Positions 1 through 64,000 of a stretch of DNA of 64,000 nt are shown in pieces; positions within the stretch are counted from its first letter, which is position 1; the number at the start of each line of letters is the position of its first letter. Both the position numbers and the translations under genes were made by a program. Origin of the DNA: Alphaproteobacteria bacterium (GTDB lineage Bacteria > Pseudomonadota > Alphaproteobacteria > Methylaequorales > Methylaequoraceae); assembly GCA_019650635.1 (NCBI GenBank), contig BOXE01000007.1, positions 894 through 64,893 on the forward strand, read 5' to 3'. Under the pieces are notes generated by a model. The model was not told the origin of the DNA, did not search any database, and was given only the letters and a program-made list of their open reading frames with translations.

Positions 1-820
1 TTTTTAATGGAAGATCACTTTTCTGATTAAATCTGAAACTTTGACCCCATTGTTGAAATAACGGTATTTGTTGCTATAGATTCTTTATTTTAAATAAACT
101 TTTAAAGATGTAACTTCTTTTAAGCCGGTATTTTAAAAGCACGTTAATTTTTTTTTTTTAAAAAGGGATTTAATATGTAAGAACCCATTTTTTTTTTAAA
201 TTTTGGGGGAAGTTGATTTGAAAGCTCATTTATAAAAACGTATTTCTGACTTATCAATATTCTTATAATATTTGTGTCTATCATCATTTCTTTTAATTCA
301 CCCGAAGTTTCAACCCTGAAAATCCACCACCAATTATAACAAAAATTAATAATCTTTTTAAGTTCAAAATCTTTTTTAAACAGCGTTCTAAACATTGAAT
401 GATATGATTTCTAATGTTATATGCATCTTTTAAGTTTTTTATTGTCATGGAATTATTCTCTAGACCCGGAATAATTTTTACATTACTTTCTTGGCCAAGA
501 GCGATTATGAGATGATCATATGACACATAATGTTGACGTTTTCTAAAACCTTGAGTTAGACCAACTCTTTTTTTTTTTAAATCAATTATATTAACCTCAG
601 CATTCCTAAATTTAACCGCATCTAACATTTGTCTTATTGGAGTTACTGCGTCGGAAGCTGATATAGTCCCTGAAGCGACTTCAGGTAATAATGGCTGAAA
701 GACAAAATAATTATTATCGCTAATTAGCTCGATATCAAATGAATTTAATTTAATCTTTTGTAGTCTTTTAGCACAATATAATCCTCCAAAACCACCACCA
801 AGAATTAAAATTTTACTCAT
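1..820 (-). CDS. ndh: Type II NADH dehydrogenase (NDH-2), N-terminal part; frame broken near 300-395 and again in A/T runs at about 145-200; continues beyond window start
   Basis: MSKILILGGGFGGLY dinucleotide-binding motif; the second motif VIIGGGFSG/VETSGEL is split between ORFs 293..820 and 144..395. Confidence 0.7.
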
Positions 821-881
821 GTACTATTTGAATATTATAGTGAATCTTTGAATAGCTTCTTAGCAATAAATTCACTTGGCT

Positions 882-1299
882 CTATTACCCCTTAAGGTGA
901 AGAACAATCCACCACAATATAACATAACATGAATATGGTCATATAATAGAATTTCAATAAAACTTTCTGGATCGCTTAAGATTATTACACCAGTTATTAT
1001 ACATACCATAATTGTTCCAGAAAACCTTGTTAGGAAATCACCAATTAAATTTAAAATTTTTAATGATTGTAAGATTCCACCAACTAATAAACCAAAAACC
1101 AGCTAATAATTCACTACTTATAACCATAAACCAAACAATTAAAGGTAATTCATAAGTCTCAGCTGTAGAAGGATCAAATGGTAATTTGTCTAAGCCTTGT
1201 TGAATAAAAATAATAGCCAATGGAATTCTAATTAACCAGTTTGCTCCTTTAAATTCAGGAAACTTTTTGATTTAATTTTTTTAACTTGGTATAGGTCAT
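882..1299 (-). pseudogene. DoxX-family small membrane protein, spread over three frames (two frame breaks)
   Basis: ATG at 1299 (MTYTKLKKLNQKVS*). Next frame reads PEFKGANWLIRIPLAIIFIQQGLDKLP...LLAGFW. Third frame reads GDFLTRFSGTIMVCIITG...GGLFFTLRGN*. Total about 139 codons, typical of DoxX. Confidence 0.45.
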
Positions 1300-1395
1300 T
1301 GTAAAAATATAATTCATTTCATATATTTTTCAAATTTATTATGTGAACAAAATATATTTATTTTATGAATGATTAATTTTCAAAATATCTTACTC

Positions 1396-1520
1396 CTGTC
1401 TCTCCGCCACTATCTAAAAGCCAGGTAGTCCGCCTTCAGAAATTTAATTCTCTTAATTTTTACCTCTCTAACTTTTACTCATAAAAATATTGTCCCTAGG
1501 GAGAAAAATACTCCGCCTTA
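1396..1520. repeat. Pyrimidine-rich intergenic element, copy A (CTGTCTCTCC-N5-TATCTAAAAGCC ... TACTCCGCCTTA)
   Basis: Shares both terminal motifs, in the same order and orientation, with 3930..4019; composition differs from the surrounding AT-rich spacers. Confidence 0.35.
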
Positions 1521-1521
1521 T

Positions 1522-1914
1522 TCATATTTTAAACAGTAAATCCCAACCAGTAATAAGCACCATTAAGTTTAAAAATGCTATTATAGCGGGGGCGACGTAG
1601 CCCTCAGCAGATGTCTTTACACCGTCAACAGTACCCCAATAACTATTTATAGTTTGAAAGCAAACAACTGCCCCGATACATGCTTGCACAAAACCATAGA
1701 CAAACAGTAACCAAGCGCCTTCGATAGAAGTTAGTAAAGCAATAGACAAGGTGACTGCAAAGCCGGCAGCAAAAGTGCCAACAAGTCTTGTCATAATTGC
1801 GCTACCTTCACCAAAGCCATATTTCTCAATGTACTTGCGTGTTTGGAAAATACATTGATAAGCATAAATCAAATTTCCAAATATTATTAATGCTATGAGT
1901 ACAAAAATTAGCAT
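1522..1914 (-). CDS. Hypothetical integral membrane protein (about 4 TM)
   Basis: 130-aa ORF with four hydrophobic stretches; no family recognised. Confidence 0.55.
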   Translation of the reverse strand: MLIFVLIALIIFGNLIYAYQCIFQTRKYIEKYGFGEGSAIMTRLVGTFAAGFAVTLSIALLTSIEGAWLLFVYGFVQACIGAVVCFQTINSYWGTVDGVKTSAEGYVAPAIIAFLNLMVLITGWDLLFKI

Positions 1915-2275
1915 TTCAGTAAACCTCTATAATCCTCTCAAACGGGAAACAAATTATCAATCATTTACGTATACTATTCAAAATGTAATTGAAAAAGTGT
2001 TATTTTAATAAATAATCTACCAAATTATTTTCCAATAGAATCACTACTCTCTAGACCCTTAATTTAGAAACTTTTCCCCTAAAAAGCATGACCTCACGGG
2101 TTCGGAAAAATATGCTAATTTTAAATTATAAAATATTATTTGAATTTGAAACTATTATATTTTTTCACTAGTCTGATTAACATAGAAAAAGAAAAGTTTG
2201 AATTTATAAAGTAAGAATTACTAGATAAAATTAATAATTTTTCAAAATAATCAGATTTGACCTCTGGAAGATTAT

Positions 2276-3880
2276 ATGAATTTAGAAAATCTAGACTGGT
2301 ATATTATATTTGGATACTTAGTTTGTTTAATTCTTTTATCTGTTTATTTATCAAAAGATCAAAAAAACTTGAAAGATTATTTTGTTGCATCAAGAAAACA
2401 AAAATCAAAAAAATTGGCTATTTCTATTTTAGCTACTCAATGTTCAACAAATAGTATCTTAGGTGCTCCTGCTTTTGTTGCTTTTTCTGTTGGTGGTGGT
2501 TTGGGCTGGTTGAAATATGAATTAGCAGTGCCATTATCAATGATTGCAATCATGATTTTCATTTACCCAATTTTCTATAAATTAAAGATAATTTCAATAT
2601 ACGAGTACCTTGAAAAAAGGTTTGATCTCAAAACGAGATTATTAATGAGTTCATTATTTCTTTTTGTAAGAGTTTTTGCAACTGGAGTAATTGTTTACAG
2701 TGTATCAATAGTTATTGAATTAATAACAGGTTTAAGTTTTGTGTATTCCGTTCTCATACTTGGTCTTATAACAATCGTCTACGACGTTTTAGGAGGGATA
2801 AAAGCAATAATTTACAGTGATATTATTCAAATGATAATTTTGACTGTTGTACTAATCTTTATTCTTTTTTATTTAACAAGTATTTTTGGTGGTTTTAGAT
2901 CAATGTTTAATTATTTCCCAGATCAAAGAAATGTAAATTTAAATTTCTTTGAGCATGGACTTGGTGATGGAAAAGAATTTGCTTTTTGGCCAATGTTAAT
3001 TGGAGGTTTTTTTTTGTATATGTCTTATTATGGTTGTGATCAAAGTCAAATGCAAAAAGCACTATGTGCTAAAAATCAAAATGAGGGACAAAAAGTATTT
3101 TTTTTAAATGGTATTTTCAGATTTCCTCTTGTATTGCTGTACTGTTTAATTGGTGTAGGAATAGGTTCTTATTCCCAAATTAATGCTGATTTTATTTCAA
3201 GTCTTCCAAAACAAGATGGGATACCTAACTTTAATTTGGCTGTCCCTATTTTTCTAATAGATAATTTACCAATCGGAATTGTGGGACTGACGCTAGTAGC
3301 TTTGTTTTCTGCTGCTATGTCATCCCTAGATTCAGTGTTAAATAGCTTGTCTGCAGTAACAATGGAAGATTTTGTTAAAAGAATTAAAACTTTTAGATAT
3401 CTTTCAGAAAAAAATAACCTTTTCATATCAAGAGTAATAACCTTATTTTGGGGTTCATTAGCAATTATTTTGGCTTTTTATGTTGAAGACATTTCTAGCA
3501 ATGTTCTCATTGCAATCAATAAAATAGGTTCTTTGATTAATGGACCAATTATTGGTGTATTTACATTAGGTATTTTAACAAAAAAAATTAATGGTAATAG
3601 TGCTTGCATAGGAATAATTTGTGGATTTTTATTTAACCTATACTGTTGGGTTTATTTAGTTAACGTATCTTGGCTTTGGTGGAATGCAATTGGTTTTGTT
3701 GTTACTTTAAAAATTGCAATAGTGCACGACTTTTTTTTCTCCAACTTTCAAGCAAATGAAACTTTTGTTTGGTCATTAAAATCCTTCAAAAAATTGCACT
3801 TTAATAACACTTGGAAAACTCGGTATATTATTTTGTTCATTTGGTTTATTTTAATATTTTCTTTAATTTATTTCTTCTAG
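2276..3880 (+). CDS. Sodium:solute symporter family (SSS/SLC5) transporter
   Basis: 534 aa, about 13 TM, SSS signature region GGIKAIIYSDIIQMIIL. Confidence 0.85.
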   Translation: MNLENLDWYIIFGYLVCLILLSVYLSKDQKNLKDYFVASRKQKSKKLAISILATQCSTNSILGAPAFVAFSVGGGLGWLKYELAVPLSMIAIMIFIYPIFYKLKIISIYEYLEKRFDLKTRLLMSSLFLFVRVFATGVIVYSVSIVIELITGLSFVYSVLILGLITIVYDVLGGIKAIIYSDIIQMIILTVVLIFILFYLTSIFGGFRSMFNYFPDQRNVNLNFFEHGLGDGKEFAFWPMLIGGFFLYMSYYGCDQSQMQKALCAKNQNEGQKVFFLNGIFRFPLVLLYCLIGVGIGSYSQINADFISSLPKQDGIPNFNLAVPIFLIDNLPIGIVGLTLVALFSAAMSSLDSVLNSLSAVTMEDFVKRIKTFRYLSEKNNLFISRVITLFWGSLAIILAFYVEDISSNVLIAINKIGSLINGPIIGVFTLGILTKKINGNSACIGIICGFLFNLYCWVYLVNVSWLWWNAIGFVVTLKIAIVHDFFFSNFQANETFVWSLKSFKKLHFNNTWKTRYIILFIWFILIFSLIYFF

Positions 3881-3929
3881 TGGTTTTTACGGATTTATAT
3901 AACATTTGGGTTAAAGATATTTCTTATCA

Positions 3930-4019
3930 CTGTCTCTCCTTATCTATCTGAAAGCCCTGAATTCTCATATCTTGAGCTTCTTTATTTAATAATTTTCCCT
4001 CCGAGATTACTCCCCTTAA
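3930..4019. repeat. Pyrimidine-rich intergenic element, copy C (CTGTCTCTCC-N5-TATCTGAAAGCC ... TACTCCCCTTAA)
   Basis: Same end motifs as 1396..1520; a third partial match (TATCTTAAAGCC after a pyrimidine tract) lies at 4271..4302. Confidence 0.35.
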
Positions 4020-4127
4020 TTTTCAACTAAAAGATTAACCAAATGTGAATAACACCCTCAGAGTTGATTAAGAAAAAAATAATAAAAAGGGTATAATTTT
4101 ATTAACTTTTTATTTAAGGAGTAAACA

Positions 4128-4205
4128 ATGGCTTGGACAAAACCAATGATTTCTGAAATCTCTGTTGGTCTTGAAATCAATTCTTACGCTTGCGCTGAGA
4201 AGTAG
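4128..4205 (+). CDS. pqqA: PqqA-type peptide (25 aa, MAWTKPMISEISVGLEINSYACAEK), copy 1
   Basis: AAGGAG at 4116-4121 lies 6 nt before the ATG. Trp3, Pro6 and the Glu16-x3-Tyr20 PqqA hallmark are present. An identical peptide is encoded at 18563..18640 with only synonymous differences. Too short for the ORF track. Confidence 0.75.
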   Translation: MAWTKPMISEISVGLEINSYACAEK

Positions 4206-4234
4206 TTTCGATCTATAAAGATGAAATTTTAAAA

Positions 4235-4262
4235 GCCTGGCTAAGAAGTCAGGTTTTTTTTT
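4235..4262 (+). terminator. Rho-independent terminator after pqqA-like copy 1
   Basis: Stem CCTGGCT / AGTCAGG (one G-U pair), loop AAGA, followed by T9. Confidence 0.75.
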
Positions 4263-4466
4263 GCTTAAATTAAACCTTTCCTTACCCTTTTATCTTAAAG
4301 CCTTGTCTTTTTGCCCTCTAGAGCTGATTTCATATCTACGTATGCCCTATAATAACTATTTATTGTTATCTTTATGATTTCTATATATACCTAAAATGAT
4401 AAATAGTTTTTTATAATAAATTTCTTATTTAATTTACTCTTATTTTTGCAAATCAAACACTAAATT

Positions 4467-6275
4467 ATGTCAAAAAATATTAGGAATGTAGCTATTATTG
4501 CTCATGTAGACCACGGCAAAACCACATTAATTGATTCAATACTTAAGCAAATTGGAATGTTTAGATCCAATGAAGAGATTGGGGAAAGAATAATGGATAG
4601 TGGCGATTTAGAAAAAGAACGAGGTATCACAATTTTGGCAAAGCCTACATCAATTACATGGAATGGAGTAAAAATAAATATAATAGATACACCAGGACAT
4701 GCAGATTTTGGTGGAGAGGTTGAAAGGATTTTATGTATGGCTGATGGAGTAATTTTATTAACAGATGCCTCAGAAGGACCAATGCCTCAAACAAAGTTTG
4801 TTTTAGGTAAAGCATTATCGCAGGGTTTAAAGCCAATTGTAATCATTAATAAAGTTGATAAAAAAGATAGTCGTGCAGATGTCGTTTTAGACGAAGTTTT
4901 TGATCTTTTTGTTACTCTAAATGCAAATGAGGATCAGCTTGATTTTCCAATACTATACGCCTCTGGAAAAAATGGTTGGTGTGTGAATGATCTCAAAGAT
5001 AAAAAAGAAAATTTGCACCCTCTTCTCAATTTAATAATAGAGCATGTGCCTCCTCCAAAAATTAATTCAGAAACATCTTTTTCATTTCTAGCAACCCTTC
5101 TCTCTTACGATACTTATGTTGGTAGATGTTTAATAGGAAAAGTTGAAAGTGGGAATGCCGAAGTTAATAAAATTGTTAAGGCAATAAATCTAAATCAAAA
5201 ACTTGTAGAAAAAGGCAAATTAACAAAATTATTTTCTTTTGAGGGAAATAAAAGAATTCCTGTTAATGAAATTGTTGCAGGTGATATAGCTTGTATTGCT
5301 GGTTTAACTAATGCTTCAGTTTCAGATACAATTTGTGATAATTTAGTCTCTAAACCCATAAAATCGTCTCCGATAGATCCCCCAACTATGTCAATAACCA
5401 TTACTGTTAATAACTCACCTTTTGCTGGGCAGGAGGGCAAAAAAGTGACTTCTAATAATATTAGAGAAAGGCTTTTGGCAGAAGCTGAAACAAATGTGGC
5501 AATTACTTTTAGTGAAAATGAAAATAAAGATGCTTTTGAAATTGGAGGTAGAGGCGAATTACAATTGGGAGTTTTGATCGAAACTATGCGAAGAGAAGGT
5601 TTTGAATTATCAGTTTCTAGACCAAAAGTATTATTTAAAACAGAAAAAAATATCAAATTAGAACCAGTTGAAGAGGTTGTAATTGATGTTGATGAAAGTT
5701 TTTCAAGCACAGTGATTAGCTCAATGAATAATAGAAAGTCAGAAATGATCGATATGAAAACTTCCTCAGCAAAGACTCGTATTATCTTTAAGTCACCTTC
5801 AAGGGGACTAATAGGTTATCAAAGTCAATTCTTAACAGAAACAAAAGGAACAGGTATTCTCAATAGAATATTTCATGCTTATGAACCATTTAAAGGAGAG
5901 TTTAAAGAAAAAAGAAATGGTTCTTTAATATCAACTGAGACAGGTCAAGCAGTTGCATATGCAATCTTTAATCTGCAAGATAGAGGAGTAATGTACATCA
6001 AACCGCAAACCAAAGTATACACTGGAATGGTAGTTGGTGAGCATAATAAAGAAAATGATCTTGAAATTAATGTTTTAAAAGGAAAACAACTTACTAATGT
6101 AAGAGCATCAGGTTCAGATAAAGCTGTTACTTTGGTACCACCAGTTAAGATGACATTAGAGCAAATGATTTCTTTTATAAGAGATGATGAATTACTTGAG
6201 GTAACACCTATGAACCTTAGACTTAGAAAAAAATATCTTGATTCCAATGAAAGAAAGCGTGAAAAAATTAAATGA
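4467..6275 (+). CDS. typA: Translational GTPase TypA/BipA
   Basis: AIIAHVDHGKTTL, DTPGHADFGGEVER and NKVD G-motifs; 602 aa, full-length architecture. Confidence 0.95.
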   Translation: MSKNIRNVAIIAHVDHGKTTLIDSILKQIGMFRSNEEIGERIMDSGDLEKERGITILAKPTSITWNGVKINIIDTPGHADFGGEVERILCMADGVILLTDASEGPMPQTKFVLGKALSQGLKPIVIINKVDKKDSRADVVLDEVFDLFVTLNANEDQLDFPILYASGKNGWCVNDLKDKKENLHPLLNLIIEHVPPPKINSETSFSFLATLLSYDTYVGRCLIGKVESGNAEVNKIVKAINLNQKLVEKGKLTKLFSFEGNKRIPVNEIVAGDIACIAGLTNASVSDTICDNLVSKPIKSSPIDPPTMSITITVNNSPFAGQEGKKVTSNNIRERLLAEAETNVAITFSENENKDAFEIGGRGELQLGVLIETMRREGFELSVSRPKVLFKTEKNIKLEPVEEVVIDVDESFSSTVISSMNNRKSEMIDMKTSSAKTRIIFKSPSRGLIGYQSQFLTETKGTGILNRIFHAYEPFKGEFKEKRNGSLISTETGQAVAYAIFNLQDRGVMYIKPQTKVYTGMVVGEHNKENDLEINVLKGKQLTNVRASGSDKAVTLVPPVKMTLEQMISFIRDDELLEVTPMNLRLRKKYLDSNERKREKIK

Positions 6276-6304
6276 ATAAATATTTCATGAAAATAAATTT
6301 ATTA

Positions 6305-6333
6305 TTGAAATGTTATATTATAACACTTAATAT
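6305..6333 (+). promoter_or_regulatory. Sigma70-like promoter TTGAAA-N17-TAATAT whose spacer is a Zur box (TGTTATATTATAACA, 6311-6325)
   Basis: Perfect 7-1-7 palindrome matching the Zur consensus GAAATGTTATAnTATAACATTTC; 56 nt upstream of a COG0523 gene, a classic Zur target. Confidence 0.7.
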
Positions 6334-6380
6334 AAAAATCTTTTGATTTTAACTTAATTAAATTTTGTGGAGAATTTATT

Positions 6381-7592
6381 ATGAAAGTTTTAGATAAAAA
6401 ACTTCCAGTCACAGTATTGTCGGGGTTCCTTGGTGCAGGTAAAACAACTCTTTTAAATCACATCCTTAACAATCGACAAGGTCTCAAGGTTGCAGTTATC
6501 GTAAACGATATGAGTGAAGTAAATATTGATGCTAATCTAGTAGAACGTGGAGGTGGTAACTTATCTCAAACTGAAGAGAAACTTGTAGAAATGAGTAATG
6601 GATGTATTTGCTGTACTTTACGTGAAGATCTTTTAATTCAAGTTAGAGAGTTAGCAAATGAAAATAAATTTGATTACCTTCTTATAGAAAGTACTGGTAT
6701 CTCTGAACCTTTGCCAGTAGCAACTACTTTTGACTTTCGTGATGAGGATGGAGCTAGTTTATCTGACGTAGCAAAACTTGATACAATGGTGACTGTTGTG
6801 GATGCTGCAAATCTTATAAAAAATTACAGCTCTACTGATTTTTTAAAAGATAAAGGAGAAAGTCTAGAAGATGATGAACGAACACTTGTTGATCTTCTTG
6901 TCGAACAGATTGAGTTTGCCAATGTTATTCTATTGAATAAAATTGATTTAATATCCTCTGAAGAATTAAAAACTGTTAATGCAATTATAAGTGGACTTAA
7001 CACTGAGGCAAAGGTCTTTGAATGCTCTCATTCGACCGTGAATCTCAAAGAAGTTGTTGGTACTGGATTGTTTGATCTTAAAAAAGCTTACACTCATCCG
7101 TTATGGGCAAAAGAACTTTATAATTTTAAAGATCATGTTCCTGAAACAGAAGAGTATGGTATCACAAGTTTCGTATATTTAGCCCGCGAACCATTTGATC
7201 CGTCAAAAATCTATAATTTCTTCAATCAAGAATGGCCTGGTGTAATGAGATCAAAAGGCTTTTTTTGGATTTCGAGTCGACCTGAATTTATTGGTGAGGT
7301 TTCTCAGGCTGGTGCGTTTGTTCGTCATCAGGGAATTGGAAGATGGTGGACAACTGTACCGAAAGATCGTTGCCAGAAGGACTAATTTTGATGCTTTGAT
7401 CGATAAATATTGGAATAAAGATTATGGTGACCGTCGACAAGAAATAGTTTTTATAGGTTTAAAGTCTGAAATGAGTGAAAAGAATATTCGAGAGAGCTAG
7501 ATGCTTGTCTGATTAAGAACTATCTTGATGATCCCAGTACATATCATAAAGCTCTAGATCCCTTTCCAGCATGGTTTAAAAAAGTAGCTTAA
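6381..7592 (+). CDS. COG0523 / CobW-family metallochaperone GTPase (two frame breaks, about 7290-7385 and about 7495)
   Basis: [13 protein letters not shown]-loop and the GCICCTL CxCC metal motif. The C-terminus continues in other frames ([25 protein letters not shown], then [27 protein letters not shown]). Confidence 0.85.
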
Positions 7593-7748
7593 ATGATTGA
7601 AAGCCCTTTATTTACTCTATCTCTTGAACATAAAGAGCCTCCAAAATCTTTAATTTTTTTAGTTATACTTATTTATTGCCTAGGATCTTATATCATCTCA
7701 TTTTACCGTCCACCTTTACATCACTTTATAAAATTATATGATTAAGAG

Positions 7749-8336
7749 ATGTATTTGATATTTAGTTTTATTTTTTTATTTTCTTCAGATTTGTTTTCAA
7801 AAGAAGTAAATGTGTACGATATTATTTCAAAAAACTCTAATTTATCTACTTTCAAAAATTATCTCGATAAAACAGGACTTGATAAAGTTTTACAAAAAAA
7901 AATTCCATATAATTGGACAATTTATGCTCCATCAAATAATGCTTTTGAAAATACTCCAAAAGAACTAGAGAAATCAGTTTTAAAAGATACTTATTATTCA
8001 AAGAGGCTGTTCACCGACCATATCTTAACAAAAGAAATTTTGGCTTCAGATGTAACAGATCAAATAACCACTGAACTAACAGTGAGTAATAAACCTATTA
8101 AATTATATAGAAGTGAAAATCTATTTGTTAAAGATGTAGTTATAGTAAAGGAAGATATAATAGCAGAAAACGGAGTTGTACATATAATTGATTGTATAAT
8201 GTTTATTCAACCAAGTTCACAAGATAGTAGGTTAAGTTCAAGTCAACAAGATTCATTTCCAATAACTTCCTGTTGTATGCAAACTGAGAGTGAAATTTCA
8301 TTATGGAAACAAAATACGAAAAAAATAGTTTATTGA
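7749..8336 (+). CDS. Secreted fasciclin (FAS1) domain protein
   Basis: Signal peptide; FAS1 H1/H2-like motifs TIYAPSNNAF and NGVVHIID. Confidence 0.75.
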   Translation: MYLIFSFIFLFSSDLFSKEVNVYDIISKNSNLSTFKNYLDKTGLDKVLQKKIPYNWTIYAPSNNAFENTPKELEKSVLKDTYYSKRLFTDHILTKEILASDVTDQITTELTVSNKPIKLYRSENLFVKDVVIVKEDIIAENGVVHIIDCIMFIQPSSQDSRLSSSQQDSFPITSCCMQTESEISLWKQNTKKIVY

Positions 8337-8357
8337 CCTTAATTTTAAAATAAAATT

Positions 8358-8717
8358 ATGCATAATTTTTTTTTTTTTTATTTATCCTCATGTTCTGTCA
8401 CAGTCAAAGCTGATTCGCTTTATGACCCACTAGAAAAGTATCTTGGAAAGATTGAAGGTAATGGCACTATACACGACTCACTGGGAAGTTATAAAGGAAG
8501 AGTTGAAAGCAATGGAGGTATATATAATTCTTTGGGAAAATACTTAGGAAAAATTGAAACTAATGGGCATTCTTATGATTCACGTGGTGGATATATGGGA
8601 AGAATAGACAGTAATGGTAATATATACGATTCATCAGGGAAGTTTAGAGCCAAGTTAGAAAGAAATGGAATTTTTTATGATTCCCTTGGAAGATATTTAG
8701 GTAGAATAATCAAGTAA
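8358..8717 (+). CDS. Putative lipoprotein made of six tandem 17-residue repeats
   Basis: LSSC lipobox-like N-terminus; repeats [IF]YDSLGxYxG[KR]IExNGx from codon 21 to the end (nt 8418-8714). Confidence 0.55.
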   Translation: MHNFFFFYLSSCSVTVKADSLYDPLEKYLGKIEGNGTIHDSLGSYKGRVESNGGIYNSLGKYLGKIETNGHSYDSRGGYMGRIDSNGNIYDSSGKFRAKLERNGIFYDSLGRYLGRIIK

Positions 8718-8727
8718 TAAGATATAT

Positions 8728-9875
8728 TTAGGTAATTTTTTTTAAAAATTCTCTTATGTTTTTATCGATAAAAGCTACATCTTCTTGAGATGTTAACGTA
8801 GTTGACATTCCTCCAGCTAAATGACCATATTTTGTGTTTATAACTTTTAGTTCAGCGTTCGGCATTCCTTTAACCTCAGGAATATTGTTACGTGCAGGAA
8901 AAGATAAATCAGTTGAACTTGGCATAACTAGAGCTGGACAATTTATATTTGCAAGAGCTTTTTTTGTGTTGTTGTTGAATTTTTCATGTTTTCCTATATC
9001 TCCCATTTGCCAAGTATTCAACATACCTAATAAATCATTTGCATCAATACTTCCAAAAAAACTATCCATAAAATTTAAGTATGACTCAGTATCTTCAAAT
9101 CCATCAAACAAATTGAGATGTAACCCCTCTTCATATCCTTCTTTATCAAATAAAGTTGATGTATAATTTCTAGAAAAAGCCTTTAAACCTTTTTTAGGAG
9201 GTGAACTATAATCACCGTTATTATAATTAACATCTGATTGTAAAGCTAACTTACATCCCTCCAAAGTTATCCAATTCTGTGTTGTAGTTTTTGCAGTTCC
9301 ACACAAGGGAATTATACCACCGGTTTTTTCTCCATGTAATGCACCCCAGTGAAAAGCCTGCTGAGCGCCCATAGAAAACCCCAAATACATAAGTGGGTTA
9401 GTAATACCGAAGTACTCTGATATAAGTTTATCTTGTGCATTGATATTGTCGTAATATGTGACAGAGGGAAATCTTGGACCATCTTGAAGGGGGCTAGTAT
9501 TACTCGGAGAGGACGAATAACCACTGCAAAATAAGTTTGGTGTTATAATGCAATATTTAAGTGGATTTAGCGCTCTATTAATTCCATATGCCATCTGATT
9601 AAATTTGTGGCTTCCTGCAAAACAAGTAGCAAATATAATTGCGTTACTTTTTGATTGATTTAATTCACCATTAACGTTAACTAACAAAAAGGCATTGTTT
9701 AAAGTTTCTCCACTTTGAAGCTTAAAGTTCTCCAATGGAAATTTGAATGTATTACTGCTCCAAGGTAACTTTTTTCATCTTCGGATATGTTTACTTTTGG
9801 AAAAAAATTGATTACTGGTACTGATGCCAGAGCAATTGTTTTTATTGAATATTCAATAAATTTTCTTCTATTCAT
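8728..9875 (-). CDS. Alpha/beta hydrolase (homoserine O-acetyltransferase-like fold) with a Tat-type signal in a different frame (frame break about 9736-9800)
   Basis: GFSMGAQQAF nucleophile elbow. The upstream ATG at 9875 encodes MNRRKFIEYSIKTIALASVP (twin-arginine motif). Confidence 0.7.
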
Positions 9876-10250
9876 CTATAATCTATAAACATTTAATATT
9901 TTATTATACTAATGCCTCAAATACTCTCAACATAATATGTTATTTTCATTGAGTACGAATAAAAGATGAATAATTTACTGGTTAAAAAAAAAGAATATAA
10001 TGATATCAATGACTTAAAAAAAATAGTTTGACAAATGCATCTCATTTTAATATTCTAAATTAATATACTCATCCGAGTTTTAGATTTTTTTGACATAGAA
10101 GCAATACATCTCCTCGCTGTTTCTTCATTATGAAGTTTTTACAATCACTTCATACTTGTTTAATTATATTCACCGATAGAGTTGTTTAAGGTGAAATAAC
10201 AAGTTACGATCACCAAATCTAGTTTAGATAAATTTTAAGGGATTTAATAG

Positions 10251-11097
10251 ATGAAAGATACATTTATGCGAAGTTGTGAACATTGGAGTGAATCAAGTCG
10301 CAATGAAATGCAGAATTTTTATACTCTTGCCTCTATTGATTATAAACATCTAGCAGAGAAATTTAACTGGAAAGAATGGCTTGAAGCACATCAGGCTAAT
10401 ATTGGCAAGCGTGGACTAAAACTTCTAGATATTGCCTGTGGATCAGGTAAATTTCCTTCAGCACTAATTCAAAATGCTAATTTGTCAAACGCAAAAATAT
10501 TACCAGTGGAATATTCACTACTAGATCCGTCTTCATTTTCAATTGCAGAAGCACGCAAGGTTATTCAGTCACCATTTAAAACTAGTTCAGAATTTGAAAC
10601 TACTTTACAGGAATTTTCTTGTGAGCGAGAAACTTATGACATTATCTGGGCAACGCACGCTCTTTACGCAATTCCAAAAAACGAACTTAAAAAGGCTTTA
10701 AAACGTTTTATTTTTGGAATGGCTAGATCCGGTTTTATTGCTCATGCAAGTGAAAAATCTCATTACCTTCGATTTTACAGACATTATTTAAATGGTTTCA
10801 AAGGTGGTTCTGGAGAACCGTATTCAAGTGCTGAACAAATTTTACAAATACTAAAAGAGATTGATATTCCTCATAAAGTTGAGAAAATTATTTACGAAAA
10901 TGGTGTTTCAGAGAAAGCATCTTTGCAAGTTGAAGGATATCTGCAGCGTTGTGTTTTTGATGATACAATTGACCTTGAAAAAATGCTCAAAAATTCGGTT
11001 ACGGGACCTTACCCTAGACAATTGTATCAAAGATGGACAATGGTGTTTTAAGAAAGAAGTAATGATGATTTTTCATCGAAAGTTTAAATTTTTATGA
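10251..11097 (+). CDS. Class I SAM-dependent methyltransferase (probable frame break about 11000-11020)
   Basis: LLDIACGSGKF motif I; the C-terminus continues in ORF 10861..11097. Confidence 0.65.
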
Positions 11098-11154
11098 CTA
11101 AGAGTTTTTTTTTCTAGATTCGAATGTGAGAAAGTAATCATAATTTTTAATACA

Positions 11155-12390
11155 TGTTTATAAAACGAATTTTACTCCTTTTCTACACCCGAACTTAGTC
11201 TAGGTTTATTTTTAATTTTTAGCTCGAGCGTTGGTCAAACTTTCTTTATTTCTCTTTTCTCTGGAGAAATAAGGAATGCATTTAATCTCTCTCATGGAAT
11301 GTTTGGAATAATTTATTCCGTTGCAACACTTACAAGTGCTACACTTTTTTTTTGGTTAGGAAAACTCACAGACCAATTTAATTTGACTGTTCTTGGATTA
11401 ATAACTCTAGGAATATTAAGCGGATTTTCATTTCTTTTATCAAGTGCCGATACACTTCTCATACTTTTCTTATCTTTATTAGGTCTTCGCTTGTTTGGTC
11501 AAAGTATGATTAGTCATATAGCAGTAACTGCAATGGCCCGCTGGTTTTCAAAGAAAAGAGGAAGAGCTTTAAGTGTTGCACTAATGGGACACCCTATTGG
11601 AGAGGCACTATTACCCTCTCTCATTACTTTCTTTTTATTTCAGTACACATGGCGTGAAATCTGGGTTGGAATAGGTACATGTATAATAATTATTTTTTTA
11701 CCTTTAGTTTACTGGCTTGGAAGACACATCAAATTAAATAAGCATGATTCATATAATAGTAAACAAACAAAATCAAAAAAAAAATTGATTGTTTCTTGGA
11801 ATCGATCACAAGTCTTAAAAGATTTAAGATTTTACCAGGTTCTTCCTGGATTACTTGCTTCTCCCTTCATAGTGACTGGAGTTTTTTTTCATCAGATTCA
11901 CTTGATTGAAACTAAATCTTGGTCGATTACACTTTTAGCATCCTCCTACCCTTTTTTTGCTTTAAGTGTGATTGGGGTAACTTTTGGGGCTGGCTGGATA
12001 ATCGATAGATTCGGCACAGTGCATTTATTGCGTTTTTTTTTGTTACCGCTTGCATTTGGTTTGCTCTTAATAGTAGCTACAGACAAGGCATTTGCTATTC
12101 CTATATTTATGATCTTAATGGGAGCATCTGCTGGATCAGCAACTATTATCATAAGTACTCTGTGGGTTGAACTTTATGGAATTAATTATCTTGGTTCAAT
12201 CAGATCTATGTTTTTTTCTATGGTTGTGCTTGCTACTTCAATCTCTCCAGCACTTATAGGATTATTATTAGACACAGGTGTAACATTGGAAATCCAATTT
12301 ATTATATTTACAATTTATATCTTTATTTGCTCAATTATTTTTGCAATATTAACACCTAATCTTTTAATTGCTCGATCCCCTCCTTCATAG
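11155..12390 (+). CDS. MFS transporter (frame break near 11170-11200)
   Basis: About 12 TM. The open frame extends upstream of the listed ATG (..STPELSLGLFLIFSSSVGQTFFISLFSGEIRNAF..) but has no start there; ATG at 11155 is in another frame. Confidence 0.7.
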
Positions 12391-12422
12391 AGCTTTTTAG
12401 GATTTAGCAGCTCGAACTGATG

Positions 12423-13820
12423 TTATTTTCTTAATAGTTTAAAAACAAAAAAAGTAAGAATTCCAGATATTATACCTGGAGCTACCTCGTAAATATAAGT
12501 ATTTAGTTCGTAATGTCTCCATACCATTAATGTTATCAAGGGTATAATCATCATCATTAATGATGAAAATTCAGAAACTTTTTGTTTTAGTGAGTTAACT
12601 ATTAATAAAGGAGAAAAGCAACAAGCTAATGTTGACCATGACATTAAGACAAGGTTGAAGACGTTTTTATTATCATTTATTGCAATTGTAACAACAAAGA
12701 CTGTGATAATTAAAGTTGCTAATTTATTTATTAAATAATTGTTATTTTTATTCAATGAAAGATCGTTTGTAATTGAAGCGGTACAAGCAAGTATTTGAGA
12801 ATCTGCTGTTGACATTGTGGCAGCAAAAATACCAGCTAAGATTACTCCAACAAAAAATTCAGGTAATAAACTTTGTGCCAAAGTTGGTAAGGCTAATTCT
12901 GGGTCCATATTGTTGGTTTCTGGGATTAGTAATCTTGCTACAAAAGCCGCTAAAATGGAAAATAAATAGAATAAAGTATACCAAGTGTAATAATATATTC
13001 TTGTTTTTGGTATGTTTTTAGTACTATCAATTGTCATAAATCTTACCATAACGTGAGGTTGACCTATCACACCCACACCTGAGAAAAACCAACCGATAAT
13101 GAACATGTATGGAGCTAATAAAAATTCTGAAAAATTTGTTGATGGAAACCATTTCATATAATCTGGAGATATTTTGTGTAATTCATCTATGAAGATAGAA
13201 ACCCCACCTACTTCTTTAATTCCAAAAAAAACCATTAAAAACATGGCAACTATCATTACAAAAGATTGAGCGGCATCCGTCCAAATAGAAGCTCTTATTC
13301 CTCCTGAAAAACAATAAAGTAATACAATAACTCCACCGATTATGGCACCTAGTCTATAATCTAAACCAAATATAACATGCATCGACTTACTTCCAGCATT
13401 AAGCTGAGCTGCTGCATATGTAGATAAAAAAATAAGAATGATTAATCCACCAAACAATTGTACATATTTATAATTTTTGCCATGCCATTGGCTTACCAAA
13501 TTAGCAAAACTTACAACCTTTAATTCCTGTGATTTCTTCCTTAAATTTTTATGCACAAAAAGAGATGAAATAAAATCACCAAAAATCAATCCAAACATTA
13601 GCCAGACAGATTGCAAACCATAAACATATGTAAACCCAATCTGACCAATAAACATGTATCCACTATTTGATGTTGCGATGGCTGATATAGCTGCCAACCA
13701 TGGCTTAACTTCCTGATTTGCAAGGAGATAGTCTAGAGACGTATTTTTTTTCTTAAGAACTGACAAAGATCCTATCAACGTAAATAAGAAAAGAAATAAA
13801 CAAAAACTGAAAAATATCAT
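12423..13820 (-). CDS. Sodium:solute symporter (PutP/PanF-like SSS family)
   Basis: 465 aa, multi-TM, GGIRASIWTDAAQSFVMIV signature. Confidence 0.85.
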   Translation of the reverse strand: MIFFSFCLFLFLFTLIGSLSVLKKKNTSLDYLLANQEVKPWLAAISAIATSNSGYMFIGQIGFTYVYGLQSVWLMFGLIFGDFISSLFVHKNLRKKSQELKVVSFANLVSQWHGKNYKYVQLFGGLIILIFLSTYAAAQLNAGSKSMHVIFGLDYRLGAIIGGVIVLLYCFSGGIRASIWTDAAQSFVMIVAMFLMVFFGIKEVGGVSIFIDELHKISPDYMKWFPSTNFSEFLLAPYMFIIGWFFSGVGVIGQPHVMVRFMTIDSTKNIPKTRIYYYTWYTLFYLFSILAAFVARLLIPETNNMDPELALPTLAQSLLPEFFVGVILAGIFAATMSTADSQILACTASITNDLSLNKNNNYLINKLATLIITVFVVTIAINDNKNVFNLVLMSWSTLACCFSPLLIVNSLKQKVSEFSSLMMMIIPLITLMVWRHYELNTYIYEVAPGIISGILTFFVFKLLRK

Positions 13821-13827
13821 GAAGATA

Positions 13828-14757
13828 TTATTTTTTTAGAGAGCAGATTTTTGAAGTCTTCTTTACTACTAATCGATTTACTGGAAGATTAAACTCACTA
13901 AAACCATCAACTGAAGTCTTATCAAAGTAATCTGAAAGTTCTGATACTAAAATCTCATAATGCTTGGACGATAGAACTAGTGAAGCGTAGAAAAAACCTG
14001 AAACTTCTTTAGCTAACACTTCTGGGGTTTGTTTAAAAGAAAGCACATGAGGGGTAATATTTATTTCACAGTCATAAAATATTTTTTTAACGAGTTCATC
14101 TAAAGTTTTTAAAGATCTAACCCTTGGATCACCTAATTCTAACAATCCATAATTAGGAAATATTTTTTGAACAAATTTATATATTATGTTGTGGATTTCT
14201 AAATATCCAGTTGCAGAATGTAAATCTCCATCAACAATTGCTGAGAAAATACCCTGATTTTTAAGTATCCTTTTAATGGTTTTTAACACTGGAACTAAAG
14301 GATCCATTAAAGTTAAAGCCCAATGACAAAATATAACGTCTTTTGAGGCATCTTTGATAAAGTTTAATTTTTGAGCTTTTGCGTTATAAAAATCTACATC
14401 TTGATCATAAAGTCTGGTCCGTGCGAGTTTAAGTTCGTTATCATTCATATCCACTCCGGAAAGTTTGACGTTAAATGGAAAACGTTTATTACAATACTCT
14501 AAAAGAACCCCACTTCCGCATGCCAAATCAAGAATATCGATATGAGAATTTGGATCGATAGTATCAATTAGTAATTCATAACTATTCTTTCCATTTGAAT
14601 CACAACAACTGGTTGCAATCTTTTCAGTAAAACCTGCATATCTGTTGTGAATAGTGTGAAGATGATCTAGTAAATCTTGACTATTTGGGTTTTCACCTGA
14701 ATCAATTTTATTCATCCATGAAGAGTTAAAGTTTTTATAATTATTTTTGAAGAGCAT
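13828..14757 (-). CDS. Class I SAM-dependent methyltransferase
   Basis: ILDLACGSGVLL motif I; 309 aa. Confidence 0.75.
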   Translation of the reverse strand: MLFKNNYKNFNSSWMNKIDSGENPNSQDLLDHLHTIHNRYAGFTEKIATSCCDSNGKNSYELLIDTIDPNSHIDILDLACGSGVLLEYCNKRFPFNVKLSGVDMNDNELKLARTRLYDQDVDFYNAKAQKLNFIKDASKDVIFCHWALTLMDPLVPVLKTIKRILKNQGIFSAIVDGDLHSATGYLEIHNIIYKFVQKIFPNYGLLELGDPRVRSLKTLDELVKKIFYDCEINITPHVLSFKQTPEVLAKEVSGFFYASLVLSSKHYEILVSELSDYFDKTSVDGFSEFNLPVNRLVVKKTSKICSLKK

Positions 14758-14769
14758 TAAATTTTTAGA

Positions 14770-15783
14770 CTAAACTTGATTATTTGTAGGCCAACAAATT
14801 GGGTTTAAATTACTTGAGACAATTTCACCTGGCTTAGTTGCAGGAATAAATTTTTTCCAATCTCCTGAGATCATAGTAGGATTATTTACAACACGCGCAC
14901 CGTCTGCAAAATAGGTATTGGCTAAAACAATTCGACTTTGGGTTGTTTTATTTTCAGAGGCAGTGTGGAAACTAAGATTATGATGAAAACTTACCTCACC
15001 TAATTCAAAAGGTTCTTCAACAATTGAAACTTTTTCCTTTTTAAAAATATCAATTATTTTTTTATCGTAACTAGTATCAAATTCGTTAAATTCAATATTT
15101 TCTACAAGTTTATAAATCTCTAATGGCTTTGCAAAAGTTAGAGGACCCATCTCAATCGGGATTGCTTGAGCAGGAATCCAGGCAGTTACCACATCATTTG
15201 TTTCTAATGGAAAATGATGGTCATCATAATGCCAGGGTGTACGACCACAGCCTGATTCTTTAACTAAGGCGTTATCATGATAAAGACGAATTTTTTTTAC
15301 TGAAAGTAATTCAGCACAAATCTTTGCAATACGTGAACTTAAAACAAATTCTTTGATTACAGTATTTTTTAACCACATCATTTCAAGACTTAAAAAACGA
15401 TCTTTTTTATTTTCGTTATAATTTTCAAATGTCTTTTTTAAAAGCGATAGGATTTCATGTCTTAAAAGTTGAATTGCAGCTGGTGTTAAAACGTTCTTTA
15501 ACTTTATAAAACCGTTTTTTTGAAAATTTGATATATCTTGTGTTGTTAGGTTGTAAGGTTCTGAGAGTTGCTGTTTTAAATCAATTTTTGATGCATCTTT
15601 TATATTTGGTGGTTCAGGCAGTTCTAACAGAACCTCCTTGGTTTTAGAATTTGAGTTATCAGCTAGAGAAACATACCAATCCCACCAAGCCTGATTATCC
15701 TTATCCCATTGCTTATTCTCACCGGTGCTTGATTCGCTGGATTTAAAATCAGTTTCTTTCTTTAAATTTATGTTTTCAGTCAT
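14770..15783 (-). CDS. Phytanoyl-CoA dioxygenase (PhyH) family Fe(II)/2-oxoglutarate oxygenase
   Basis: WHYDDHH (HxD facial triad region) and a distal His (SFHHNLSFH); size and layout typical of PhyH. Confidence 0.7.
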   Translation of the reverse strand: MTENINLKKETDFKSSESSTGENKQWDKDNQAWWDWYVSLADNSNSKTKEVLLELPEPPNIKDASKIDLKQQLSEPYNLTTQDISNFQKNGFIKLKNVLTPAAIQLLRHEILSLLKKTFENYNENKKDRFLSLEMMWLKNTVIKEFVLSSRIAKICAELLSVKKIRLYHDNALVKESGCGRTPWHYDDHHFPLETNDVVTAWIPAQAIPIEMGPLTFAKPLEIYKLVENIEFNEFDTSYDKKIIDIFKKEKVSIVEEPFELGEVSFHHNLSFHTASENKTTQSRIVLANTYFADGARVVNNPTMISGDWKKFIPATKPGEIVSSNLNPICWPTNNQV

Positions 15784-16221
15784 ATTTTAATATGTAATGA
15801 AAAGAAATCTTATTTGTATAAAATTTTAAATAATTACTATAACTAAATTGCATTAAATAGTTTTATTAATTTATATATTGTTTCTTTTGAATTACCTTTA
15901 TTTAAAATTCTTAAAACTTGCTTGCTGAATTTTTAATTTCAGACTTAAAACATTATGAATTTAAACTAAAAATAGCATAAAACATAGAACTTCTTCAAAT
16001 TTTAACTATTTTTAAATAATATGGAAGTGCTTGAGAATCTAGCTTACGGTAGAGGCGTTCTATTAATAATCTTCTTCCTTGGATTGATTATTTATCTAAT
16101 TATAAAAAAAAATAAATAAATTCAATTGTTTAATCAAGAATTCTAGTGACATAACTTAGATATTTTTCTTCAAAAAAATTTCACCATTAATTCTAATTTG
16201 GTCTAATAAATCTTTAATATT

Positions 16222-17085
16222 TCATTTGGAAATAGTATTAAATTCCCTTGCATAACTGCGAAGTTTATCAATCATCACATTTCGTTGTTTGTCCGACGAA
16301 ATTGCTAACATTTTTATTAAAAGTATCTTGAAACGAGATAGTGAAGCTTGAGAAAAATCTTTATAATTGGGATTTATAATTTCATGGCCTCTTATCAAGA
16401 GTTTGTTTAAATAAGCATTAAGCTCTGCTTCATTTGGCTGAGATTTCATAAATCTTACGAATGCTTTTTGACGTAGTGTCCTGTTATGCAAACGAACCCT
16501 TGCGTCATTAAGCGTTTCATGCGAATGGGTTTCTAGCATTTCAATTTGAGCATTTGTTAGATCTCCAAAAAATCTTTTAAAATTTTTAGTTAACTTATCA
16601 AAACGATCGTTATATCTTATTTCTCTTGGTTCCGAAAGTTTGATTATGCGCTCTTGTTGACGCATCAACATTTGCTTTTTCATAAATTCGATAGCTTCAT
16701 CATTATTTATCTGAATAAGAAACCTTGATGCATATGGTGTCAAACCAACAATAGTATCTTCAATTAGAGTACGTCCTTCATCAATAATTATAGTTATTTT
16801 GTTTGCATCATATTCTCCCACTTCTAATGTATCTGCAATATTATCTAGGTAGGAAGCGTAACTTGGCATCATTGATGTTCTGTGCCAATTTATCATTTCT
16901 GAAACTTGCTGATTCATCAGTAATTTTTCTTCTTCATCCAAATATAGAAAGTAATTAATCTCATCTTTGATGAATTTATCCGTAAATGAATAGATTAGTC
17001 GAGTACTTGAACAAGCCGTTACTAAAATGATAAAAAATAACAATGATAAGGAATGATAAACCTGTTGTTTAGAAAAAATTGTCAT
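16222..17085 (-). CDS. Putative lipoprotein, function unknown
   Basis: LVTAC lipobox after a hydrophobic N-terminus; 287 aa, helical, no catalytic motif seen. Confidence 0.5.
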   Translation of the reverse strand: MTIFSKQQVYHSLSLLFFIILVTACSSTRLIYSFTDKFIKDEINYFLYLDEEEKLLMNQQVSEMINWHRTSMMPSYASYLDNIADTLEVGEYDANKITIIIDEGRTLIEDTIVGLTPYASRFLIQINNDEAIEFMKKQMLMRQQERIIKLSEPREIRYNDRFDKLTKNFKRFFGDLTNAQIEMLETHSHETLNDARVRLHNRTLRQKAFVRFMKSQPNEAELNAYLNKLLIRGHEIINPNYKDFSQASLSRFKILLIKMLAISSDKQRNVMIDKLRSYAREFNTISK

Positions 17086-17186
17086 TACCTTTTAATTTTA
17101 TAGCTTGTTATAGTTAACGCAATTACGAAAAACTTTGTGCTCTTTTTTATTCTATAAATAATTTAAATAAACCAACTCTATCGTAA

Positions 17187-17561
17187 CTAATCAAAACTAT
17201 GTGTGTTAAAATATTCATTTATGTCACCAGAATAAAAAATGCAGTCTCCTACTTTTGAATTATTTAAATGAACGCCTATAAAGAGTTCTAAAGTTTTTCG
17301 TAAAATTTCTCTGGTAAATATATCACCCTCTACATCAAGCTTTATGAATTTTTGAGTGATTTCATAAAGACCATTATTTTTATAATAATCGCTTTCTGAG
17401 TTTGACGATGCGTGTCTTATAACTTCATTATTATTTAAAAACTCATATCCAAATACTTGGTATTTTCCCTCACAAATAAGATTCTTTCCAACTAAATTAT
17501 CAAATGACATTACTTCAAAAGATAGAAATGAATAAATAAATATTAGTAATAACTTTTTCAT
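17187..17561 (-). CDS. Hypothetical secreted protein
   Basis: N-terminal signal peptide MKKLLLIFIYSFLSFEVMS; no family recognised. Confidence 0.45.
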   Translation of the reverse strand: MKKLLLIFIYSFLSFEVMSFDNLVGKNLICEGKYQVFGYEFLNNNEVIRHASSNSESDYYKNNGLYEITQKFIKLDVEGDIFTREILRKTLELFIGVHLNNSKVGDCIFYSGDINEYFNTHSFD

Positions 17562-17616
17562 TAATTTTATTTCATTGTAAATGTTTTCAAAGGAATTAAT
17601 AACCGGATTAATTTAA

Positions 17617-18291
17617 TTACCTAATTCTGGAAAGGACAGTCCATATCATTCTCAAAGATATTAAATTTTTGAATACACCAACTACATAGGTAAAAGCTGC
17701 AGCTCGAAGAATAGAACGACATGAATCATGATAAACTGCTGGAATTTTTTTTTTAATAATTGGCATAGCTTTATTAAAACTTGCATCTAATTCCACTTCA
17801 AGTGTAACAAGATGAATAACTACCCCAATAAATAAGCTTAGTAGAATAAGTAAAATGCATACTTTAATAAGTGGAAGGTAACCTGTAGCAAATATTATTG
17901 GTAGTCCAATATAAATAACAGCAAATGCGATTTTATTAATCCATAGAGTATTTTTAACAAGTTTTGTTCTTGTAATCAGTGGAGTGTAGTTTTCAGCGTG
18001 TTGAATTGCATGACCTATTTCATGACAAATAATTGAAATAGATGTTAAACTTTTTTTTCTAAGTCTATCTTCCCCTACTTTGACTTTTCTCTGATCTAGA
18101 TCATAGTGATCGCCTATTAAGGTTTTCTCCAAACAAACGTCTTTTAATTCCAATTCTTTAATTAGCTGATTCCCAAATTCAATGCCATTAAAGGGCATAT
18201 TTGGTAAGATTTCATCATTCTTTTTAAAAACATAATTGATCCAAACAACCGGAAGAATTGATATTGATAAAAGAACAATTAGGAAAATCAT
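17617..18291 (-). CDS. Membrane-associated neutral zinc metallopeptidase (YugP-like)
   Basis: HEIGHAIQH zinc motif flanked by N- and C-terminal TM segments. Confidence 0.8.
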   Translation of the reverse strand: MIFLIVLLSISILPVVWINYVFKKNDEILPNMPFNGIEFGNQLIKELELKDVCLEKTLIGDHYDLDQRKVKVGEDRLRKKSLTSISIICHEIGHAIQHAENYTPLITRTKLVKNTLWINKIAFAVIYIGLPIIFATGYLPLIKVCILLILLSLFIGVVIHLVTLEVELDASFNKAMPIIKKKIPAVYHDSCRSILRAAAFTYVVGVFKNLISLRMIWTVLSRIR

Positions 18292-18562
18292 AGTAATTAT
18301 TTAATGTATAAATTAATATTAGCTAGATGTTTATAAATATAAATTGTTTTTCTACGTAATTCACGTTTCATTTTGTATTCAATGAGAATAAAAAATAACT
18401 GAAGATAATCTATTAACAAAATAATTATTAATAATAGTTTACATAGTTTAATAATAACTATTCATTTCAAATACATTAACAAGATATGAATATTAGAATC
18501 AGCAAACGTTAATTTAGATTTAATATATTGTATTCTAATATTAACTTTTTAAAGGATAAATA

Positions 18563-18640
18563 ATGGCTTGGACAAAACCTATGATTTCTGAAATCTCTGT
18601 AGGTCTTGAAATCAATTCTTATGCTTGCGCTGAGAAGTAG
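18563..18640 (+). CDS. pqqA: PqqA-type peptide, copy 2 (identical 25-aa product)
   Basis: Differs from 4128..4205 at only three third-codon positions (cca/cct, gtt/gta, tac/tat); AAAGGA upstream; own terminator. Confidence 0.75.
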   Translation: MAWTKPMISEISVGLEINSYACAEK

Positions 18641-18670
18641 TTTCAAACTATAGATTAATTTCTTTAAAAA

Positions 18671-18698
18671 GCCTGGCTAAGCAGTCAGGTTTTTTTTT
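18671..18698 (+). terminator. Rho-independent terminator after pqqA-like copy 2
   Basis: CCTGGCT / AGTCAGG stem, loop AAGC, T9 tail. Confidence 0.75.
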
Positions 18699-18703
18699 GT
18701 CTT

Positions 18704-19111
18704 TTAAAAATTGCAAATGAATTTAATTTTCTCGAAGTTTTCACTCATTAATTTCGGATGAATCCATTCTGAATCATCTGATTCAGTGTTTAAATTTTTT
18801 TTATATTCAAATGTTCTTCCTCTACCCATATTTGTCTTGTAATCAATTATAGTAATAACTTTAAATCTTTTATTTTTACAATCATACTTAGTATAAAACT
18901 TTGTACTTAGTTTTTCTTTTTTTTGTGCGATTTTGTAATCAAACAAACTCCAGATGTAAATAATATCATCGATTTTTTTGATTGATTCCATTTCAAAATA
19001 TTCTGTAAAAGTTTTATGCTCACGGAATACTTGCCATTTTCCGTAACAACAGGAAAACGAAAAAAAATAAAGAAATAAAAAAATAAATTTATTTTTTAGA
19101 AAAATTTGCAT
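18704..19111 (-). CDS. Hypothetical secreted protein
   Basis: Signal-peptide-like N-terminus; 135 aa; no family recognised. Confidence 0.45.
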   Translation of the reverse strand: MQIFLKNKFIFLFLYFFSFSCCYGKWQVFREHKTFTEYFEMESIKKIDDIIYIWSLFDYKIAQKKEKLSTKFYTKYDCKNKRFKVITIIDYKTNMGRGRTFEYKKNLNTESDDSEWIHPKLMSENFEKIKFICNF

Positions 19112-19208
19112 GATTCAATTATTATTTTTAATTTCTATCCTATAAAATATAGGTTGTCTTTTTAAGACATATTAATATTACATTGATATGAGTCTGGTAA
19201 TTAGATCC

Positions 19209-19829
19209 TCAAATAACATTATTGAAACTTAATAATCGAAATTGTCCACCTTTGTGTTTATTATCCTTTTTTGAAAGCATTTCAAGAACACTATAGCTTT
19301 GATATGTAACTTCCAATCCAATTGCAAAATCAGGTTTAATTTGTAAAGCATGAGATAATATTGCCCTTATTGTACCTGCGTGTGTTATGATCAAAATACT
19401 CTGCCCAGCTTTTACTTTTAATTTTTTGAGCCAAATCTCTACTCTTTTACTCTGTTCTAGAAAACTTTCTCCATTTGGCGGTGAAAATTCAGGAGAAATA
19501 AATGAAAAATTATGTTTGTCTTCATTTTTATTTATAAGTTTCCAAATTTCAGAAATTTTTTTTCCTGACCAATCTCCGAAGCTTTGTTCAACCAGATTGT
19601 TTTCTGTAATGATTTTTGAATACTGTTTATATCTTGATAAAGCTTCTGCTGTTTGAATTGTTCGTTTTAAAGGACTCACATACCAATCACAATTATCTGG
19701 TAAACAAGTTGCCAATTTTTTAATTTTATTATTTTTTATAATTGCATCTGGATTATGTTGTGAAAAAAAACCCGTAATTTGTTTTACAGGTGCATGCCGT
19801 ATTAAAAATAATTTCGATGGTTTAATCAA
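19209..19829 (-). CDS. cobC: Histidine phosphatase family protein, likely alpha-ribazole phosphatase
   Basis: LIRHAPV (RHG-type) and ITHAGTIRA motifs; directly downstream of and overlapping cobS. Confidence 0.65.
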   Translation of the reverse strand: MIKPSKLFLIRHAPVKQITGFFSQHNPDAIIKNNKIKKLATCLPDNCDWYVSPLKRTIQTAEALSRYKQYSKIITENNLVEQSFGDWSGKKISEIWKLINKNEDKHNFSFISPEFSPPNGESFLEQSKRVEIWLKKLKVKAGQSILIITHAGTIRAILSHALQIKPDFAIGLEVTYQSYSVLEMLSKKDNKHKGGQFRLLSFNNVI

Positions 19830-20609
19830 TTTACAACAAGAATTACTATAATATTTCCAAATAAAAACATTATATCTGTTAAGAAAGCGATTGCTCCTAA
19901 TATGTCTCCGTTAATACCTCCTATGGCTTTTTTCGATTTTTTTCCAATTAAAAGTATTGTTAAGGTCATTAAGATTATGCCGAATAATATTCCATAGATA
20001 TCTAACACAAACAATGTAGGTAATATCCAAGTTAAAGTAGCTATAAATAAACACTTATTTGAAATTTTTCCAACTATACTTGCTGTTTTTGCAAACTCTG
20101 AATTATTGAATAAGTTTCTTGCTATCATAATGAGAGTTTGCCAGTAGCAAATCCAATGGAAAAATAGCAACTAATGGATATCCTGACTCAAATAAAGCTA
20201 ATATTATTCCTAGTTTAACCAAAATACCTAATACTAATGACATTACTCCATAGGTTCCAAGGCGACTATCATGAATAATTTTATCAATATTTCTAGGAGA
20301 GCCCCCTGCCCCGAGACCGTCTGCAGTATCTGCTAATCCATCTTCATGAAAAGCACCAGTAAGGAGAACACTGAGTGTGATAGCTATAACACAAGACAAA
20401 AAAACAGGAAGTCCCACTTGAATCAGTATATCCCCAGCACCACCAGATAATATTCCTACTAAAAAACCAACTGATGGAAAAGACCAACTAGCTCTTGTTA
20501 AATCTGGTGCTTTTTTTGAGAAATAGGACCATTTTACTGGTATTCTAGTAAAGAACATAAGTGTTGCAAAAAAATCCATTACATATTTATTTTTAAGAAG
20601 TAAATGCAT
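19826..20609 (-). CDS. cobS: Adenosylcobinamide-GDP ribazoletransferase (cobalamin synthase), frame break about 20103-20170
   Basis: Multi-TM protein with FFTRIP and AFHEDGLADTADG motifs, split across ORFs 20103..20609 and 19826..20170. Confidence 0.8.
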
Positions 20610-20611
20610 AA

Positions 20612-21634
20612 TTAAATTTTTTTACTTATCCCTGCTTCTGAAAACGTCGACATTTTGTTATGAGTGGTCAAAGCTGCTCTTATTATCAAACTTGCTACTA
20701 CTGCTCCGCTTCCCTCACCAAGTCTCATGTTTAAGTCAAGTATAGGTTTTTTTTTAAGATGAGAAATTACTCCTGAATGACCTGGTTCAGAAGATTGGTG
20801 AGAAATTAAACAATGATCCAATATATTCTTTTTAAAAAGAGTTAGAGTAGCAGCAGATACAGTTGTAATAAAACCATCCAATAAAACAGGTATACCTTTG
20901 ACCCTTGCTGCGATTACTGATCCTGCAATTGCTGCCATTTCTCTTCCACCAAATGCCTCTAAAATTTTACCTACAGTTTTAAAATTCTTTCCATGTAACT
21001 TCAATCCACTCTTAATAATAGAAATTTTATGTTTAAGTTTTTGTTTAGAAATGCCCGTACCTAAACCTGTCCATTTTTCAACAGATTCATTAAAAAGTGC
21101 GCATGAAATAGCAGTTGCTGCTGAGGTATTAGATATACCCATTTCTCCCAATATTAACAAATCACAATCTTTTGAAACAGAATCAAATCCTAATTGCATT
21201 GCTTCAATTATCTCGCTTTGTTCCATTGCTTTTTCTTTTGAAAAATCCTTAGTAGGTGTTTCAAGCTTTATTGGAATAACTGATAATTTTACTTTAGCTA
21301 AATTACATAGTTGGTTAATTGCAGCTCCTCCATTTTTAAAGTTAGCAACCATTTGCTTTGTTACTTCTGCAGGATAAGCAGACACTTTTTTATTTGCTAC
21401 ACCATGATTAGCAGCATAAATAATGCATTGAAACTTATCCATTTTAGGTTTTTTTCTTTTTTGCCAACCAGCCATCCAAATAGCAAAATCTTCTAATCGA
21501 CCTAAACTCCCAATTGGTTTTGTAAGTTTATTTTGATGTTTTCTAGCCAAATTAGCATAATATTCATGGAACGATTTAAGTGGGACTTTGCCATTATTAT
21601 TTAGCAAAATTTTAATAATATTATCATTAGACAT
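20612..21634 (-). CDS. cobT: Nicotinate-nucleotide--dimethylbenzimidazole phosphoribosyltransferase
   Basis: LTKPIGSLGRLE, GEMGISNTS and LGEGSG motifs; 340 aa. Confidence 0.9.
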   Translation of the reverse strand: MSNDNIIKILLNNNGKVPLKSFHEYYANLARKHQNKLTKPIGSLGRLEDFAIWMAGWQKRKKPKMDKFQCIIYAANHGVANKKVSAYPAEVTKQMVANFKNGGAAINQLCNLAKVKLSVIPIKLETPTKDFSKEKAMEQSEIIEAMQLGFDSVSKDCDLLILGEMGISNTSAATAISCALFNESVEKWTGLGTGISKQKLKHKISIIKSGLKLHGKNFKTVGKILEAFGGREMAAIAGSVIAARVKGIPVLLDGFITTVSAATLTLFKKNILDHCLISHQSSEPGHSGVISHLKKKPILDLNMRLGEGSGAVVASLIIRAALTTHNKMSTFSEAGISKKI

Positions 21635-21807
21635 ATTTAAATATCAAATATACTCTTTAAAATTAAGCTATATTACTTTTGTAATTGATAGTCTAGTTTT
21701 TAATAAAAGCTGCAATAAATTAGTCCAATATTGGTATTCATAATTGAAAAGTAATATTAAAATTAACTTTTTAGTTTTTTAAATTAGTAAATATTAAAAC
21801 CTTAATT

Positions 21808-22866
21808 TTGAGAGCAAAATTGCGAAGATTTTTATTTTATCCATTATTTATTATTATTACTTATCTATTTTACGTTTATCCCTTTAGAACTCTTAATTCT
21901 ATGATTACCGATGACGAAATCTTAAATTTCAATTCGTTTGTTGTAAGTTTATTTTTTTCAGCGTTAATAATTTATAATTCAAAATCAAAAAATACTTTTT
22001 TATTTTCTAAATTGTTAATTTATGAAGGATTAGGAATTGGGTTCATAAGTTTTTGGATAGTCAATTTGGGATTATTTATTAATATTTTTAATTTCATAGA
22101 ATCTTACAACTTAGGTATAGTCTGCATTCTAATTATATTGATTCTGACATTATTAAGTTTTTATAATGGTAGTAAAATTAACATTAAAAAATTAAATGTT
22201 TATTCTTCAAAATTAAAAAAACCTTTAAAATTAATTTTTCTCAGTGATATTCATTTAGGAACAAATACTATTGAGCACTTAGAGAAAATTTATAAAAAAA
22301 TAATTAAGCTTGAATTTGATTTTATATTGGTGGGAGGAGATTTAATTGATTCGAGTTCATTTGAATTAAAAGATTTAAAGGTTTTAAAAAATTTAAAAAA
22401 ACCAATTTATTTTATAAGTGGTAATCATGAGTATTACATCAAAAACTATCAAGAAAAACTAAGTAAGTTAAATGAATACAACATTAACTTTTTAGATAAT
22501 AAATCAATAAAATATAAAAATATAAATATTATTGGGGTTAGTGATAATCAAAGTACATTAAATCAAACTGAAACTGTTAATAAATTTTATAAGCCAAACT
22601 TATTTAATTTGGTAGTTGTGCATAAACCTACCTTATGGGAATTTATAAATAAACAGATAGATTTGACTTTATCAGGACATACACATAATGGACAAATAGT
22701 TCCGTTTAACTTTTTAGTAAAACTGAGATTTAAAAATATTTATGGATTATACGAAAAATTTCAGTCTAAACTTTATGTTTCCTGTGGCGCCGGTTGTTGG
22801 GGGCCAAGAATGAGGCTTGGAAGTACAAATGAAATTGTTTTACTATCAATTAGTAATCAAGCATAA
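21808..22866 (+). CDS. Membrane-anchored metallophosphoesterase (YkuE/calcineurin-like)
   Basis: N-terminal TM segments, then SDIHLG, GGDLID, GNHEY and GHTHNGQ. Confidence 0.8.
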   Translation: MRAKLRRFLFYPLFIIITYLFYVYPFRTLNSMITDDEILNFNSFVVSLFFSALIIYNSKSKNTFLFSKLLIYEGLGIGFISFWIVNLGLFINIFNFIESYNLGIVCILIILILTLLSFYNGSKINIKKLNVYSSKLKKPLKLIFLSDIHLGTNTIEHLEKIYKKIIKLEFDFILVGGDLIDSSSFELKDLKVLKNLKKPIYFISGNHEYYIKNYQEKLSKLNEYNINFLDNKSIKYKNINIIGVSDNQSTLNQTETVNKFYKPNLFNLVVVHKPTLWEFINKQIDLTLSGHTHNGQIVPFNFLVKLRFKNIYGLYEKFQSKLYVSCGAGCWGPRMRLGSTNEIVLLSISNQA

Positions 22867-22946
22867 CTAGATACCTTTCTATATTAAAACTTTGTCGACT
22901 AAATTTTAATAAATTAACTTTTTCTTATATTTTAAAAGAAGACTAT

Positions 22947-23330
22947 TTAGTAAAAAATTAAGTCAGCTAAAAAAGCAAAGAAAAAACCTGTGATATAAAC
23001 TACAAACGAAAAAGTCAATATAACTGAATTTGTTGACCTTAATTTCAAACATATTTTAGCTTCTGCTGGGTTTGCTGGACATGAAGAATTATTTCTTTTC
23101 CATGCCATATAATATGATAAAGCCAACATAAAACCTGCTAATATAAAGATATATAATTTATATTTTGATAGAACAACAATCCAGGGGAATATTGATACAA
23201 TGCTAACTAAAGTTGTACCTAATCCAACAGTCACAAGCAGAGCTGGTAAAGCACAACAAACTAGTGTACTTAAACTTGTAAATAAACTTAATATTGGTGC
23301 AAACAATTCTTTATAGAAATTACTTAACAT
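22947..23330 (-). CDS. MerT-like metal transport membrane protein
   Basis: Cys-Cys pair in TM1 (LVCCALPALL), second Cys pair in a loop (SCPANPAEAKIC), three TM, C-terminal FY; same layout as Tn501 MerT as I recall it. Confidence 0.65.
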   Translation of the reverse strand: MLSNFYKELFAPILSLFTSLSTLVCCALPALLVTVGLGTTLVSIVSIFPWIVVLSKYKLYIFILAGFMLALSYYMAWKRNNSSCPANPAEAKICLKLRSTNSVILTFSFVVYITGFFFAFLADLIFY

Positions 23331-23631
23331 TTTTTATCTCTCTGACGTCATAACCCGAATCCTTTATCATTTCAGTGATTTTTTCATAACTTAATTTTTG
23401 ATTTTCTTTAAAATTAATAGTAATCAACATATTTTCTAAATTCACTTTTATTCCTGCAACTGATTTTTGTTTTGAAAATATTTTTTCAATTGAACGAGCA
23501 CAAAAATCACATACAAGTCCATTAACATATACGTACAAAATATCACCATTGTATTGTTCATCCGACAGAATTTTACTGCTGTTAAACATTACAAATTGTA
23601 AAATAAACAAATAAATAATAATTTTTTTCAT
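23320..23631 (-). CDS. Periplasmic heavy-metal-associated (HMA) domain protein, MerP/CopZ-like
   Basis: Signal peptide MKKIIIYLFILQFVMF (preferred start 23631, preceded by AGGAG), then GLVCDFCARSIE CxxC in a ferredoxin-like fold. Confidence 0.7.
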   Translation of the reverse strand: MKKIIIYLFILQFVMFNSSKILSDEQYNGDILYVYVNGLVCDFCARSIEKIFSKQKSVAGIKVNLENMLITINFKENQKLSYEKITEMIKDSGYDVREIKNVK

Positions 23632-23641
23632 TTCTTCTCCT

Positions 23642-24289
23642 CTAAAATCTTTTAATGAAGTTAAACATAAAGTCTTTGTAGTTATTAAGACCAAACTCTG
23701 CTAAATAATCCCCTTTAAAAACTCTTAACATTGGAGTAAATGTCAAGTTTTTACGACTTCCCGGCATATGATTGGCTTGAAGCATTATCCAAGTATGTAA
23801 ATATCCATATTCAGCCAAATAAGGAGCCACTCCAATTCTAAATTGTTGTGAAAAAAATTTATCTATCGAAGATGCATAATTAGCTTGATTTTGATAGCTT
23901 GTAAAAAACCTTCTATCTTCCCAATCAAATAAGATGCCTGTGAAAAGGGATGGTTCAAATTTATTTTCAAAAGCTTCATAATTACTAGTTGCTAAACCTA
24001 TTCCGTTCTTTAAATAAAAATTTGTTTGCGACTTAGGTTTATTTATTCTTTTTATGAGATAATTTAATTGAAGTCCATGAAATTGCCATTCTTTTTCTCT
24101 CCAATATTCTGCTCTATAACCTATTGAATAATCAATTGATGGACTATAATGCAAATGAAAACTATGTTTACTAAAATCATTTGCCTGCATTAATGTCCAG
24201 CCTCCAGGATATGAAATTGGTCTAGCATTTATATCTTTTAAGACAATAAAAGTGCACACTAGAACTATTTTGCATAAAAATATCTTCAT
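23642..24289 (-). CDS. Putative outer-membrane beta-barrel protein
   Basis: Signal peptide, alternating aromatic/hydrophilic strands, C-terminal Phe (..NFIKRF). Confidence 0.45.
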   Translation of the reverse strand: MKIFLCKIVLVCTFIVLKDINARPISYPGGWTLMQANDFSKHSFHLHYSPSIDYSIGYRAEYWREKEWQFHGLQLNYLIKRINKPKSQTNFYLKNGIGLATSNYEAFENKFEPSLFTGILFDWEDRRFFTSYQNQANYASSIDKFFSQQFRIGVAPYLAEYGYLHTWIMLQANHMPGSRKNLTFTPMLRVFKGDYLAEFGLNNYKDFMFNFIKRF

Positions 24290-24352
24290 CTTTTCTCCTA
24301 ATAATCAGAAATAAATTCAAGACAAACTTTGTCTCAAAACTTTGAAATAAAA

Positions 24353-24688
24353 TTAGGAAAAAAGTTTTGGCGGGGGTGGTCTTAGTAAAGGGTTTAGGGA
24401 ATCAAATGTAAACGTTAAGTTATTAAAAAAAGAATTATCGATTTGAGCACCTAAAATATCGTCAACTTGAAATGTATTTATTTGAGTATAATAACACTCA
24501 CAATTAAAGCATACGTCTTCAACATCATTTGATTGAGAATGACATGATTTGTTTGAGTGAACATGATTTGTTTCATTAAGTTGAGAATATTTTTTATCTA
24601 AACAATACGAAATAACTTTAGCTGAGATCGTCAAACTAGACAGACTAAATATTAAAACACTTAAAATAAAAAATTTTGCGCGTCTCAT
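24353..24688 (-). CDS. Small secreted Cys/His-rich protein with a Pro-rich C-terminus
   Basis: Signal peptide; HVHSNKSCHSQSNDVEDVCFNCEC cluster; ends LLRPPPPKLFS. Confidence 0.45.
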   Translation of the reverse strand: MRRAKFFILSVLIFSLSSLTISAKVISYCLDKKYSQLNETNHVHSNKSCHSQSNDVEDVCFNCECYYTQINTFQVDDILGAQIDNSFFNNLTFTFDSLNPLLRPPPPKLFS

Positions 24689-24741
24689 AATTACAAACTA
24701 TTAAAAGTTTTAAAAAAATCAATGATTTTATTTGATTGGGG

Positions 24742-24772
24742 TTGACACAGAACAAAGTGTTATAATATAACA
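24742..24772. promoter_or_regulatory. TTGACA hexamer plus Zur box TGTTATAATATAACA (24758-24772) in a divergent promoter region
   Basis: Perfect 7-1-7 palindrome that contains the candidate -10 hexamers; 37 nt before the TonB-receptor ATG and 70 nt before the divergent operon. Confidence 0.75.
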
Positions 24773-24808
24773 TAAAAATAATATCAACATCAATTTAATG
24801 GAAAATCA

Positions 24809-26773
24809 ATGTATAAAATAGTTACCCTCGTCTTGACCGTATTACTTGTAGCTAATGCAAATGCTGAAAAATTAGAATCTATATTTGTTGCACCAGATGT
24901 ATTTATAACATCTAAAATTAAGCCGAGTACTGAATATGAAAGTGATAGGGGTAATATTTTATATGATTCTCATGAACTAGAAAAAAGCAGACAATACTCT
25001 ATTGGTCAGATGCTCAAAGATTTACCAGGAATTGCTTCACAAGGTCTGGGTAACGCTTCACGTCCAATAATCAGGGGTCTTGGTAATTCGCGAGTTAAAA
25101 TTTTACAAAACAGTTCTTCACTAGGTGATGTTTCCGAATTTGGTGAGGATCATATTGTTGGATATGATCCATTATTAATTGATAAAATAGAAATTATTAA
25201 AGGGCCCGGTACGTTACTTTATGGAAACAATGGTTTTGCTGGAGTTGTAAACATTATAAACCCTTTAATTGCAGTAGATAAGCCTCTTTCTGACGAAAAC
25301 GTCCAATTAGGTTTTGGATACAAGACCTCAGGTGGAGAGTTGGGAACAGCATTAAAACTTGGTAAATCTGTGGACAATTTTACTGTTAGAGGTTCTGGAA
25401 GTTTTGTAAGTGCGGGACCTTACGATTTAGCAAATGTTTCAACTAAGCAAGCAAATTCATCAAAGTTCATGACATCCGGCGGCGTTGGAATAACATACAA
25501 TGATGGTCAGAATCATCTTGGAGTTTCTTTGGACAAACTAGAGGCTGTATATCAAAATCCTGGTCCTGAAGGAGAAGAAAATATGACATCACTTAACCCT
25601 ACAAGAAACACAATAAATTTTGATTCTTCACTGGCATTAGATTATTTAATCTTTGAAAAGTTTAACTTAGAAGGCACTGTCTCTGAATATAATCATGCTG
25701 AAAGAACAGGCGATGGTAACAATCATAATATAACATTTTTCAATGATATATATGAAATAAAAACATCACTGAATCACAAATCTCTGTTCAATCAAAATGA
25801 AGAAGGATTATTCGGTTTTCATTTCATGAATAAAAATCAAGGTGCAACAGGAGCAGAGGAAGGTCATTTAACTCCAACGAAGACAAATAGTTTTGCTTTA
25901 TTTGCTCTCGAAAAATTAAAATTTGATTTATTTGATTTAGATCTTGGTGGTCGAATTGAATCTGTAAATTTGAAAACAACACAGCATGAGAGAGGTTTTT
26001 TTCCTGCTGCATTTTCTTCCACTGCAAAAAGAGAAATCTTACCAAACAATACAGTATTTTTAGGTTTTGACTTTACACAAAGAGCACCGAATGCTGTCGA
26101 ATTATTCGCAGACGGTCCTCACCACGCTCTTGAAAATGTTGAGACAGGTAACTTAAACTTAGAAAAAGAGAGTTCTTACAATGTATCACTTGGATATAAT
26201 TATGATGAAAATCTAAATAAATTAAAAATTGAAGCATATTATAATTATATTAATGATTTTATCGCTGCAGATAGGAACGGTAGAACTCAAAATGTTGAAG
26301 GTGAAGATTTTAATGTTGTTATTCACGATCAATACAATGCATTATTTACAGGAGTAGAATTGAGTGGTCAGTACGGCATAACGAAATTGGATGATTTTGA
26401 TTTCCTTGCTAATTTTGTAGGGGAATTTTTGAAGGGTTACAGAACATCCAATGACAAGGCTATAACTAGAATTCCACAATCAAAAGTAAATGTTGGTTTA
26501 CAACTCATTAATGAGGAATGGGATACTAATCTTAAATATTATCATTATTTTGATAAAGAATTCACAGGTCCCTTTTATACAAGAACAGGTGGTCACTCAA
26601 GATTAGATTTTGATCTCACAAAAGATTTCATGTACTCAGATTTATCTGGCCATGCAATGTTTAGTGTAACCAATCTTCTGAATACAGTTGGTCGTGATCA
26701 TCTTGAGGCAAAAAAGGGTCAAGTTCAATTACCTGGTAGAAGTTTTAATTTTAATTTAAAGCTATTCTATTAA
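24809..26773 (+). CDS. TonB-dependent outer-membrane receptor (ZnuD-like by context)
   Basis: Signal peptide, plug domain (IEIIKGPGTLLYGNNGFAGVVNI), long beta-barrel, C-terminal ..NLKLFY. Confidence 0.9.
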   Translation: MYKIVTLVLTVLLVANANAEKLESIFVAPDVFITSKIKPSTEYESDRGNILYDSHELEKSRQYSIGQMLKDLPGIASQGLGNASRPIIRGLGNSRVKILQNSSSLGDVSEFGEDHIVGYDPLLIDKIEIIKGPGTLLYGNNGFAGVVNIINPLIAVDKPLSDENVQLGFGYKTSGGELGTALKLGKSVDNFTVRGSGSFVSAGPYDLANVSTKQANSSKFMTSGGVGITYNDGQNHLGVSLDKLEAVYQNPGPEGEENMTSLNPTRNTINFDSSLALDYLIFEKFNLEGTVSEYNHAERTGDGNNHNITFFNDIYEIKTSLNHKSLFNQNEEGLFGFHFMNKNQGATGAEEGHLTPTKTNSFALFALEKLKFDLFDLDLGGRIESVNLKTTQHERGFFPAAFSSTAKREILPNNTVFLGFDFTQRAPNAVELFADGPHHALENVETGNLNLEKESSYNVSLGYNYDENLNKLKIEAYYNYINDFIAADRNGRTQNVEGEDFNVVIHDQYNALFTGVELSGQYGITKLDDFDFLANFVGEFLKGYRTSNDKAITRIPQSKVNVGLQLINEEWDTNLKYYHYFDKEFTGPFYTRTGGHSRLDFDLTKDFMYSDLSGHAMFSVTNLLNTVGRDHLEAKKGQVQLPGRSFNFNLKLFY

Positions 26774-26779
26774 TAAAAT

Positions 26780-27145
26780 ATGTTTAAGTATTACTCTTCA
26801 TACACATTGTTATGGATAGGCCTAACACATCTGTTATGCTGTGGTTTGCCTTTGACGTTATCATTTGCTTCATTATCTTCAAATGCATTATTTTTGGACT
26901 CACTCCTTTTAAACTCTGAATTATTAGAAGCTGCTGAACCATATCTCTTTGCAATTACTACGCTTATATTTTTATTAATCATTTCTTTTGAGATCTACAA
27001 TAAAAAAATAAAGTGCCAAGATGATGAATGTGATACTGAACAAGAATGCAGTACGACCAATAAAAAAATTAAGACCAATCTTATTCTCGCAAGTATTCTT
27101 TATACTCTCAATAGTTCAATCTTTTTATCAGAAGTTATCCTCTGA
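26780..27145 (+). CDS. Second MerT-like Cys-Cys membrane protein
   Basis: HLLCCGLPLTL in TM1, Cys-rich loop KCQDDECDTEQEC, three hydrophobic segments. Confidence 0.5.
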   Translation: MFKYYSSYTLLWIGLTHLLCCGLPLTLSFASLSSNALFLDSLLLNSELLEAAEPYLFAITTLIFLLIISFEIYNKKIKCQDDECDTEQECSTTNKKIKTNLILASILYTLNSSIFLSEVIL

Positions 27146-27148
27146 TTT

Positions 27149-27790
27149 ATGATTTTAAATTGCGAAAATATGAAATCCTTAATGGATTTCAAACATAATA
27201 ACCATCAATTAGCGATTTTGAATCGTCAAGTTCCTGAGGATTCCAATCTTTTCTTTAGTGAATTAAACATAACTCCTTTTTCAACTTCAGGTTATGTTTC
27301 ATTAGAGAATAGCTTAAAGGACATTAGCAAGCTTACAGAAGAAAAACTTCCATCAAAAATTAGGAAAAACATATTTTTCGACAATTGGTTAAAAGATATG
27401 AGTGAAATTTGTAAAATGTTTTGTTTATTTCAAGAAAAAGACAAAATAAGTTTTTGGTTGGGATCTGAGAGAGGTTGTAAACGTTTTCATGTTGATATGG
27501 TCCCTTATAGATGTTTAGTAACTTATTCCGGACAAGGTACAGAATTACTCCCTGATAATGCTGCAGACAGGAATGCTTTTATTAGTGGAAAACCAAATGA
27601 AAATATAATTAAAGACAGATCAGCGATAAGATATTTAAATAAATGGGATATCGCAATTTTTCGTGGTGGAAAACATGGAATTTTACATCGAACTCCAGAA
27701 TCAGCATTAAATGATAGATCTTCAATTTTAATGAGGCTTGATGATTCTACTTTTTTAGAGCAAATAGAAAAAATAAACACTGTTAATTAA
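27149..27790 (+). CDS. Hypothetical protein, possibly DUF1826 family
   Basis: FHVD..R.LVTYSGQGTE....FRGGKHGILHRTP pattern; family assignment is from memory and context only. Confidence 0.4.
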   Translation: MILNCENMKSLMDFKHNNHQLAILNRQVPEDSNLFFSELNITPFSTSGYVSLENSLKDISKLTEEKLPSKIRKNIFFDNWLKDMSEICKMFCLFQEKDKISFWLGSERGCKRFHVDMVPYRCLVTYSGQGTELLPDNAADRNAFISGKPNENIIKDRSAIRYLNKWDIAIFRGGKHGILHRTPESALNDRSSILMRLDDSTFLEQIEKINTVN

Positions 27791-27857
27791 ATATTTGTTA
27801 AAAGTTCATGGTTAAATAAAGTAAATAGTTTTACAACGATTGTTTAAAACTGAGGAT

Positions 27858-28523
27858 CTATTGCTTTGAATTACCAATAAATTTATTAGCTTTGAACATT
27901 CCTTTTTTTATTGATCCGTCTTGTAACGTTAACGTTCCATAACCGTCAAATAAGTTTTTTTTAAAGCTACCAGTGTATTTATCTCCATTCGAATAAGTTA
28001 TTGTCCCCTCTCCGGATCTCATACCATCTACAAATTGTCCAACATAAATTGATCCATCGGAAAATGTATGAGTTCCTTTACCGTGAGGAAGGTCGTCTAT
28101 GAAATCTCCTGTATAATTCTCTCCGTCTGAAAAAGTTGAAGAACCTTTTCCATGGTAATAACCATTTTTAAATCCTCCTTCGTATTTATCGCCATTTGCA
28201 AATGTGAAGGTTCCTTGACCATTTTGTAATCCATCTTTAAACTCACCAATATATACGTTTCCGTTAATAAATAAGTATGATCCTTTACCATTATACTTGT
28301 TATCCTTGATCTCTCCGACATATTTTTCACCATTTTGGTGAAAGATTGTTCCATAACAATGTCTTACAAAGTTTCCATCGCAAGCAGGAAGAGCAGAAAT
28401 CTTTGATGAAAGAAAAAGGAGAGGTAAAATTAATAAAATAATTTTTTTTTTGTGCATGCTATTAAGATAATCATTCGAAATTAATTTGCCATATCTAGTA
28501 AATAATTCGTTAAAGTTGATCAA
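27858..28523 (-). CDS. Secreted MORN-repeat protein
   Basis: Seven or more YxGxxxxGxxxGxG repeats (YVGEFKDGLQNGQGTFTF..); a signal peptide starts at the internal Met (alternative start 28457). Confidence 0.85.
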   Translation of the reverse strand: MINFNELFTRYGKLISNDYLNSMHKKKIILLILPLLFLSSKISALPACDGNFVRHCYGTIFHQNGEKYVGEIKDNKYNGKGSYLFINGNVYIGEFKDGLQNGQGTFTFANGDKYEGGFKNGYYHGKGSSTFSDGENYTGDFIDDLPHGKGTHTFSDGSIYVGQFVDGMRSGEGTITYSNGDKYTGSFKKNLFDGYGTLTLQDGSIKKGMFKANKFIGNSKQ

Positions 28524-29563
28524 CGATGTTCATATTTGTAATTTTCTAAGATTTGATATTGATAGTTCCCAGATAACATGTTCCAATATTCTTTATAAAA
28601 TTTTTCATTAAAATCTCTTAAATTTTTAAAATCAACATGAATTTCAGGTGTATTAGTATTTATTTCAATTCCCCATAAAGATTTATCATCATAAGGCAAA
28701 AATCCATATCTAAGATCACCAATTAAAAATCTATTTAATGGATGAATGTATATAAAATCATCTGAAAAAAAAGAGAATCTCCGAATATCCTCTCTTTGAA
28801 TTGAATTTGACTTTAACTCTGGGAAAACTGATTCTTTATCAATAGCATTTAAAATAGCTCCCGATTTAAATTTTGGTTCATCAAAAAAAGGTGCATATAC
28901 AGCATCAACATAATATTTGTTGTTTGTTCTATAAACACTTCTCCACAGAATTATATTTCCAATTGTTGGTTTAATAATTAACCTTTCTATGTTGTGCCCT
29001 CTTCTCTCAGATATTTCAAAAATAAAATCTTTTACTTGTAGATGTTTTTGATAACAAAGGAAAATATAAAAAAAACTAAACAAAATGCTTGATCTTATTA
29101 AAGAAGTTGATTTTTTAAGCAAGGAAAAAATTAACAAAAAAACTAAAGTAAAAGTAAATATAGGATCTACAATCGATATTAGATTCAAAGAAACTCTAGA
29201 TTGACTAAGGGGCCAAAAAAGAGTTGTTCCGTAACTTGTAAGTGAATCAAGTAAACCATGACTCAAAAATCCAATCAAAGTAAACAAGTATATAAATCGT
29301 AATGACATTCTTAACTTGTAGAAACAAGTAAAAATTATCAAAGAAACAAATATACTTCCAATTGGCGCAAAAAATAAAGAATGTGTAAAATGTCTATGGT
29401 ATTCAATAAAAAGAAGTTGGTCATTTTCGGATCTTATAAAAATATCTAAATCTGGCGCTAATCCCCCAATTGCACCACACAAAGAGGCTTTTCGAATATC
29501 TTTTTTATTAGAAAAAAGTGAAGAAAAAGTTGCTCCAATCAAACCTTGAGTACATGGATCCAT
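28520..29563 (-). CDS. YdjM-like membrane-bound metal-dependent hydrolase with a C-terminal soluble extension
   Basis: N-terminal MDPxTQGLIGA, His-containing TM helices (HRHFTHS, SHGLLDS); 347 aa. Confidence 0.6.
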   Translation of the reverse strand: MDPCTQGLIGATFSSLFSNKKDIRKASLCGAIGGLAPDLDIFIRSENDQLLFIEYHRHFTHSLFFAPIGSIFVSLIIFTCFYKLRMSLRFIYLFTLIGFLSHGLLDSLTSYGTTLFWPLSQSRVSLNLISIVDPIFTFTLVFLLIFSLLKKSTSLIRSSILFSFFYIFLCYQKHLQVKDFIFEISERRGHNIERLIIKPTIGNIILWRSVYRTNNKYYVDAVYAPFFDEPKFKSGAILNAIDKESVFPELKSNSIQREDIRRFSFFSDDFIYIHPLNRFLIGDLRYGFLPYDDKSLWGIEINTNTPEIHVDFKNLRDFNEKFYKEYWNMLSGNYQYQILENYKYEHR

Positions 29564-29569
29564 AAATTT

Positions 29570-31420
29570 TTACTCTGATTTGCTAGCTGCGCATTCTAAT
29601 ATTTGGCTCTCTAGTATTATTTTTTGTTGTCCCTCTATTGTATTGTAAATGCAGTATGTCTTATTTCCAGATTTATATGATTTTATCAACCCCATGCCCA
29701 TTGGACCCGAAAATGTTTTTACATCTGTTATTTTCATTTTACTTGAATCATCTTTTTTAAAGTGAAGAAAACAATAAGTGATAATTCCTGATAAGGTAAG
29801 ATAGTAAATAGTTGGAATTAAAGTAATCCTTAAAACATTACCCTCTCTTCCAAATAAACCAACTGTAGCTGAAGCTGCTACAACATTATGTATAGCTATC
29901 ATATTTCCAGCTGCTGCTCCAACACTTTGTGCAGCAACCATCAACACCCCTGAAATGTTCAAAAGATTTGCAGTTTCATATTGAAATTGACTAAGCATCA
30001 GGTTACTAACAGTATTAGAGCCAGCTAGAAATGCTCCAATGGCACCAACGGTTGGTGCAAATATAGGATATATTTGTCCCATCAGATTCGATACACCTTG
30101 AGCCATAGAAATTGGCATACTAGCAATATCATTATAATTAACACCAGAGTTAATCATTATTCTTACCAGCGGAACTGTAAATATCAAAACAAAGCCTGCA
30201 CTTAAAATAGTTTTTGATGAATCGATTATTGACGAACTAATTTCCTTAGAAGTCATTCTATGTAGAAAAAAAGTGATAAAACAAATAAAAATTAAAATTC
30301 CTCCAGGAAGATATAATAATTGAAAACTTGCACTTATATTTTCTTCTTTAAAAATATTTTCAAACTTAATATTTACAGATTGTAGAAATTTTTTTAACGG
30401 TTCAAAAGTTCTTGAAAATACAAGTAGTAAAGCGAGTAATAAATAAGGAAGCCAGGCCATAAAACTTCCTATATTTCTTTTATTTTCTATAACTTCTTTA
30501 TTTTGAGGGTTACAAATCCAGTTTAATGGCCAATTTTTTGAAGGTTGAAAGTCCCATTCATCTTTTGGAATAAGAAATTTTCTTTTTGTAGCAATTGTAA
30601 CTATAAATAATCCAGTTAATCCTCCTATTATAGATGGAAATTCTGGGCCAAGAAAGATACCTGTTAATAAATATGGTATTGTGAAGCTCAATGATGCAAA
30701 GATTGCAAAAGGAAATATTGATAAACCTTCAAACCAAGATTTTTTTTTACCAAAAAATCTCGTCATTATGACTACTAATAAAATTGGCATAAGTAGTCCA
30801 CAAATTGAGTGAATTATTGCGACTTTAATGACTATAGAATCAAAGAATGAATTCCATTCCAATCCATTTTCCAATAACTTATTAGAAATGCTTATTTTGT
30901 CTAGTCCACCCTGAACACCAACCAATAAAGGCGTTCCTACTGCACCAAAAGAAACAGGTGTGGATTGTATCATCATACCAAAAACTACTGCAGCAATTGG
31001 AGGAAAACCAACAGCAACCATCAATGGTGCAGCTACTGCAGCAGGAGTACCAAAACCTGAAGCTCCTTCAATAAAACACCCAAACAACCACGCGATTATA
31101 ATAACTTGAACTCTTCTATCTTTACTTATGTCAGAAAATCCAGATCTGATAGTGTTTATTGCACCTGAATATTTTAGTGTGTTTAATAACAAAATAGCAC
31201 CGAAAATAATCCATAAAATACTTATACTAATAATTAGACCCTGAAGAGTTGAGGCTAAAATTCTGGCTTCACTCATTCCCCAAATAAAATAAGAAATAAT
31301 GCTAGTAAATATAAAAACTAGGGGCATTGCAATTTTAGCTGCAATTCTAAAAACAATCAAAAGAATTCCAGCTAAAAAGATTGGAGAAAAAGCTAAAATG
31401 GGGAAAAAAATCTCTTTCAT
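29570..31420 (-). CDS. L-lactate permease (LctP) family transporter with an extra C-terminal tail of about 70 aa
   Basis: 616 aa, multi-TM, LctP-like segments ([23 protein letters not shown]). Confidence 0.8.
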
Positions 31421-31596
31421 TTCGTCAATTTTTTAAAATTTATTTGTAAGAAAAATGTTACTTAATAATATAACTTTTATAAACAATTTTAAAATACAAT
31501 GTGATAACAGAAATAATAAATTCTTTATTTATTACCAATAATTACTAAATAAATAAAAAATAAGAACACTTAAATATTTATATGTAAATTAAGACA

Positions 31597-33085
31597 ATGA
31601 CCTATGTAAAACTTAAAAATCTATTTGAAGAACAAAGTTTACTAAATGATATAAATGGTATCTTAAATTGGGACATGGCTACATATATGCCTCAAAAATC
31701 AAGAAATCAGCGTGTTAGACAAATACAAAAAATTCTTGATTACAAAAAAAGCATTTTTGACCAAATTAAAAAAAAAGAATTATTTAAAAAGATCAATGAT
31801 TCCAGCCTGAGTCCTGAAGATAAATTAAACCTTAATTTAATGAGAGATAAGTTTGAATACTTTGATATCGTTCCATATGAATATATAAAAAAAAAAAACC
31901 TCACTTGCAATTTTGTGTGAAGGTGAATGGAGAAAAGCTAAACTAAAATCAAATTTTAATTTAGTTAAAAAATCATTTAAAAAGCTTGTTGATGTAATAA
32001 AGATTGAGTCTGAAATACTATCTCAAAAAAAGGATAAAACAAAATACGATTGTTTATTATCTAAATACGACAGATCACTGACCTCTTCACGCATTACAAA
32101 AATTTTTTCTAGGATAGAATCGTTTTTAAAAAAGAATATCCCGTCAATTTTAGAAAAACAAAGAAGCTATAAATCAATTTCTTTTACCGAAAATCTCTCA
32201 GAATCAGAACAATTTGAACTATCAAAAGATTTTATGAAAAAACTTGGCTTTGATTTTTCTCGCGGAAGAATTGATAAAAGTTCACATCCTTTTTGCGGTG
32301 GAAGTTCTGAAGATATTAGAATTACTACAAGATATAATGATGCAGACTCATTTTCTTGCTTTGATGCTCTTATGCACGAAACAGGTCACGCTATTTATGA
32401 ACAAGGACTACCTAAAAAATGGTTGCATCAGCCATTAGGTTCATCTGGAGGAATGTCACTTCATGAAAGCCAATCACTTTTTATTGAAATGCAAATTATT
32501 AAATCTCTACAAGTAAGCCATTTAATCGAAAAAATAATCAAGAATAATTTTGGGAAGAAAAATCCTACTTGGAATCAAGAAAATATTTATAGAAACAGAA
32601 AGCAGGTAAAAAAGAACTATATAAGAGTAGATGCTGACGAAGTTCATTATCCTCTTCATATAATGCATAGGTTCAAAATTGAAAAAAAAATTATTGAAGA
32701 AGACTTTGATGTCAATTTTCTTCCGGAACTTTGGAATGAAGAATTTTATAATATATTCAATATAAAAGTTGATAGTGACCAAAACGGTTGTTTGCAAGAT
32801 ATTCATTGGTTTGGTGGAGATTTTGGTTATTTTCCTACTTATAGTATTGGGGCATTTATTGCAGCTCAGATTTTTGATTGTATAAAAAAACAGAATCCTA
32901 AATTAGAAATCGATTTAAAAAATGGAAATTTTTTACCAATAATCAATTGGTTGAAAAAAAATATTCATAGCCACGGTAATTATTATAAAATTGACGAACT
33001 TTTATTAAATGTGACAGGTGAAAAGCTGAATTTAAAATACTTCGAAAAACACATTACAGACAGATACTTAAAAGAAAAAAAATAA
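31597..33085 (+). CDS. Carboxypeptidase Taq (M32) metallopeptidase, frame break in the A12 tract 31887-31898
   Basis: HETGHAIYEQG zinc motif, HESQS, DIHW; the N-terminal ORF 31597..31920 joins ORF 31913..33085 across the poly(A) run. Confidence 0.85.
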
Positions 33086-33173
33086 CGAAAATTCTCCATT
33101 GTAATTTAAGAAATTGAAAAATAATTTTGTTTTTTAATTAAATAGTGTAAGCTAATCTTATGTGGAGATTTAT

Positions 33174-35297
33174 ATGGATGATTATTCCATAAAAAAACAT
33201 TTTGGTGGTTGCCCTCACGACTGCCCCGATACGTGCGCAATGATTTATGAAGTTGCAGACAACAAACTTCTTAGCGTTAGAGGAAACCCTGATCACCCTA
33301 TGACTGACGGTGTACTTTGTGTCAAGCTCAAAGACTACGAAAAAAGACACTACCATCCAGATCGTTTATTATATCCTCATAAACGTGTTGGAAAAAAGGG
33401 AAAGAAAGAATTTGAAAGAATTTCTTGGGATGAAGCACTAGAAACAATAACCTTAAAATGGAAGTCTCTAATTAATGAATATGGGCCTGAATCAATCATT
33501 CCGTATAGTTATTTGGGAAATCAAGGTTTAGTTCATGGTTTAAATGGAGGTGATTCTTTCTTTAATGCCCTTGGCGCGACTGTTTGTGAGAGAACTTTTT
33601 GCGGGGAAGGTTCATGTACAGCTTGGTTAACCACGATAGGTCCAACAGCTGGCTTAGATCCGGAAAGTTACATCCACAGTAAATACATTGTTATTTGGGC
33701 TTGTAACAGTGTAAGTACCAATCTTCATCATTGGACAATCATTCAAGAAGCTAAAAAAAGAGGAGCCAAAGTTGTAGTAATTGATTCATATAAATCTAGA
33801 ACTGCTAAACAAGCTGATTGGCATATCGAACCTATCCCTGGTTCAGACGGAGCCTTGGCAGTTGCCATGATAAATCATATTATTTATAACGATCTAACAG
33901 ACATGGATTATATAAATAATCACACAAATGGATTTGAAGAGTTAAAAGAGCATGTTAAAGATAAAGATCCTAAATGGGCGTCTAAAATAACTGGAATTAG
34001 TGAAGAAGATATTAAAAAATTGGCTCAAGAAATTGCTACAGTTCAACCAGTTGGAATAAGAATTGGAGTTGCACTTGAGAGACATTATGGAGGTGGGCAG
34101 ACAATTAGAGCTGTTACCTGTATACCAGCATTAACTGGTGCATGGAAACATGTTGGTGGAGGAATCACTCAATTTCCAGTGTGGGAACATCCGTACAAAT
34201 TTGATGTTATATGCAGACCAGATTTGATCCCTAAAGGTACGAGAGTTGTAAACGCTCTTCAGATTGGAAGAGCCTTACTAGGGGAAAATATAGAAAAGGA
34301 CAAACCAATTATGTCCATGATGTGCTGGAACGCTAACCCTGTTACTCAAGCAGCCGAAACGGAGAAAATAATTAAAGGTTTAAAGAGAGAAGATTTATTC
34401 TTAGTCTCTGCTGAACATTTTATTTCTGACACAGCATCTTACGCAGACATTCTTCTACCCGCCACAATGGGTGCAGAACATGAAGATATGATATTATCTT
34501 GGGGTCACTTATACCTAACATACAATGAGAAATGTGTTGATGCTCCTGGAGAAGCTTTACCAAACTACGAAATATTCAGGAGGTTAGCAAAAAAGATGGA
34601 TTTAAAGCAAGATCAATTCAGTTGGAGTGATGAAAAATGTTTAGAAAACTATGTGGATTGGTCAGCACCTGCATGTGAGGGAATTACTCTTGAAAAATTG
34701 AAGGAAAAAGGGTTTGCAAGATTAAATGTTGGTTGCAAAGATACACGAGCACCCCACAAAGATGGTAAGTTCCCTACAGAATCAGGTAAATGTGAGTTTA
34801 TTCTAAAAGATGTGAAAAATTTTGTTGCCGGTCCATTCAGACAAATGTACGAGGATTATCAACCAGGTCAAGACCTCCCTCCTCTTCCGGATTATGTTCC
34901 TCAACTTGAGTCAAAACAAACTAACCCGCAACTTGCCAAAAAATATCCTTTAAACGTAATAACTCCAAAAAGTCATGCATTTTTAAATTCGTGTTATGCA
35001 AACATGACGGACAAGCAGAGGGTTCAAGGAGACCAATTTGTTCTTATAAGCGAAATTGATTCAAAACAAAGAAATATTAAAGATGGTGATAATGTAAAAG
35101 TATTTAATGACAGAGGTTCCTATAAAGGTGTTGCTAAAATAACATCTGATGTTTCGTCAGGTATTGTCGTTTCAACGCTCGGATATTGGAGACAACTCAA
35201 CGATGGAACAGTTAACAGTATAAGCTCAGCTAATTTAGCAGATATGGGAAACGCTCCAACTTTCTCAGATAATCTAGTTGAAGTAATAAAAATATAA
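33174..35297 (+). CDS. Molybdopterin (bis-MGD) oxidoreductase, stand-alone catalytic subunit
   Basis: N-terminal CPHDCPDTC Fe-S motif, MopB and C-terminal barrel layout. ATG 33174 is preferred over the GTG at 33162 because GGAG lies 6 nt upstream. Confidence 0.85.
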   Translation: MDDYSIKKHFGGCPHDCPDTCAMIYEVADNKLLSVRGNPDHPMTDGVLCVKLKDYEKRHYHPDRLLYPHKRVGKKGKKEFERISWDEALETITLKWKSLINEYGPESIIPYSYLGNQGLVHGLNGGDSFFNALGATVCERTFCGEGSCTAWLTTIGPTAGLDPESYIHSKYIVIWACNSVSTNLHHWTIIQEAKKRGAKVVVIDSYKSRTAKQADWHIEPIPGSDGALAVAMINHIIYNDLTDMDYINNHTNGFEELKEHVKDKDPKWASKITGISEEDIKKLAQEIATVQPVGIRIGVALERHYGGGQTIRAVTCIPALTGAWKHVGGGITQFPVWEHPYKFDVICRPDLIPKGTRVVNALQIGRALLGENIEKDKPIMSMMCWNANPVTQAAETEKIIKGLKREDLFLVSAEHFISDTASYADILLPATMGAEHEDMILSWGHLYLTYNEKCVDAPGEALPNYEIFRRLAKKMDLKQDQFSWSDEKCLENYVDWSAPACEGITLEKLKEKGFARLNVGCKDTRAPHKDGKFPTESGKCEFILKDVKNFVAGPFRQMYEDYQPGQDLPPLPDYVPQLESKQTNPQLAKKYPLNVITPKSHAFLNSCYANMTDKQRVQGDQFVLISEIDSKQRNIKDGDNVKVFNDRGSYKGVAKITSDVSSGIVVSTLGYWRQLNDGTVNSISSANLADMGNAPTFSDNLVEVIKI

Positions 35298-35329
35298 AAA
35301 ATTTATTTTGTAAAATCTCATATTATAAA

Positions 35330-35581
35330 TTAATTCTTTGCAAATCTCTTACGTTTGTTTTTTTGTTTCTTTAATTTCTCACCATAAAATTTGGCCCATC
35401 CTTTTGGAGCTTTTTCATTGCATACCCAATTGGGTTTGTTTATATTAGGGCCTCTTACGCATTCAAATCTAGATAATAAATTTAAATAAACAGATTCATT
35501 ATTAGTTTTATAAATTTCATTTGATGCTAGTTGAGATGATATAAAGCTGGTGGTTAAAATGGTTATCAAAGTTTTTTTCAT
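35330..35581 (-). CDS. Small secreted basic protein, unknown function
   Basis: Signal peptide; two Cys; Lys/Arg-rich tail. Confidence 0.4.
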   Translation of the reverse strand: MKKTLITILTTSFISSQLASNEIYKTNNESVYLNLLSRFECVRGPNINKPNWVCNEKAPKGWAKFYGEKLKKQKNKRKRFAKN

Positions 35582-35733
35582 ATTTCTCCTTATGTTTTAG
35601 CCTATTAAAATTTATTATTATGTATTTGTAAAATTTATTTTAAAAACAGACTTTATTCATATAAATAATATCAGTATTAAGGTTTTATATAAAAGAATTG
35701 AATAATTATATTTAAAATAATAAATTTATCCTT

Positions 35734-36048
35734 ATGAAAACTACAACTTACATTGCAATGAATAGATTTAAAATCGTCAGAGGCAAAGAGGACATCTTTG
35801 AAAAAATCTGGAAAGACAGAGATTCAAAACTAGGTGAAGTCAAAGGATTTATAAATTTTAATTTAATAAAAGGAAAAGAAAACGACGAATTCACAATTTA
35901 CGCTTCACACAGTACATGGTCATCTGAAATAGACTTTATCAATTGGACTAAATCAGAATCATTTCGAGAGGCCCACAAAAACGCCGGACAAAGCAAAGAA
36001 ATATATATTGGGCACCCTGAGTTCGAAGGATTTAGCGTAGTTTTGTAA
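35734..36048 (+). CDS. Antibiotic-biosynthesis-monooxygenase (ABM) domain protein
   Basis: 104 aa; the pattern IAMNRFKI...F...W......GF......ESFREAH is typical of the ABM/IsdG-like fold. Confidence 0.65.
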   Translation: MKTTTYIAMNRFKIVRGKEDIFEKIWKDRDSKLGEVKGFINFNLIKGKENDEFTIYASHSTWSSEIDFINWTKSESFREAHKNAGQSKEIYIGHPEFEGFSVVL

Positions 36049-36074
36049 AGAGTGTTTACGATTGCAAACACTCT
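36049..36074. terminator. Hairpin between convergent genes (possible bidirectional terminator)
   Basis: 9-bp stem AGAGTGTTT / AAACACTCT with an 8-nt loop; no strong T tail. Confidence 0.45.
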
Positions 36075-36085
36075 TATATTACAAA

Positions 36086-38245
<2,160 letters not shown>

Positions 38246-38420
38246 TTAAATTAGGTGGAAAGGTGCAACTAATATTGTACCATCTCGATTCTCCACAACT
38301 TTTATATGTTAAAAAAAATAAAAATTTCAACAAATTTATACTATTAAATTAAGCTGAATTTAATATTAATAAATTTTCGATTTTTTCTTTGTTTTGTTAA
38401 AAACTAAATAAAAAATAAAA

Positions 38421-39173
38421 TCATTTTTTTGTTATAAAAGCTATATCTGATATTTTTGTCTTTCCTTTAAAAATTTTAATATCTTTAATATTTTTAAATA
38501 GATACTCTTGATCACTATTTGATAAAATATTGGATTTAAACTTTTTCTTTTTCATTATATTTTTAAGTAAATTATTCATAAACAATTCTTTACCTTTAGT
38601 ATCGTTTAATGCATCAAAATAAACTGGGGCATTAAAATCTTCTATTACAAAAATGCCTTTAGAATCTAATTGCTTAAAGAAAAATTTTAAGCTTTTTATC
38701 ATGTCACTCAATATATGAGAAGCGTCATCAATTATAATCTTAAAATTGATGTTATTAAATTTCGAAGAAAATCTGTTCATGTCTTTTTTATTGTTGATAT
38801 CACAATTGAAAAAGGTCATTCTTTTAGATTTAAATTTAAAACGAAAGTTTTTGTCGATGCAATAAATAGTTGCATTTGGAAAATAATTTAAAAATGCTGC
38901 AGAAGAAGCCCCCTCCCATGTTCCAATTTCTAAAATATTCAATTTTTTATTTTTATAATGTTTAAATTCTTTTTCATAAAATTTTGCAAAACCATGACCA
39001 TGGATTTCATTAGATTCTTTTGAATAAGGATTAAGAACTTCTGTTCCTTTGTCGGTTCCAAAGTGATTGAATAGTTCGTTTAAAGATTTATTATTTACAT
39101 TCTCAATATCCAAATTAATCTTATTTTTAAAATTAAATACAAATCGTTTATAAAATTTGGTAATTTCTTTCAT
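38421..39173 (-). CDS. Class I SAM-dependent methyltransferase (TylF/cephalosporin-hydroxylase-like)
   Basis: LNILEIGTWEGASSAAF motif I region; 250 aa. Confidence 0.55.
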   Translation of the reverse strand: MKEITKFYKRFVFNFKNKINLDIENVNNKSLNELFNHFGTDKGTEVLNPYSKESNEIHGHGFAKFYEKEFKHYKNKKLNILEIGTWEGASSAAFLNYFPNATIYCIDKNFRFKFKSKRMTFFNCDINNKKDMNRFSSKFNNINFKIIIDDASHILSDMIKSLKFFFKQLDSKGIFVIEDFNAPVYFDALNDTKGKELFMNNLLKNIMKKKKFKSNILSNSDQEYLFKNIKDIKIFKGKTKISDIAFITKK

Positions 39174-39258
39174 TTTTAACTTAAAGAAAACGAATGTAAG
39201 TAATTAAAACAATATAACAAGTTAGCGTAACTTGTCGAAAAAGATAATAAAATTATGT

Positions 39259-39924
39259 TCAACTAACCTCATCTGGATCAGAAATATTATCATTATTAAT
39301 AATTGTATTATTTAAAGAAGTATTTTCGTTCAAGGGATCTCTATCTATTTTATTTGATTGATCTTCCATATCAGCTTCCATTTTATCTAAATTTTTTTCA
39401 TCTTCAGAAATAATAATATCATTTACGTTATCAACGTTTTTATAATCTGCAACATTGGGTGGTCCGTAAAGTTCCTCTGCAGATTGATTTATTTTATTAT
39501 TTGCAAACTTAATAGCCTCCTCAGTTGACATGCCCTTAGATATTGCTTCGTCAATGAGAATGGACATTTCATTAGACATCGAGCTTGCAAAGCTTAAATC
39601 GTAACCACTGTTTTCAGTACTTAATTTTTCAACTGAAGCATCAGTTGATATGTTTGAATTAATAATTTCAGACAAAGATTCAAATGTTTCTTTAATAGAA
39701 TTTGCTGGAGTCAGACCGCTTTGGACAAGTGTATTAAATTTTGTTGATAAAGATGATGTAACTTCATCAATGATATTTTCTTTAATTCCTAACTTTTCCA
39801 TACAAACCGAAATATCTGTCAAAATATTATCAAAATTATCGTGAGAGACACCCTGATCTGAATTCAGATTTTTTTCAGCAATATTAAGAATCTCACTATG
39901 AATATGATCTGTAAATTTAGTCAT
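39259..39924 (-). CDS. Highly acidic hypothetical protein
   Basis: 221 aa, Asp/Glu/Asn/Ser-rich, no recognisable domain. Confidence 0.4.
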   Translation of the reverse strand: MTKFTDHIHSEILNIAEKNLNSDQGVSHDNFDNILTDISVCMEKLGIKENIIDEVTSSLSTKFNTLVQSGLTPANSIKETFESLSEIINSNISTDASVEKLSTENSGYDLSFASSMSNEMSILIDEAISKGMSTEEAIKFANNKINQSAEELYGPPNVADYKNVDNVNDIIISEDEKNLDKMEADMEDQSNKIDRDPLNENTSLNNTIINNDNISDPDEVS

Positions 39925-39980
39925 TATTTGTAAACTTAATTATTTTTCAATACTTTAAAAAGGTATATCTAATATTTTCA

Positions 39981-40355
39981 TTAAACACCAAATATTTTTG
40001 CCTTTTCATATAGTCTATCCGTTTCTGAAATATAAACTCCTTTACTTATATATCCACCGACATACAACTCTCTGATAGCCGTCATTTCTTCCTCTATAGC
40101 GACAAGGACGTCTACAAATTCGTTATCATCACTTACTTTAATATCTCTTTTATCAATAATGTCGTCTAAGTTTGGTTGTTTTCTTGTGACATCATTGTTT
40201 TTCTTAATTGCATTTTTCTTTGTAAGAATTGTAATTAATATAAAAATAGTAAGAAAAATCGCGCCAAAAATAATTATCAAATATTTGGTATCACCAATAT
40301 ATGGAATAAAATTATTAAATTTTTCTAGATTCAGTGTATTTATTATATTATCCAT
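39981..40355 (-). CDS. Single-pass membrane protein with a SHOCT-like C-terminus
   Basis: One TM (YLIIIFGAIFLTIFILITIL); C-terminal IRELYVGGYISKGVYISETDRLYEKAK. Confidence 0.4.
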   Translation of the reverse strand: MDNIINTLNLEKFNNFIPYIGDTKYLIIIFGAIFLTIFILITILTKKNAIKKNNDVTRKQPNLDDIIDKRDIKVSDDNEFVDVLVAIEEEMTAIRELYVGGYISKGVYISETDRLYEKAKIFGV

Positions 40356-40409
40356 AAATAATCAATATATAGTGTTTACTTCGTTCCAATTATACATTAT
40401 ATTGTAATA

Positions 40410-40799
40410 ATGGGTATTTTTAATATTTATAATAAAGCAAAAAATCATATTAACAAAACATATTTTAGTGAAAAACGAATTATATCATTTGAAGCATATA
40501 ATTTGCTAAAAAAATACGTTGTAAATGGTTTGTCGCAACCAAATAGTTTAGACACTGCCTATCCAAAAAATCTTAAAATGAATGTTTTAAAAAATGTTTC
40601 TCAACGATCAATGAAAACTTTTTATAAATTATCTGATCATTATAAAAAAAATAAAAAAGGAGTGCTTTGTCAATCTAATGAGTTTGATGTTGGAAATAAA
40701 TTATCTAAAAATGCAAAAAAACTTTTAAAACAAATTAAGAATGACAGCCCTAGATATCAAGAAATAGATAGACTAATTGAAAAAATTAAATCAAATTGA
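40410..40799 (+). CDS. Basic hypothetical protein
   Basis: 129 aa, Lys-rich, no recognisable domain. Confidence 0.35.
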   Translation: MGIFNIYNKAKNHINKTYFSEKRIISFEAYNLLKKYVVNGLSQPNSLDTAYPKNLKMNVLKNVSQRSMKTFYKLSDHYKKNKKGVLCQSNEFDVGNKLSKNAKKLLKQIKNDSPRYQEIDRLIEKIKSN

Positions 40800-41015
40800 T
40801 TTTTTTTTCCTGTACATACCTAATTTAACTTTCTCAGCTATACTAATTAGAAATTCAGAAACTTTTTCATCTGAGTTTACTTTTGAAAGCTCTCTTATTG
40901 TTTCGTCAATAAAGGCACCTACTGCAATATAAGGGTCTATTCTCTTTACTCTGCATTCTTCTCTTGCTTTTAATACAATCGCTGAAGCAAGTTTTTTTTG
41001 GTCTTTTTGATCCAT
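40791..41015 (-). CDS. Small hypothetical protein, third gene of the umuDC operon
   Basis: The ATG begins 2 nt after the umuC stop; 74 aa. Confidence 0.5.
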   Translation of the reverse strand: MDQKDQKKLASAIVLKAREECRVKRIDPYIAVGAFIDETIRELSKVNSDEKVSEFLISIAEKVKLGMYRKKKSI

Positions 41016-41017
41016 TT

Positions 41018-42340
41018 TTAAACCTTAACTATTGGTATATCACACCAACTTGTAGTATAGCAAGGTGAACGATAATTGGATTTCATCTGCCAAGCTGAAT
41101 TTTGATCTTTTTTGTTGTTTTCTTTGGAAAAAAAATTTTTATCACAATCTGATGATAGTCTTAGTTTACCATATCCAAATCTACCATTAATATCGTCAAT
41201 TAATTTCATTAGTATTGTTTCATTGTTCTTCACTTCCAGATTACATTTACTTTTTATCAACGATTGTTGTATAAATTTTGCATCATGAAATTCGGATAGT
41301 ATAATTCCAACCTTGCTGTAGAAATGATGATTTTTGTATATGCTTTTTAATAAATTTTCTGCAGTTTTCCAAATAACTCTTAAATCAATTGTCGGTTCAA
41401 TCAAAGTGTATGTTTTGCTATTTGCATAAAAATTTTTTTCATACCTAGAGGTTTTTAAGAATACAGTTATAACTCTGCAAAATAAATTATTTACTCTTAC
41501 TTTAGAGGCGGCTTTTTGTGTATAAACGATCAATGCACTTCTTATTGAGTCGTAACTAATCAATTTATTGCCGAATGACCTCGAAACACAAATCGATTTT
41601 TTAATAGGTACAGTGATCTGAATATAATTACATTTTGTACCTCTCAACTCGAGAACAGTTCTTTGTAGTACAACACCTTTCTCTTTTCTAATAAAATTCT
41701 CATCACACTCTTTTAAGTCATGGGCATTATTAATATTATTTTTCTTTAAAAATATTGATAATTTTTTACCGACTCCCCAAATATCCTCAACTTCTGTATT
41801 TTTCAATATATACAATAAATCATCACTTTTATTTACCTCTAAGACATTACTATAATTAAAACTTATGTTCTTATATCGCTTCTTTTTTTTAATTACTCTA
41901 TTAGTTATTTTTGCTAGTGTTTTTGTTTTAGCTATTCCTATACTAACTGGAATTCCAGTCCATTTTAATATTTTATTAGCAAGATCAATACACTTATCTT
42001 CTCTATTTTGGATTTTTTTCAAATTAAAGAATGCCTCGTCTATTGAATAAACTTCAACCTCCGAGAGATCTTCTTTTAAAATATTCATAATTCTATTTGA
42101 AATATCTCCATAGAATGAATAATTGGAAGATCGTACTGTTACTCTATTATTTAATAAGGTACTTCTAATTTTAAAAAATGGTTCTCCCATTTTTATTCCA
42201 ATTTCTTTAGCTTCATCAGAGCGAGAAATAATACAACCATCATTATTTGAAAGAACTACAACAGGTTTTCCAATTAGTCTTGGATTAAATAGTCTTTCGC
42301 AAGACACATAGAAGTTATTGCAATCTAATAAAGCTATCAT
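41018..42340 (-). CDS. umuC: Y-family translesion DNA polymerase, UmuC subunit
   Basis: MIALLDCNNFYVSCERLFNP...VVVLSNNDGC..., SIDEAF; 440 aa. Confidence 0.85.
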   Translation of the reverse strand: MIALLDCNNFYVSCERLFNPRLIGKPVVVLSNNDGCIISRSDEAKEIGIKMGEPFFKIRSTLLNNRVTVRSSNYSFYGDISNRIMNILKEDLSEVEVYSIDEAFFNLKKIQNREDKCIDLANKILKWTGIPVSIGIAKTKTLAKITNRVIKKKKRYKNISFNYSNVLEVNKSDDLLYILKNTEVEDIWGVGKKLSIFLKKNNINNAHDLKECDENFIRKEKGVVLQRTVLELRGTKCNYIQITVPIKKSICVSRSFGNKLISYDSIRSALIVYTQKAASKVRVNNLFCRVITVFLKTSRYEKNFYANSKTYTLIEPTIDLRVIWKTAENLLKSIYKNHHFYSKVGIILSEFHDAKFIQQSLIKSKCNLEVKNNETILMKLIDDINGRFGYGKLRLSSDCDKNFFSKENNKKDQNSAWQMKSNYRSPCYTTSWCDIPIVKV

Positions 42341-42344
42341 AATT

Positions 42345-42749
42345 TTAACTTAAACTGTGTATCACATAAGTAACAACGCCCCATATAACAGTATCTCTGT
42401 TTGAATTTAACTTTATATTTGGATAATTACTATTTTCAGATTTTAAGTAATAGTTTTTTGATTGATCTTTCATCAGCTTTTTTATTACTAACTCTCCATC
42501 TATCGACACTATAACTATTGATTGTCTTTTGGGGTCTAGTGATCTATCTACAATCAATATGTCATTATCAAAGATACCTACATTAATCATAGAGTCACCA
42601 GATACTCTTACAAAGAAAGAAGATTCTTTGTTTTTAATTAAATAACTATTTAAATTTAATTTTTCCTCAACATAATTTTCTGCGGGCGAAGGAAAACCTG
42701 CTGACGCACTAATCAATTTTACTTTGTTTTTCACTAAATTTTTCCTCAT
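42345..42749 (-). CDS. umuD: UmuD (S24 LexA-like self-cleaving peptidase)
   Basis: SAGFPSPAENY cleavage region, SGDSM Ser nucleophile, VIKKL Lys; aligns along its length with E. coli UmuD. Confidence 0.8.
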   Translation of the reverse strand: MRKNLVKNKVKLISASAGFPSPAENYVEEKLNLNSYLIKNKESSFFVRVSGDSMINVGIFDNDILIVDRSLDPKRQSIVIVSIDGELVIKKLMKDQSKNYYLKSENSNYPNIKLNSNRDTVIWGVVTYVIHSLS

Positions 42750-42761
42750 ATTTCATTATAA

Positions 42762-42776
42762 GAACAAAAGTAGAAC
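42762..42776. promoter_or_regulatory. Alphaproteobacterial-type LexA (SOS) box GAAC-N7-GAAC (GTTCTACTTTTGTTC on the umuD strand)
   Basis: Exact direct-repeat tetramers with a 7-nt spacer, 13 nt upstream of the umuD ATG. Confidence 0.7.
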
Positions 42777-42783
42777 TTTCAAG

Positions 42784-44376
42784 TTAATTAATTAAGTCTT
42801 TTATGTATTTTAATGAACAAACCTGAGATATTGGTTTATCCCAACGAATTCTTGAAAATCTAGGAAACCTCAGAGCCACCCCTGATTTGTGTCTTGATGA
42901 ATAATTAATATTGTCAAAGGATACTTCAACTACTAATCCAGGCTTTAAGGATCTAACAGGACCAAATCTTTCAACTGTGTTGTTTCTAACCCAACGATCT
43001 AAACTTTTGAGCTCATCATTTGTATACCCTGAATATGCTTTTCCAACTGGAACAAGTTTAGTAAATTGTTCGTCAATCCAGCAACCAAAAGTAAAGTCTG
43101 AGTAAAATGAAGATCTTTTACCGTGACCACGTTGTGCATACATAATAATGAAATCAACAGAAAAAGGATTTCTTTTCCATTTATACCAACCGTCAACAAC
43201 TCTACCTTTTTTATATAGGCTAGTCTTTTTTTTAATTATCACACCTTCAATATGGTTGTTAAGGGATGTTTCTTTGATATTTTGTAATTGATCCCAACTT
43301 GAAAATTTAATTAAAGATGATGTCGAAATATTACTAAATTTACAAATATTAATAAATCTATTGAGATATTTTTTTCTTTCAATTAAAGATAACGCTCTAC
43401 AATCAACACTAGTATAAAAAAGTATATCATATGCAATAAAATGAATTGGATAATCTTCAATAAGTTTTTTAGAAGGATTTTTCCTACCAATTCTTTTTTG
43501 AAGATGATTGAAAGATAAAACTTTGTTATTTTTTTTTACAACTATTTCTCCATCAACAACAAAATAACCTTTAATAAATGTGTTAATATCACAGAATGAA
43601 TTAGTAATGTCTTCTCCATTCCTTGAAAAAATTTTCCCATCTTCTGAAAATATTATTTGGGCTCGAATACCGTCCCATTTAAATTCTGCAATATAATCAT
43701 CTGTTTTATAACTTTTAAATTCATTAGAATTGTAATTATTTGCTAACATAAAAGAATTAAATAATTTTTTTCTATTGATGTATTTTGGAAGTTCTTTTCC
43801 GTCCAACCATTCAAATAAGTCAGTACATGGTAATTTAAAACCGTGCCAAAACTCTTCTATTTCTGATTTCTCTCTGACACCAGACAATTTTAACGCTTCT
43901 TTAATCAATCCATTTGAAACACCTACTCTTAAACCTCCGGTTAAAATTTTAATTATAGTATATCTTTGATTTTCAGATGACCGATCTAGAAAATATTTAA
44001 GTTTAGTCTTAAGCTTATTTTTGTGATCAAAATTTGAAAAAATTTCCATAAATTCATGAAGATTTATTTTTGTATTCTTTTCATTATTACTTTCCCACAG
44101 CAAGGAGATCGTTTCAGCAAGATCACCTACATAGTCATAGGAAAATCTAAATAAATCTTCATCAGAATTTTCGATGATCAATTCTTTTAATTCTTTGACA
44201 CTTACAAATTTCCTGTCCATTCGATTTGTTAAAATGCAAAAAGCCCAACCTTTGTCTTTAATATTTGATTTGCAAAAAAAATTTTTTAACAAGTCTATTT
44301 TTTTTTTTCTAGATGGACTCAAAATTAAGTCATTCAATAATTCTGCAAAGTCATTCATTCTCGTCTTCGAATCCAA
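42784..44376 (-). CDS. ATP-dependent DNA ligase (ligase-associated DNA damage response module)
   Basis: Adenylation motif I EFKWDGIR; 530 aa; overlaps the upstream MBL nuclease gene. Confidence 0.9.
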   Translation of the reverse strand: MDSKTRMNDFAELLNDLILSPSRKKKIDLLKNFFCKSNIKDKGWAFCILTNRMDRKFVSVKELKELIIENSDEDLFRFSYDYVGDLAETISLLWESNNEKNTKINLHEFMEIFSNFDHKNKLKTKLKYFLDRSSENQRYTIIKILTGGLRVGVSNGLIKEALKLSGVREKSEIEEFWHGFKLPCTDLFEWLDGKELPKYINRKKLFNSFMLANNYNSNEFKSYKTDDYIAEFKWDGIRAQIIFSEDGKIFSRNGEDITNSFCDINTFIKGYFVVDGEIVVKKNNKVLSFNHLQKRIGRKNPSKKLIEDYPIHFIAYDILFYTSVDCRALSLIERKKYLNRFINICKFSNISTSSLIKFSSWDQLQNIKETSLNNHIEGVIIKKKTSLYKKGRVVDGWYKWKRNPFSVDFIIMYAQRGHGKRSSFYSDFTFGCWIDEQFTKLVPVGKAYSGYTNDELKSLDRWVRNNTVERFGPVRSLKPGLVVEVSFDNINYSSRHKSGVALRFPRFSRIRWDKPISQVCSLKYIKDLIN

Positions 44377-45361
44377 TTAAATTTAATGCACTACTTTTAA
44401 AATTTTTCTTTGTTAAATAATGAACTAAAGCTTCTTCTCTTCCATGAGTCACCAATACTTCATTTGGATTAACGTCGTTTACTGTTTTTAAGATTTCACC
44501 CCAATCAGCATGATCAGATAATATTAATGGAAGTTCTATATTTTTTTGCTTAACTCTTTGTCTTATTCTCATCCATCCGGAAGCATAACCTTTTACTACA
44601 TTTTTAAATTTTTGCGACCATTTATCGTTTAATGAAGAAGGAGGACAAAGAACTAACTTATTGGCATATTCAGATCTTGAACATTCAGAAATATTAGAAA
44701 TATTCCCTAATTTAATGTTATTCTTTGAATAAAAGTCTGATATTTTTGTTAATGCACCATGTAAATAGATTGTCTCATCATAACCAAGATCCCTCAATAA
44801 AGTTATTAGTCTTTGGCATTTACCTAAAGCATATACTCCAACTAGATGAGTTTTATTTACGTTCGCTTTAATTGATTTAATTAATTTTTTAACCTCATCT
44901 TGATCATTTGGATGATTAAAAATTGGAAGTCCAAAAGTCGCTTCGGTAATAAATGTATCACATTCTAAAGGTTCATAGCTTAAACAAGTTTTATCTTTTG
45001 TTCTTTTATAATCTCCACTAATCAAAAGTCTATAACCATTATAATTTATTAAAAACTGAATACTACCAAGAATATGACCAGCTGGATGAATTTGAACAGT
45101 TACATCGTTAATTTTAATTTTCTCATCAAAACGTGCAATTTGAAAGTCTGAACAATAACTTTCTCCATACCTTAAATGCATTAATTCTATAGTTTCCTTA
45201 GAGGAAAAAATGGATTTATTATTTGGTCGTGCGTGGTCTGTATGAGCATGAGTAATTAATGCTTTTTCTACAGGAAAAACAGGATCAATGAAAAAATTTC
45301 CTGGAACACAATAAAGACCTTCTCTTTTTTTTTTTAACCAATTAATATTTGTTTTTCTCAT
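44351..45361 (-). CDS. Ligase-associated metallo-beta-lactamase-fold exonuclease
   Basis: ITHAHTDHA (HxHxDH) motif; 336 aa; genomic association with the ligase and Lhr-like helicase. Confidence 0.8.
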   Translation of the reverse strand: MRKTNINWLKKKREGLYCVPGNFFIDPVFPVEKALITHAHTDHARPNNKSIFSSKETIELMHLRYGESYCSDFQIARFDEKIKINDVTVQIHPAGHILGSIQFLINYNGYRLLISGDYKRTKDKTCLSYEPLECDTFITEATFGLPIFNHPNDQDEVKKLIKSIKANVNKTHLVGVYALGKCQRLITLLRDLGYDETIYLHGALTKISDFYSKNNIKLGNISNISECSRSEYANKLVLCPPSSLNDKWSQKFKNVVKGYASGWMRIRQRVKQKNIELPLILSDHADWGEILKTVNDVNPNEVLVTHGREEALVHYLTKKNFKSSALNLIGFEDENE

Positions 45362-45388
45362 ACCATATTATAGTTATTACTTTTTTAG

Positions 45389-47711
45389 ATGAATAAAATT
45401 AATTTACCAGATAAGTTTCATTTCTTTTTAAAAAAAAGAGGGTGGACTTTATTTAATTACCAAAAAGATTTTATAGAAGAAGTTCAAAATAATGTTTTTA
45501 AAAGATATCTTATATCTTCTGATACAGGGACCGGAAAAACAATTACATTATTTCTTCCCTTACTAATTGATCACCTCGAAAAAAAAAAAATCTAAAATAA
45601 TTTATATTTCTCCACTTAAGTCAATAATTTCAGATTTATTTGAAAATTTAAACAAAATAGTCTCAGATTTGAACATTAAAATAAGAGTTGGCAAACGAAC
45701 AGGGGATGATTCTTATATTTACAAAAAAAAACAAATTGAAAATCCTGAGGAAATTCTTCTTACAACACCTGAATCACTTGCATTAATGATTACAAGAAAA
45801 GAAGTTGATCAAATTTTTAAAAGTACGACATATCTTGCAATAGACGAATTAAACGAAATAATAAATACTAAGCGTGGCGATCAACTTGCTTTAGCTATTT
45901 CTCAAATAATCAATGTCAATAAAAAAATAAGAATTTTTGCGTCCTCAACAAATATTCAAAATTTTAAATACCTATCGAATTGGGTTTCATTTAAAAAAAA
46001 AACAAAGATTATTAACAATAAATTCTTAAAGAAAATAAAAGTAGATATCCTTGTTTTAAAGAATATGCCAGACTATGGACATTCTGTGGATCATGCCTTA
46101 AGTGAAATTTACGATATTATAAAAAATAAAAAAACAATAATTTTCGTTAATACAAGAGCTCAATGCGAAATACTTTATAAAAATCTTTTCTTAGCTTATC
46201 CAGATTTAAAAATAGGAATTTATCATGGTTCACTTTCTAAAAATATAAGAATGGAAACCGAAAAAAAATTTAAAGTTGGTGATATTAACTGTGTTGTTAG
46301 TACTTCATCATTAGAAATGGGTATAGATTGGAAAAATATAGATAAAATAATAAATATCGGTGCACCAAAAAGCGTTAATAAAATAATACAAAGAACAGGG
46401 AGATCGAATCACCAATATAACTCTATTTCTGAGTCATTATTAATTCCAACTAACAAATTTGAATATTTAGAGTGTGTGGCACTAAAACAATTAATTTTTT
46501 CCAAGAAATATGACCGTGTCTTAGAGAAAAACGGAGCAAAGGATGTTCTATGTCAACACCTTCTTCTAATATCGTGTCATTCAAGTTTTTCGGAAGATAA
46601 AGTTTTTGAAATAGTTAAGAGCACATTTCCTTATAAAAATTTATCTAAAGAGGATTTTCATGAAATTTTGTCATTTATTCATCATGGTGGCTATGCTCTT
46701 CAAAATTGTAAAGATATTAAAAAATTAAAGAAACTAAATAATGGTAAATTTATAATTAAGGACGAGCATAGTAAGAGAAATATTCTTATGAATGCAGGAA
46801 CAATTATTGATTCCAGCAACATAAAAATAAAAACATTAAAAGGCAAAGTCCTTGGGACGGTCGAGGAATCATTTTTAAATTCGATTAAAGAAAAAGATAC
46901 TTTTATTTTTGCTGGTTTAACTTTGGTGTGCTTAAAAATTAAAAATGATGAGATAATAGTTATTTCAAAAACAAAAAAATCGGAAAAAGTACCTGTTTAC
47001 TGGGGGGGAAGCATGCCATTAAAATCCAATTTGTCTGAAGAAATTTTAAGAATTCTTCAAGATAAGCAATTCTCTAAATTTCCCAATGAAATTAGAAAGT
47101 TTTTACTTAAACAAAAAAAAATGTCTGAAATTCCAACAAAAAATAAAATTTTAATTGAAAAATTTCCTTATCAATCTGGAGAATATATTTTCTTCCATAC
47201 ATTTTTAGGGAGAGAAACAAACCAAACTTTAACAAACTTTTTAATAGATTATTTGAATGAAAAAAAAATTTTTACAATTAATTATATATTAAATGATTAT
47301 TCCTTTGGTTTGTTTTTTAATGGAAAAATAAATATTCAAAAAGAAGATTTGATTTTTTTTTTTAAAAAAGAATTTAATAATGTTAATTTTTTAAATACTG
47401 CATTAGCTAAAAGAATTTTTAAAGAAATTGCTTTGATTAGCGGTTTAGTGCTGAAAAATAATATTTATACCAAAACAAGAAAAAACTTCATCAATTGTGA
47501 TTTAATATTTGATACTTTGATGAAATATGAACCAAATCACATAATCCTTAAAATAACAGCTGAGGAAATTAACAATTATTTTATACAATCAAGTCAGATT
47601 TATAAGATTAAAAATTTGAATTTTTTTTTTAAAAGACTCTCTGAAGTGTCTGAATTTTCAAAATCATTAATAATGGAAAAAGAAAAAACCAAAGCGAATG
47701 AAATTTTATAA
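45389..47711 (+). CDS. Ligase-associated Lhr-like DExH-box helicase, frame break in the A12 tract 45579-45590
   Basis: SSDTGTGKT Walker A, AIDELNEI box II, helicase C motifs (TSSLEMGID, QRTGRS); ORFs 45389..45595 and 45567..47711 join across the poly(A) run. Confidence 0.85.
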
Positions 47712-48394
47712 TGCAAAATAATTTAAAAAAAAAAATTTTAAATTATGATATTTATTTTGACAAAACAGGTGTTCTATTCATCGAGCAAACTAAAACGATA
47801 GTTTTAGCTGATCTCCATTTTGGCAAAGCTAAATCTTTAAATATCAGTGGATTCCAAATTCCACCTTATGATATTAAAGAGACATTGTATAAACTAAAAA
47901 AAGTTATTGAAATTTATAATCCGAACAGAATTATAACTTTGGGCGATAATTTTCATGATAAATTTTCAATTTTAAATATGAATAACCAAGAAATAGTAGA
48001 GTTAAACAAAATTACTGAAACAGTTGATTTTAAATGGGTTACAGGAAATCACGATAAAAAACTTTTGAGTAAAGACAAGATTGGAGGCAAATTTTTTAAT
48101 AGTTTTCAGGACAATGATTTAACTTTTAAGCACATTAAAAGCAAAAATAATTCAAAGGATATTTTTGAATTTTCTGGACATTTTCATCCCAAAACAATTA
48201 TAAAAATTAATAACTCTTCATATTCATACAAGTGTTTTGTAGTTTCAAGAGATTTTTGTATTCTACCCTCTTTCGGTCATTTCACTGGAGGAATAGATGT
48301 TAAATCGAAAGTTTTTTCTGATATTATCGATAAAAATACCTTTTTAATAATACTTGGTAAAACCAAAATAGCACAACAGAAAGTTATAAAATGA
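47711..48394 (+). CDS. pdeM: Ligase-associated metallophosphoesterase (PdeM-like)
   Basis: ADLHFGK, LGDNFHD, GNHD and GHFHP motifs; the start is immediately adjacent to (at most 1 nt overlap with) the helicase stop at 47711. Confidence 0.8.
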   Translation: MQNNLKKKILNYDIYFDKTGVLFIEQTKTIVLADLHFGKAKSLNISGFQIPPYDIKETLYKLKKVIEIYNPNRIITLGDNFHDKFSILNMNNQEIVELNKITETVDFKWVTGNHDKKLLSKDKIGGKFFNSFQDNDLTFKHIKSKNNSKDIFEFSGHFHPKTIIKINNSSYSYKCFVVSRDFCILPSFGHFTGGIDVKSKVFSDIIDKNTFLIILGKTKIAQQKVIK

Positions 48395-49086
48395 TACCTT
48401 TAAAAGACGACAATCCAACAAAAAATAAAACACACATAAGGTCTCTAATATTAATTTTATGTTCAATTGTATTTTTTATTCAATTGTCTTTAGAAAATTC
48501 AAATTATTTTACCTATTATTTTGGTTTTAAGCCAAAATCTTTCTTTTTAGGTTCAGATTTACCTTTTCTTTTACCTACATTTACCCTAATAACCTCTATT
48601 TTTATGCATGGTGGTTGGATGCATTTTTTAGGTAATATGCTCTATCTTTGGATTTTTGCAGATAATGTTGAAGATAAAATGGGGTCCAAAAAATTTATAT
48701 TGTTTTATATCTTATCTGGTGTTGTTGCTTCTATAAGTCATGGATTATTGGACATAAACTCGAATATTCCATTAATAGGAGCTTCCGGAGCAATCGCAGG
48801 AGTTCTCGGTGCTTATCTTCATTTATTTCCAAAAGCAAAGGTTCTTGTTTTAATCCCTTTTTTTATTTTTTTTACGATTAGAGTCCCAGCTTTTATACTT
48901 TTGATTTTTTGGTTTTTATTTCAATTTCTTAATCTTGGTAATCAAGAATCCAATGTTGCATGGGTTGCTCATATTGGTGGTTTTGTATTTGGATTGTTTT
49001 ATTCATATATTTTCAATAATAAAATTAAAAAAACTATCACTAAAAAAGGAAAATCAGTTTTTTTAAAAAGAGGCCCTTGGGATTAA
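48391..49086 (+). CDS. Rhomboid-family intramembrane serine protease
   Basis: GASGAIAGVLGAY (catalytic Ser) and HIGGFVFG (catalytic His); 6-7 TM. Confidence 0.85.
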   Translation: MIPLKDDNPTKNKTHIRSLILILCSIVFFIQLSLENSNYFTYYFGFKPKSFFLGSDLPFLLPTFTLITSIFMHGGWMHFLGNMLYLWIFADNVEDKMGSKKFILFYILSGVVASISHGLLDINSNIPLIGASGAIAGVLGAYLHLFPKAKVLVLIPFFIFFTIRVPAFILLIFWFLFQFLNLGNQESNVAWVAHIGGFVFGLFYSYIFNNKIKKTITKKGKSVFLKRGPWD

Positions 49087-50234
49087 TTTATTCCAAAGAA
49101 TTTTAAAATTTCGTTTCTATGCTCATCTAAATTTGGTGCTAACTTTATTTGTGGCTTATCTTTAACAAAATCAAAATTGAATGGAGTGTGAGCAATCTTT
49201 AATTTACCGAGTTTCTCCGGATAGTCAGAAATCATTTTTCTATGTAATATTTGTTTATTACGCGTTATCTCGCTGACTGAATTAATTTTTGCACATGGTA
49301 TTTTATTGATTGTTAATTTCTTGATCCAAAATGACGTTTTATTTTTCTTAAAAATTAACTCTAATTCCTTTTTAAAATTATTAAGATTATCATTTCTTTT
49401 TTTATTAGTAGAATATTTCTCAGCTAATTTTTTATTTTTTAAAACATTACAAAATTTTTCAAATAATCTATCATTTCCAATTGCCAGAACTAATAGCCCA
49501 TCTTTTGTTTTAAAAGCACCAAATGGTGAAATTGATGGGTGATCAGTTCCTAATGGTTTAGGATTTCTTCCTTCGATTGAATATCTAGCAACTGCATTTT
49601 CTAAAATTGAAACCTGACAATCTAACATACTTAAATCTAGTTTAGAGCCAGAATTTGTTTTATTTCGTCTAATTAATTGACTTAATATTCCAATAACTGC
49701 AAATAAACTAGCAGTAATATCTCCGATAGAAGTCCCAACTCTTACTAAATTTTCTTCATCCTTTCCAGTAATACTCATTAACCCTCCCATGGCTTGAACA
49801 ATTATATCATAAGCTGGAAGGTCTTTAAGTGGACCCGTTTCTCCAAATCCAGAAATTTTACTGTAAATTAATCTTGGATATTTCTTGGACAAATATTTCC
49901 AAGAAAAACCGAGTTTTTCTAGAGTTTCAGGCTTAAAGTTATCTATGAGAACATCTGATTTAGATAGAATTTTCTCAAAAATTTGCTTTTCCTTTTTTTT
50001 TTTTAAATCTAAACAAATACTTTTTTTCCCTCTGTTTAACGAAATAAAGTATCCAGATTTTCCATTTGCAAAAGGGCCATAACCTCTTGAATCGTCCCCA
50101 CCAGGTTTTTCTATTTTGATTACCTTAGCTCCCAAATCAGACAATATTAAGGTAGCAAACGGACCTGATAACACATTTGTTAAGTCCAATACTAATATTC
50201 CATCTAAGGGTAAGTTATTTTTTTTTTTTTCCAA
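49083..50234 (-). CDS. Family III CoA-transferase (CaiB/BaiF)
   Basis: LDGILVLDLTNVLSGPFATLILSDLGAKVIKIE N-terminus typical of the family. Confidence 0.85.
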   Translation of the reverse strand: MEKKKNNLPLDGILVLDLTNVLSGPFATLILSDLGAKVIKIEKPGGDDSRGYGPFANGKSGYFISLNRGKKSICLDLKKKKEKQIFEKILSKSDVLIDNFKPETLEKLGFSWKYLSKKYPRLIYSKISGFGETGPLKDLPAYDIIVQAMGGLMSITGKDEENLVRVGTSIGDITASLFAVIGILSQLIRRNKTNSGSKLDLSMLDCQVSILENAVARYSIEGRNPKPLGTDHPSISPFGAFKTKDGLLVLAIGNDRLFEKFCNVLKNKKLAEKYSTNKKRNDNLNNFKKELELIFKKNKTSFWIKKLTINKIPCAKINSVSEITRNKQILHRKMISDYPEKLGKLKIAHTPFNFDFVKDKPQIKLAPNLDEHRNEILKFFGIN

Positions 50235-50276
50235 TAAAGTACTTGAGATTTTGATTTAATATCATCAAAATAAATC

Positions 50277-52859
50277 ATGAATTTTGATCAATTCAACGAT
50301 AAAAGTAAATTATTAATTAATCAAGCACAAAATAAAGCGGTATCACTAAACAATCAACAAATCTCAGTTGAACATTTAGTTTTTAGTATTTTTAATGATT
50401 CTGATAGTTTTATCGAGGATATAATTGAAAATTGCCAATTAGAAAAATCGAATCTTACAGATTTAGTTGAAAGAGAAATTACTAATATACCTAAAGTTCT
50501 TGGAAGGAATATTAATGTTTTTCTTTCAGATGAACTAGTTAAGGTTTTAGAATTATCAAAAACAACAAAAGATGAATTTAATGATTCGTTTATTTCTCCT
50601 GAAATTTTATTGTATACTATTTTATGTTTAGAAGATCTAAAGATTACACAATTATTGAATACTAATAAATTAAATAAGAATACACTTAAATCAGTCATTT
50701 TAAAACTACGGAAAGGCCAAACTATTAACGAAAAAAATTCAAATTCTAGTTCTGATGAACTATCAAAGTATTCTGTAGATCTTACAGAATTGGCAAAATT
50801 AGGAAAATTAGATCCAGTAATTGGAAGAGAAGAAGAAATAAGAAGAAGTATTCAGGTTCTATCAAGAAGAACAAAAAATAATCCAGTACTGATAGGAGAA
50901 CCCGGTGTAGGTAAAACCGCTATTGTTGAAGGATTAGCATTAAGAATTATCAATAATGATATTCCAGACTCATTAAAAAAAAAGAAAGTTATTTCCTTAG
51001 ATTTAGGTTCATTAGTTGCAGGAGCCAAATTTCGTGGAGATTTTGAAGAAAGATTAAAAAAAATTCTTAAGAACATCGAAAATAATAAACATTCAACTAT
51101 TTTATTTATAGATGAAATACATACTTTAGTAGGTGCTGGTAAAACTGATGGAGCAATGGACGCATCAAACTTATTAAAGCCAGCCTTGGCTAGGGGAGAA
51201 CTTCATTGTATTGGAGCAACTACACTAAATGAATACAGAGAACATATTGAAAAAGATGCCGCTCTAGCTCGAAGATTTCAGCAAATATTGGTCGAGGAAC
51301 CAAGCTTGGATGACTCAATATCTATTTTAAGAGGATTAAAAGAAAAATATGAAGTTCATCATGGAGTAAAAATTCTAGATTCAGCAATAGTCTCCGCAGT
51401 TGAATTATCTCAAAGATATATTAATGACAGATTTTTACCTGATAAAGCAATTGATCTTATGGATGAAGCAGCATCACGTATAAGATTACAAATTGATTCA
51501 AAGCCGGAAAAGCTAGATAAAATTGAGAGAAAACTTTTACAAAATAAAATTGAATATGAAAGCTTAAAAAAAGAAAACGATAAAAAGTCTGTAGACAGAA
51601 CAAATGACCTTAAAGAAGAAATTAAAAAATTAGAGAAAGAATTTGAAGATTTTAATAATAATTGGAATAGAGAAAAGAATGTAATTAACGATATTCAAAA
51701 ACTCAAATCTACAATTGAATTCAATAGAAATAAGTTAAACATCCTACAAAGAGAGGGTGAATTATCAAAAGCAGGGGAATTGGCTTACAGTGAGATTCCC
51801 GAACTAGAGAATAAACTTAAAATGCTAGAATCGAAGAAAGAGCAGAAAATTTTAAGAAAGTTCGTATCTCCAGATGAAATTGCAGAAGTAATATCTAAAT
51901 CAACTGGGGTCCCAGTAGAAAGAATGCTAGAGGGAGAGAAAGAAAAAATAATCAATATGGAGAATGAACTTCAAAAAAAAGTCATTGGACAAACTGAAGC
52001 AATTCAAAAAATATCTAGATGTGTACTAAGAGCAAGAGCCGGAATTCAAGACCCTAATAGACCCATAGGTATTTTTTTATTTCTAGGGCCTACAGGTGTA
52101 GGAAAAACGGAATTGACAAAAATTCTTTCCGAATTTCTTTTTAATGATAAAAAATCATTATTTAGATTGGACATGTCTGAATTTATGGAAAAACATTCAG
52201 TTTCGAAATTAATTGGTTCGCCACCAGGCTACGTTGGATTCGAGGAAGGTGGAATTTTAACAGAATCTATTAGAAGAAAACCATATCAACTAGTTCTGCT
52301 TGACGAGATTGAGAAGGCTCATCCAGATGTTTTTAATTTATTATTACAAGTCTTTGATGATGGAAGGTTAACTGACTCCAAAGGCAGATTTGTAAACTTT
52401 AAAAATACAATTATTATTATGACTTCAAATTTAGGTGCCGAATTAATCGAGTTTTCTGAGGAACAAAAGAATCAGGTGGAGGTTTTTACAAAAGAAAAAA
52501 TAATGGAAAAAGTTAGAAAGCATTTTAAACCTGAATTTTTAAATAGAATTGATGAATCTATAATATTTAATAGGCTTACAAAAAAAGAAATAAAAAAAAT
52601 CATTGATATTCAGTTGGATTTTCTTGAAGAAATTTTGAAACCTAAAAAAATTTCAGCTAAATTTGACGAAAAATCAAAGAATTGGATTGTAAATGAAGGG
52701 TTTTCCAACTTATATGGAGCAAGACCATTAAAAAGACTTATACAAAAAGAGATTATAGATAAGATAGCACATCTCATTTTAAGTAATAATATTAAGGAAG
52801 GTTCACAAGTTAGTGTAACTGTAAATGAAAATAATGAATTAATTATAAATTATGATTAA
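50277..52859 (+). CDS. clpB: ATP-dependent chaperone/disaggregase ClpB
   Basis: Two AAA+ modules (GEPGVGKT, GPTGVGKT), coiled-coil middle domain, 860 aa. Confidence 0.95.
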   Translation: MNFDQFNDKSKLLINQAQNKAVSLNNQQISVEHLVFSIFNDSDSFIEDIIENCQLEKSNLTDLVEREITNIPKVLGRNINVFLSDELVKVLELSKTTKDEFNDSFISPEILLYTILCLEDLKITQLLNTNKLNKNTLKSVILKLRKGQTINEKNSNSSSDELSKYSVDLTELAKLGKLDPVIGREEEIRRSIQVLSRRTKNNPVLIGEPGVGKTAIVEGLALRIINNDIPDSLKKKKVISLDLGSLVAGAKFRGDFEERLKKILKNIENNKHSTILFIDEIHTLVGAGKTDGAMDASNLLKPALARGELHCIGATTLNEYREHIEKDAALARRFQQILVEEPSLDDSISILRGLKEKYEVHHGVKILDSAIVSAVELSQRYINDRFLPDKAIDLMDEAASRIRLQIDSKPEKLDKIERKLLQNKIEYESLKKENDKKSVDRTNDLKEEIKKLEKEFEDFNNNWNREKNVINDIQKLKSTIEFNRNKLNILQREGELSKAGELAYSEIPELENKLKMLESKKEQKILRKFVSPDEIAEVISKSTGVPVERMLEGEKEKIINMENELQKKVIGQTEAIQKISRCVLRARAGIQDPNRPIGIFLFLGPTGVGKTELTKILSEFLFNDKKSLFRLDMSEFMEKHSVSKLIGSPPGYVGFEEGGILTESIRRKPYQLVLLDEIEKAHPDVFNLLLQVFDDGRLTDSKGRFVNFKNTIIIMTSNLGAELIEFSEEQKNQVEVFTKEKIMEKVRKHFKPEFLNRIDESIIFNRLTKKEIKKIIDIQLDFLEEILKPKKISAKFDEKSKNWIVNEGFSNLYGARPLKRLIQKEIIDKIAHLILSNNIKEGSQVSVTVNENNELIINYD

Positions 52860-53663
52860 AAACGTTGGATTTATTGGTCTTGGTGTAATGGGTTATAATA
52901 TTGCACTTCATATAATTAATGCTAATAAAAATGTTCATATAATTAATAGAAATTCAGTTAATACATTAAAATTTATAAAAAAATTTAAAAACTCTGGACG
53001 ACTTTTTACATATGATCAATACGATCACTTATCAAATAAATGTGATTTTATAATATCTTGTGTTGGCAAAGATTTAGATTTAAAAAATGTATATCTATCA
53101 AAAAATGGAATATTGAAAGGTTTACGTCCAAAAACATTAATCGTGGACCATACTACTGCGTCGTACGATATATCGAAGTTATTGTATGAGAAAACTTTAG
53201 GTAAGAAATGCTATTTTTTTGATGCACCAATTAGTGGTGGAGAAATTGGTGCAATAAATGGAACATTGTCAATTATGGTTGGTGGAAAAAAGTCAAAATT
53301 CAATAATATAAAAGAAATTTTAGATTTATACTCTAAGTCATTAATTTATATGGGTATATCTGGTTCGGACAACTTACTAAAATGGTTAATCAAATATGTG
53401 TGCAACAATTATTCAAGGTTAGCTGAGGGTTTGAATTTGCTAAAAAAAAAAAACTAAACATTGATAGCCTTATTAAAGTATTAAAAAATGGAGCTGGTCA
53501 ATCATGGCAATTAGAGAATAGGGCAAAAACAATGTGGAAATCAGAGTTCGACTTTGGATTTATGAATAAATTGATGCTTAAAGACCTTGATATAATTATC
53601 AAAGAAATAAGTCAATCTGATATTAGACTTCCGGTAACAAAAATAATAAAAAAACAATTATAA
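52852..53663 (+). CDS. NAD-binding 3-hydroxyisobutyrate/6-phosphogluconate dehydrogenase-like oxidoreductase, at least 4 small indels (about 53360-53455)
   Basis: VGFIGLGVMGYNIA Rossmann motif. The C-terminal half is recoverable only by frame hopping (SGSGQLTKMVNQICV.., GLAEGLNL, LNIDSLIKVLKNGAGQSWQLENR). Confidence 0.7.
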
Positions 53664-53700
53664 AAAACTTATTAAACTTGGTTTTGAAAAAGAAGATACT

Positions 53701-54871
53701 TCAAACTTGATAAGATTGTTGTTGTAAAAATTTTATTAAATTGAACTTGCTTAGATTTTTAATAATTACGTTCTTTAATTCACTAATACCACTACCGTCA
53801 ACTGCAGAAATCATTACAGATTTCTCACTCAACGAATTGTGGTAATTTATTTTATTTTTGACTAAATCAGTTTTATTTATTACTTCTATTATTCTTTCAT
53901 CATCTTTTTGAACTCCAATTTCTTCAAGTATTCTTAAAACCTCATTTTTTTGATCAAAATACTCTGAGTCTGAAATATCTCTGACATGAAGTATCAAATC
54001 AGAATTTATAATTTCATTAAGTGTTGATTTAAACGAGTCAATTAAAGTTGTTGGTAAATCTCTAATAAAACCTACGGTATCAATAAAATTTAAATTAAAA
54101 CCATTTATGTAACCATTTCTTATAGTTGAGTCCAAAGATGCAAATAACATGTTTTTTGATAATACTTTAGATTTTGTAATTAGATTAAATAATGTTGATT
54201 TCCCAGAATTTGTATAACCTACTAATGAAATAATAGGTATTTTATTTTTTATTCTTCTATATCTTTGAATATTTCTTATTTTATCAATTTTATTATTTTA
54301 ATTTTAGTCTGTTAATTCTCTCTGTTAATTGGCGTCTATCTGATTCAATTTGTTTTTCACCAGGGCCTCCCATAAATCCAGCTCCACCTCTTTGTCTTTC
54401 TAGGTGAGTCCATGATCTTACAAGTCTACTCTTTTGGAATTTTAAGCTAGCTAATAAAACACTAAGTTTCCCCTCATTTGATTTGGCTCGAGAACCAAAT
54501 ATTTCTATAATTAAACCTGTTCTATCTATAATTTTACAGTTTGTTGCTTTTTCTAAGTTTCTTTGTTGTATAGGGGACAGATTTGTATTTAAAAATATCA
54601 ATTCGGCATTAAGGTCAATTACTTTTTGTTTCAAAAAAACAACATAACCAGATTTAAGATAGGTTTTTGGATTTACATTGTCTATCCCAACTAGAGACGA
54701 ATCAATGCAATTTAAATTGATTGCTTGAACCAACCTTATGGCTTCTTCTAGAAGTATTTCTTTTGAGCCTCGGGATCTTTTTATATATGGATGAATAACT
54801 ATCGTTTGTGTATCATTCATGAATTTGACATTTAACGAGTTCATTGTACATTTTATTAATACTTGAGTCAT
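53701..54871 (-). CDS. hflX: GTPase HflX (frame break about 54290)
   Basis: HflX N-domain (ERQRGGAGFMGGPGEKQIE) and G-domain (LVGYTNSGKSTLFN, DTVGFI, NKTD). Confidence 0.85.
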
Positions 54872-55665
54872 TTTCCTGGCTTTCCATTACCTATATTTTT
54901 TTCATTAATTTTTACAACTGGAAGTATTTTTGCGGTAGTACTAGTTAAGAAAGCTTCTTTACTTGAAAATAAATCACTTGAAGAAAACGCCTTTTCGATG
55001 ACTTTTATTTTATTTTTTTTTGCAATCTCAATAAGTGTATCTCGTGTTACCCCACCTAAAATAAAATTGTTAGCTGGATGTGTTTGAATAAAACCATTTC
55101 TATTTACTATGAAGGCATTTGATGTCGATCCTTCTGTGATTAAGTTATTTCTTTTTTGCCATGATTCATACATTCCCTCTTCGAAGGCATTTTGTTTTTC
55201 TAAAACATTTGGTAATAAAGAAATGGACTTAATGTCACATCTTTTCCATCTAAGATCTTCAGTTAATCGAACTTTTACTCCACTCAGGATCAATTTTTTA
55301 TCTAATTTTGCAGTAAAAGTGAAAATGACTATATTGGGCTTAGATAGTTTTGGAAAAAGATGATTTCTAGACGAGCTTCCTCTTGTAATTTGGAGATACA
55401 CAAACCCTTTATCTAGTTTATTTAACTTAATCAGTTTTTTTAATATTAATTCTAGACTTTTATAATTAGTCAATGGTTTTTGAATCCTTAAACCGTCAAG
55501 TGACTGTGATAGTCTTTTCACATGTTTGTCAAAATTGATTACTTGATTTCCAAAAAAAGACATAACCTCGTACACACCGTCAGAAAAGTTAAATCCCCTA
55601 TCTTGAATTGATATCATTGCTGAATTTTTTTCTTCATATGAACCATTTACATAACAAATTGACAT
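54868..55665 (-). CDS. Class IV (D-amino acid / branched-chain) aminotransferase
   Basis: 265 aa; fold-type IV pattern (RGFNFSDGVYEV.., ITEGSTSNAF, GGVTR). Confidence 0.75.
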   Translation of the reverse strand: MSICYVNGSYEEKNSAMISIQDRGFNFSDGVYEVMSFFGNQVINFDKHVKRLSQSLDGLRIQKPLTNYKSLELILKKLIKLNKLDKGFVYLQITRGSSSRNHLFPKLSKPNIVIFTFTAKLDKKLILSGVKVRLTEDLRWKRCDIKSISLLPNVLEKQNAFEEGMYESWQKRNNLITEGSTSNAFIVNRNGFIQTHPANNFILGGVTRDTLIEIAKKNKIKVIEKAFSSSDLFSSKEAFLTSTTAKILPVVKINEKNIGNGKPGK

Positions 55666-57047
55666 TAAAAAAACTCTATATTTACTTCTGAATATTTTTC
55701 TATTTCTTTGATAGATGACGGTTTAGAAAAAATTATTAACTTATCATTTACATATATAGTTGTGTTTTCATCTGGAAAAATCAATTTCTTATTTCTAACG
55801 ATACCACCAATAACCACACCATCTGGCATATCTAAATCAATTATTTTTTTATCAGCAAATTTGGTAGTAGGTAAAATCTCTATTTCCATTATTTCACCTC
55901 TGTCATTTCCAAAATCGTGAACCTCTTTTACTTTTCCTCTTCTCACATACTGTAAAATGGCTGAAGTTGTGATATTACCAGGATGGATAAGAACATCTAA
56001 ATCAAGCTTTTTTGACAAATTTCTATAATTTGTGTTATTAACGATCGCCATTGTTCTTTTGCATCCAAGATCTTTAGCCAAAAGTGAAGAGAAAATATTT
56101 ACCTCATCATCATCTGTTACAGTTATAATTGCTTCCGAATCGGATGCACCAGCATCTCTTAGTAGATTAGAATCGATTGCGTCTCCGCATAAAATAGTAC
56201 TTTGTTTTGAGAGCTTAGAAGAAATATCTTTTGTCCTCTCTAAATTATTATCAATAATTTTACAATTGATATCAGGATAGTCCTTCTCTAAAATTTTTAA
56301 AATATTCAAACCAATATTTCCAGCACCTACAACAATTAATTTTCTATTTTCTTGAGGTTTAATTCCAAAGACTCTAAGTGCTCTTAAAATATCATCATTT
56401 TTAATACAAATATAAATATCATCACCAGGATAAAGCTCAACTTTTCCAGTAGGAATTATAATCTCGTCTTTTCTAAAAATTGATAAAATCTTTACCTCTA
56501 GACCAGAAAAAATTCCTGGAAGCATTCGTAAAGGAGTATTTATTATTGGGCACGAATCATTTATCGATATTCCAATTATTCTTGCTATTTTATCACCTAA
56601 ATAGAATGAATCAAAAGCACCTGGAGTATTTAATTTTCTTATAATATCTTTTGCAACCTCTAACTCCGGTGAAATTATTGCATCAACATCAATTTTTCCT
56701 GGAGAGAAAATTTTCTTTGCATAATTTGACTTTAAATATTCAGATTCTTTAATTCTTGCTACTTTTAAAGGGATTTTAAATAAATGATTTGCAAGTTCAC
56801 ATGAAATAATATTAAGTTCATCACTTTCTGTAACTGCAATAATCATGTCAGCTTCATCAGCACCTGCTTTCTCAAGAATTTCTGGATGGGTTGTTTTTCC
56901 ACAAACACTTTTCAAATCCACACTTTTATTTAACATCCTTAAACTCGACTCTGATTTGTCGATGATTGTTACATCATTATCCTCGTAAACAAGCTGTTTA
57001 GCAATATTAGAACCAATTTCACCCGCACCGCAAACTATAATTTTCAT
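55665..57047 (-). CDS. trkA: Trk potassium uptake system NAD-binding subunit
   Basis: Two RCK/KTN modules (MKIIVCGAGEIG.., LIVVGAGNIG..). Confidence 0.9.
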   Translation of the reverse strand: MKIIVCGAGEIGSNIAKQLVYEDNDVTIIDKSESSLRMLNKSVDLKSVCGKTTHPEILEKAGADEADMIIAVTESDELNIISCELANHLFKIPLKVARIKESEYLKSNYAKKIFSPGKIDVDAIISPELEVAKDIIRKLNTPGAFDSFYLGDKIARIIGISINDSCPIINTPLRMLPGIFSGLEVKILSIFRKDEIIIPTGKVELYPGDDIYICIKNDDILRALRVFGIKPQENRKLIVVGAGNIGLNILKILEKDYPDINCKIIDNNLERTKDISSKLSKQSTILCGDAIDSNLLRDAGASDSEAIITVTDDDEVNIFSSLLAKDLGCKRTMAIVNNTNYRNLSKKLDLDVLIHPGNITTSAILQYVRRGKVKEVHDFGNDRGEIMEIEILPTTKFADKKIIDLDMPDGVVIGGIVRNKKLIFPDENTTIYVNDKLIIFSKPSSIKEIEKYSEVNIEFF

Positions 57048-58407
57048 TTTTCTAATTCTGTTTTGATGTTAAGTGATTTAAGTTTTCTGTAAATTGCAGT
57101 TCGTTCCATTCCAATTTCTTTAGCCATTTTTGTTACATTATATTTGAATTTTTCTAAATTAAATAGGAGATATTTTTTTTCAAAATCTTCTCTTGCACTC
57201 TTAATAGACATATTCATAGAGTCTTCAAAAAAAATATTCTTTTTATCAACAAGATTGGTACCTAAACCAATAACATCACTTAAATTAATTTCGTCATTAT
57301 CTATATTATTCAACATTACAATTATCCACTCTACAAACTTTTTAAGTTGAAAAATATTTCTAAAATAATCTAAATCAATCAAATATGAAATAACTTCAGT
57401 GGAAAATTTCTTTATTTTCAGACCTTTTTCAATAAATATCTCAGATGCAAAAATTTCTATTAATTCTCCCATATCATTTTTTCTATTAGATAGACTTGGT
57501 ATTTCTATGATTGTAAAATTTAATTTTTTTAATAAATCTTTTCTTAAACTTTGCTTGCAAGATTTTTATTTGACGAAGCAATTACTCTTAAATCTAAAAC
57601 ATTAGGATTTAATGCTCCAATTCTATAATATTTTTTTTCATCAAGAACTCTTAATATTTGTCCTTGTAATTTATCTGCTAAAGATGTGATATTCTTAAAA
57701 TATATAGTCCCATTATTTACTTCGTCTAGCAAACCTAATTCTTTGATTACTTGATTATCTTCAGATCCAAAAAGTTGTTCTTCAAATATTTTTTTATCTA
57801 ATCTACAATCTATTGATTTAAAATATTTTTTTGATCTATGAGAATAGTCATGTATTTTTGATGCAACAAATTCTTTACCACTTCCTTCGTCACCAATAAG
57901 TACAATATTAGAATCAGTTTTACTGACTTCTTTAATTTTTTTTTCAAGGAGTTTTGAAGATTTTGAAATTGCAACAATTTCAGAATCCAAATCTTTTCTT
58001 GAAAATTTTTCAATTTTCTTTTTTAAAATATAATTCTCTATTGCTTTCTTAATTTTGAAAATAAGTAGATCACTATCAAATGGTTTCTCTATGAAATCAT
58101 ATGCTCCCTTTTTAATAGAATTTACTGCTGTTTCAATATTCCCATGACCACTAATCATGATGACTGGAATATTGTGATCAATTCTTTGAAGTTTTTCTAG
58201 AGCTTGAAAACCATCAAATTTTGAATTATTCAACCAAATATCCAATAGAACAAGAGAAAATGATTTTTGTTTAAAAATCTCTAAACCCTTTTCTGAAGTA
58301 TTAGCTTTATCACATGAATATCCAATATCATTCAGAAGACCACTAAGTTGGTTACAAATATCTGGTTCATCATCAATGATTAAAATTTTACTATCTTTAA
58401 ATTTCAT
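57044..58407 (-). CDS. ntrX: Response regulator NtrX (sigma54-activator-like), frame break about 57545-57580
   Basis: Receiver domain (ILIIDDEPDI..LLDIWL), AAA+ core (LIGDEGSGKE), C-terminal HTH (MERTAIYRKLKSLNI). Confidence 0.8.
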
Positions 58408-58423
58408 ATCTTCATTTGAAAAA

Positions 58424-60547
58424 TTAAACTCTTATAAATTTCAATCTCACGCAAGCTCCACCATATTCTTCGCTATCAAGTAAATTAATCTCACCTCCAT
58501 GATCTTCAATAATTTTTTTACATATTGCAAGTCCTAAACCAGTACCATTAATTTTATTCGTTATGTAGGGTTCAAATAATTTATCTCTATTTTCAGGGAA
58601 ACCAGTACCATTATCTTCAATAATTATTACAATTAATTTTTTTTCTATATAAACTTGAACTGATATTACTTTATTCTTTTTTTCTGATGACTCATATGAA
58701 TTTTTTAATATATTCAGAAATACTCTTCCTATTTGATTTTCATCACAATTAATTCTCAATTCTTTAAATTTATTTTTGTAAATAAATTTAATTTTGTTGT
58801 CTAAAATTTTTATTGTTTTAATTTGGGTTTCTATTATTTTGCTTAATTTTACCTCTTTAAAAACACTTTCTGGCATTCTTGCAAAGTTTGAAAAGTCAGA
58901 AACTAAAGTTTGAATATTATTTACTTGTCTTTTAATTGTATCAGTACAATCTAAAATCGATTTTTTATTGACTTTATTTTCTATAAATGTTTTTTCTAAT
59001 CTTTGCGCAGATAGCTTAATAGGGGTTAACGGATTTTTAATTTCATGAGCCATATATCTTGCAACATTGGACCAAGCAGCATGTTTTTGTGCTGAAACTA
59101 ATTCAGACACATCATCTATACTTAGAATAAAACCTTTAACCGAGTTCTTTTCAATAATTTCTGAAATCTTAATATTTAAAAATTTAAGTTTATAGTTTGC
59201 TAAGTATTTTATTTGAATTTCATTATTTTTTATTTTATCAAGATTGAATTTTTTTATTATTTGCTTAATGTTATTGTGATTATCTAAAAAATCTTTAGTA
59301 ATTTTTTTATCGAATATCTCCTGAGAATTTTTGTTACTTAAAAGAACCTTACCATTTAAATCAACATAAATTATTCCTGTATTGATATTATTTATAATAT
59401 TTTCTGTAAACTTTCTTCTTAAATTTATTATCTCTTTTGCTTTTAATAATTTATTTTTTTGATCGTTTAAAATATCAAGCATTTTATTTAAAACATTTGA
59501 CAAAATATTAAATTCATTATTACCAGTAAACACTCTTATTCTCGTTGAAAAATCTTCTTTTATTATTTTTTCAGAATCAAGAATTATTTGCATAATTGGC
59601 TCTATTATTCTATTTGAAAACCTCAGGCCAAACCATATTGAAAGAAGAATCATCAAAAAGTTAATAGCAATAAAAAGTTGATTAAATTGAGATTGAAAGC
59701 TATCTAATTTCTTTGTTATATTCAAATATTCATTTGCAGCATTATCAACAGACTCAACTCTCCCCAAAACATTTGAATCTACATCTTTACCAATAAATAA
59801 ATAAGTAGGTATTGCTCTTTGTATCTTAATTAAAGCTCTAACTTTAGTTTTTTCATTATTTGGAAAAACAGCAATGTCACCATCATCAGCAATTAAAAAG
59901 GACCATAGCGGAGGTGCTGTTTCAGACTCAATCAAAAAACTTCCAACTTTTGCGAGCAACTGACCAGTTCCTTCAAAAATTATTGCTTCCTCTAGATCCT
60001 TTATTTCTGCAAAATAACTCAAAAATTCTGTAAGTCTTTCTCTATCTGTAAAAAAAACAATCTTTTCATTATTTATTTCACTTTGTAAAAATAAAACATC
60101 ATTTTTAATGTTACTTATATGTTCGTTAAAATAAGACTCAGAAATATTTTTGGAACCATTAATTACTTGCTTTATCTTGTCGTTAAACCAAATTTTTATA
60201 CCTTGATCAAAAAAAATTAAAGAGAATACTGTAATTAATGTTGAAGGAATTAGAGTAATAAAAATGAATAATAATGTAAAATGTACTTTAAATTTAGATC
60301 TAAATTTTCTTTGATCAAAGTTCTCTTTTATTTTTCCTACAGAAATTAAAATAAGAAAAACAATAATAGCAAAATTAATTGAAATTAAATTAGAAACATT
60401 ATCAATTTCTTCCAAATTTGAAAGATTTCCTGTCAAGGTTAGAAAAATTAATAAACTAAGTATGAAAGATAATGAAAAGAGTATTAAAAAAATTATATTA
60501 GTTAAATCTTTTTTATCAACAAACTGTAATATTCTTTCTTTAATCAT
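58424..60547 (-). CDS. ntrY: Sensor histidine kinase NtrY
   Basis: N-terminal TM segments, HAMP, PAS, HisKA (MAHEIKNPLTPI), HATPase (DNGTGF..GTGLGLAI). Confidence 0.85.
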   Translation of the reverse strand: MIKERILQFVDKKDLTNIIFLILFSLSFILSLLIFLTLTGNLSNLEEIDNVSNLISINFAIIVFLILISVGKIKENFDQRKFRSKFKVHFTLLFIFITLIPSTLITVFSLIFFDQGIKIWFNDKIKQVINGSKNISESYFNEHISNIKNDVLFLQSEINNEKIVFFTDRERLTEFLSYFAEIKDLEEAIIFEGTGQLLAKVGSFLIESETAPPLWSFLIADDGDIAVFPNNEKTKVRALIKIQRAIPTYLFIGKDVDSNVLGRVESVDNAANEYLNITKKLDSFQSQFNQLFIAINFLMILLSIWFGLRFSNRIIEPIMQIILDSEKIIKEDFSTRIRVFTGNNEFNILSNVLNKMLDILNDQKNKLLKAKEIINLRRKFTENIINNINTGIIYVDLNGKVLLSNKNSQEIFDKKITKDFLDNHNNIKQIIKKFNLDKIKNNEIQIKYLANYKLKFLNIKISEIIEKNSVKGFILSIDDVSELVSAQKHAAWSNVARYMAHEIKNPLTPIKLSAQRLEKTFIENKVNKKSILDCTDTIKRQVNNIQTLVSDFSNFARMPESVFKEVKLSKIIETQIKTIKILDNKIKFIYKNKFKELRINCDENQIGRVFLNILKNSYESSEKKNKVISVQVYIEKKLIVIIIEDNGTGFPENRDKLFEPYITNKINGTGLGLAICKKIIEDHGGEINLLDSEEYGGACVRLKFIRV

Positions 60548-61981
60548 TATTTTCCATGTTTGGAAGATATTTTAAGTTTTTTTAATTTTGATCTCAAAGT
60601 ATTCCTGTTTATACCCAAGAATTTTTGAGGTTTTAATCTGATTTCCCTTACAGAATTCAAGTGCTTTTAATATTAAAGGTCTTTCAAATTCATTCATAAA
60701 TTTATCATGTAAACCTATCTTTTGATCATTACTATCTAGACTGTCAAAAAAGTTTTTTAAGAAACTTTCTAGATAAGAACGTAAATTTTCTTTTTCGTTT
60801 TTATTATTTGAGATTTCTTTTGTTTCAAATGGTTCAAATTTATCATAATCTATATAATCTTGGAGTATTGAAGAACTAATTATTGTATCAGATGTTAATA
60901 CAGATACTCTCTTCAATAGATTCTCTAACTCCCTAATATTTCCTGGCCAAAGATGGGATTTTAAAAAATTAACAGCAGAGCTATCGAATTGTTTTTTACC
61001 ATCAGAATAAAGGTTTAGATAATGTCTTCCAAGAGAAATAATATCATTTTCTCTCTCTCTTAGTGGTGGAAGAAAAATATTTATAACATTTAATCTATAA
61101 AATAAGTCTTCTCTAAACTCTCCTTTTTCAATAGAGGATTGGATATTCTTATTTGTTGCGGAAATTATTCTAACATCAGTTTTGATAACTTCTCTTCCAC
61201 CTACTCTTGTAAATTCTCCAAATTGAAGAACCCTAAGTAACCTTGATTGAATGTCGTATGGCATATCACCAATCTCATCTAAAAAAAGTGTTCCACCAGA
61301 TGATTTTTCAAAAAAACCTGACGTTTTCTTTTCAGCTCCTGTAAAAGCTCCTTTTTCGTACCCAAATAATTCACTTTCAATTAAATTTTCTGGAAGTGAA
61401 GCCATATTAATAGCAATAAAAGGTTTATCAGCTCTATCACTAAAATTATGTATAGTTTTTGCAACAAGTTCTTTACCTGTACCAGATTCGCCATTAATGA
61501 AAACTGAAAAATTTGTTTTGGTAATTTTTGCAATATTTTTATAAACAACCTGCATAACTGACGATGTACCGATCATTGGAAGATTCTCTTCAAATTTAAT
61601 TTCTTTGTTTTTTTCAGAATTTTTTTTTAAAGATCTATCAACAGAAATAATTAAATCATTCAAGTCAAGTGGTTTTGGAATATATTCAAAAACATCTAGT
61701 TGATCAGCCTTAATTGCAGTTAATATGTTGTTTTGAGCACTAATAATAATAAATTCCAGGTGATTAAATTTTTTCTTAAGCTTCTTTACTAACTCAAGCC
61801 CATCACCATCTGGAAGAACAACGTCGCAAATTACTAAATCGAAATCTTCTTTTTCAAGTAAATACCAACCCTCAGAAATAGTTGAAGCTGTTTTAATAGT
61901 AATTTTCGAAGTTCGTAATGCTTTTAGCATCACAGTTCTCAATGCGTAATCGTCGTCAATAATAAGAATTTTTTTTTGCAT
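60547..61981 (-). CDS. ntrC: Nitrogen regulation response regulator NtrC (frame break near the 3' end, about 60620)
   Basis: Receiver domain, GESGTGKELVA, GAFTGA, ESELFGYEKGAFTGA. The HTH (ILGINRNTLRSKLKKL) is recovered in an adjacent frame that ends overlapping the ntrY ATG. Confidence 0.85.
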
Positions 61982-61991
61982 ATTGTAAAAT

Positions 61992-63039
61992 TTAAAAAGG
62001 TAGTGTGATTTGTGCTGTTGTAACTCCTTCTTGAGATTCTAAAGATATTGTGCCTTCGTGATCATCAATAATTCTTTTTACCAAAAATAATCCTATTCCT
62101 GAACCTCTTTTTTTTGTTGAATAAAATGGAAGAAATATTTTGTCTATTAATTCCTTTGGAATTCCGTTTCCATTATCACAAATACTAATTTTTAATGAAT
62201 TTTTTTTTATAGAATTTTTTATGTTTGGAATTGATATGCTTTCTCCAACAACAAACCTTGTTTGAATTTTTAAATATGAACTTTTATTAAATAAAGATGA
62301 TTCGTAAGCATTTATTAAAATATTATCAAGAGCTTGAATTATTAAATCTCTGTTAATTTCAATTAAAGGAAGAGAAGGATCAAATTCTTCATAAATATTT
62401 AATTTGTTAGGCATTTGTTTAATTTTGAATAAACATAGTCTGATTAATTCGTGAATGTTCTCTTTTTTTTTTATTGAAATGTTCTTTGCTTCAGTAAGAG
62501 TGAAATTATGAAAAAGCCGAGTTATTCTTAATGCTTCTGATTTAATAATTTCTAAAAGTTCATCATCTACATTGGTATACCTTTTTTTTATTAAATCAGA
62601 TGCAAGTTTAATTGATGAAATTGGGTTATTAATCTCATGAGACAAAAAAGAAAATATCTCATTAAGATAGTTCATTTTTTCAAAAATACTTTTTTCTTTT
62701 GTAACTTTTTTTAAAACAATAAAGAATTTATTATTAAGTTCTTCAGAAGTAATACATTGAATTTCAAAAAAAAAATTTTTTAATTTAATATTATCTTTAA
62801 TTATAAAAACTCCATTTTTTTTTATTATTTCTGAAATATTTGCAATTAAAATTGAATTCTTTTGCAAATATATCTTCAAGTTCTTTACCCTCTAAGAATT
62901 CATTACTTTTTCCTAATAAATTTTGTGTTTCTAAGTTACAATATTCAATTTTTAAATTTTTTTTTTTTAATAGAAAAATTGGTTGCGGTAAAAGTTCAAA
63001 TATTGTTTTGAATAGTTGTGAAGAAGTGATTTCAGACAT
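61992..63039 (-). CDS. ntrB: Nitrogen regulation sensor kinase NtrB (frame break within 62797-62879)
   Basis: PAS-like N-terminus (ORF 62797..63039), HisKA (LSHEINNPIS), HATPase (DNGNGIP..GSGIGLFL). Confidence 0.8.
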
Positions 63040-63047
63040 AAAAAGTT

Positions 63048-63989
63048 TTAAAAGAAATCATTAATTAAATTTTTTAAAATAATTTCGTCTGTGCATTGAT
63101 TTATTTTAAGTCTAAATTCATTGGAATTATTTATTGACTTTGAATACCAACCTAGGTGTTTTCTAAACGATTTAAGACCAATATCTTTTCCATAATGATC
63201 TAAACTTAGTTGAAGATGATTAAGAATTATTTGTTTTTTTAAATTATTATCGATTTTAAATTTTTTTTTATTGGAACATAATTCTTCAAATATCCAAGGT
63301 CTTCCGTAAGAACCTCTTCCAATCATTACTCCATCTGCTTTAGAGTCTTTGAGTGCTTGTTTTAAATTTTCTTTATTTGTTATGTCTCCATTAACAAGAA
63401 CTGGTATTTTAACATTACTTTTTACATTTTTTACAAATTTCCAATCTGACTTGCCTTTGTACATTTGACATCTTGTTCTACCATGAATAGTTATCATTTT
63501 AATTCCACTATTCTCAGCAATCTTAGCAATCTTTGGAGCATTTAAGGAATTATCATCCCAGCCTTTTCGCATCTTTAATGTAACTGGAACTTTTACTGAA
63601 TTAGCAACGGATTCTAAAATTTTAGTTGCTAATATCTCGTCTTTCATTAATGCAGATCCTGCATAGCCATTAACTACTTTTTTTACTGGGCAACCCATAT
63701 TGATATCTATTATATCTGCTCCATTATCTTCACAAATTTTTGAAGCCTCTGCCATAATTTCTGGATCACAACCTGCAATTTGAACTGCTGACAGATAATT
63801 ATCAGTTTTTTTTATCATTTTCATTGTTTTTGAGTTTTGAGCTAGTAATGCTCTACTTGCAATCATTTCAGAAAATACTAATCCTGGTTTAAATTTTTTA
63901 ACTATTTCTCTGTATGGATAGTCAGTAACACCTGACATTGGTGCCAACAGAAAGTTTGAATTTACTTGTAACTTGCCAATATTCAACAT
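63048..63989 (-). CDS. dusB: tRNA-dihydrouridine synthase B (NifR3 family)
   Basis: LAPMSGVTD, INMGCP, HGRTR motifs; conserved position upstream of ntrBC. Confidence 0.9.
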   Translation of the reverse strand: MLNIGKLQVNSNFLLAPMSGVTDYPYREIVKKFKPGLVFSEMIASRALLAQNSKTMKMIKKTDNYLSAVQIAGCDPEIMAEASKICEDNGADIIDINMGCPVKKVVNGYAGSALMKDEILATKILESVANSVKVPVTLKMRKGWDDNSLNAPKIAKIAENSGIKMITIHGRTRCQMYKGKSDWKFVKNVKSNVKIPVLVNGDITNKENLKQALKDSKADGVMIGRGSYGRPWIFEELCSNKKKFKIDNNLKKQIILNHLQLSLDHYGKDIGLKSFRKHLGWYSKSINNSNEFRLKINQCTDEIILKNLINDFF

Positions 63990-64000
63990 TAGTTTAGTAA

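Follow-up and report, generated by a model that had tools for sequence, protein, structure and literature searches.

What does a gene for PqqA, the ribosomally made peptide turned into the cofactor pyrroloquinoline quinone (PQQ), do on its own between unrelated genes: does it serve a pathway encoded elsewhere in the genome, or is its product used differently? The question is raised by a 25-codon gene in the 64-kb stretch of DNA analysed here (the window), which the initial annotation had described as an unlisted, PqqA-type gene with its own ribosome-binding site and terminator. The reading frame (copy 1, 4128..4205, plus strand) starts with the ATG at 4128, ends with the TAG at 4203-4205 and translates as MAWTKPMISEISVGLEINSYACAEK. 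A Shine-Dalgarno sequence, AAGGAG (4116..4121, plus strand), precedes the start codon by 6 nt and is kept in L001-L003, L006 and L339-L343. Start, stop, peptide, ribosome-binding site and terminator were all confirmed in the sequence. The two models named as a check also agree with the assignment: MAWTKPMISEISVGLEINSYACAEK scores 36.7 bits against TIGR02107 (cut-off 20, E = 2.6e-9) and 30.8 bits against PF08042 (cut-off 21.1). Read directly, and with the synonymous-only variation described below, copy 1 is a real but unannotated gene of 25 codons plus stop.

The 25-residue peptide, within the length range of the family (about 20-40 residues), contains the Glu-x-x-x-Tyr motif, whose Glu16 and Tyr20 are the residues turned into PQQ, and this motif is invariant in 183/183 collected copies. 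The closest plasmid-borne matches are the annotated pqqA genes of Azospirillum and of roseobacters (64-67% identity), which fits the likeness to alphaproteobacterial PqqA stated in the initial annotation. Canonical, operon-linked PqqA from Klebsiella, Methylorubrum and Gluconobacter is alike in size, in its Trp-x-x-Pro leader and in its Glu-x-x-x-Tyr core; unlike these, the window genes are not adjacent to pqqB and lie alone between unrelated genes. The missing pqqB neighbour does not exclude membership of the PqqA family because bona fide PqqA copies in Methylophilaceae are unlinked as well.

The signals around copy 1 bear on whether it forms its own transcription unit. A promoter-like sequence upstream, TTAAGA-18-TATAAT (4068..4097, plus strand), matches the consensus at 10 of 12 positions; it is weak evidence because such sites are not enriched in this AT-rich DNA (29% GC), with 5 found against 4.9 expected from shuffles. 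Downstream lies an intrinsic terminator (4231..4262, plus strand), built from a CCTGGCT/AGTCAGG stem (4236-4242 and 4247-4253) extended by A/U pairs, an AAGA loop and a run of nine T (4254-4262). Its predicted fold has an energy of -17.4 kcal/mol (z = -3.3 against shuffles), and a terminator scan of positions 3600-4700 found this hairpin as the sole terminator-like site. An SSF symporter gene lies upstream on the same strand and typA lies downstream. A monocistronic transcript is plausible for copy 1, with read-through from the symporter gene as the alternative. The segment carrying the symporter gene and copy 1 (window 2276-4262) is missing upstream of typA in the single-cell genomes AG-908-F15 (L004) and AG-892-F10 (L005), whose TypA proteins are 99% identical to that of the window; copy 1 is therefore dispensable. 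The same place is where one long-read contig ends; together with the absence from two SAGs, this marks a strain-variable spot.

Where a single gene had been reported, a motif scan revealed a second one. Copy 2 (18563..18640, plus strand) encodes the same peptide and differs from copy 1 by three synonymous changes, at Pro6 (CCA/CCT), Val13 (GTT/GTA) and Tyr20 (TAC/TAT). A Shine-Dalgarno-like AAAGGA, read directly at 18551..18556 on the plus strand, lies 6 nt before its ATG, and an intrinsic terminator (18666..18698, plus strand) repeats the stem of copy 1 with an AAGC loop and a T-run. One terminator was found here against 0.0 expected from shuffles, with a folding energy of -15.3 kcal/mol (z = -3.4). 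The two copies have the terminator hairpin in common, and their upstream regions and the spacers between stop codon and hairpin have diverged. Both neighbours of copy 2, a Zn_peptidase_2 gene (17617-18291) and an Adhesin_E gene (18704-19111), lie on the minus strand, so that copy 2 must be transcribed on its own. The monocistronic arrangement claimed at the outset is thus well supported for copy 2, and for copy 1 it stays at plausible. As an observation apart, the Zn_peptidase_2 gene (PF04298) is divergent from copy 2 at a distance of 272 nt, and the same pairing with pqqA recurs in L124, L180 and L181. A PqqF/G-type peptidase was not seen in the operon loci described below, and a candidate for the PqqA-trimming protease could be the Zn_peptidase_2 protein.

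The rest of the pathway lies outside the window, as the initial annotation had noted. Profile HMMs of PqqB, PqqC, PqqD, PqqE and the XoxF-type dehydrogenase, built from seven related lineages, gave no match at E <= 1 among all six-frame ORFs of the 64 kb; the CxxxCxxC motif occurs in no long ORF of the window; and Pfam searches of the neighbours and large ORFs returned no PQQ-related domain. With HMM, motif and Pfam searches all empty, the statement that the 64 kb holds no pqqB/C/D/E, radical-SAM or PQQ-dehydrogenase gene stands. The domains assigned to the neighbours of the two copies are an SSF symporter, TypA, CobW, Zn_peptidase_2, Adhesin_E, CobC and CobS, and other genes of the window include symporters, fasciclin, DUF6279, CobT/CobS/CobC, a TonB receptor, a molybdopterin oxidoreductase and an M32 peptidase. 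A tRNA scan found no tRNA genes in the 64-kb window.

The organism was placed through TypA and through nucleotide identity. The TypA protein of the window, 2 aa shorter than its homologues, has no exact full-length match on record. In its best segment it matches the TypA encoded on contig NODE_2 (CACCYL010000002.1) of AG-903-D15 at 100% identity; it is 97-99% identical to those of five further GORG SAGs, 89% to that of the MAG MED652 and about 60% to those of Pelagibacteraceae. Across the window, nucleotide identity is 97.6% to AG-903-D15, 98.0% to AG-908-P05, 94.1% to AG-892-F10 and 78.9% to MED652. A SAR11 affiliation was considered and rejected, Pelagibacteraceae TypA being just ~60% identical. 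An AEGEAN-169/HIMB59 affiliation was discarded as well: the paper on that clade mentions neither methanol nor xoxF nor the SAGs compared here, and the lineage proved to be TMED127. The lineage is the order TMED127, genus GCA-2691245, and the names Methylaequorales and Methylaequor have been proposed by Glass, Warters and Alajlan (2025, PMC12542740). It carries the NCBI label 'Rickettsiales' (PMC12542740) and comprises streamlined, probably obligate, lanthanide-dependent marine methylotrophs (PMC12542740); the guess of a streamlined genome, made from the letters of the window, was right.

Genome size was touched on separately. Three long-read contigs, myrmidon_3__contig_13095 (L340; 1,098,035 nt), 21550_4__contig_8014 (L356; 1,099,319 nt) and 21550_4__contig_817 (L347; 1,097,070 nt), are of closely similar length, and the first two, both with window-type genes, have different genomic start points. 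This suggests that the three are closed genomes of ~1.1 Mb, below the ~1.5 Mb of the literature; a fourth window-type contig measures 1.53 Mb.

To find the peptide in other settings, metagenome contigs were scanned with a degenerate back-translation of its core and the neighbouring genes were clustered. Three kinds of context emerged: operon, orphan and phage-like. In the operon context, the identical peptide is encoded directly before pqqBCDE on about a dozen contigs among the matches listed. The enzymes are assigned by family models: pqqB by TIGR02108 (381 bits, cut-off 245), pqqC by TIGR02111 (345 bits, cut-off 240), pqqE by TIGR02109 (575 bits, cut-off 381) and pqqD by PF05402. The operon is flanked by genes for a PedC-type permease, a MoxJ-like binding protein, a methanol-related cytochrome c and pseudoazurin, and the locus as retrieved through the closest PqqC proteins also includes a 610-aa PQQ-repeat dehydrogenase and pterin genes. 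It was found in the SAGs CACMON01, CACACI01 and CABZDX01, in the MAGs NHGC01 and JAOOJU01 and on three long-read contigs. In AG-343-F10 (CACACI01, L345), which belongs to the genus of the window, GCA-2691245 (Table S3, PMC12542740), the identical peptide lies directly upstream of pqqBCDE and the 610-aa PQQ dehydrogenase, with the domains confirmed. The use of TAG rather than TAA as stop codon was tried as a marker of orphan against operon copies and rejected, since the typA-linked orphans L340-L343 use TAA.

The genomic location of the enzymes follows from published tables. For AG-903-D15, a 'full' methylotrophy island is recorded on CACCYL010000001.1 (Table S3, PMC12542740), a contig other than its window-like NODE_2, which puts the pathway in another part of the genome. 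A full island is also recorded for AG-892-F10, on CACMWI010000001.1, truncated ones for AG-337-K15 and MED652, and none for three of the six closest SAGs, which are 60-75% complete (Table S3, PMC12542740). The island comprises genes for methanol oxidation, PQQ biosynthesis, tetrahydromethanopterin and lanthanide uptake and occurs in 44/64 genomes from eight genera, once per genome (PMC12542740). That one genome encodes the precursor copies and PqqB/C/D/E was found by proxy, through the table entry for AG-903-D15 and the operon of AG-343-F10. Both findings support the first of the two readings offered initially, a remote precursor for a pathway encoded elsewhere, and none of the conditions that the initial annotation had named as refuting it applies.

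Direct linkage was also sought. Among the loci compared, the operon and window-type genes were not found on one contig or in one assembly, and operon loci and typA loci had no orthologues in common. Base composition and GC3 did not discriminate in linking operon to window, nor did tetranucleotide signatures, in which Pelagibacteraceae scored as high as the window's own clade. An exact match of a window protein, SSF465, lies on 21550_4__contig_8014, and the operon of that sample lies on 21550_4__contig_817. The link between operon and window consequently rests on a published table entry for a SAG that shares ~98% identity with the window: the genome-wide search for pqqBCDE that had been proposed led to an island in the nearest SAG, with the window's own assembly not tied to an operon.

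The coding constraint on the peptide was examined in 16 copies that were retrieved via TypA or PqqC, not via the peptide itself, to avoid circularity. They represent 10 distinct DNAs from lineages 70-76% identical in nucleotides, and all encode one peptide. Every variable site (9/9) falls at a third codon position and is synonymous, a distribution with a chance of about (1/3)^9 if there were no codon structure. In the same lineages amino-acid identity is 78% for PqqB, 82% for PqqC, 67.5% for PqqD and 90% for PqqE; the peptide is constrained more strongly than any enzyme of the pathway. Orphan and operon copies are under like constraint, as expected if one enzyme set recognises both.

The orphans are also held together by their 3' ends. 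Nearly all cellular orphans, whatever their neighbours, have a GC-rich hairpin followed by a T-run 25-35 nt past the ORF. In 23 distinct copies of this terminator, 96% of the cells of the stem alignment are paired, three of seven stem pairs have changed on both sides (for example U-A to C-G), and the covariation observed is reached by 0/500 shuffles. Among the metagenome matches listed, orphans outnumber operon copies by ~3:1 and occur in at least eight gene contexts.

These patterns bear on the proposal that the window copies are decaying, functionless duplicates, short ORFs that survived by chance. Dispensability of copy 1 in some strains and the many broken genes of the window assembly would suit it; the 16 copies, with 0 amino-acid against 9 synonymous changes, the retained ribosome-binding site and the compensatory changes in the terminator stem do not, and we hold decay to be extremely unlikely. 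The substitution pattern contradicts it.

The same data allow a different proposal to be weighed, that the orphans yield a PqqA-like peptide with another fate, or a short abundant RNA with a regulatory role, independently of PqqBCDE. Its best footing is at the nucleotide level: synonymous sites are themselves unusually conserved, with 1.9 differences per 75 nt on average (L321-L347 and the window) in lineages 70-76% identical, which hints at codon-bias or RNA-level constraint, and the 3' stretch and hairpin common to the orphans are unlike those of the operon copy, whose hairpin before pqqB differs. Part of this conservation, however, can be put down to strong codon bias at a genomic GC content of 29%. 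The operon-linked copy of the genus encodes the same peptide, all variation is codon-structured, Rfam has no match in the window at gathering thresholds, and no alternative maturase, radical-SAM gene or transporter adjoins either copy. A separate function is thus very unlikely, and the second reading of the initial annotation, a PqqA-like peptide put to a different use, is unneeded and without support. The window copies are best read as PqqA precursors for the remote enzymes.

The third context, the phage-like one, raises the possibility that the orphans arrived with viruses. A degenerate pattern found the same PqqA type on at least 120 uncultivated IMG/VR viral contigs (L201-L320), and phage-like metagenome loci with PqqA include L108, L116, L127, L132, L154 and L160. 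Among the matches listed, 67 viral loci carry the exact core with leaders that differ from that of the cellular peptide, and all viral variants tested pass TIGR02107. A holin-type gene lies within 200 nt in 41 of these 67 loci, again among the matches listed; other viral copies adjoin NifU-like and sometimes IscA-like genes. These lysis-module neighbourhoods, together with the position of copy 1 in a segment missing from close relatives, would be in keeping with orphans that are recent phage-derived insertions rather than host-evolved dosage copies. Several observations speak against such an origin: the leader MAWTKPMIS of the cellular peptide occurs in 0/67 viral peptides among the matches listed, viral copies have no orphan-type terminator, and the neighbours of the window copies are ordinary cellular genes (SSF symporter, typA, Zn peptidase, cob genes). 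In a relative with 71.5% nucleotide identity (L008), a module like that of copy 2 is present, though rearranged in position, so the orphan module is old. A recent origin from phages is highly unlikely, and the cellular orphans are better described as host genes.

What the viral copies do is a question in its own right. No PqqA-like match was present in 50,697 GenBank phage records, even at E = 10, and virus-borne pqqA has been reported once, from freshwater methylotroph phages of Lake Baikal (Coutinho et al. 2020, 10.1101/2020.04.02.019802). There, pqqA is detached from pqqBCDE and supplied in trans, a notion that extends to the marine viral contigs. The window copies differ from the Lake Baikal case in their cellular context, and the marine viral copies in being of alphaproteobacterial type and in coming from uncultivated contigs only. 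The contigs may, tentatively, derive from phages of TMED127/Methylaequorales or close relatives that bring the precursor because PqqA supply limits PQQ, a proposal that we regard as possible though doubtful. If it were true, host mini-genes and viral copies would be two answers to one bottleneck, and pqqA would be a marker by which viruses could be connected with the methylotroph that is transcriptionally most active in the ocean.

Why, then, would a cell keep extra copies of a precursor gene? Very probably, the stand-alone copies raise the supply of precursor to a remote, single pqqBCDE set that has a third, operon-linked pqqA of its own. The present analysis shows that the copies belong to the PqqA family, are under coding constraint, encode the same peptide as the operon copy of the genus and have a conserved terminator, and that the window lacks pqqBCDE; for the full island of the nearest genome and for XoxF5 expression we rely on the literature. 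From these we infer that the copies are transcribed and processed by the remote enzymes, and infer likewise the rationale of gene dosage. Two copies are present in 64 kb and an operon-linked copy exists in the genus, which makes a third copy probable in the window's own genome.

In the proposed mechanism, each mini-gene, with its own ribosome-binding site and strong terminator, would give a short transcript, and copy 2 necessarily has its own promoter. PqqD would bind the peptide and the radical-SAM enzyme PqqE would cross-link Glu16 and Tyr20; the cross-linked peptide would then be trimmed and finished by PqqB and PqqC. PqqA is a substrate rather than a catalyst, and every PQQ molecule costs the cell one peptide. 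Because PqqA is used one-for-one while xoxF5 makes up 16-57% of transcripts, extra copies would raise supply. That range refers to mapped transcripts in AG-892-F10, where expression of a PQQ-dependent glucose dehydrogenase is high as well (PMC12542740), and pqqBCDE is transcribed in situ at roughly 10^2-10^3 TPM (PMC12542740).

The closest analogue in logic and layout is that of the Methylophilaceae, which have 3-12 pqqA copies for one pqqBCDE set (Beck et al. 2014, PMC4109929). As in that family, where unlinked pqqA genes and a single pqqBCDE accompany very high expression of PQQ dehydrogenases, the dispersed copies would increase precursor supply by gene dosage. Two features set the present case apart: every orphan here has a conserved, covarying terminator, and the peptide is identical across genera. 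In Prochlorococcus, the procA genes for prochlorosin precursors are dispersed and there is one ProcM. The likeness lies in many unlinked short precursor genes, a streamlined marine genome and one remote enzyme set; prochlorosin copies, however, are diverse and give many products, whereas the window copies are identical and serve one cofactor.

These genes fill a gap in annotation. The term 'pqqA' is absent from the text and gene tables of the paper on the lineage, in which pqqB, C, D and E are listed (PMC12542740). Its transcript table passes straight from pqqB to lutG across a gap of ~280 nt (CACMWI010000001.1, 60030-60311, in AG-892-F10), which is where the operon pqqA lies. Operon-linked pqqA is uncalled in most public gene calls (L321-L324, L344-L348), with the NCBI annotation of the MAG NHGC01 as the exception. 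This is an annotation gap and not a new system, because spare pqqA copies are already known from other methylotrophs; the arrangement is biologically ordinary for a methylotroph, and how PQQ is made is unchanged. Its interest comes from the organism, an abundant methanol oxidiser of the ocean: in oligotrophic surface seawater, the methanol-dehydrogenase genes with the highest transcription were recently traced to TMED127/Methylaequorales. Once the operon-linked and dispersed pqqA genes are included, the PQQ pathway in the model of the lineage is complete, and attention is drawn to short, possibly very abundant transcripts that current read-mapping tables ignore. The result also yields the testable idea that precursor dosage tracks XoxF5 load, and the viral copies may give access to phages of TMED127/Methylaequorales.

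Some further features of the window were noted. Several genes are shorter than their homologues (TypA, 602 against 604 aa, 4467-6275; CobW, 334 against 404 aa, 6381-7385), and KatG (36086-38224), HflX (53701-54871) and NtrX (57044-58407) are each in two pieces; these look like indel errors of long-read assembly, not biology. Between 41018 and 48394, UmuD/UmuC-like genes adjoin a ligase-associated DNA-damage cassette, as judged by eye, with an ATP-dependent ligase, a metallo-beta-lactamase-fold nuclease (Pfam confirms RMMBL only), an Lhr-type helicase and a phosphoesterase; such a repair cassette is a notable investment for a genome of ~1.1-1.5 Mb. Finally, the gene at 33162-35297 (plus strand) encodes a 711-aa molybdopterin oxidoreductase with an Fe4S4 domain, which may be the formate dehydrogenase that a methylotroph would be expected to have.

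Follow-up and report, generated by a model that had tools for sequence, protein, structure and literature searches.

Two pqqA Cassettes Within 64 kb

The window, i.e., the whole 64-kb stretch of DNA that was analysed, carries two copies of a short gene encoding the 25-amino acid peptide MAWTKPMISEISVGLEINSYACAEK*. Both are on the forward strand, at a distance of 14,435 nt, with copy 1 upstream. Copy 1 is located between a gene for an SSF symporter and the gene for BipA (SSF symporter > pqqA > BipA), and copy 2 between a convergent Adhesin_E-like gene and a divergent Zn-peptidase gene. The features that make up the two cassettes are listed below.

4034..4071, forward strand: copy 1 upstream element (ATTAAC, 4034-4039; GTGAATA, 4045-4051; TCAG, 4058-4061; TTAA, 4068-4071)
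4083..4097, forward strand: copy 1 putative -10-like hexamers (TAAAAA, 4083-4088, at the family-consensus position; TATAAT, 4092-4097)
4100..4121, forward strand: copy 1 5′-UTR block, TATTAAC plus the Shine-Dalgarno sequence AAGGAG (4116-4121), from alignment
4128..4205, forward strand: pqqA copy 1, encoding MAWTKPMISEISVGLEINSYACAEK*, from translation and alignment
4231..4262, forward strand: copy 1 intrinsic terminator, from a terminator scan (-17.4 kcal/mol; z = -3.9 versus shuffles)
18475..18512, forward strand: copy 2 upstream element (ATTAAC, 18475-18480; ATGAATA, 18486-18492; TCAG, 18499-18502; TTAA, 18509-18512)
18524..18529, forward strand: copy 2 putative -10-like hexamer TATATT, at the family-consensus TATAAT position, 25-30 nt after TCAG
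18539..18556, forward strand: copy 2 5′-UTR block, TATTAAC plus the Shine-Dalgarno-like sequence AAAGGA (18551-18556), from alignment
18563..18640, forward strand: pqqA copy 2, 25 codons and TAG, encoding MAWTKPMISEISVGLEINSYACAEK*, from translation
18666..18698, forward strand: copy 2 intrinsic terminator, a 13-bp stem with a 4-nt loop and T9, from a terminator scan (-15.3 kcal/mol; z = -3.1)

Over the 78 nt of the coding sequence, pairwise alignment of the two copies shows exactly three differences, cca/cct (Pro6), gtt/gta (Val13) and tac/tat (Tyr20), all of them at synonymous third positions. Synonymous changes constitute 47 of the 216 single-base changes possible in codons 2-25 (21.8%), and the probability of three synonymous differences out of three is p = 0.010 if mutation is uniform. 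Translation and alignment agree here with the initial annotation, which had described two cassettes some 14 kb apart with an identical peptide and three exclusively synonymous differences. It had also described near-identical terminators preceded by a diverged spacer, and this is borne out by alignment and by a pattern scan: AAAAGCCTGGCTAAG[A/C]AGTCAGG followed by T9 has two matches in the window (0.00 expected in shuffles), and the 25 nt that separate the stop codon from the hairpin have diverged between the copies. The upstream similarity of about 25 nt that it reported corresponds to a block just 5′ of both genes (ATTAACTTTTTA; 4101-4112 and 18540-18551), but that figure was too short, as conserved blocks with fixed spacing extend for some 95 nt before each ATG.

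The other genes in the window are housekeeping genes, and include those for BipA, a CobW-like GTPase, SSF symporters, CobT, a TonB receptor, lactate permease, ClpB, NtrBC/NtrYX and TrkA. Among the window ORFs scanned, we found neither pqqBCDE nor any gene for a PQQ-dependent enzyme.

Several genes elsewhere in the window appear to be split. Two adjacent ORFs of 333 and 302 amino acids on the reverse strand (36086-38224) both match haem peroxidase PF00141 and together resemble a split catalase-peroxidase (KatG). They occupy the sole stretch of raised G+C content in the window (0.38 versus approximately 0.29) and may represent a gene obtained by horizontal transfer, with either a frameshift or an assembly error. 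An M32 carboxypeptidase (31597-33085, forward; 107 + 390 amino acids), an NtrX-like sigma-54 activator (57044-58407, reverse; 287 + 142 amino acids) and a histidine phosphatase (19209-20170, reverse; 206 + 114 amino acids, a single ORF in relatives) are likewise apparently split, which suggests either real pseudogenes or assembly errors of the indel type. The two pqqA copies are intact nevertheless.

The Window Peptides Are PqqA

The window peptide scores 30.8 bits against the Pfam model PF08042 (PqqA; gathering score 21.1) and 36.7 bits against the NCBIfam equivalog TIGR02107 (PQQ precursor peptide PqqA; cutoff 20), thus above the cutoff in either case. It agrees with these families in its length of 25 amino acids, its W-x-x-P leader and its G-x-E-x3-Y core, as well as in having one paralogue directly 5′ of pqqBCDE and a hairpin in the pqqA-pqqB interval. 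Nothing essential sets it apart, although the 16-residue core, EISVGLEINSYACAEK, is unusually invariant here.

In PQQ biosynthesis, PqqD binds the leader of the precursor peptide, the radical-SAM enzyme PqqE cross-links a Glu to a Tyr residue, and PqqB and PqqC finish the cofactor; one PqqA peptide is destroyed per PQQ molecule made. The E-x3-Y motif of the window peptide comprises Glu16-Ile-Asn-Ser-Tyr20, and we take Glu16 and Tyr20 to be the PQQ-forming residues that are cross-linked by PqqE. Both are invariant in all copies found; most of our search patterns themselves demanded the two residues, but the scan that forced only the N-terminal half of the peptide (62 stretches) left both free.

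Screening the whole window against Rfam 15 at gathering thresholds gave no matches, and a tRNA/tmRNA scan of the window found none. The opinion expressed earlier that the ORFs are real genes, and not chance ORFs or small RNAs, is upheld by the two model scores and by the empty Rfam screen: both window ORFs are bona fide PqqA precursor genes.

The Host and Its Operon-Linked pqqA

The BipA/TypA protein encoded downstream of copy 1 is 100% identical to its counterpart on contig NODE_2 of the single-amplified genome (SAG) AG-903-D15. Since the surrounding DNA is approximately 98.6% identical at the nucleotide level, the window stems from a very close relative of AG-903-D15, in a separate assembly. 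The available part of a published supplementary table classifies AG-903-D15 as GTDB o__TMED127; g__GCA-2691245, with a full “methylotrophy island” on NODE_1 (Glass et al.; bioRxiv 10.1101/2025.06.11.659106, AEM PMC12542740). Members of TMED127 (“Methylaequorales”) live in the sea as obligate methylotrophs and have genomes of about 1.5 Mb; according to recent work, no other methanol oxidisers are transcriptionally as active in oligotrophic surface seawater. Their xoxF5, encoding a lanthanide- and PQQ-dependent methanol dehydrogenase, accounts for 16-57% of transcripts, and a PQQ-dependent glucose dehydrogenase is likewise highly expressed (Glass et al., PMC12542740).

In AG-892-F10, which represents a congeneric sister species, pqqA is located directly upstream of pqqB, pqqC, pqqD and pqqE, the products of which all score above the respective equivalog cutoff:

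AG-892-F10 PqqB: TIGR02108, 392.8 bits
AG-892-F10 PqqC: TIGR02111, 344 bits
AG-892-F10 PqqD: TIGR03859, 85.3 bits
AG-892-F10 PqqE: TIGR02109, 573.2 bits

The order pqqA-pqqB-pqqC on NODE_1 of AG-903-D15 starts in the same way as the AG-892-F10 operon. In one conserved context, the genes lutE-lutF-lutC-lutG are followed by pqqA, a hairpin and a 310-amino acid ORF that begins with MLKVLILGSA; this context accounts for 24 of the 60 full-pattern matches described below. Only one pqqB-linked context was seen per genome. The hairpin between pqqA and pqqB (GCCCCTTAAG...CTTAAGGGGC) matches the stem-loop in the pqqA-pqqB intergenic region that is a classical feature of other bacteria. In the first 530 nt of PATB01000020.1, a contig of the metagenome-assembled genome (MAG) SAT166, two operon-type pqqA copies, separated by about 90 nt, point towards each other as mutual reverse complements; this is most likely no biological feature but an artefact of assembly, with an inverted duplication at the contig end.

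The window copies had been called two orphan monocistronic genes. They are monocistronic, each with a promoter-like element and a terminator of its own, but not orphans, as relatives carry a pqqA-linked operon. Because the canonical pqqABCDE operon is very probably present in the genome, as read from the closest relatives (the presence of pqqBCDE being known from relatives at about 98.6% nucleotide identity to the window and beyond), the window copies are additional genes. Their peptides most likely feed a single PqqB/C/D/E machinery encoded elsewhere in the genome.

Copy Number, Contexts and Leader Variants

We have screened one genome per GTDB species with a degenerate-codon pattern covering residues 3-20, which gave 60 matches, each encoding the identical 25-mer; the 33 genomes with a match belong essentially all to this clade. 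Two further scans each forced just half of the peptide. With all scans combined, this genome-wide count of pqqA-like copies, proposed in the initial annotation, amounts to at least 100 distinct copies in some 40 TMED127 genomes, with up to four or more in a single, incomplete SAG or MAG. The arrangement is that of the multi-copy pqqA systems: several pqqA genes per genome, a single pqqB-linked context and an xoxF5 methylotroph as host. All matches in a metagenome scan were on genomic-looking contigs, with no transcript-like short contig amongst them.

AG-903-D15 has four copies: the operon copy, the equivalents of the two window copies and a leader variant, MAWTKPTISEISVGLEINSYACAEK (Met7 to Thr), located on NODE_2 at about 63.7 kb, some 40 kb upstream of the window start. 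This non-operon Met7-to-Thr paralogue is conserved in many genomes of genus g__GCA-2691245, while other genera have the leader variants M7I, T4N/K5T, S9T/A and I8L/F. The claim that the copies differ only at synonymous sites is therefore true for the two in the window but not for the family, in which leader residues 4, 5, 7, 8 and 9 vary among paralogues; the 16-residue core (E10-K25) is almost invariant.

The non-operon copies occur in at least eight different gene contexts. A segment of 2.4 kb that includes the symporter gene and copy 1 (window 1940-4311) is absent from AG-908-F15 and AG-892-F10, which have about 110 bp instead. The presence of copy 1 is variable between species and, because it is missing from these close relatives, it is individually dispensable. 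In a search for the target-site duplications or inverted repeats of a mobile element, none were found around copy 2, and the flanks of copy 1 have just a weak imperfect direct repeat (3947-3959 and 4293-4305). A C/T-rich motif (ctgtctctcc...tatctgaaagcc) flanks the copy 1 cassette on either side (3929-3960 and 4275-4305); the two relatives that lack the segment have it once. In AG-907-I19 and AG-911-L17, a copy-1-type cassette is located between genes that, in the window, are neighbours of copy 2 and of copy 1, an arrangement that suggests rearrangements at pqqA cassettes.

Furthermore, pqqA genes of other marine lineages (from the metagenome and two genome loci) encode the identical 16-amino acid core, EISVGLEINSYACAEK, with different leaders (MWSKP[IV]ITE..., MTAWTKPIIAE... 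and MKQWTKPVATE...). Approximately 30-60 nt before the ATG, these genes carry a conserved motif of another kind, GTGGACTGCGGTCAC..GACAACCAGCAC.

A Conserved Upstream Element Specific for pqqA

Operon-linked and extra copies alike are preceded by a common element with the family consensus ATTAAC-N5-ATGAATA-N5-aTCAG-N6-TTAAg-N11-TATAAT. The spacing is identical in 129 distinct instances, found with a regular expression that permitted variable gaps, the consensus being anchored on TCAG. The expression TGAAY-N7-TCAG-N6-TTAA has two matches in the 64-kb window, each 5′ of a pqqA copy. In 706 kb of genome loci, all 84 matches to the core expression are upstream of pqqA, as are 53 of the 54 matches in 705 kb of metagenome loci. 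The element is essentially specific for pqqA.

With centres about 11 bp apart, the four blocks lie on one face of the helix; they take the place of a recognisable -35 box. At a distance of 16-18 nt from the -10-like hexamer, which is itself conserved, no canonical sigma-70 -35 box is conserved among the copies. The -10-like hexamer of copy 2 was missed by a generic promoter scan because it has no canonical -35 partner; the same scan paired the TATAAT of copy 1 (4092-4097) with TTAAGA at 18-nt spacing. As no -35 box is conserved, we infer that the element is a putative promoter, which would either depend on an activator, possibly a response regulator, or be read by an alternative sigma factor.

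Conservation of the 5′-UTR block was deduced from an alignment of 84 upstream regions. The predicted 5′-UTR is approximately 27-35 nt long in the extra copies and approximately 45 nt, including a hairpin, in the operon copies. At the 3′ end of the extra copies, a GC-containing hairpin of 8-11 bp precedes a run of at least six T, and the terminator stems covary between loci by compensatory changes (CCTGGC/GTCAGG, CCCAGC/GCTGGG, CCTGAC/GTCAGG, CCCGGC/GCCGGG and GCTCACC/GGTGGGC). The best explanation is that each cassette constitutes a self-contained predicted transcription unit of about 230 nt, consisting of a promoter/activator element, a leader with a ribosome binding site, a 25-codon ORF and a strong terminator.

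Since all copies carry the same upstream element, the extra copies are probably co-regulated with the operon copy. This bears on the idea that the extra copies are differentially specialised, in that their leader variants (M7T, M7I, T4N/K5T, S9T/A) or their flanks would serve particular conditions, or that the peptides would differ in affinity for PqqD or PqqE. Differences do exist: leader residues 4, 5, 7, 8 and 9 vary among the paralogues of one genome, the length of the UTR and the spacer after the stop codon are locus-specific, and a differential response of the pqqA genes of Methylovorus sp. MP688 is on record (Ge et al. 2015, as cited in PMC6520949). However, the two window copies encode the same peptide, and one element with identical spacing precedes all copies, the operon copy included, which points to common regulation. 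We consider specialisation possible, but rather unlikely.

Selection on the Peptide and Constraint on Synonymous Sites

Because the first scan forced 18 codons, unbiased allele counts were taken from the half-pattern scans. In the N-terminal-half scan (62 copies; codons 12-25 free), 15 synonymous alleles stand against one nonsynonymous allele (S12A). The C-terminal-half scan (95 copies; codons 1-12 free) yielded 13 synonymous and 17 nonsynonymous alleles, the latter confined to residues 4, 5, 7, 8, 9 and 12; M1, A2, W3, P6, E10 and I11 are invariant. When ORFs were located by the promoter element instead (n = 135), core substitutions were found in two (S12A, G14A), and a frameshift or premature stop in none. 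A second copy on NODE_1 of AG-911-L17 (minus strand, about 610 nt from the reversed start), in which Gly14 is replaced by Ala (MAWTKPTISEISVALEINSYACAEK), has its upstream element and its terminator intact.

The PqqA peptide is thus under purifying selection, a conclusion supported by the comparison with orthologous loci of relatives (15 synonymous versus one nonsynonymous core allele) and by the search for frameshifts and nonsynonymous drift in related genomes (none of the 135 ORFs frameshifted or stopped, and two with a core substitution). Selection on the peptide had been read at the outset from the synonymous-only divergence of the two window copies. The core alleles bear this out, but the synonymous sites are themselves constrained, so that there is constraint at the nucleotide level too. 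In genomes with PqqB proteins that are 75-85% identical, the same codon is used at conserved residues in a fraction of 0.89 in pqqA versus 0.51 in the adjacent pqqB. Since synonymous sites are so unusually constrained, a dN/dS argument from three differences is weaker than it appears.

Several of the nearly fixed codons are rare in this genome (ATC, 10% usage; TAC, 26%; TGC, 30%; GAG, 23%; AAG, 18%), and the rare codons GAG24 and AAG25 are conserved in pqqA. The codon pattern would fit a gene of very high expression that is under strong translational selection. Low synonymous divergence together with conserved rare codons hints at an extra constraint at the RNA level, which dosage alone does not explain. 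One could go further and suppose that the conserved unit acts also, or instead, as an RNA, either a small regulatory RNA or a structured mRNA, with the ORF kept by nucleotide constraint. The same-codon fraction, the near fixation of ATC, TGC, GAG and AAG and the short transcripts predicted to be bounded by a terminator would all suit such a role. Nevertheless, the 15-to-one ratio in the core is a signature of selection at the protein level, the peptide exceeds the cutoffs of the PqqA models with the complete modification machinery present (AG-892-F10), no Rfam family matches in the window, and the preference for C-ending or T-ending codons is also expected from translational selection on a very highly expressed gene. 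An RNA function of this kind is, therefore, very unlikely.

The synonymous states are specific for the locus: operon copies have GAG10 and GTA13, copies in the context of copy 2 have CCT6 and GTA13, and copies in the context of copy 1 have CCA6 and GTT13. Because these states are common to orthologues across species, the paralogues must predate speciation, without frequent gene conversion; gene conversion as the cause of peptide identity was rejected on the same grounds. This leaves little room for the view that the extra copies are neutral leftovers of duplication and recombination, kept alike by conversion from the operon copy. Such a view could invoke the lack of copy 1 in two close relatives and the variable, rearranged contexts of the copies, but the locus-specific states differ from those of the operon copy, essentially none of the more than 130 copies has a damaged promoter element, ribosome binding site, ORF or terminator, and streamlined genomes of about 1.5 Mb rarely retain neutral DNA. 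We regard it as the least credible of the explanations weighed.

Extra Copies and the Supply of PQQ Precursor

Gene identity, copy number, conservation pattern, cassette anatomy and the pqqBCDE genes of close relatives are direct observations. Against this background, the window cassettes are very probably genuine spare copies of pqqA, self-contained units that raise precursor supply; their expression and the dosage rationale are deduced, as is the nature of the upstream element. The extra copies would multiply the supply of PqqA for a single set of PqqB/C/D/E: PqqD would take the leader of the peptides they encode, PqqE would link Glu16 to Tyr20, and PqqB and PqqC would complete PQQ. As XoxF dominates the transcriptome, the demand for PQQ must be extreme, and precursor supply is the most likely role of the extra copies because one peptide is consumed per PQQ and xoxF5 accounts for 16-57% of the mRNA.

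The available part of the published TMED127 transcript table does not list pqqA, as the gene calls leave the interval between pqqB and lutG empty (Glass et al., PMC12542740). Likewise, neither the text nor the available portion of the supplementary text of that analysis mentions pqqA.

A bolder proposal is that of a dedicated duplicating module of promoter, peptide and terminator, in which the four-block element (ATTAAC / ATGAATA / TCAG / TTAAG) would be a putative pqqA-specific activator site and a second, RNA-level role would lie behind the synonymous constraint. We deem this improbable. If it were true, the dominant open-ocean methylotroph would perhaps have in pqqA some of its most abundant transcripts, unannotated to date.

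Comparison with Other Multi-Copy Systems

Spare pqqA copies are already known from other methanol users, of which the window pair is a further example. Methylophilaceae have 3-12 pqqA copies with a single pqqBCDE, a family tendency “noted before” (PMC4109929), and Methylovorus sp. MP688 (five pqqA) and Methylorubrum extorquens AM1 (three) are likewise multi-copy (PMC6520949). TMED127 shares with these methylotrophs the dispersed pqqA genes, the one processing set and a very high demand from PQQ-dependent methanol dehydrogenase, but differs in being an alphaproteobacterial order with a streamlined genome of about 1.5 Mb. Differential responses were reported for the genes of Methylovorus MP688, whereas the one fixed-spacing element here suggests co-regulation. 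The initial annotation had set the window copies apart from the multi-pqqA methylotrophs as unusual. This cannot be maintained: the window organism is itself a methylotroph, of TMED127/Methylaequorales, so that the contrast disappears and multi-copy pqqA is to be expected.

A parallel from general knowledge is offered by the prochlorosin-type RiPPs, in which many precursor genes are served by one maturase set, and hypervariable cores behind conserved leaders give diverse products. Short precursor genes scattered through a small marine genome with a single modification machinery are found in TMED127 as well, but here the core is invariant and the leader slightly variable, which would yield more of one product.

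The novelty is modest and concerns the lineage, TMED127 being new for this arrangement, the number of copies within about 1.5 Mb of genome, an upstream element specific for pqqA and the strong constraint on synonymous sites. What is known of PQQ biosynthesis is unchanged by these copies. The annotation of TMED127 is corrected, and the sequence provides a handle for quantifying precursor supply in metatranscriptomes. TMED127 genomes of about 1.5 Mb keep at least four pqqA genes, independently transcribed by their predicted anatomy, with a common and highly specific upstream element; the supply of a sacrificial precursor would thus be important enough to these methylotrophs to be amplified despite genome streamlining.

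Follow-up and report, generated by a model that had tools for sequence, protein, structure and literature searches.

The closest described relatives of the locus analysed here are Zur-regulated zinc receptors, mercury transporters and copper-sensing leader peptides. TonB-dependent zinc receptors include ZnuD of Neisseria and, together with znuGHI, ZnuK and ZnuL of Caulobacter; the EMSA-validated proteobacterial Zur motif is GTTA-N5-TAAC, with operators that overlap or adjoin the −10/−35 elements of zinc-uptake genes (PMC4176598). Proteins of the DUF1826 family have likewise been reported as Zur-regulated (Francisella FTN_1758, Pseudomonas PA5534). Beyond ZnuABC and ZIP, little is known of the route by which zinc and other soft metals pass the inner membrane once TonB-dependent receptors have taken them up. 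In mer operons, the counterparts are MerT and MerP. Leader open reading frames (ORFs) that sense copper are represented by CutF in Rhodobacter and CruR/DUF2946 in Bordetella, in which 45 residues separate a Cys motif from a proline motif (PMC9973294, PMC9426467), the RAPP motif of CruR/DUF2946 lying 3 residues from the end.

In the window (the whole 64,000-nt stretch of alphaproteobacterial DNA analysed), seven genes diverge from a common 120-nt intergenic region (Table 1). An initial annotation had read them as a candidate for one undescribed zinc-acquisition system governed by a single Zur box. The palindrome, the adjacent TTGACA hexamer and all seven ORFs were confirmed (plus-strand genes are separated by 6 and 3 nt; on the minus strand, gaps of 63 and 10 nt are followed by an 11-nt overlap), the gene combination was syntenic in other genomes, and it is undescribed in the literature searched. 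However, the seven genes probably represent two independent metal modules placed back to back. We infer that the plus-strand module is an ordinary Zur-controlled zinc-starvation receptor operon carrying an unstudied small membrane protein; the minus-strand module looks, from its sequence, like a four-gene metal-relay cassette, undescribed but widely distributed, that begins with a gene resembling a metal-sensing leader peptide able to turn the others on and off.

Table 1 Features of the divergent locus and of the second Zur-type box in the window
Feature	Position	Strand	Characteristics
Second perfect Zur-type box TGTTATATTATAACA	6311..6325	.	56 nt upstream of zigA
ZigA-type COG0523 zinc metallochaperone GTPase	6381..7500	+	Split by a frameshift (6381-7385 plus 7291-7500); GCICC motif
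'MerT2' three-helix inner-membrane protein, last cassette gene	22947..23330	-	TM1 CC-A-x-P; loop C84-P85...C94; C-terminal helix GFFFAF
Periplasmic HMA (MerP/CopZ-like) protein	23320..23631	-	Signal peptide; invariant G-L-V-C-D-F-C; directly follows barrel gene in ~85/88 loci
Outer-membrane 12-strand beta-barrel	23642..24289	-	Signal peptide; C-terminal Phe; no curated family
Predicted Shine-Dalgarno-masking RNA	24290..24365	-	5' arm 24352-24364, 3' arm 24290-24302; encloses 10-bp hairpin 24316-24338
CutF/CruR-like leader ORF, 111 aa	24353..24688	-	Signal peptide; C49-H50; C60xxC63xC65; C-terminus RPPPPKLFS
Receptor promoter region	24742..24772	+	-35 TTGACA 24742-24747; Zur-type box TGTTATAATATAACA 24758-24772, containing the likely -10
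ZnuD-like TonB-dependent receptor	24809..26773	+	Plug and barrel
'HxxCC' small three-helix membrane protein (MerT1)	26780..27145	+	Invariant H17, C20, C21, P24; three invariant Glu; Cys-rich cytoplasmic loop
DUF1826 protein, cytoplasmic	27149..27790	+	Predicted double-stranded beta-helix (2OG-oxygenase-like) fold; invariant H114-x-D116...H180

The cassette was recovered from at least 554 species-level genomes in several phyla, ranging from Alphaproteobacteria to Dadabacteria, Thermodesulfobacteriota and Spirochaetia with protein identity of ~50% throughout, and its barrel, HMA and MerT2 genes were adjacent, in that order and on one strand, in ~85 of 88 loci. Two of its four proteins lie outside any curated family; in Pfam and NCBIfam, neither the barrel nor the leader nor the two small membrane families had a match other than weak Mer ones. 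The 215-aa barrel protein, first annotated as an outer-membrane candidate, gave a confident 12-strand model (pLDDT 89.9) that matched solely outer-membrane barrels, all generic and none of a specific family, and is predicted to be one. The HMA/MerP-like call also held (PF00403, 37.7 bits against a cut-off of 24.8, E = 2.7e-9), with a CxxC site embedded in G-[LM]-[VI]-C-D-F-C in all 84 distinct homologues.

Both small membrane proteins in the locus had been called MerT-like, of which a distant similarity to Mer transporters stood, at a level far under the family cut-offs. Against the MerT models NF033556, NF010314 and NF033560, neither family exceeded ~25 bits (cut-offs 130-180), the MerTP_fusion match in NCBIfam reached E ~6e-4 (19 bits against a cut-off of 180), and hhalign probabilities against MerT were 37% and 5%. 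For MerT2, Mer transporter models in NCBIfam weakly matched 7 and 5 of 36 members, alignment to the verified Tn501 MerT superimposed the CC motifs (hhalign E = 3.6e-4), and profile and sequence searches found no relatives among solved structures. MerT2 nonetheless has the MerT hallmark of three helices with a helix-1 Cys-Cys and a cytoplasmic-loop Cys pair (C25, C26, C84 and C94, all invariant), and, as in mer operons, its ~120-aa three-helix product is encoded beside a periplasmic HMA CxxC protein; the comparison is thus backed by gene adjacency and weak profile similarity. In contrast to mer operons, the cassette has no merA or merR (neither recurred near 85 cassette loci or occurred in the window), places the HMA gene before the membrane-protein gene, and adds an outer-membrane barrel and a leader ORF.

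Both the metal handled by the cassette and the direction of transport are read here from its parts: the barrel, the periplasmic CxxC HMA protein and the MerT-like protein would form a thiol relay carrying a thiophilic metal inward. If so, a Mer-style thiol relay would have been re-used for nutrient-metal acquisition without ATP or TonB. Among the neighbours of the 85 cassette loci, no transcription factor and no partner enzyme recurred, and neighbours were lineage-specific. Alternative complex III genes adjoin the cassette in Dadabacteria and Thermodesulfobacteriota, which we treated as inherited synteny, and a Grx-MauE fusion follows it in 10 loci. An alternative, possible although we lean against it, is that the cassette is unrelated to zinc and lies beside the receptor incidentally, its substrate being copper or a different toxic thiophilic metal (Cu, Hg, Cd or Ag) and its role detoxification or the supply of cuproenzymes. 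Leaders of the CutF/CruR type mostly head copper operons (PMC9973294, PMC9426467), the HMA CxxC and MerT-like CC sites fit soft metals, some HMA partners carry MDHSKMDH repeats, many of the leaders are Met-rich, and the Grx-MauE fusion points the same way. However, MerA, MerR, CopA and multicopper oxidases are not recurrent neighbours of the cassette, an outer-membrane entry channel would be odd for detoxification, and His-rich N-termini of the sort that typically bind Zn/Ni/Co occur in 39 of the 84 HMA partners. Moreover, copper specificity is not universal among CutF-like leaders, and within one marine clade the cassette repeatedly lies amid Zur genes.

The first cassette gene had been taken for a Cys/His-rich secreted component of the transport path, whereas its sequence looks like a regulatory leader, namely a nascent-peptide metal sensor of the CutF/CruR class. 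CutF-like ORFs have been defined as having fewer than 150 aa, an N-terminal signal peptide, PP within the last 15 residues and a same-strand downstream gene within 1 kb (PMC9973294), and an upstream ORF of this description was found in 76 of the 88 loci. In the window, the hydrophobic N-terminus ends, by eye, at ISA/K, PP occupies positions −6/−5 and the next gene begins after the 63-nt gap. Sequence outside the motifs is poorly conserved across the family (mean column identity 28%), yet the distances from Cys to PP and from PP to the stop are fixed, with CxC and PP 40, 41 or 44 residues apart in 43 of 48 members and PP 4 residues from the end in 43 of 50. Like CutF and CruR, the leader thus combines small size, a signal peptide, a Cys motif and a proline motif a few residues from the C-terminus at a near-constant spacing of ~40-45 residues and, as in cutF-cutO, it heads a metal operon in which a predicted stem-loop covers the Shine-Dalgarno of the gene that follows. 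It differs in its motif (CxxCxC plus an upstream C-H), its ending ([RQ]PP[KR]xxS rather than RAPP), its spacing (40-44 rather than 45) and its cargo, since barrel, HMA and MerT-like genes are absent among the neighbours named in the main text of the two studies (PMC9973294, PMC9426467). The DUF2946 model of CruR (PF11162) also misses the window leader, matching only 3 of 30 family members (E ~0.13).

A further difference is that the anti-Shine-Dalgarno of the leader is the stop-codon region itself. The 5' arm of the predicted helix runs from the last leader codons through the stop codon to one base beyond it, and the 3' arm, AUUAGGAGAAAAG, is the Shine-Dalgarno of the barrel gene (dG −22.7, z −2.89 in the window); masking of this kind was predicted at 43 of 44 junctions (median z −2.0). 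An 8-bp helix was paired in 85.9% of cells, compared with 81.8 ± 0.9% in shuffles (0 of 500 reaching the observed value) and 41-56% when slid, and its covariation score was 0.259 against 0.184 (0 of 500 shuffles), although these shuffle controls are inflated by the relatedness of the sequences. Separate constraints could also explain why the Shine-Dalgarno and the Ser-stop ending are each conserved.

Prediction and covariation thus suggest that the leader ORF, ending in CUCCU-stop, pairs with and masks the Shine-Dalgarno of the barrel gene. If the leader works as CutF and CruR do, ribosomes pausing on PP, four codons before the stop, would hold the arm and expose the Shine-Dalgarno, and metal bound by CxxCxC 40-44 residues upstream, just outside the exit tunnel, might lengthen or shorten that pause. 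A nascent exported leader would then sense metal and unmask a ribosome-binding site, extending this recently discovered sensor class to new cargo, and the use of the stop-codon region as anti-Shine-Dalgarno is an unusually clean sequence signature that can be searched for elsewhere. We consider it unlikely that the small protein is instead a genuine periplasmic metal-binding component, with the helix a plain translational coupling device that senses no metal. Invariant Cys/His and a signal peptide would suit a metallochaperone, and helices that mask a downstream Shine-Dalgarno are common as coupling devices, but identity outside the motifs is low while the spacing is fixed. A fixed spacing is the hallmark of arrest-peptide sensors (PMC9973294, PMC9426467), and RNA pairing, not the protein, accounts for the conserved C-terminal Ser.

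Distribution and gene order also bear on whether all seven genes work together to import zinc under Zur control, from the outer membrane across the periplasm to the inner membrane, as first proposed, which now appears quite unlikely. The receptor and leader genes lie 38 nt and 71 nt, respectively, from the single box in their shared 120-nt region, and Caulobacter znuK and znuGHI likewise share one Zur box (PMC4176598). One promoter-like site on the minus strand places its −10 within the box, but matches of this kind turn up at chance frequency in AT-rich DNA and so are not evidence. The cassette occurs across phyla without receptor, DUF1826 or Zur box (~75 of 88 loci); receptor and DUF1826 accompany it in only ~12 loci, all in one marine clade, and the plus-strand genes also occur without it in related loci. 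The box follows the plus-strand genes through rearrangements, lies ~590 nt from the cassette in two relatives (L002 and L003) and is absent upstream of cassette-only loci, including those of closely related low-GC marine Alphaproteobacteria; Zur-like boxes were also sought upstream of the cassette in other phyla, and none was found. The cassette, which is probably mobile, moreover has a conserved control element of its own, predicted to act post-transcriptionally. In the marine clade, it stands beside Zur-boxed genes in four different arrangements, and in one relative (L022) the leader is absent and upstream of the cassette there is just the box, at 167 nt, so a functional zinc link in the marine lineage is possible. 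The base composition of the cassette gave no sign of foreign origin.

The preferred reading of two modules assigns the box to the plus strand. The palindrome, a perfect 7-1-7 form that matches GTTA-N5-TAAC exactly, appears to be a Zur-type operator, as initially annotated. Allowing at most one mismatch, TGTTATAWTATAACA occurs twice in the window (24758 and 6311), compared with 0.05 expected and with no instance of two in 100 shuffles, and the gene downstream of the second box matches ZigA (NF038288, E = 9.7e-159, 528 bits against a cut-off of 600, profile positions 1-327 of 390). Related loci totalling 1.55 Mb contained 27 copies of the box (at most one mismatch), of which 24 were intergenic, and it precedes the receptor, COG0523, ABC/FtsX/DUF3299, relocated DUF1826 and a Fur-family gene; a detached HxxCC-DUF1826 pair and a solitary DUF1826 gene each retained a perfect box, both genes thus keeping their own box when separated from the receptor. 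TTGACA-N11-13-box was conserved upstream of the receptor in the relatives examined, with a one-mismatch box at one locus. In one relative, the called receptor start fell upstream of the box. The palindrome is very improbably the operator of another Fur-family or unrelated regulator (of iron, manganese or copper) since, although the window has no Fur-family gene, the sequence fits GTTA-N5-TAAC, the box-bearing genes are zinc hallmarks (ZigA, ZnuD-like receptor, DUF1826, ABC/FtsX/DUF3299), and the Fur-family gene adjoining the operon in relatives scores best as Zur (8e-28, against ~1e-8 for Fur). With sufficient zinc, Zur would bind the box overlapping the receptor −10 and block transcription, and when zinc is scarce the operon would be transcribed.

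The TonB-dependent receptor call held, with Plug and barrel domains over their cut-offs (PF07715, 56.5 bits; PF00593, 82.5 bits). ZnuD was both the best NCBIfam model (NF038289, 9.4e-65) and the best solved relative (4RDR, 2.2e-30; next best ~1e-7), yet the score of 219.5 bits is far under the equivalog cut-off of 950, making the receptor ZnuD-like rather than a ZnuD equivalog. Judged by its family, it would import zinc or a zinc chelate through the outer membrane. Described Zur-regulated receptor systems (Neisseria ZnuD; Caulobacter ZnuK/ZnuL with znuGHI) share the plug-plus-barrel architecture, the 7-1-7 operator over the −10 and the regulon members COG0523/ZigA, DUF1826 and, in relatives, ABC/FtsX/DUF3299. 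The initial remark that no ABC component was in view stands within the window, whereas relatives have zur, the ABC/FtsX/DUF3299 system and a CDF exporter right beside the plus-strand operon.

What the window operon adds to described Zur regulons is the small HxxCC membrane protein, listed in none of them in the literature searched, which likewise held nothing relevant on MerT-like parts in zinc regulons. A mention of the 'MerT family' in the Haft selenoprotein preprint was set aside as concerning a different system. An invariant His and a Cys3His loop set the HxxCC family apart from MerT; the CC of the family is invariant, and its loop Cys residues are invariant in the broad family and variable in the marine clade, some members of which have lost them. 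Motifs and regulon membership suggest that the protein could move or hand over metal at the inner membrane, by way of the helix-1 His and Cys-Cys site and the Cys-rich cytoplasmic loop. A metagenome scan with a narrower HxxCC profile returned 22 loci, mostly a solitary gene after recJ, and only 2-4 had a Zur-like box, so a general zinc link for the broad family is not established. We tentatively entertain, as the less probable outcome, the joint proposition that the cassette is a phylum-spanning, leader-sensed metal-uptake system and that HxxCC is a new small inner-membrane zinc importer or acceptor downstream of ZnuD-type receptors. If it is true, HxxCC could replace the ABC systems missing from the locus in the marine lineage. 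As a small His/Cys membrane protein in the Zur regulons of abundant uncultured marine Alphaproteobacteria, HxxCC is a testable candidate for the inner-membrane step, and systems of this type are relevant to the acquisition or substitution of trace metals by oligotrophs in zinc-poor seawater.

DUF1826 had been placed in the metal-acquisition path. The family call was borne out (PF08856, 85.6 bits against a cut-off of 22, profile positions 3-202 of 202), while the modelled structure (pLDDT 92.7) looks like a cytoplasmic oxygenase-fold protein rather than a transport fold. The model drew 65 PDB matches at E ≤ 1e-3, and those listed were almost all 2OG/JmjC oxygenases, with TM-scores of just 0.35-0.45; H114, D116 and H180 resemble an HxD...H triad. 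Profile and sequence searches found no relatives among solved structures, and an exact look-up of the window protein returned no record. We suggest that DUF1826 acts in a zinc-sparing response, not as a transporter. FTN_1758 and PA5534 share its Pfam family and Zur-box association, whereas here the gene lies in one operon with the receptor and HxxCC genes, and the predicted 2OG-oxygenase-like HxD...H site contrasts with the literature label 'succinylglutamate desuccinylase'.

The initial annotation had described seven open reading frames (ORFs) in two divergent sets around a perfect Zur palindrome, and inspection of the sequence bore out the ends and spacings of all seven, along with the positions of the palindrome (TGTTATAATATAACA) and of the TTGACA hexamer eleven bases before it. 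Chance in AT-rich DNA does not account for the palindrome: TGTTATAWTATAACA (≤1 mismatch) occurs in exactly 2 copies in the 64 kb, against 0.05 expected, a number reached in 0 of 100 shuffles of the window. The gene downstream of the second copy is frameshift-truncated and scores 528 bits with the ZigA model. Across 1.55 Mb of fetched loci from relatives, the box (≤1 mismatch) occurred 27 times (24 intergenic), preceding a receptor, COG0523, ABC system, DUF1826 or Fur-family gene; the arrangement TTGACA-N11-13-box before the receptor was kept down to approximately 55–60% protein identity, with a tandem pair of boxes in one relative (L024). Also in relatives, the operon is adjoined by a Fur-family gene with Zur as its best score, and by an ABC/FtsX/DUF3299 system and a CDF exporter. 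The 7-1-7 palindrome is a documented form of the Zur box (PMC6103462), and the window box agrees with GTTA-N5-TAAC, which is the motif found in Caulobacter at Zur sites validated by EMSA; there, as here, the operator overlaps the −10, and a single site serves the divergent znuK and znuGHI (PMC4176598). We predict from sequence that the palindrome is the Zur operator in this lineage. The source organism is an uncultured marine alphaproteobacterium, to which AG-908-P05, AG-359-F09 and other single-cell genomes are 96–98% identical.

Features of the window around and beyond the divergent locus
Feature	Position	Strand	Remark
Second perfect box	6311-6325		56 nt upstream of COG0523 GTPase (ZigA-scoring)
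zigA	6381-7500		Two overlapping ORFs
cobS	19826-20609		Two overlapping ORFs
cobT	20612-21634
MerT2	22947-23330	−	Cassette
HMA protein	23320-23631	−	Cassette
Barrel protein	23642-24289	−	Cassette
Putative leader	24353-24688	−	Cassette
TTGACA	24742-24747
Zur palindrome	24758-24772
TonB-dependent receptor	24809-26773	+
HxxCC protein (MerT1)	26780-27145	+
DUF1826 protein	27149-27790	+
Site of missing block	27791-31420
MORN-repeat gene	27858-28523
M32 carboxypeptidase	31597-33085		Two overlapping ORFs

The proposal that the seven genes form a single importer was not supported: the minus-strand cassette and the plus-strand genes each occur alone. Barrel, HMA and MerT-like genes were adjacent and in that order on the same strand in approximately 85 of 88 loci, from Alphaproteobacteria, Dadabacteria, Thermodesulfobacteriota, Spirochaetia, Gammaproteobacteria and Bdellovibrionales (a genome scan gave at least 554 species-level matches), and the receptor, HxxCC protein and DUF1826 join the cassette in only approximately 12 loci, all from one marine clade. 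The plus-strand genes also occur without the cassette and are mutually separable (for example, a HxxCC–DUF1826 pair at a distance of 4.4 kb from the receptor, a solitary DUF1826, and one arrangement with DUF1826 relocated beyond the cassette). Every plus-strand unit detached in this way has its own perfect box, and cassette-only loci, including low-GC marine relatives at approximately 60% identity, have none (the best box-like site among them, in L021, has 2 mismatches), a distribution which argues that the box belongs to the plus-strand genes. In L002 and L003, the box lies 46 nt from the receptor gene and approximately 590 nt from the cassette; in the window, the box also contains the −10 of a promoter-like site on the minus strand, a kind of match that occurs at chance level. 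The locus is best explained as a standard Zur operon for the receptor, which also encodes an unstudied membrane protein, next to a widespread and so far undescribed cassette that is probably under the control of a CutF-like leader. Literature searches for either module returned nothing matching. In the relative with the tandem boxes (L024, 9436-9473 and 12273-12285; L025, 2612-2624), DUF1826 stands beyond the cassette together with a box of its own, and Zur-boxed genes flank the cassette on both sides. L022 (9774-9997) carries the receptor and the barrel, HMA and MerT-like genes, but its 225-nt gap leaves no room for a leader ORF, and the Zur box is the sole recognisable control element upstream of the cassette.

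Family scans confirmed the TonB-dependent receptor (Plug plus barrel), the DUF1826 protein and, on the other strand, the periplasmic MerP-like protein (an HMA domain with a signal peptide). ZnuD was both the best curated model for the receptor (9.4e-65, under the equivalog cut-off) and its best solved relative (4RDR, 2.2e-30; next best approximately 1e-7). A profile search run exhaustively over 1.84 billion representatives gave only 101 relatives of the HxxCC protein, none in any curated family; they share H-x-x-C-C-[GV]-x-P, conserved Glu residues and the loop DC...C-H-x-P-C-x-x-K-K, frequently with His-rich tails. In genomes beyond the marine clade, it mostly stands alone downstream of recJ, and a Zur-like palindrome is present in only 2–4 of 16 upstream regions, so that the zinc link of this family appears firm only within that clade. 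The distant genes (L097, L099, L104, L106, L109 and L117), many encoding His-rich C-terminal tails, share a conserved housekeeping context (homoserine dehydrogenase, glpX-type FBPase, recJ, HxxCC gene, hisI, glutathione synthetase), with Zur-like palindromes 30 nt (L097) and 73 nt (L104) upstream.

Earlier work already places DUF1826 in Zur regulons (FTN_1758 in Francisella, PA5534 in Pseudomonas, and a cluster figure in Haas et al. 2009). Among the structural matches listed for its model (pLDDT 92.7), nearly all are Fe(II)/2OG and JmjC oxygenases, at modest TM-scores, and H114-x-D116...H180 is invariant. A role as a transport component is unlikely. In relatives (L001, L006 and L096), DUF1826 is separated from the YdjM and lactate-permease genes by zur, the ABC/FtsX/DUF3299 genes and the CDF exporter. 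This block is missing from the window, with no homologue anywhere in the 64 kb, and the MORN-repeat gene alone occupies its site. A MacB-like ABC pair (ATPase and 829-aa FtsX-type permease) adjoins the cassette in one marine locus (L026, 3346-6505) and a Zur-boxed solitary DUF1826 in another (L094, 7882-11042).

The first cassette product had been called a Cys/His-rich secreted protein; the signal peptide and Cys/His motifs are there, but fixed spacings and RNA pairing make a regulatory leader the best reading. By operational criteria, 76 of the 88 loci carry it. Outside the signal peptide, a C-H motif, CxxCxC and a C-terminal PP[KR]xxS, the family shows little conservation (mean column identity 28%). 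In 43 of 50 distinct members, exactly four residues follow the PP, and in 43 of 48 members the spacing between CxC and PP is 40, 41 or 44 residues. An end-anchored PP and a near-constant Cys-to-PP spacing define CutF and CruR, which are small and exported; in both, copper sensing by the nascent chain modulates ribosome pausing at a proline motif near the C-terminus. CutF unmasks the cutO Shine-Dalgarno (SD), and CruR controls Rho termination (PMC9973294, PMC9426467). The motifs are separated by 45 residues in those proteins, compared with 40–44 here, and the DUF2946 model does not recognise the family. By analogy, we infer ribosome pausing and a metal response for the leader. No recurrent transcription factor was found beside the cassette, which fits self-contained control.

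In the window, the last leader codons and stop (ACUUUUUUCCUAAU) are predicted to pair with AUUAGGAGAAAAG just before the barrel AUG (predicted ΔG −22.7, z −2.89), and the SD window pairs with the leader 3′ end in 43 of 44 distinct junctions (GC 26–57%). With arms anchored objectively at the stop codon and at the last GGAG ahead of the start, the pairs of an 8-bp helix were present in 29–38 of 39 sequences; at base 2 of the stop codon, A-U is exchanged for G-C. Among these junctions, which are related to one another, 85.9% of cells were paired overall (shuffles, 81.8 ± 0.9%; slid registers, 41–56%) and the covariation score was 0.259 versus 0.184, with 0 of 500 shuffles reaching the observed value in either case. 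This pairing suggests that conservation of the terminal Ser (UCC) reflects an RNA constraint.

The barrel protein (215 aa) has a signal peptide and 12 strands in a confident model (pLDDT 89.9) that matched only outer-membrane barrels in a fold search, and family scans assigned it to no family. Its HMA partner always has G-[LM]-[VI]-C-D-F-C; among 84 distinct members, 39 have His-rich N-termini, a few MDHSKMDH repeats and approximately half an extra Cys pair, none of which is present in the window protein. MerT2 is strongly conserved (helix 1 CC-A-x-P, a C-P...C loop and GFFFAF). Both "MerT-like" proteins give only weak matches to Mer transporters: MerT2 aligns with verified Tn501 MerT, the CC motifs coinciding (E = 3.6e-4, probability 37%), Mer transporters being its only recurrent curated matches, far under cut-offs, and the HxxCC protein matches MerT2 and MerT at E = 4e-4 and 7.5e-3. 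MerT2 may be a distant relative of Mer transporters; no merA or merR was found near the cassette loci. Entry barrel, periplasmic thiol carrier and Mer-type membrane protein would read most simply as an inward relay.

At 10 loci (L010-L012, for example L012 8528-9262, and 7 others), the gene immediately after the cassette, in the same orientation, encodes a glutaredoxin–MauE fusion membrane protein, hinting that the cysteine relay may need a dedicated reductant. In Dadabacteria and Thermodesulfobacteriota (L034-L061), alternative complex III-like genes (molybdopterin subunit, NrfD-like, DUF3341-like and cytochrome c) lie 2–4 kb downstream on the opposite strand at approximately 21 loci; this is probably inherited synteny, although it could point to copper supply for respiration. 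Just past the cassette in the window, with the same neighbours in relatives, are cobT and cobS, for cobalamin lower-ligand attachment. Each of zigA, the M32 carboxypeptidase gene and cobS is single in relatives, and their splits in the window may stem from frameshifts introduced by sequencing or assembly, or the genes may be true pseudogenes.

Follow-up and report, generated by a model that had tools for sequence, protein, structure and literature searches.

The locus and its Zur box

The window, that is, the whole 64,000-nt stretch of alphaproteobacterial DNA that was analysed (contig BOXE01000007.1), encodes on its minus strand a MerP/CopZ-like HMA protein and a MerT-like protein, the third and fourth genes in a conserved cassette of four, arranged as p111-p215-HMA-MerT-like 1. 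Across an intergenic region of only 120 bp, an operon on the plus strand encodes a TonB-dependent receptor, another MerT-like protein and a DUF1826 protein. The features considered here are the following:

6311-6325, palindrome: second exact Zur box, followed at 56 nt by a COG0523 (CobW-family) gene (6381-7385)
22947-23330, minus strand: MerT-like 1, a three-helix inner-membrane protein of 127 aa (open reading frame confirmed)
23320-23631, minus strand: HMA protein of 103 aa (MerP/CopZ-like, candidate periplasmic metallochaperone); signal peptide and GLVCDFCA motif
23642-24289, minus strand: p215, a 12-stranded beta-barrel of the outer membrane; signal peptide present, C-terminus ...NFIKRF
24353-24688, minus strand: p111, first gene of the cassette, a small secreted Cys/His protein (C...PCH...CxC...PP), CopL/CzcI-like
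24758-24772, palindrome: Zur box TGTTATAATATAACA, overlapping the extended -10 element (TGnTATAAT) of the plus-strand operon
24809-26773, plus strand: ZnuD-like TonB-dependent outer-membrane receptor (Pfam Plug and TonB barrel)
26780-27145, plus strand: MerT-like 2, with HLLCCGLP and KCQDDECDTEQEC, starting 7 nt past the receptor stop
27149-27790, plus strand: DUF1826 protein (Pfam DUF1826, E 5.6e-24), last gene of the Zur operon

The HMA gene starts at an ATG at 23631, with AGGAG 7 nt 5' of it, and stops at 23320. Overlaps between cassette genes measure 1–11 nt; in the window, the start of MerT-like 1 overlaps the end of the HMA gene by 11 nt (23320-23330), as the initial annotation had noted for a signal-peptide HMA protein with a CDFC motif. 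The same annotation had reported that merA, merR and merB are absent, and a six-frame search of the window agrees; it found no homologue of Zur or CsoR either. No CsoR-type operator was detected anywhere in the window, and an Rfam scan of it returned no match. The cassette is chromosomal and lies among housekeeping genes, and since its GC content equals that of the flanks, there is no sign of a mobile-element context.

The nearest regulatory site to the pair is indeed the Zur box of the initial annotation, an exact palindrome. The window contains only two exact matches to it, where chance predicts 0. The second exact box fronts a COG0523 gene, which shows the motif to be the Zur operator of this organism. 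The box at 24758-24772 lies 37 nt 5' of the receptor ATG; measured from the start codon of p111 on the other strand, it covers positions 70–84 nt upstream. Its palindromic sequence automatically gives it an overlap with a -10-like element of the minus strand as well. Considering that the intergenic region spans only 120 bp, in this lineage the cassette, too, may be under Zur repression; the arrangement is retained in relatives that are 95–99% identical.

Comparison with other loci indicates to which of the two operons the box belongs. In L085, L086 and L087, MerT-like 2 is likewise located between the receptor and DUF1826. In L085 and L086, the box stands beside the receptor; about 585 bp, with a separate small gene and a hairpin, lie between it and the cassette. 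L087 has no cassette, and it keeps the Zur operon, the box (with one mismatch) and a gene for a FUR-family (Zur-like) regulator. In L046, the Zur box fronts DUF1826 and not the cassette, and about 75 other loci, the marine AT-rich relatives L008 and L016 among them, have no Zur box in front of the cassette. The Zur box thus belongs to the receptor/MerT-like 2/DUF1826 operon, with or without an adjacent cassette. Three related lineages (the window, L085/L086 and L046) have the cassette close to Zur-regulon genes, and this nearness could be functional rather than a matter of inherited gene order. A Fur/Zur-family gene within 1–3 kb of the cassette in three loci was judged to be near chance expectation.

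Several traits of the receptor operon recall known Zur regulons, namely the palindromic box over the -10 element, the ZnuD-like receptor, the Zur-like regulator adjacent in L087 and the classic Zur targets DUF1826 and COG0523. Zur regulates DUF1826 genes in Francisella (PMC5786701), and the same has been predicted for gamma- and beta-proteobacteria (PMC2770081). The operon differs from these regulons in that it contains a MerT-like protein, an arrangement of which we found no description in the literature searched, and in its receptor, whose best NCBIfam match is ZnuD (NF038289, E 9.4e-65) with 219.5 bits, below the cut-off of 950.

Relationships of the encoded proteins

The Cys pattern of MerT that the initial annotation had recognized in MerT-like 1 is present, with LVCCALP in helix 1, C84-P...C94 in the cytoplasmic loop that joins helices 2 and 3, and FY at the C-terminus. 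In an alignment of 39 family members, C25-C26, C84 and C94 are invariant, the loop spacing being C-x9-C vs C-x5-C in MerT, and the predicted topology comprises three helices with a positively charged Cys loop. The protein matched the NCBIfam models MerTP_fusion (E 5.6e-4) and merT_RC607 (E 3.4e-3) below their cut-offs (19.6 bits vs 180 and 17.7 vs 130, respectively), and a Pfam scan of the window protein gave no match. Across the 39 members, MerTP_fusion was matched by 14, Pfam MerT by 10 and MerT PRK13751 by 6, with no recurrent match to families other than MerT models. A profile of the family aligned with bona fide MerT in hhalign with a probability of 90% (E 1.6e-6). Judged by these profile comparisons, the homology of MerT-like 1 to MerT appears weak but reproducible, and remote only. 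The family is large, forming 830 clusters at 50% identity. A fold search in the PDB with the MerT-like 1 model (pLDDT 73.6) yielded noise only (all E > 3), and a PDB sequence search with the MerT-like 1 and barrel profiles gave no match. Fused or long members of the family, such as P0336, were apparent gene-call chimeras and offered no functional hint.

The HMA protein matches Pfam HMA (E 2.7e-9). Its top-scoring models are those of CopZ, and it reaches 20 bits against the MerP model TIGR02052, the equivalog cut-off of which is 92.55. Both the signal peptide and the motif G(L/M)VC(D/A)FCA are conserved in an alignment of approximately 80 homologues. An Asp stands beside the Cys ligands in the HMA protein (CDFC) as well as in MerT-like 1 (C-P-x-D-P), and from the sequence such ligand sets would also suit Zn, Cd or Pb.

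With the mer operons of Tn501 and Tn21 the pair shares a periplasmic signal-peptide HMA protein with a CxxC site, a three-helix protein of about 120 aa in which helix 1 has two vicinal Cys residues and the cytoplasmic loop a second Cys pair, the adjacency and translational coupling of the two genes, and the remote profile homology. In contrast to mer, in which merT precedes merP, the HMA gene of the cassette precedes the MerT-like gene, and helix 1 carries CCALP instead of CCxGP. Moreover, the cassette lacks merR, merA and merB, adds a barrel and a CopL-like gene, and is chromosomal.

Of the two remaining cassette proteins, p111 is present in 54 loci. Among 37 homologues, 14 matched CopL_fam (NF033807, best E 1.5e-7) and 2–3 matched CzcI in NCBIfam, the window's own p111 having no match to either at E <= 0.05; a Pfam scan of the 37 homologues gave no match. 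For p215, no family was found in Pfam or NCBIfam. An AlphaFold2 model built with database homologues as input predicts 12 strands (pLDDT 90.9), and its Foldseek matches include LpxR, the beta-domains of autotransporters and intimin, NanC and KdgM.

The cassette can also be compared with the Cop/Pco systems (Xanthomonas copLAB, PcoB-PcoC-PcoD and CopB-CopC-CopD). CopC/CopD systems combine an outer-membrane protein, a periplasmic chaperone and an inner-membrane importer in a metal-stress operon, and the cassette would do the same. Its first gene encodes a Cys/His protein with CopL-like homologues, and CopL has been linked to the regulation of copAB (PMC8073393). Unlike Cop/Pco, the cassette has no multicopper oxidase, its chaperone is an HMA protein and not CopC, the p215 barrel shows no sequence similarity to CopB/PcoB, and the membrane protein belongs to the MerT superfamily and not to CopD.

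MerT-like 2, listed as a second MerT-like paralogue in the initial annotation, proved to be related to MerT-like 1 more clearly than to MerT itself: its profile matched the MerT-like 1 family with a probability of 88% (E 2.8e-6) and true MerT with only 46%. Its helix 1 contains H17-x2-C20-C21-x2-P24, and its cytoplasmic loop is acidic and Cys-rich. C20-C21 and the neighbouring His are invariant in the family, and the loop cysteines are not. Owing to the invariant His, the acidic loop and the variable loop cysteines, a harder ion such as Zn(II) would suit this protein. It is the stronger candidate for moving zinc through the inner membrane once the receptor has brought it into the periplasm.

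Distribution of the cassette and adjacent regulators

Relatives of MerT-like 1 were found in at least 520 species of several phyla, and the p215 barrel adjoins HMA and MerT-like genes in 78 of the 84 loci fetched. In L023, an unrelated barrel of the Phenol_MetA_deg family stands in for p215, an indication that a barrel in the outer membrane is integral to the cassette. Clustering and bulk Pfam scans of 266 flanking open reading frames, searched for recurrent extra neighbours, revealed housekeeping genes only, with no enrichment; in one locus (L052), the cassette lies among RND, CDF and ars genes.

A dedicated regulator gene is adjacent to the cassette in 11 of approximately 80 loci. Nine loci carry a CsoR-family gene (Pfam PF02583), and all nine proteins keep the C-H-C residues that align with C45/H70/C74 of Bacillus subtilis CsoR. 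Eight of these loci also have TACCC-N4-6-GGGTA operators immediately 5' of the gene that opens the operon, be it p215, the HMA gene (L023) or, where it leads, csoR itself; none was found in the ninth locus, L034. This motif has just 27 matches in the 1.1 Mb of loci, and the CsoR sites surfaced in a generic palindrome scan. Upstream of p111, the generic palindrome scan found no operator common to the p111-type cassettes. In two loci, the gene beside the cassette encodes a three-Cys MerR-type activator, accompanied by a palindromic promoter with a 19-bp spacer. A p111 gene and an adjacent CsoR or MerR-type regulator were never found together, such a regulator being present in none of the 54 p111 loci vs 10 of 18 others (Fisher P = 8e-8, uncorrected for phylogeny).

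The cassettes of the nine CsoR loci resemble CsoR-controlled copZA-type operons in the C-H-C CsoR and the TACCC...GGGTA operators, and differ from them in the genes controlled, which include neither a P-type ATPase nor a cytoplasmic CopZ. A csoR gene and such an operator are both absent from the window. CsoR or MerR-type regulators beside the cassette point to a response to an excess of soft metal and not to nutrient scavenging. The metal in excess is most likely copper. Nevertheless, it may differ between cassette subtypes, given that the three-Cys MerR class, unlike CueR, senses divalent metals.

Possible role and alternative explanations

Considering the gene content of the cassette, its conservation, the remote homology and the regulators and operators associated with it, we infer that it serves neither mercury resistance nor, primarily, zinc scavenging. 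The reading that we consider probable, with due reserve, is that of a self-contained, envelope-spanning cassette for soft-metal homeostasis, most likely of Cu(I). The cassette would form a branch of its own within the MerT/MerP superfamily, one that does not depend on merA. If its proteins work as MerP and MerT do, a soft metal ion would be handed on by thiol ligand exchange, first from the HMA site in the periplasm to the Cys-Cys pair in helix 1 of MerT-like 1, and from there to the Cys pair on the cytoplasmic side. The p215 barrel would provide the route across the outer membrane, and the CopL-like p111 might act as a periplasmic metal binder or sensor. The import of a toxic metal under excess is counter-intuitive, and the only precedents known to us are mer and CopC/CopD.

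The initial annotation had proposed that the mer uptake module was recruited to import a nutrient metal. This idea fits MerT-like 2, which is translationally packed in a Zur-controlled operon. It does not hold well for the flagged HMA/MerT-like 1 pair, which is accompanied elsewhere by CsoR and MerR-type regulators, while the Zur box tracks the receptor operon. It is accordingly unlikely, even if worth retaining, that the cassette itself is a Zur-repressed system for the import of zinc or another thiophilic metal, in which the barrel would provide entry, the HMA protein would be the carrier and MerT-like 1 would perform the inner-membrane step. Such a role would account for a perfect Zur box 70–84 nt from p111 over a promoter-like site of the minus strand in a window with no other recognisable operator, for the Zur-regulon neighbours there and in L085/L086 and L046, for the Asp residues flanking the Cys ligands and for the maintenance of the 120-bp arrangement in close relatives. 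However, the minus-strand -10-like element comes with any such palindrome, the box sits at the receptor promoter in L085/L086 and at DUF1826 in L046, L087 maintains the Zur operon without a cassette, the roughly 75 other loci have no Zur box 5' of the cassette, and the dedicated regulators found elsewhere are sensors of excess.

Induction by those same CsoR and MerR-type regulators fits detoxification, and would also agree with a cassette that worked outwards, with MerT-like 1 handing Cu(I) to the HMA protein for exit via the barrel, or with an outward redox relay keeping periplasmic cysteines reduced. The barrel and the CopL/CzcI-like protein do resemble exit parts of cop, pco and czc, and the cassette lacks a MerA-like cytoplasmic sink. 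We nonetheless regard an outward direction as rather improbable, given that the cassette has no energy-coupling component and that no thioredoxin-like partner recurs among its neighbours. Also counting against it, every MerT-superfamily protein studied to our knowledge imports its metal. The least credible explanation, to which we attach very little weight, is that the pair represents a mercury-uptake module, cryptic or left over, serving a merA located elsewhere in the genome. MerT and MerP are the closest named families, and the MerR-like regulators of two loci have three Cys residues, yet searches found no merA or merB, either in the window or up to 8 kb away in any of the 84 loci. The initial annotation was right that this is not a canonical mer element: scores fall far beneath the MerT and MerP cut-offs, the surroundings are housekeeping genes with a GC content like that of the cassette, tblastn of p215 against a plasmid collection gave no match, and mer operons have no counterparts of the barrel and the CopL-like gene.

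The cassette is widespread and unnamed, and its proteins have no published study; searches of the literature on MerT and Zur, MerT-like proteins, CsoR and MerT, and MerT/MerP without merA found no description of it. Three of its four proteins belong to no Pfam or NCBIfam family. If the mechanism proposed above were true, a Cys relay leading from an outer-membrane barrel to the cytoplasm would constitute a new envelope route for copper-class metals, and would show how one transport module can be rewired to different metal sensors. The MerT-like gene of the Zur operon is in turn a candidate for the inner-membrane step of zinc after TonB-dependent uptake in small marine genomes.

A broader proposal, which is possible and advanced only tentatively, is that MerT-superfamily proteins are general inner-membrane metal carriers, MerT-like 2 being the missing zinc importer and the cassette a multiply rewired thiol relay. 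MerT-like 2 would then be the partner of the ZnuD-type TonB receptor in streamlined marine Alphaproteobacteria, and different lineages would have connected the cassette to CsoR, MerR-type sensors, a CopL-like protein or Zur. The proteins of the window are abundant in ocean metagenomes, where their 90%-identity clusters hold 580 and 876 sequences.

The four-gene cassette and the divergent operon

The MerT-like gene singled out by the initial annotation (MerT-like 1) closes a four-gene cassette on the (−) strand, and its paralogue (MerT-like 2) lies in a divergent (+) operon:

22947–23330, (−): MerT-like 1, 127 aa; LVCCALP in the first hydrophobic helix, positively charged loop WKRNNSSCPANPAEAKIC, terminal FY
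23631 (ATG) to 23320 (stop), (−): HMA gene, 103 aa; signal peptide, GLVCDFCA, Pfam HMA at 2.7e-9
23642–24289, (−): p215; signal peptide, and at the C terminus the N-x-I-x-R-F signature typical of outer-membrane barrels
24353–24688, (−): p111; signal peptide and a conserved C...PCH...CxC...PP pattern
24758–24772: Zur box, palindrome, within the 120-bp gap between cassette and (+) operon
24809–26773, (+): TonB-dependent receptor; ZnuD is the best named match (219 bits, below the cut-off)
26780–27145, (+): MerT-like 2, small membrane protein; HLLCCGLP, KCQDDECDTEQEC
27149–27790, (+): DUF1826 gene
6311–6325: second Zur box, palindrome, 56 nt 5' of a COG0523/CobW-family gene (to 7385)

The three HMA and MerT-like ORFs, their cysteine motifs and the 11-nt overlap between the HMA and MerT-like 1 genes were confirmed as initially described, and AGGAG lies 7 nt 5' of the HMA start codon at 23631. 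The homologue search found 559 homologous proteins, all annotated as "hypothetical" and without Pfam domains; an exhaustive profile search yielded 830 clusters at 50% identity, and relatives were present in at least 520 species when one genome per GTDB species was scanned. They occur in Alpha-, Beta- and Gammaproteobacteria, Thermodesulfobacteriota, Dadabacteria, Marinamargulisbacteria and one Spirochaetia MAG.

Among related loci fetched from other genomes (L-numbers below), the HMA gene lies 5' of the MerT-like gene in all 84, usually with an overlap of 1–11 nt, and a gene for a ~215-aa protein (p215) precedes it in 78. The AlphaFold2 model of p215 (pLDDT 90.9) has 12 beta-strands, and its Foldseek matches are 12-stranded barrels (LpxR, the beta-domains of autotransporters and intimin, NanC and KdgM); no named family was found for it. 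In L023, the p215 position is occupied by a Phenol_MetA_deg-family barrel unrelated to p215, which suggests that the cassette requires an outer-membrane barrel. A p111-type gene (~110–145 aa) heads the cassette in 54 loci. No Pfam family matches p111, while 14 of 37 members match the NCBIfam "CopL family metal-binding regulatory protein" (best 1.5e-7) and a few match CzcI. CopL is a small Cys/His-rich product tied to copAB regulation in Xanthomonas (PMC8073393). The layout of the cassette resembles that of cop/pco operons. No further neighbour recurs among the fetched loci, and our literature searches returned no description of the cassette. In L001, a 2.8-Mb metagenomic contig, the cassette is immediately preceded (6340–6520) by a tandem array of about eight ~21-nt units (tttataatattttcaacccga and variants), possibly iterated binding sites, possibly a repeat with another role.

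Relation to MerT and to mercury resistance

Neither paralogue matches Pfam or reaches any family cut-off; against NCBIfam MerTP_fusion they score 19.6 and 19.3 bits, where the cut-off is 180. Among 39 MerT-like 1 homologues, 14 match MerTP_fusion, 6 match MerT PRK13751 and 10 match Pfam MerT, with no recurring match to any other family. For profile comparison, a small reference alignment of bona fide MerT was rebuilt from annotated plasmid mer operons; the Tn501 MerT sequence was 100% identical to annotated MerT. The MerT-like 1 family aligned to it by hhalign with 90% probability (E 1.6e-6) over helices 1–2 and the start of the loop. MerT-like 2 aligned to the MerT-like 1 family (88%, E 2.8e-6, 100 columns) and weakly to true MerT (46%). 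The resemblance to MerT is thus remote but reproducible, and since the family cut-offs are nonetheless missed, both paralogues are, judged by sequence, divergent branches of the MerT superfamily outside the curated MerT family.

Six-frame phmmer searches of the whole window found no homologue of MerA, two MerR proteins, MerB, Zur or CsoR (MerA and MerR queries came from annotated plasmids), in agreement with the reported lack of merA, merR and merB. The sole match was the HMA protein, retrieved by MerP at 2.4e-5. Six window ORFs of 440–534 aa code for transporters, regulators or DNA enzymes; none is a disulfide oxidoreductase. The cassette is not a recent mobile insertion, because its GC content (23–35%) is the same as that of its flanks and the neighbouring genes are housekeeping genes. 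Although the cassette would function like MerTP, its scores and context fall outside MerT and MerP, and the view that this is not a mercury system appears right.

Regulators of the cassette and of the (+) operon

A CsoR-family gene directly adjoins the cassette in nine loci. Four or more lineages are represented (Caulobacterales/Hellea, Luminiphilus, Sphingomonadales and other Alphaproteobacteria). The Cys-His-Cys fingerprint, which in the CsoR family marks Cu(I) sensors, is kept in all nine proteins at the positions aligned with C45/H70/C74 of Bacillus subtilis CsoR; in RcnR its last position is His. Inverted repeats of the CsoR operator type, TACCC-N4-6-GGGTA (27 occurrences in 1.1 Mb of fetched sequence), lie immediately 5' of the first operon gene in eight of the nine loci, L034 having none. 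This first gene is p215, the HMA gene (L023), or csoR where csoR leads. The order in L023 (6687–9697) is operator, HMA-like gene, Phenol_MetA_deg barrel, MerT-like gene, csoR and an ArsP_1-family permease gene; the csoR and ArsP_1 pair also lies 3' of the cassette in L056.

In L052 and L065, from unrelated alphaproteobacterial MAGs, the regulator belongs to the MerR family and has a Cys at the MerR Cys79 position and a C-x10-C tail; a palindrome fills the 19-bp promoter spacer (TTGACCTTGGAGTATACTCCAAGGTTTAAG). By sequence, these features match the class sensing divalent soft metals (Hg, Cd, Pb, Zn), and in L052 the cassette sits amid RND, CDF and ars genes. In both loci (L052, 6575–7660; L065, 6630–7700), the reading frame of the three-Cys regulator stays open through the signal peptide and barrel of the p215 homologue. 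The two proteins could be genuinely fused by read-through, or the p215 homologue could be translated from an internal start; an internal Met lies ahead of the signal peptide in L065 but not in L052.

The CopL-like gene is found in none of the 10 testable regulator loci, compared with 54 other loci (Fisher P = 8e-8, uncorrected for phylogeny). The HMA site is CDFC in the window, most loci and the CsoR loci, and CAFC or CSFC in betaproteobacterial and MerR-type loci. Taken together, these associations suggest that an excess of soft metal switches the module on, copper being the most likely metal for the CDFC subtype, to which the window copy belongs.

The initial annotation had instead proposed nutrient-metal import under Zur. 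The window contains exactly two copies of the Zur box TGTTATAWTATAACA, where shuffles give an expectation of zero. The COG0523 GTPase whose gene follows the box at 6311–6325 is probably a zinc metallochaperone, and genes of this family are classic Zur targets. The box at 24758–24772 contains TGnTATAAT on the + strand and, because it is a palindrome, a −10-like TATATT on the − strand. In L085/L086, the cassette is divergent and 640 bp away, and the box lies directly at the receptor promoter; L087, without a cassette, has a one-mismatch box, with genes for a FUR-family regulator and a COG0523 protein flanking the operon; in L046, the box precedes DUF1826 alone, adjoining the 3' end of the cassette. 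None of ~75 other cassette loci, including the AT-rich marine relatives L008 and L016, has a box 5' of the cassette. The box therefore belongs to the receptor/MerT-like 2/DUF1826 unit. Given its proximity, the chances that Zur also represses the cassette in this genome are roughly even.

The 640-bp spacer of L085/L086 holds a pqqA-like mini-gene and a hairpin; in L085, the mini-ORF (MAWTKPMISEISVGLEINSYACAEK, 4605–4682) precedes the hairpin, which comes with a T-run. In L046, a single-cell genome, the box lies between the DUF1826 gene and a cobT-like gene (1920–3708), and in the window cobT/cobS/cobC-like genes (19209–21634) are likewise near the cassette.

Proposed roles of the two MerT-like proteins

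The genes present and their conservation, the remote homology, the predicted localisation and the associated regulators are shown by the data. By analogy with MerP/MerT, we infer that the barrel would provide outer-membrane passage and the CopL-like protein would act as a periplasmic metal binder or sensor. The periplasmic CDFC site of the HMA protein would pass a soft metal by thiol exchange to Cys25-Cys26 in helix 1 of MerT-like 1, and from there it would reach Cys84/Cys94 in the cytoplasmic loop. Metal import under excess has a precedent in mer, and CopC/CopD of cop/pco operons are a further one; a less likely alternative is that the relay runs outward. The HMA/MerT-like 1 pair more likely serves copper-class metal homeostasis than the nutrient import first proposed for it, a role that does fit MerT-like 2.

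MerT-like 2 starts 7 nt past the receptor stop, DUF1826 starts 4 nt past MerT-like 2, and the same two neighbours flank MerT-like 2 in the three further lineages analysed. Its detectable homologues number only 21. In MerT-like 2, His17, Cys20-Cys21 and Pro24 are invariant, and the loop is acidic, with cysteines that vary. These residues, the loop and the operon context suggest the hypothesis that MerT-like 2 moves Zn(II) across the inner membrane after receptor uptake, perhaps to DUF1826 or COG0523. DUF1826 genes are under Zur regulation in Francisella (PMC5786701), and Zur control of them has been predicted for proteobacteria (PMC2770081). In L085/L086 and L087, the region about 3–6 kb 3' of DUF1826 repeatedly carries genes for an ABC ATPase, an FtsX-like permease and a DUF3299 protein, which may encode a further zinc-related transporter.

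Elsewhere in the window, a Y-family polymerase gene (UmuC-like) with a small upstream ORF adjoins an ATP-dependent DNA ligase gene (41018–44376), which may form a damage-response cluster, and a 119-aa protein (8358–8717) matches the "5-fold beta-flower" family (Bflower_2, 6.6e-16).
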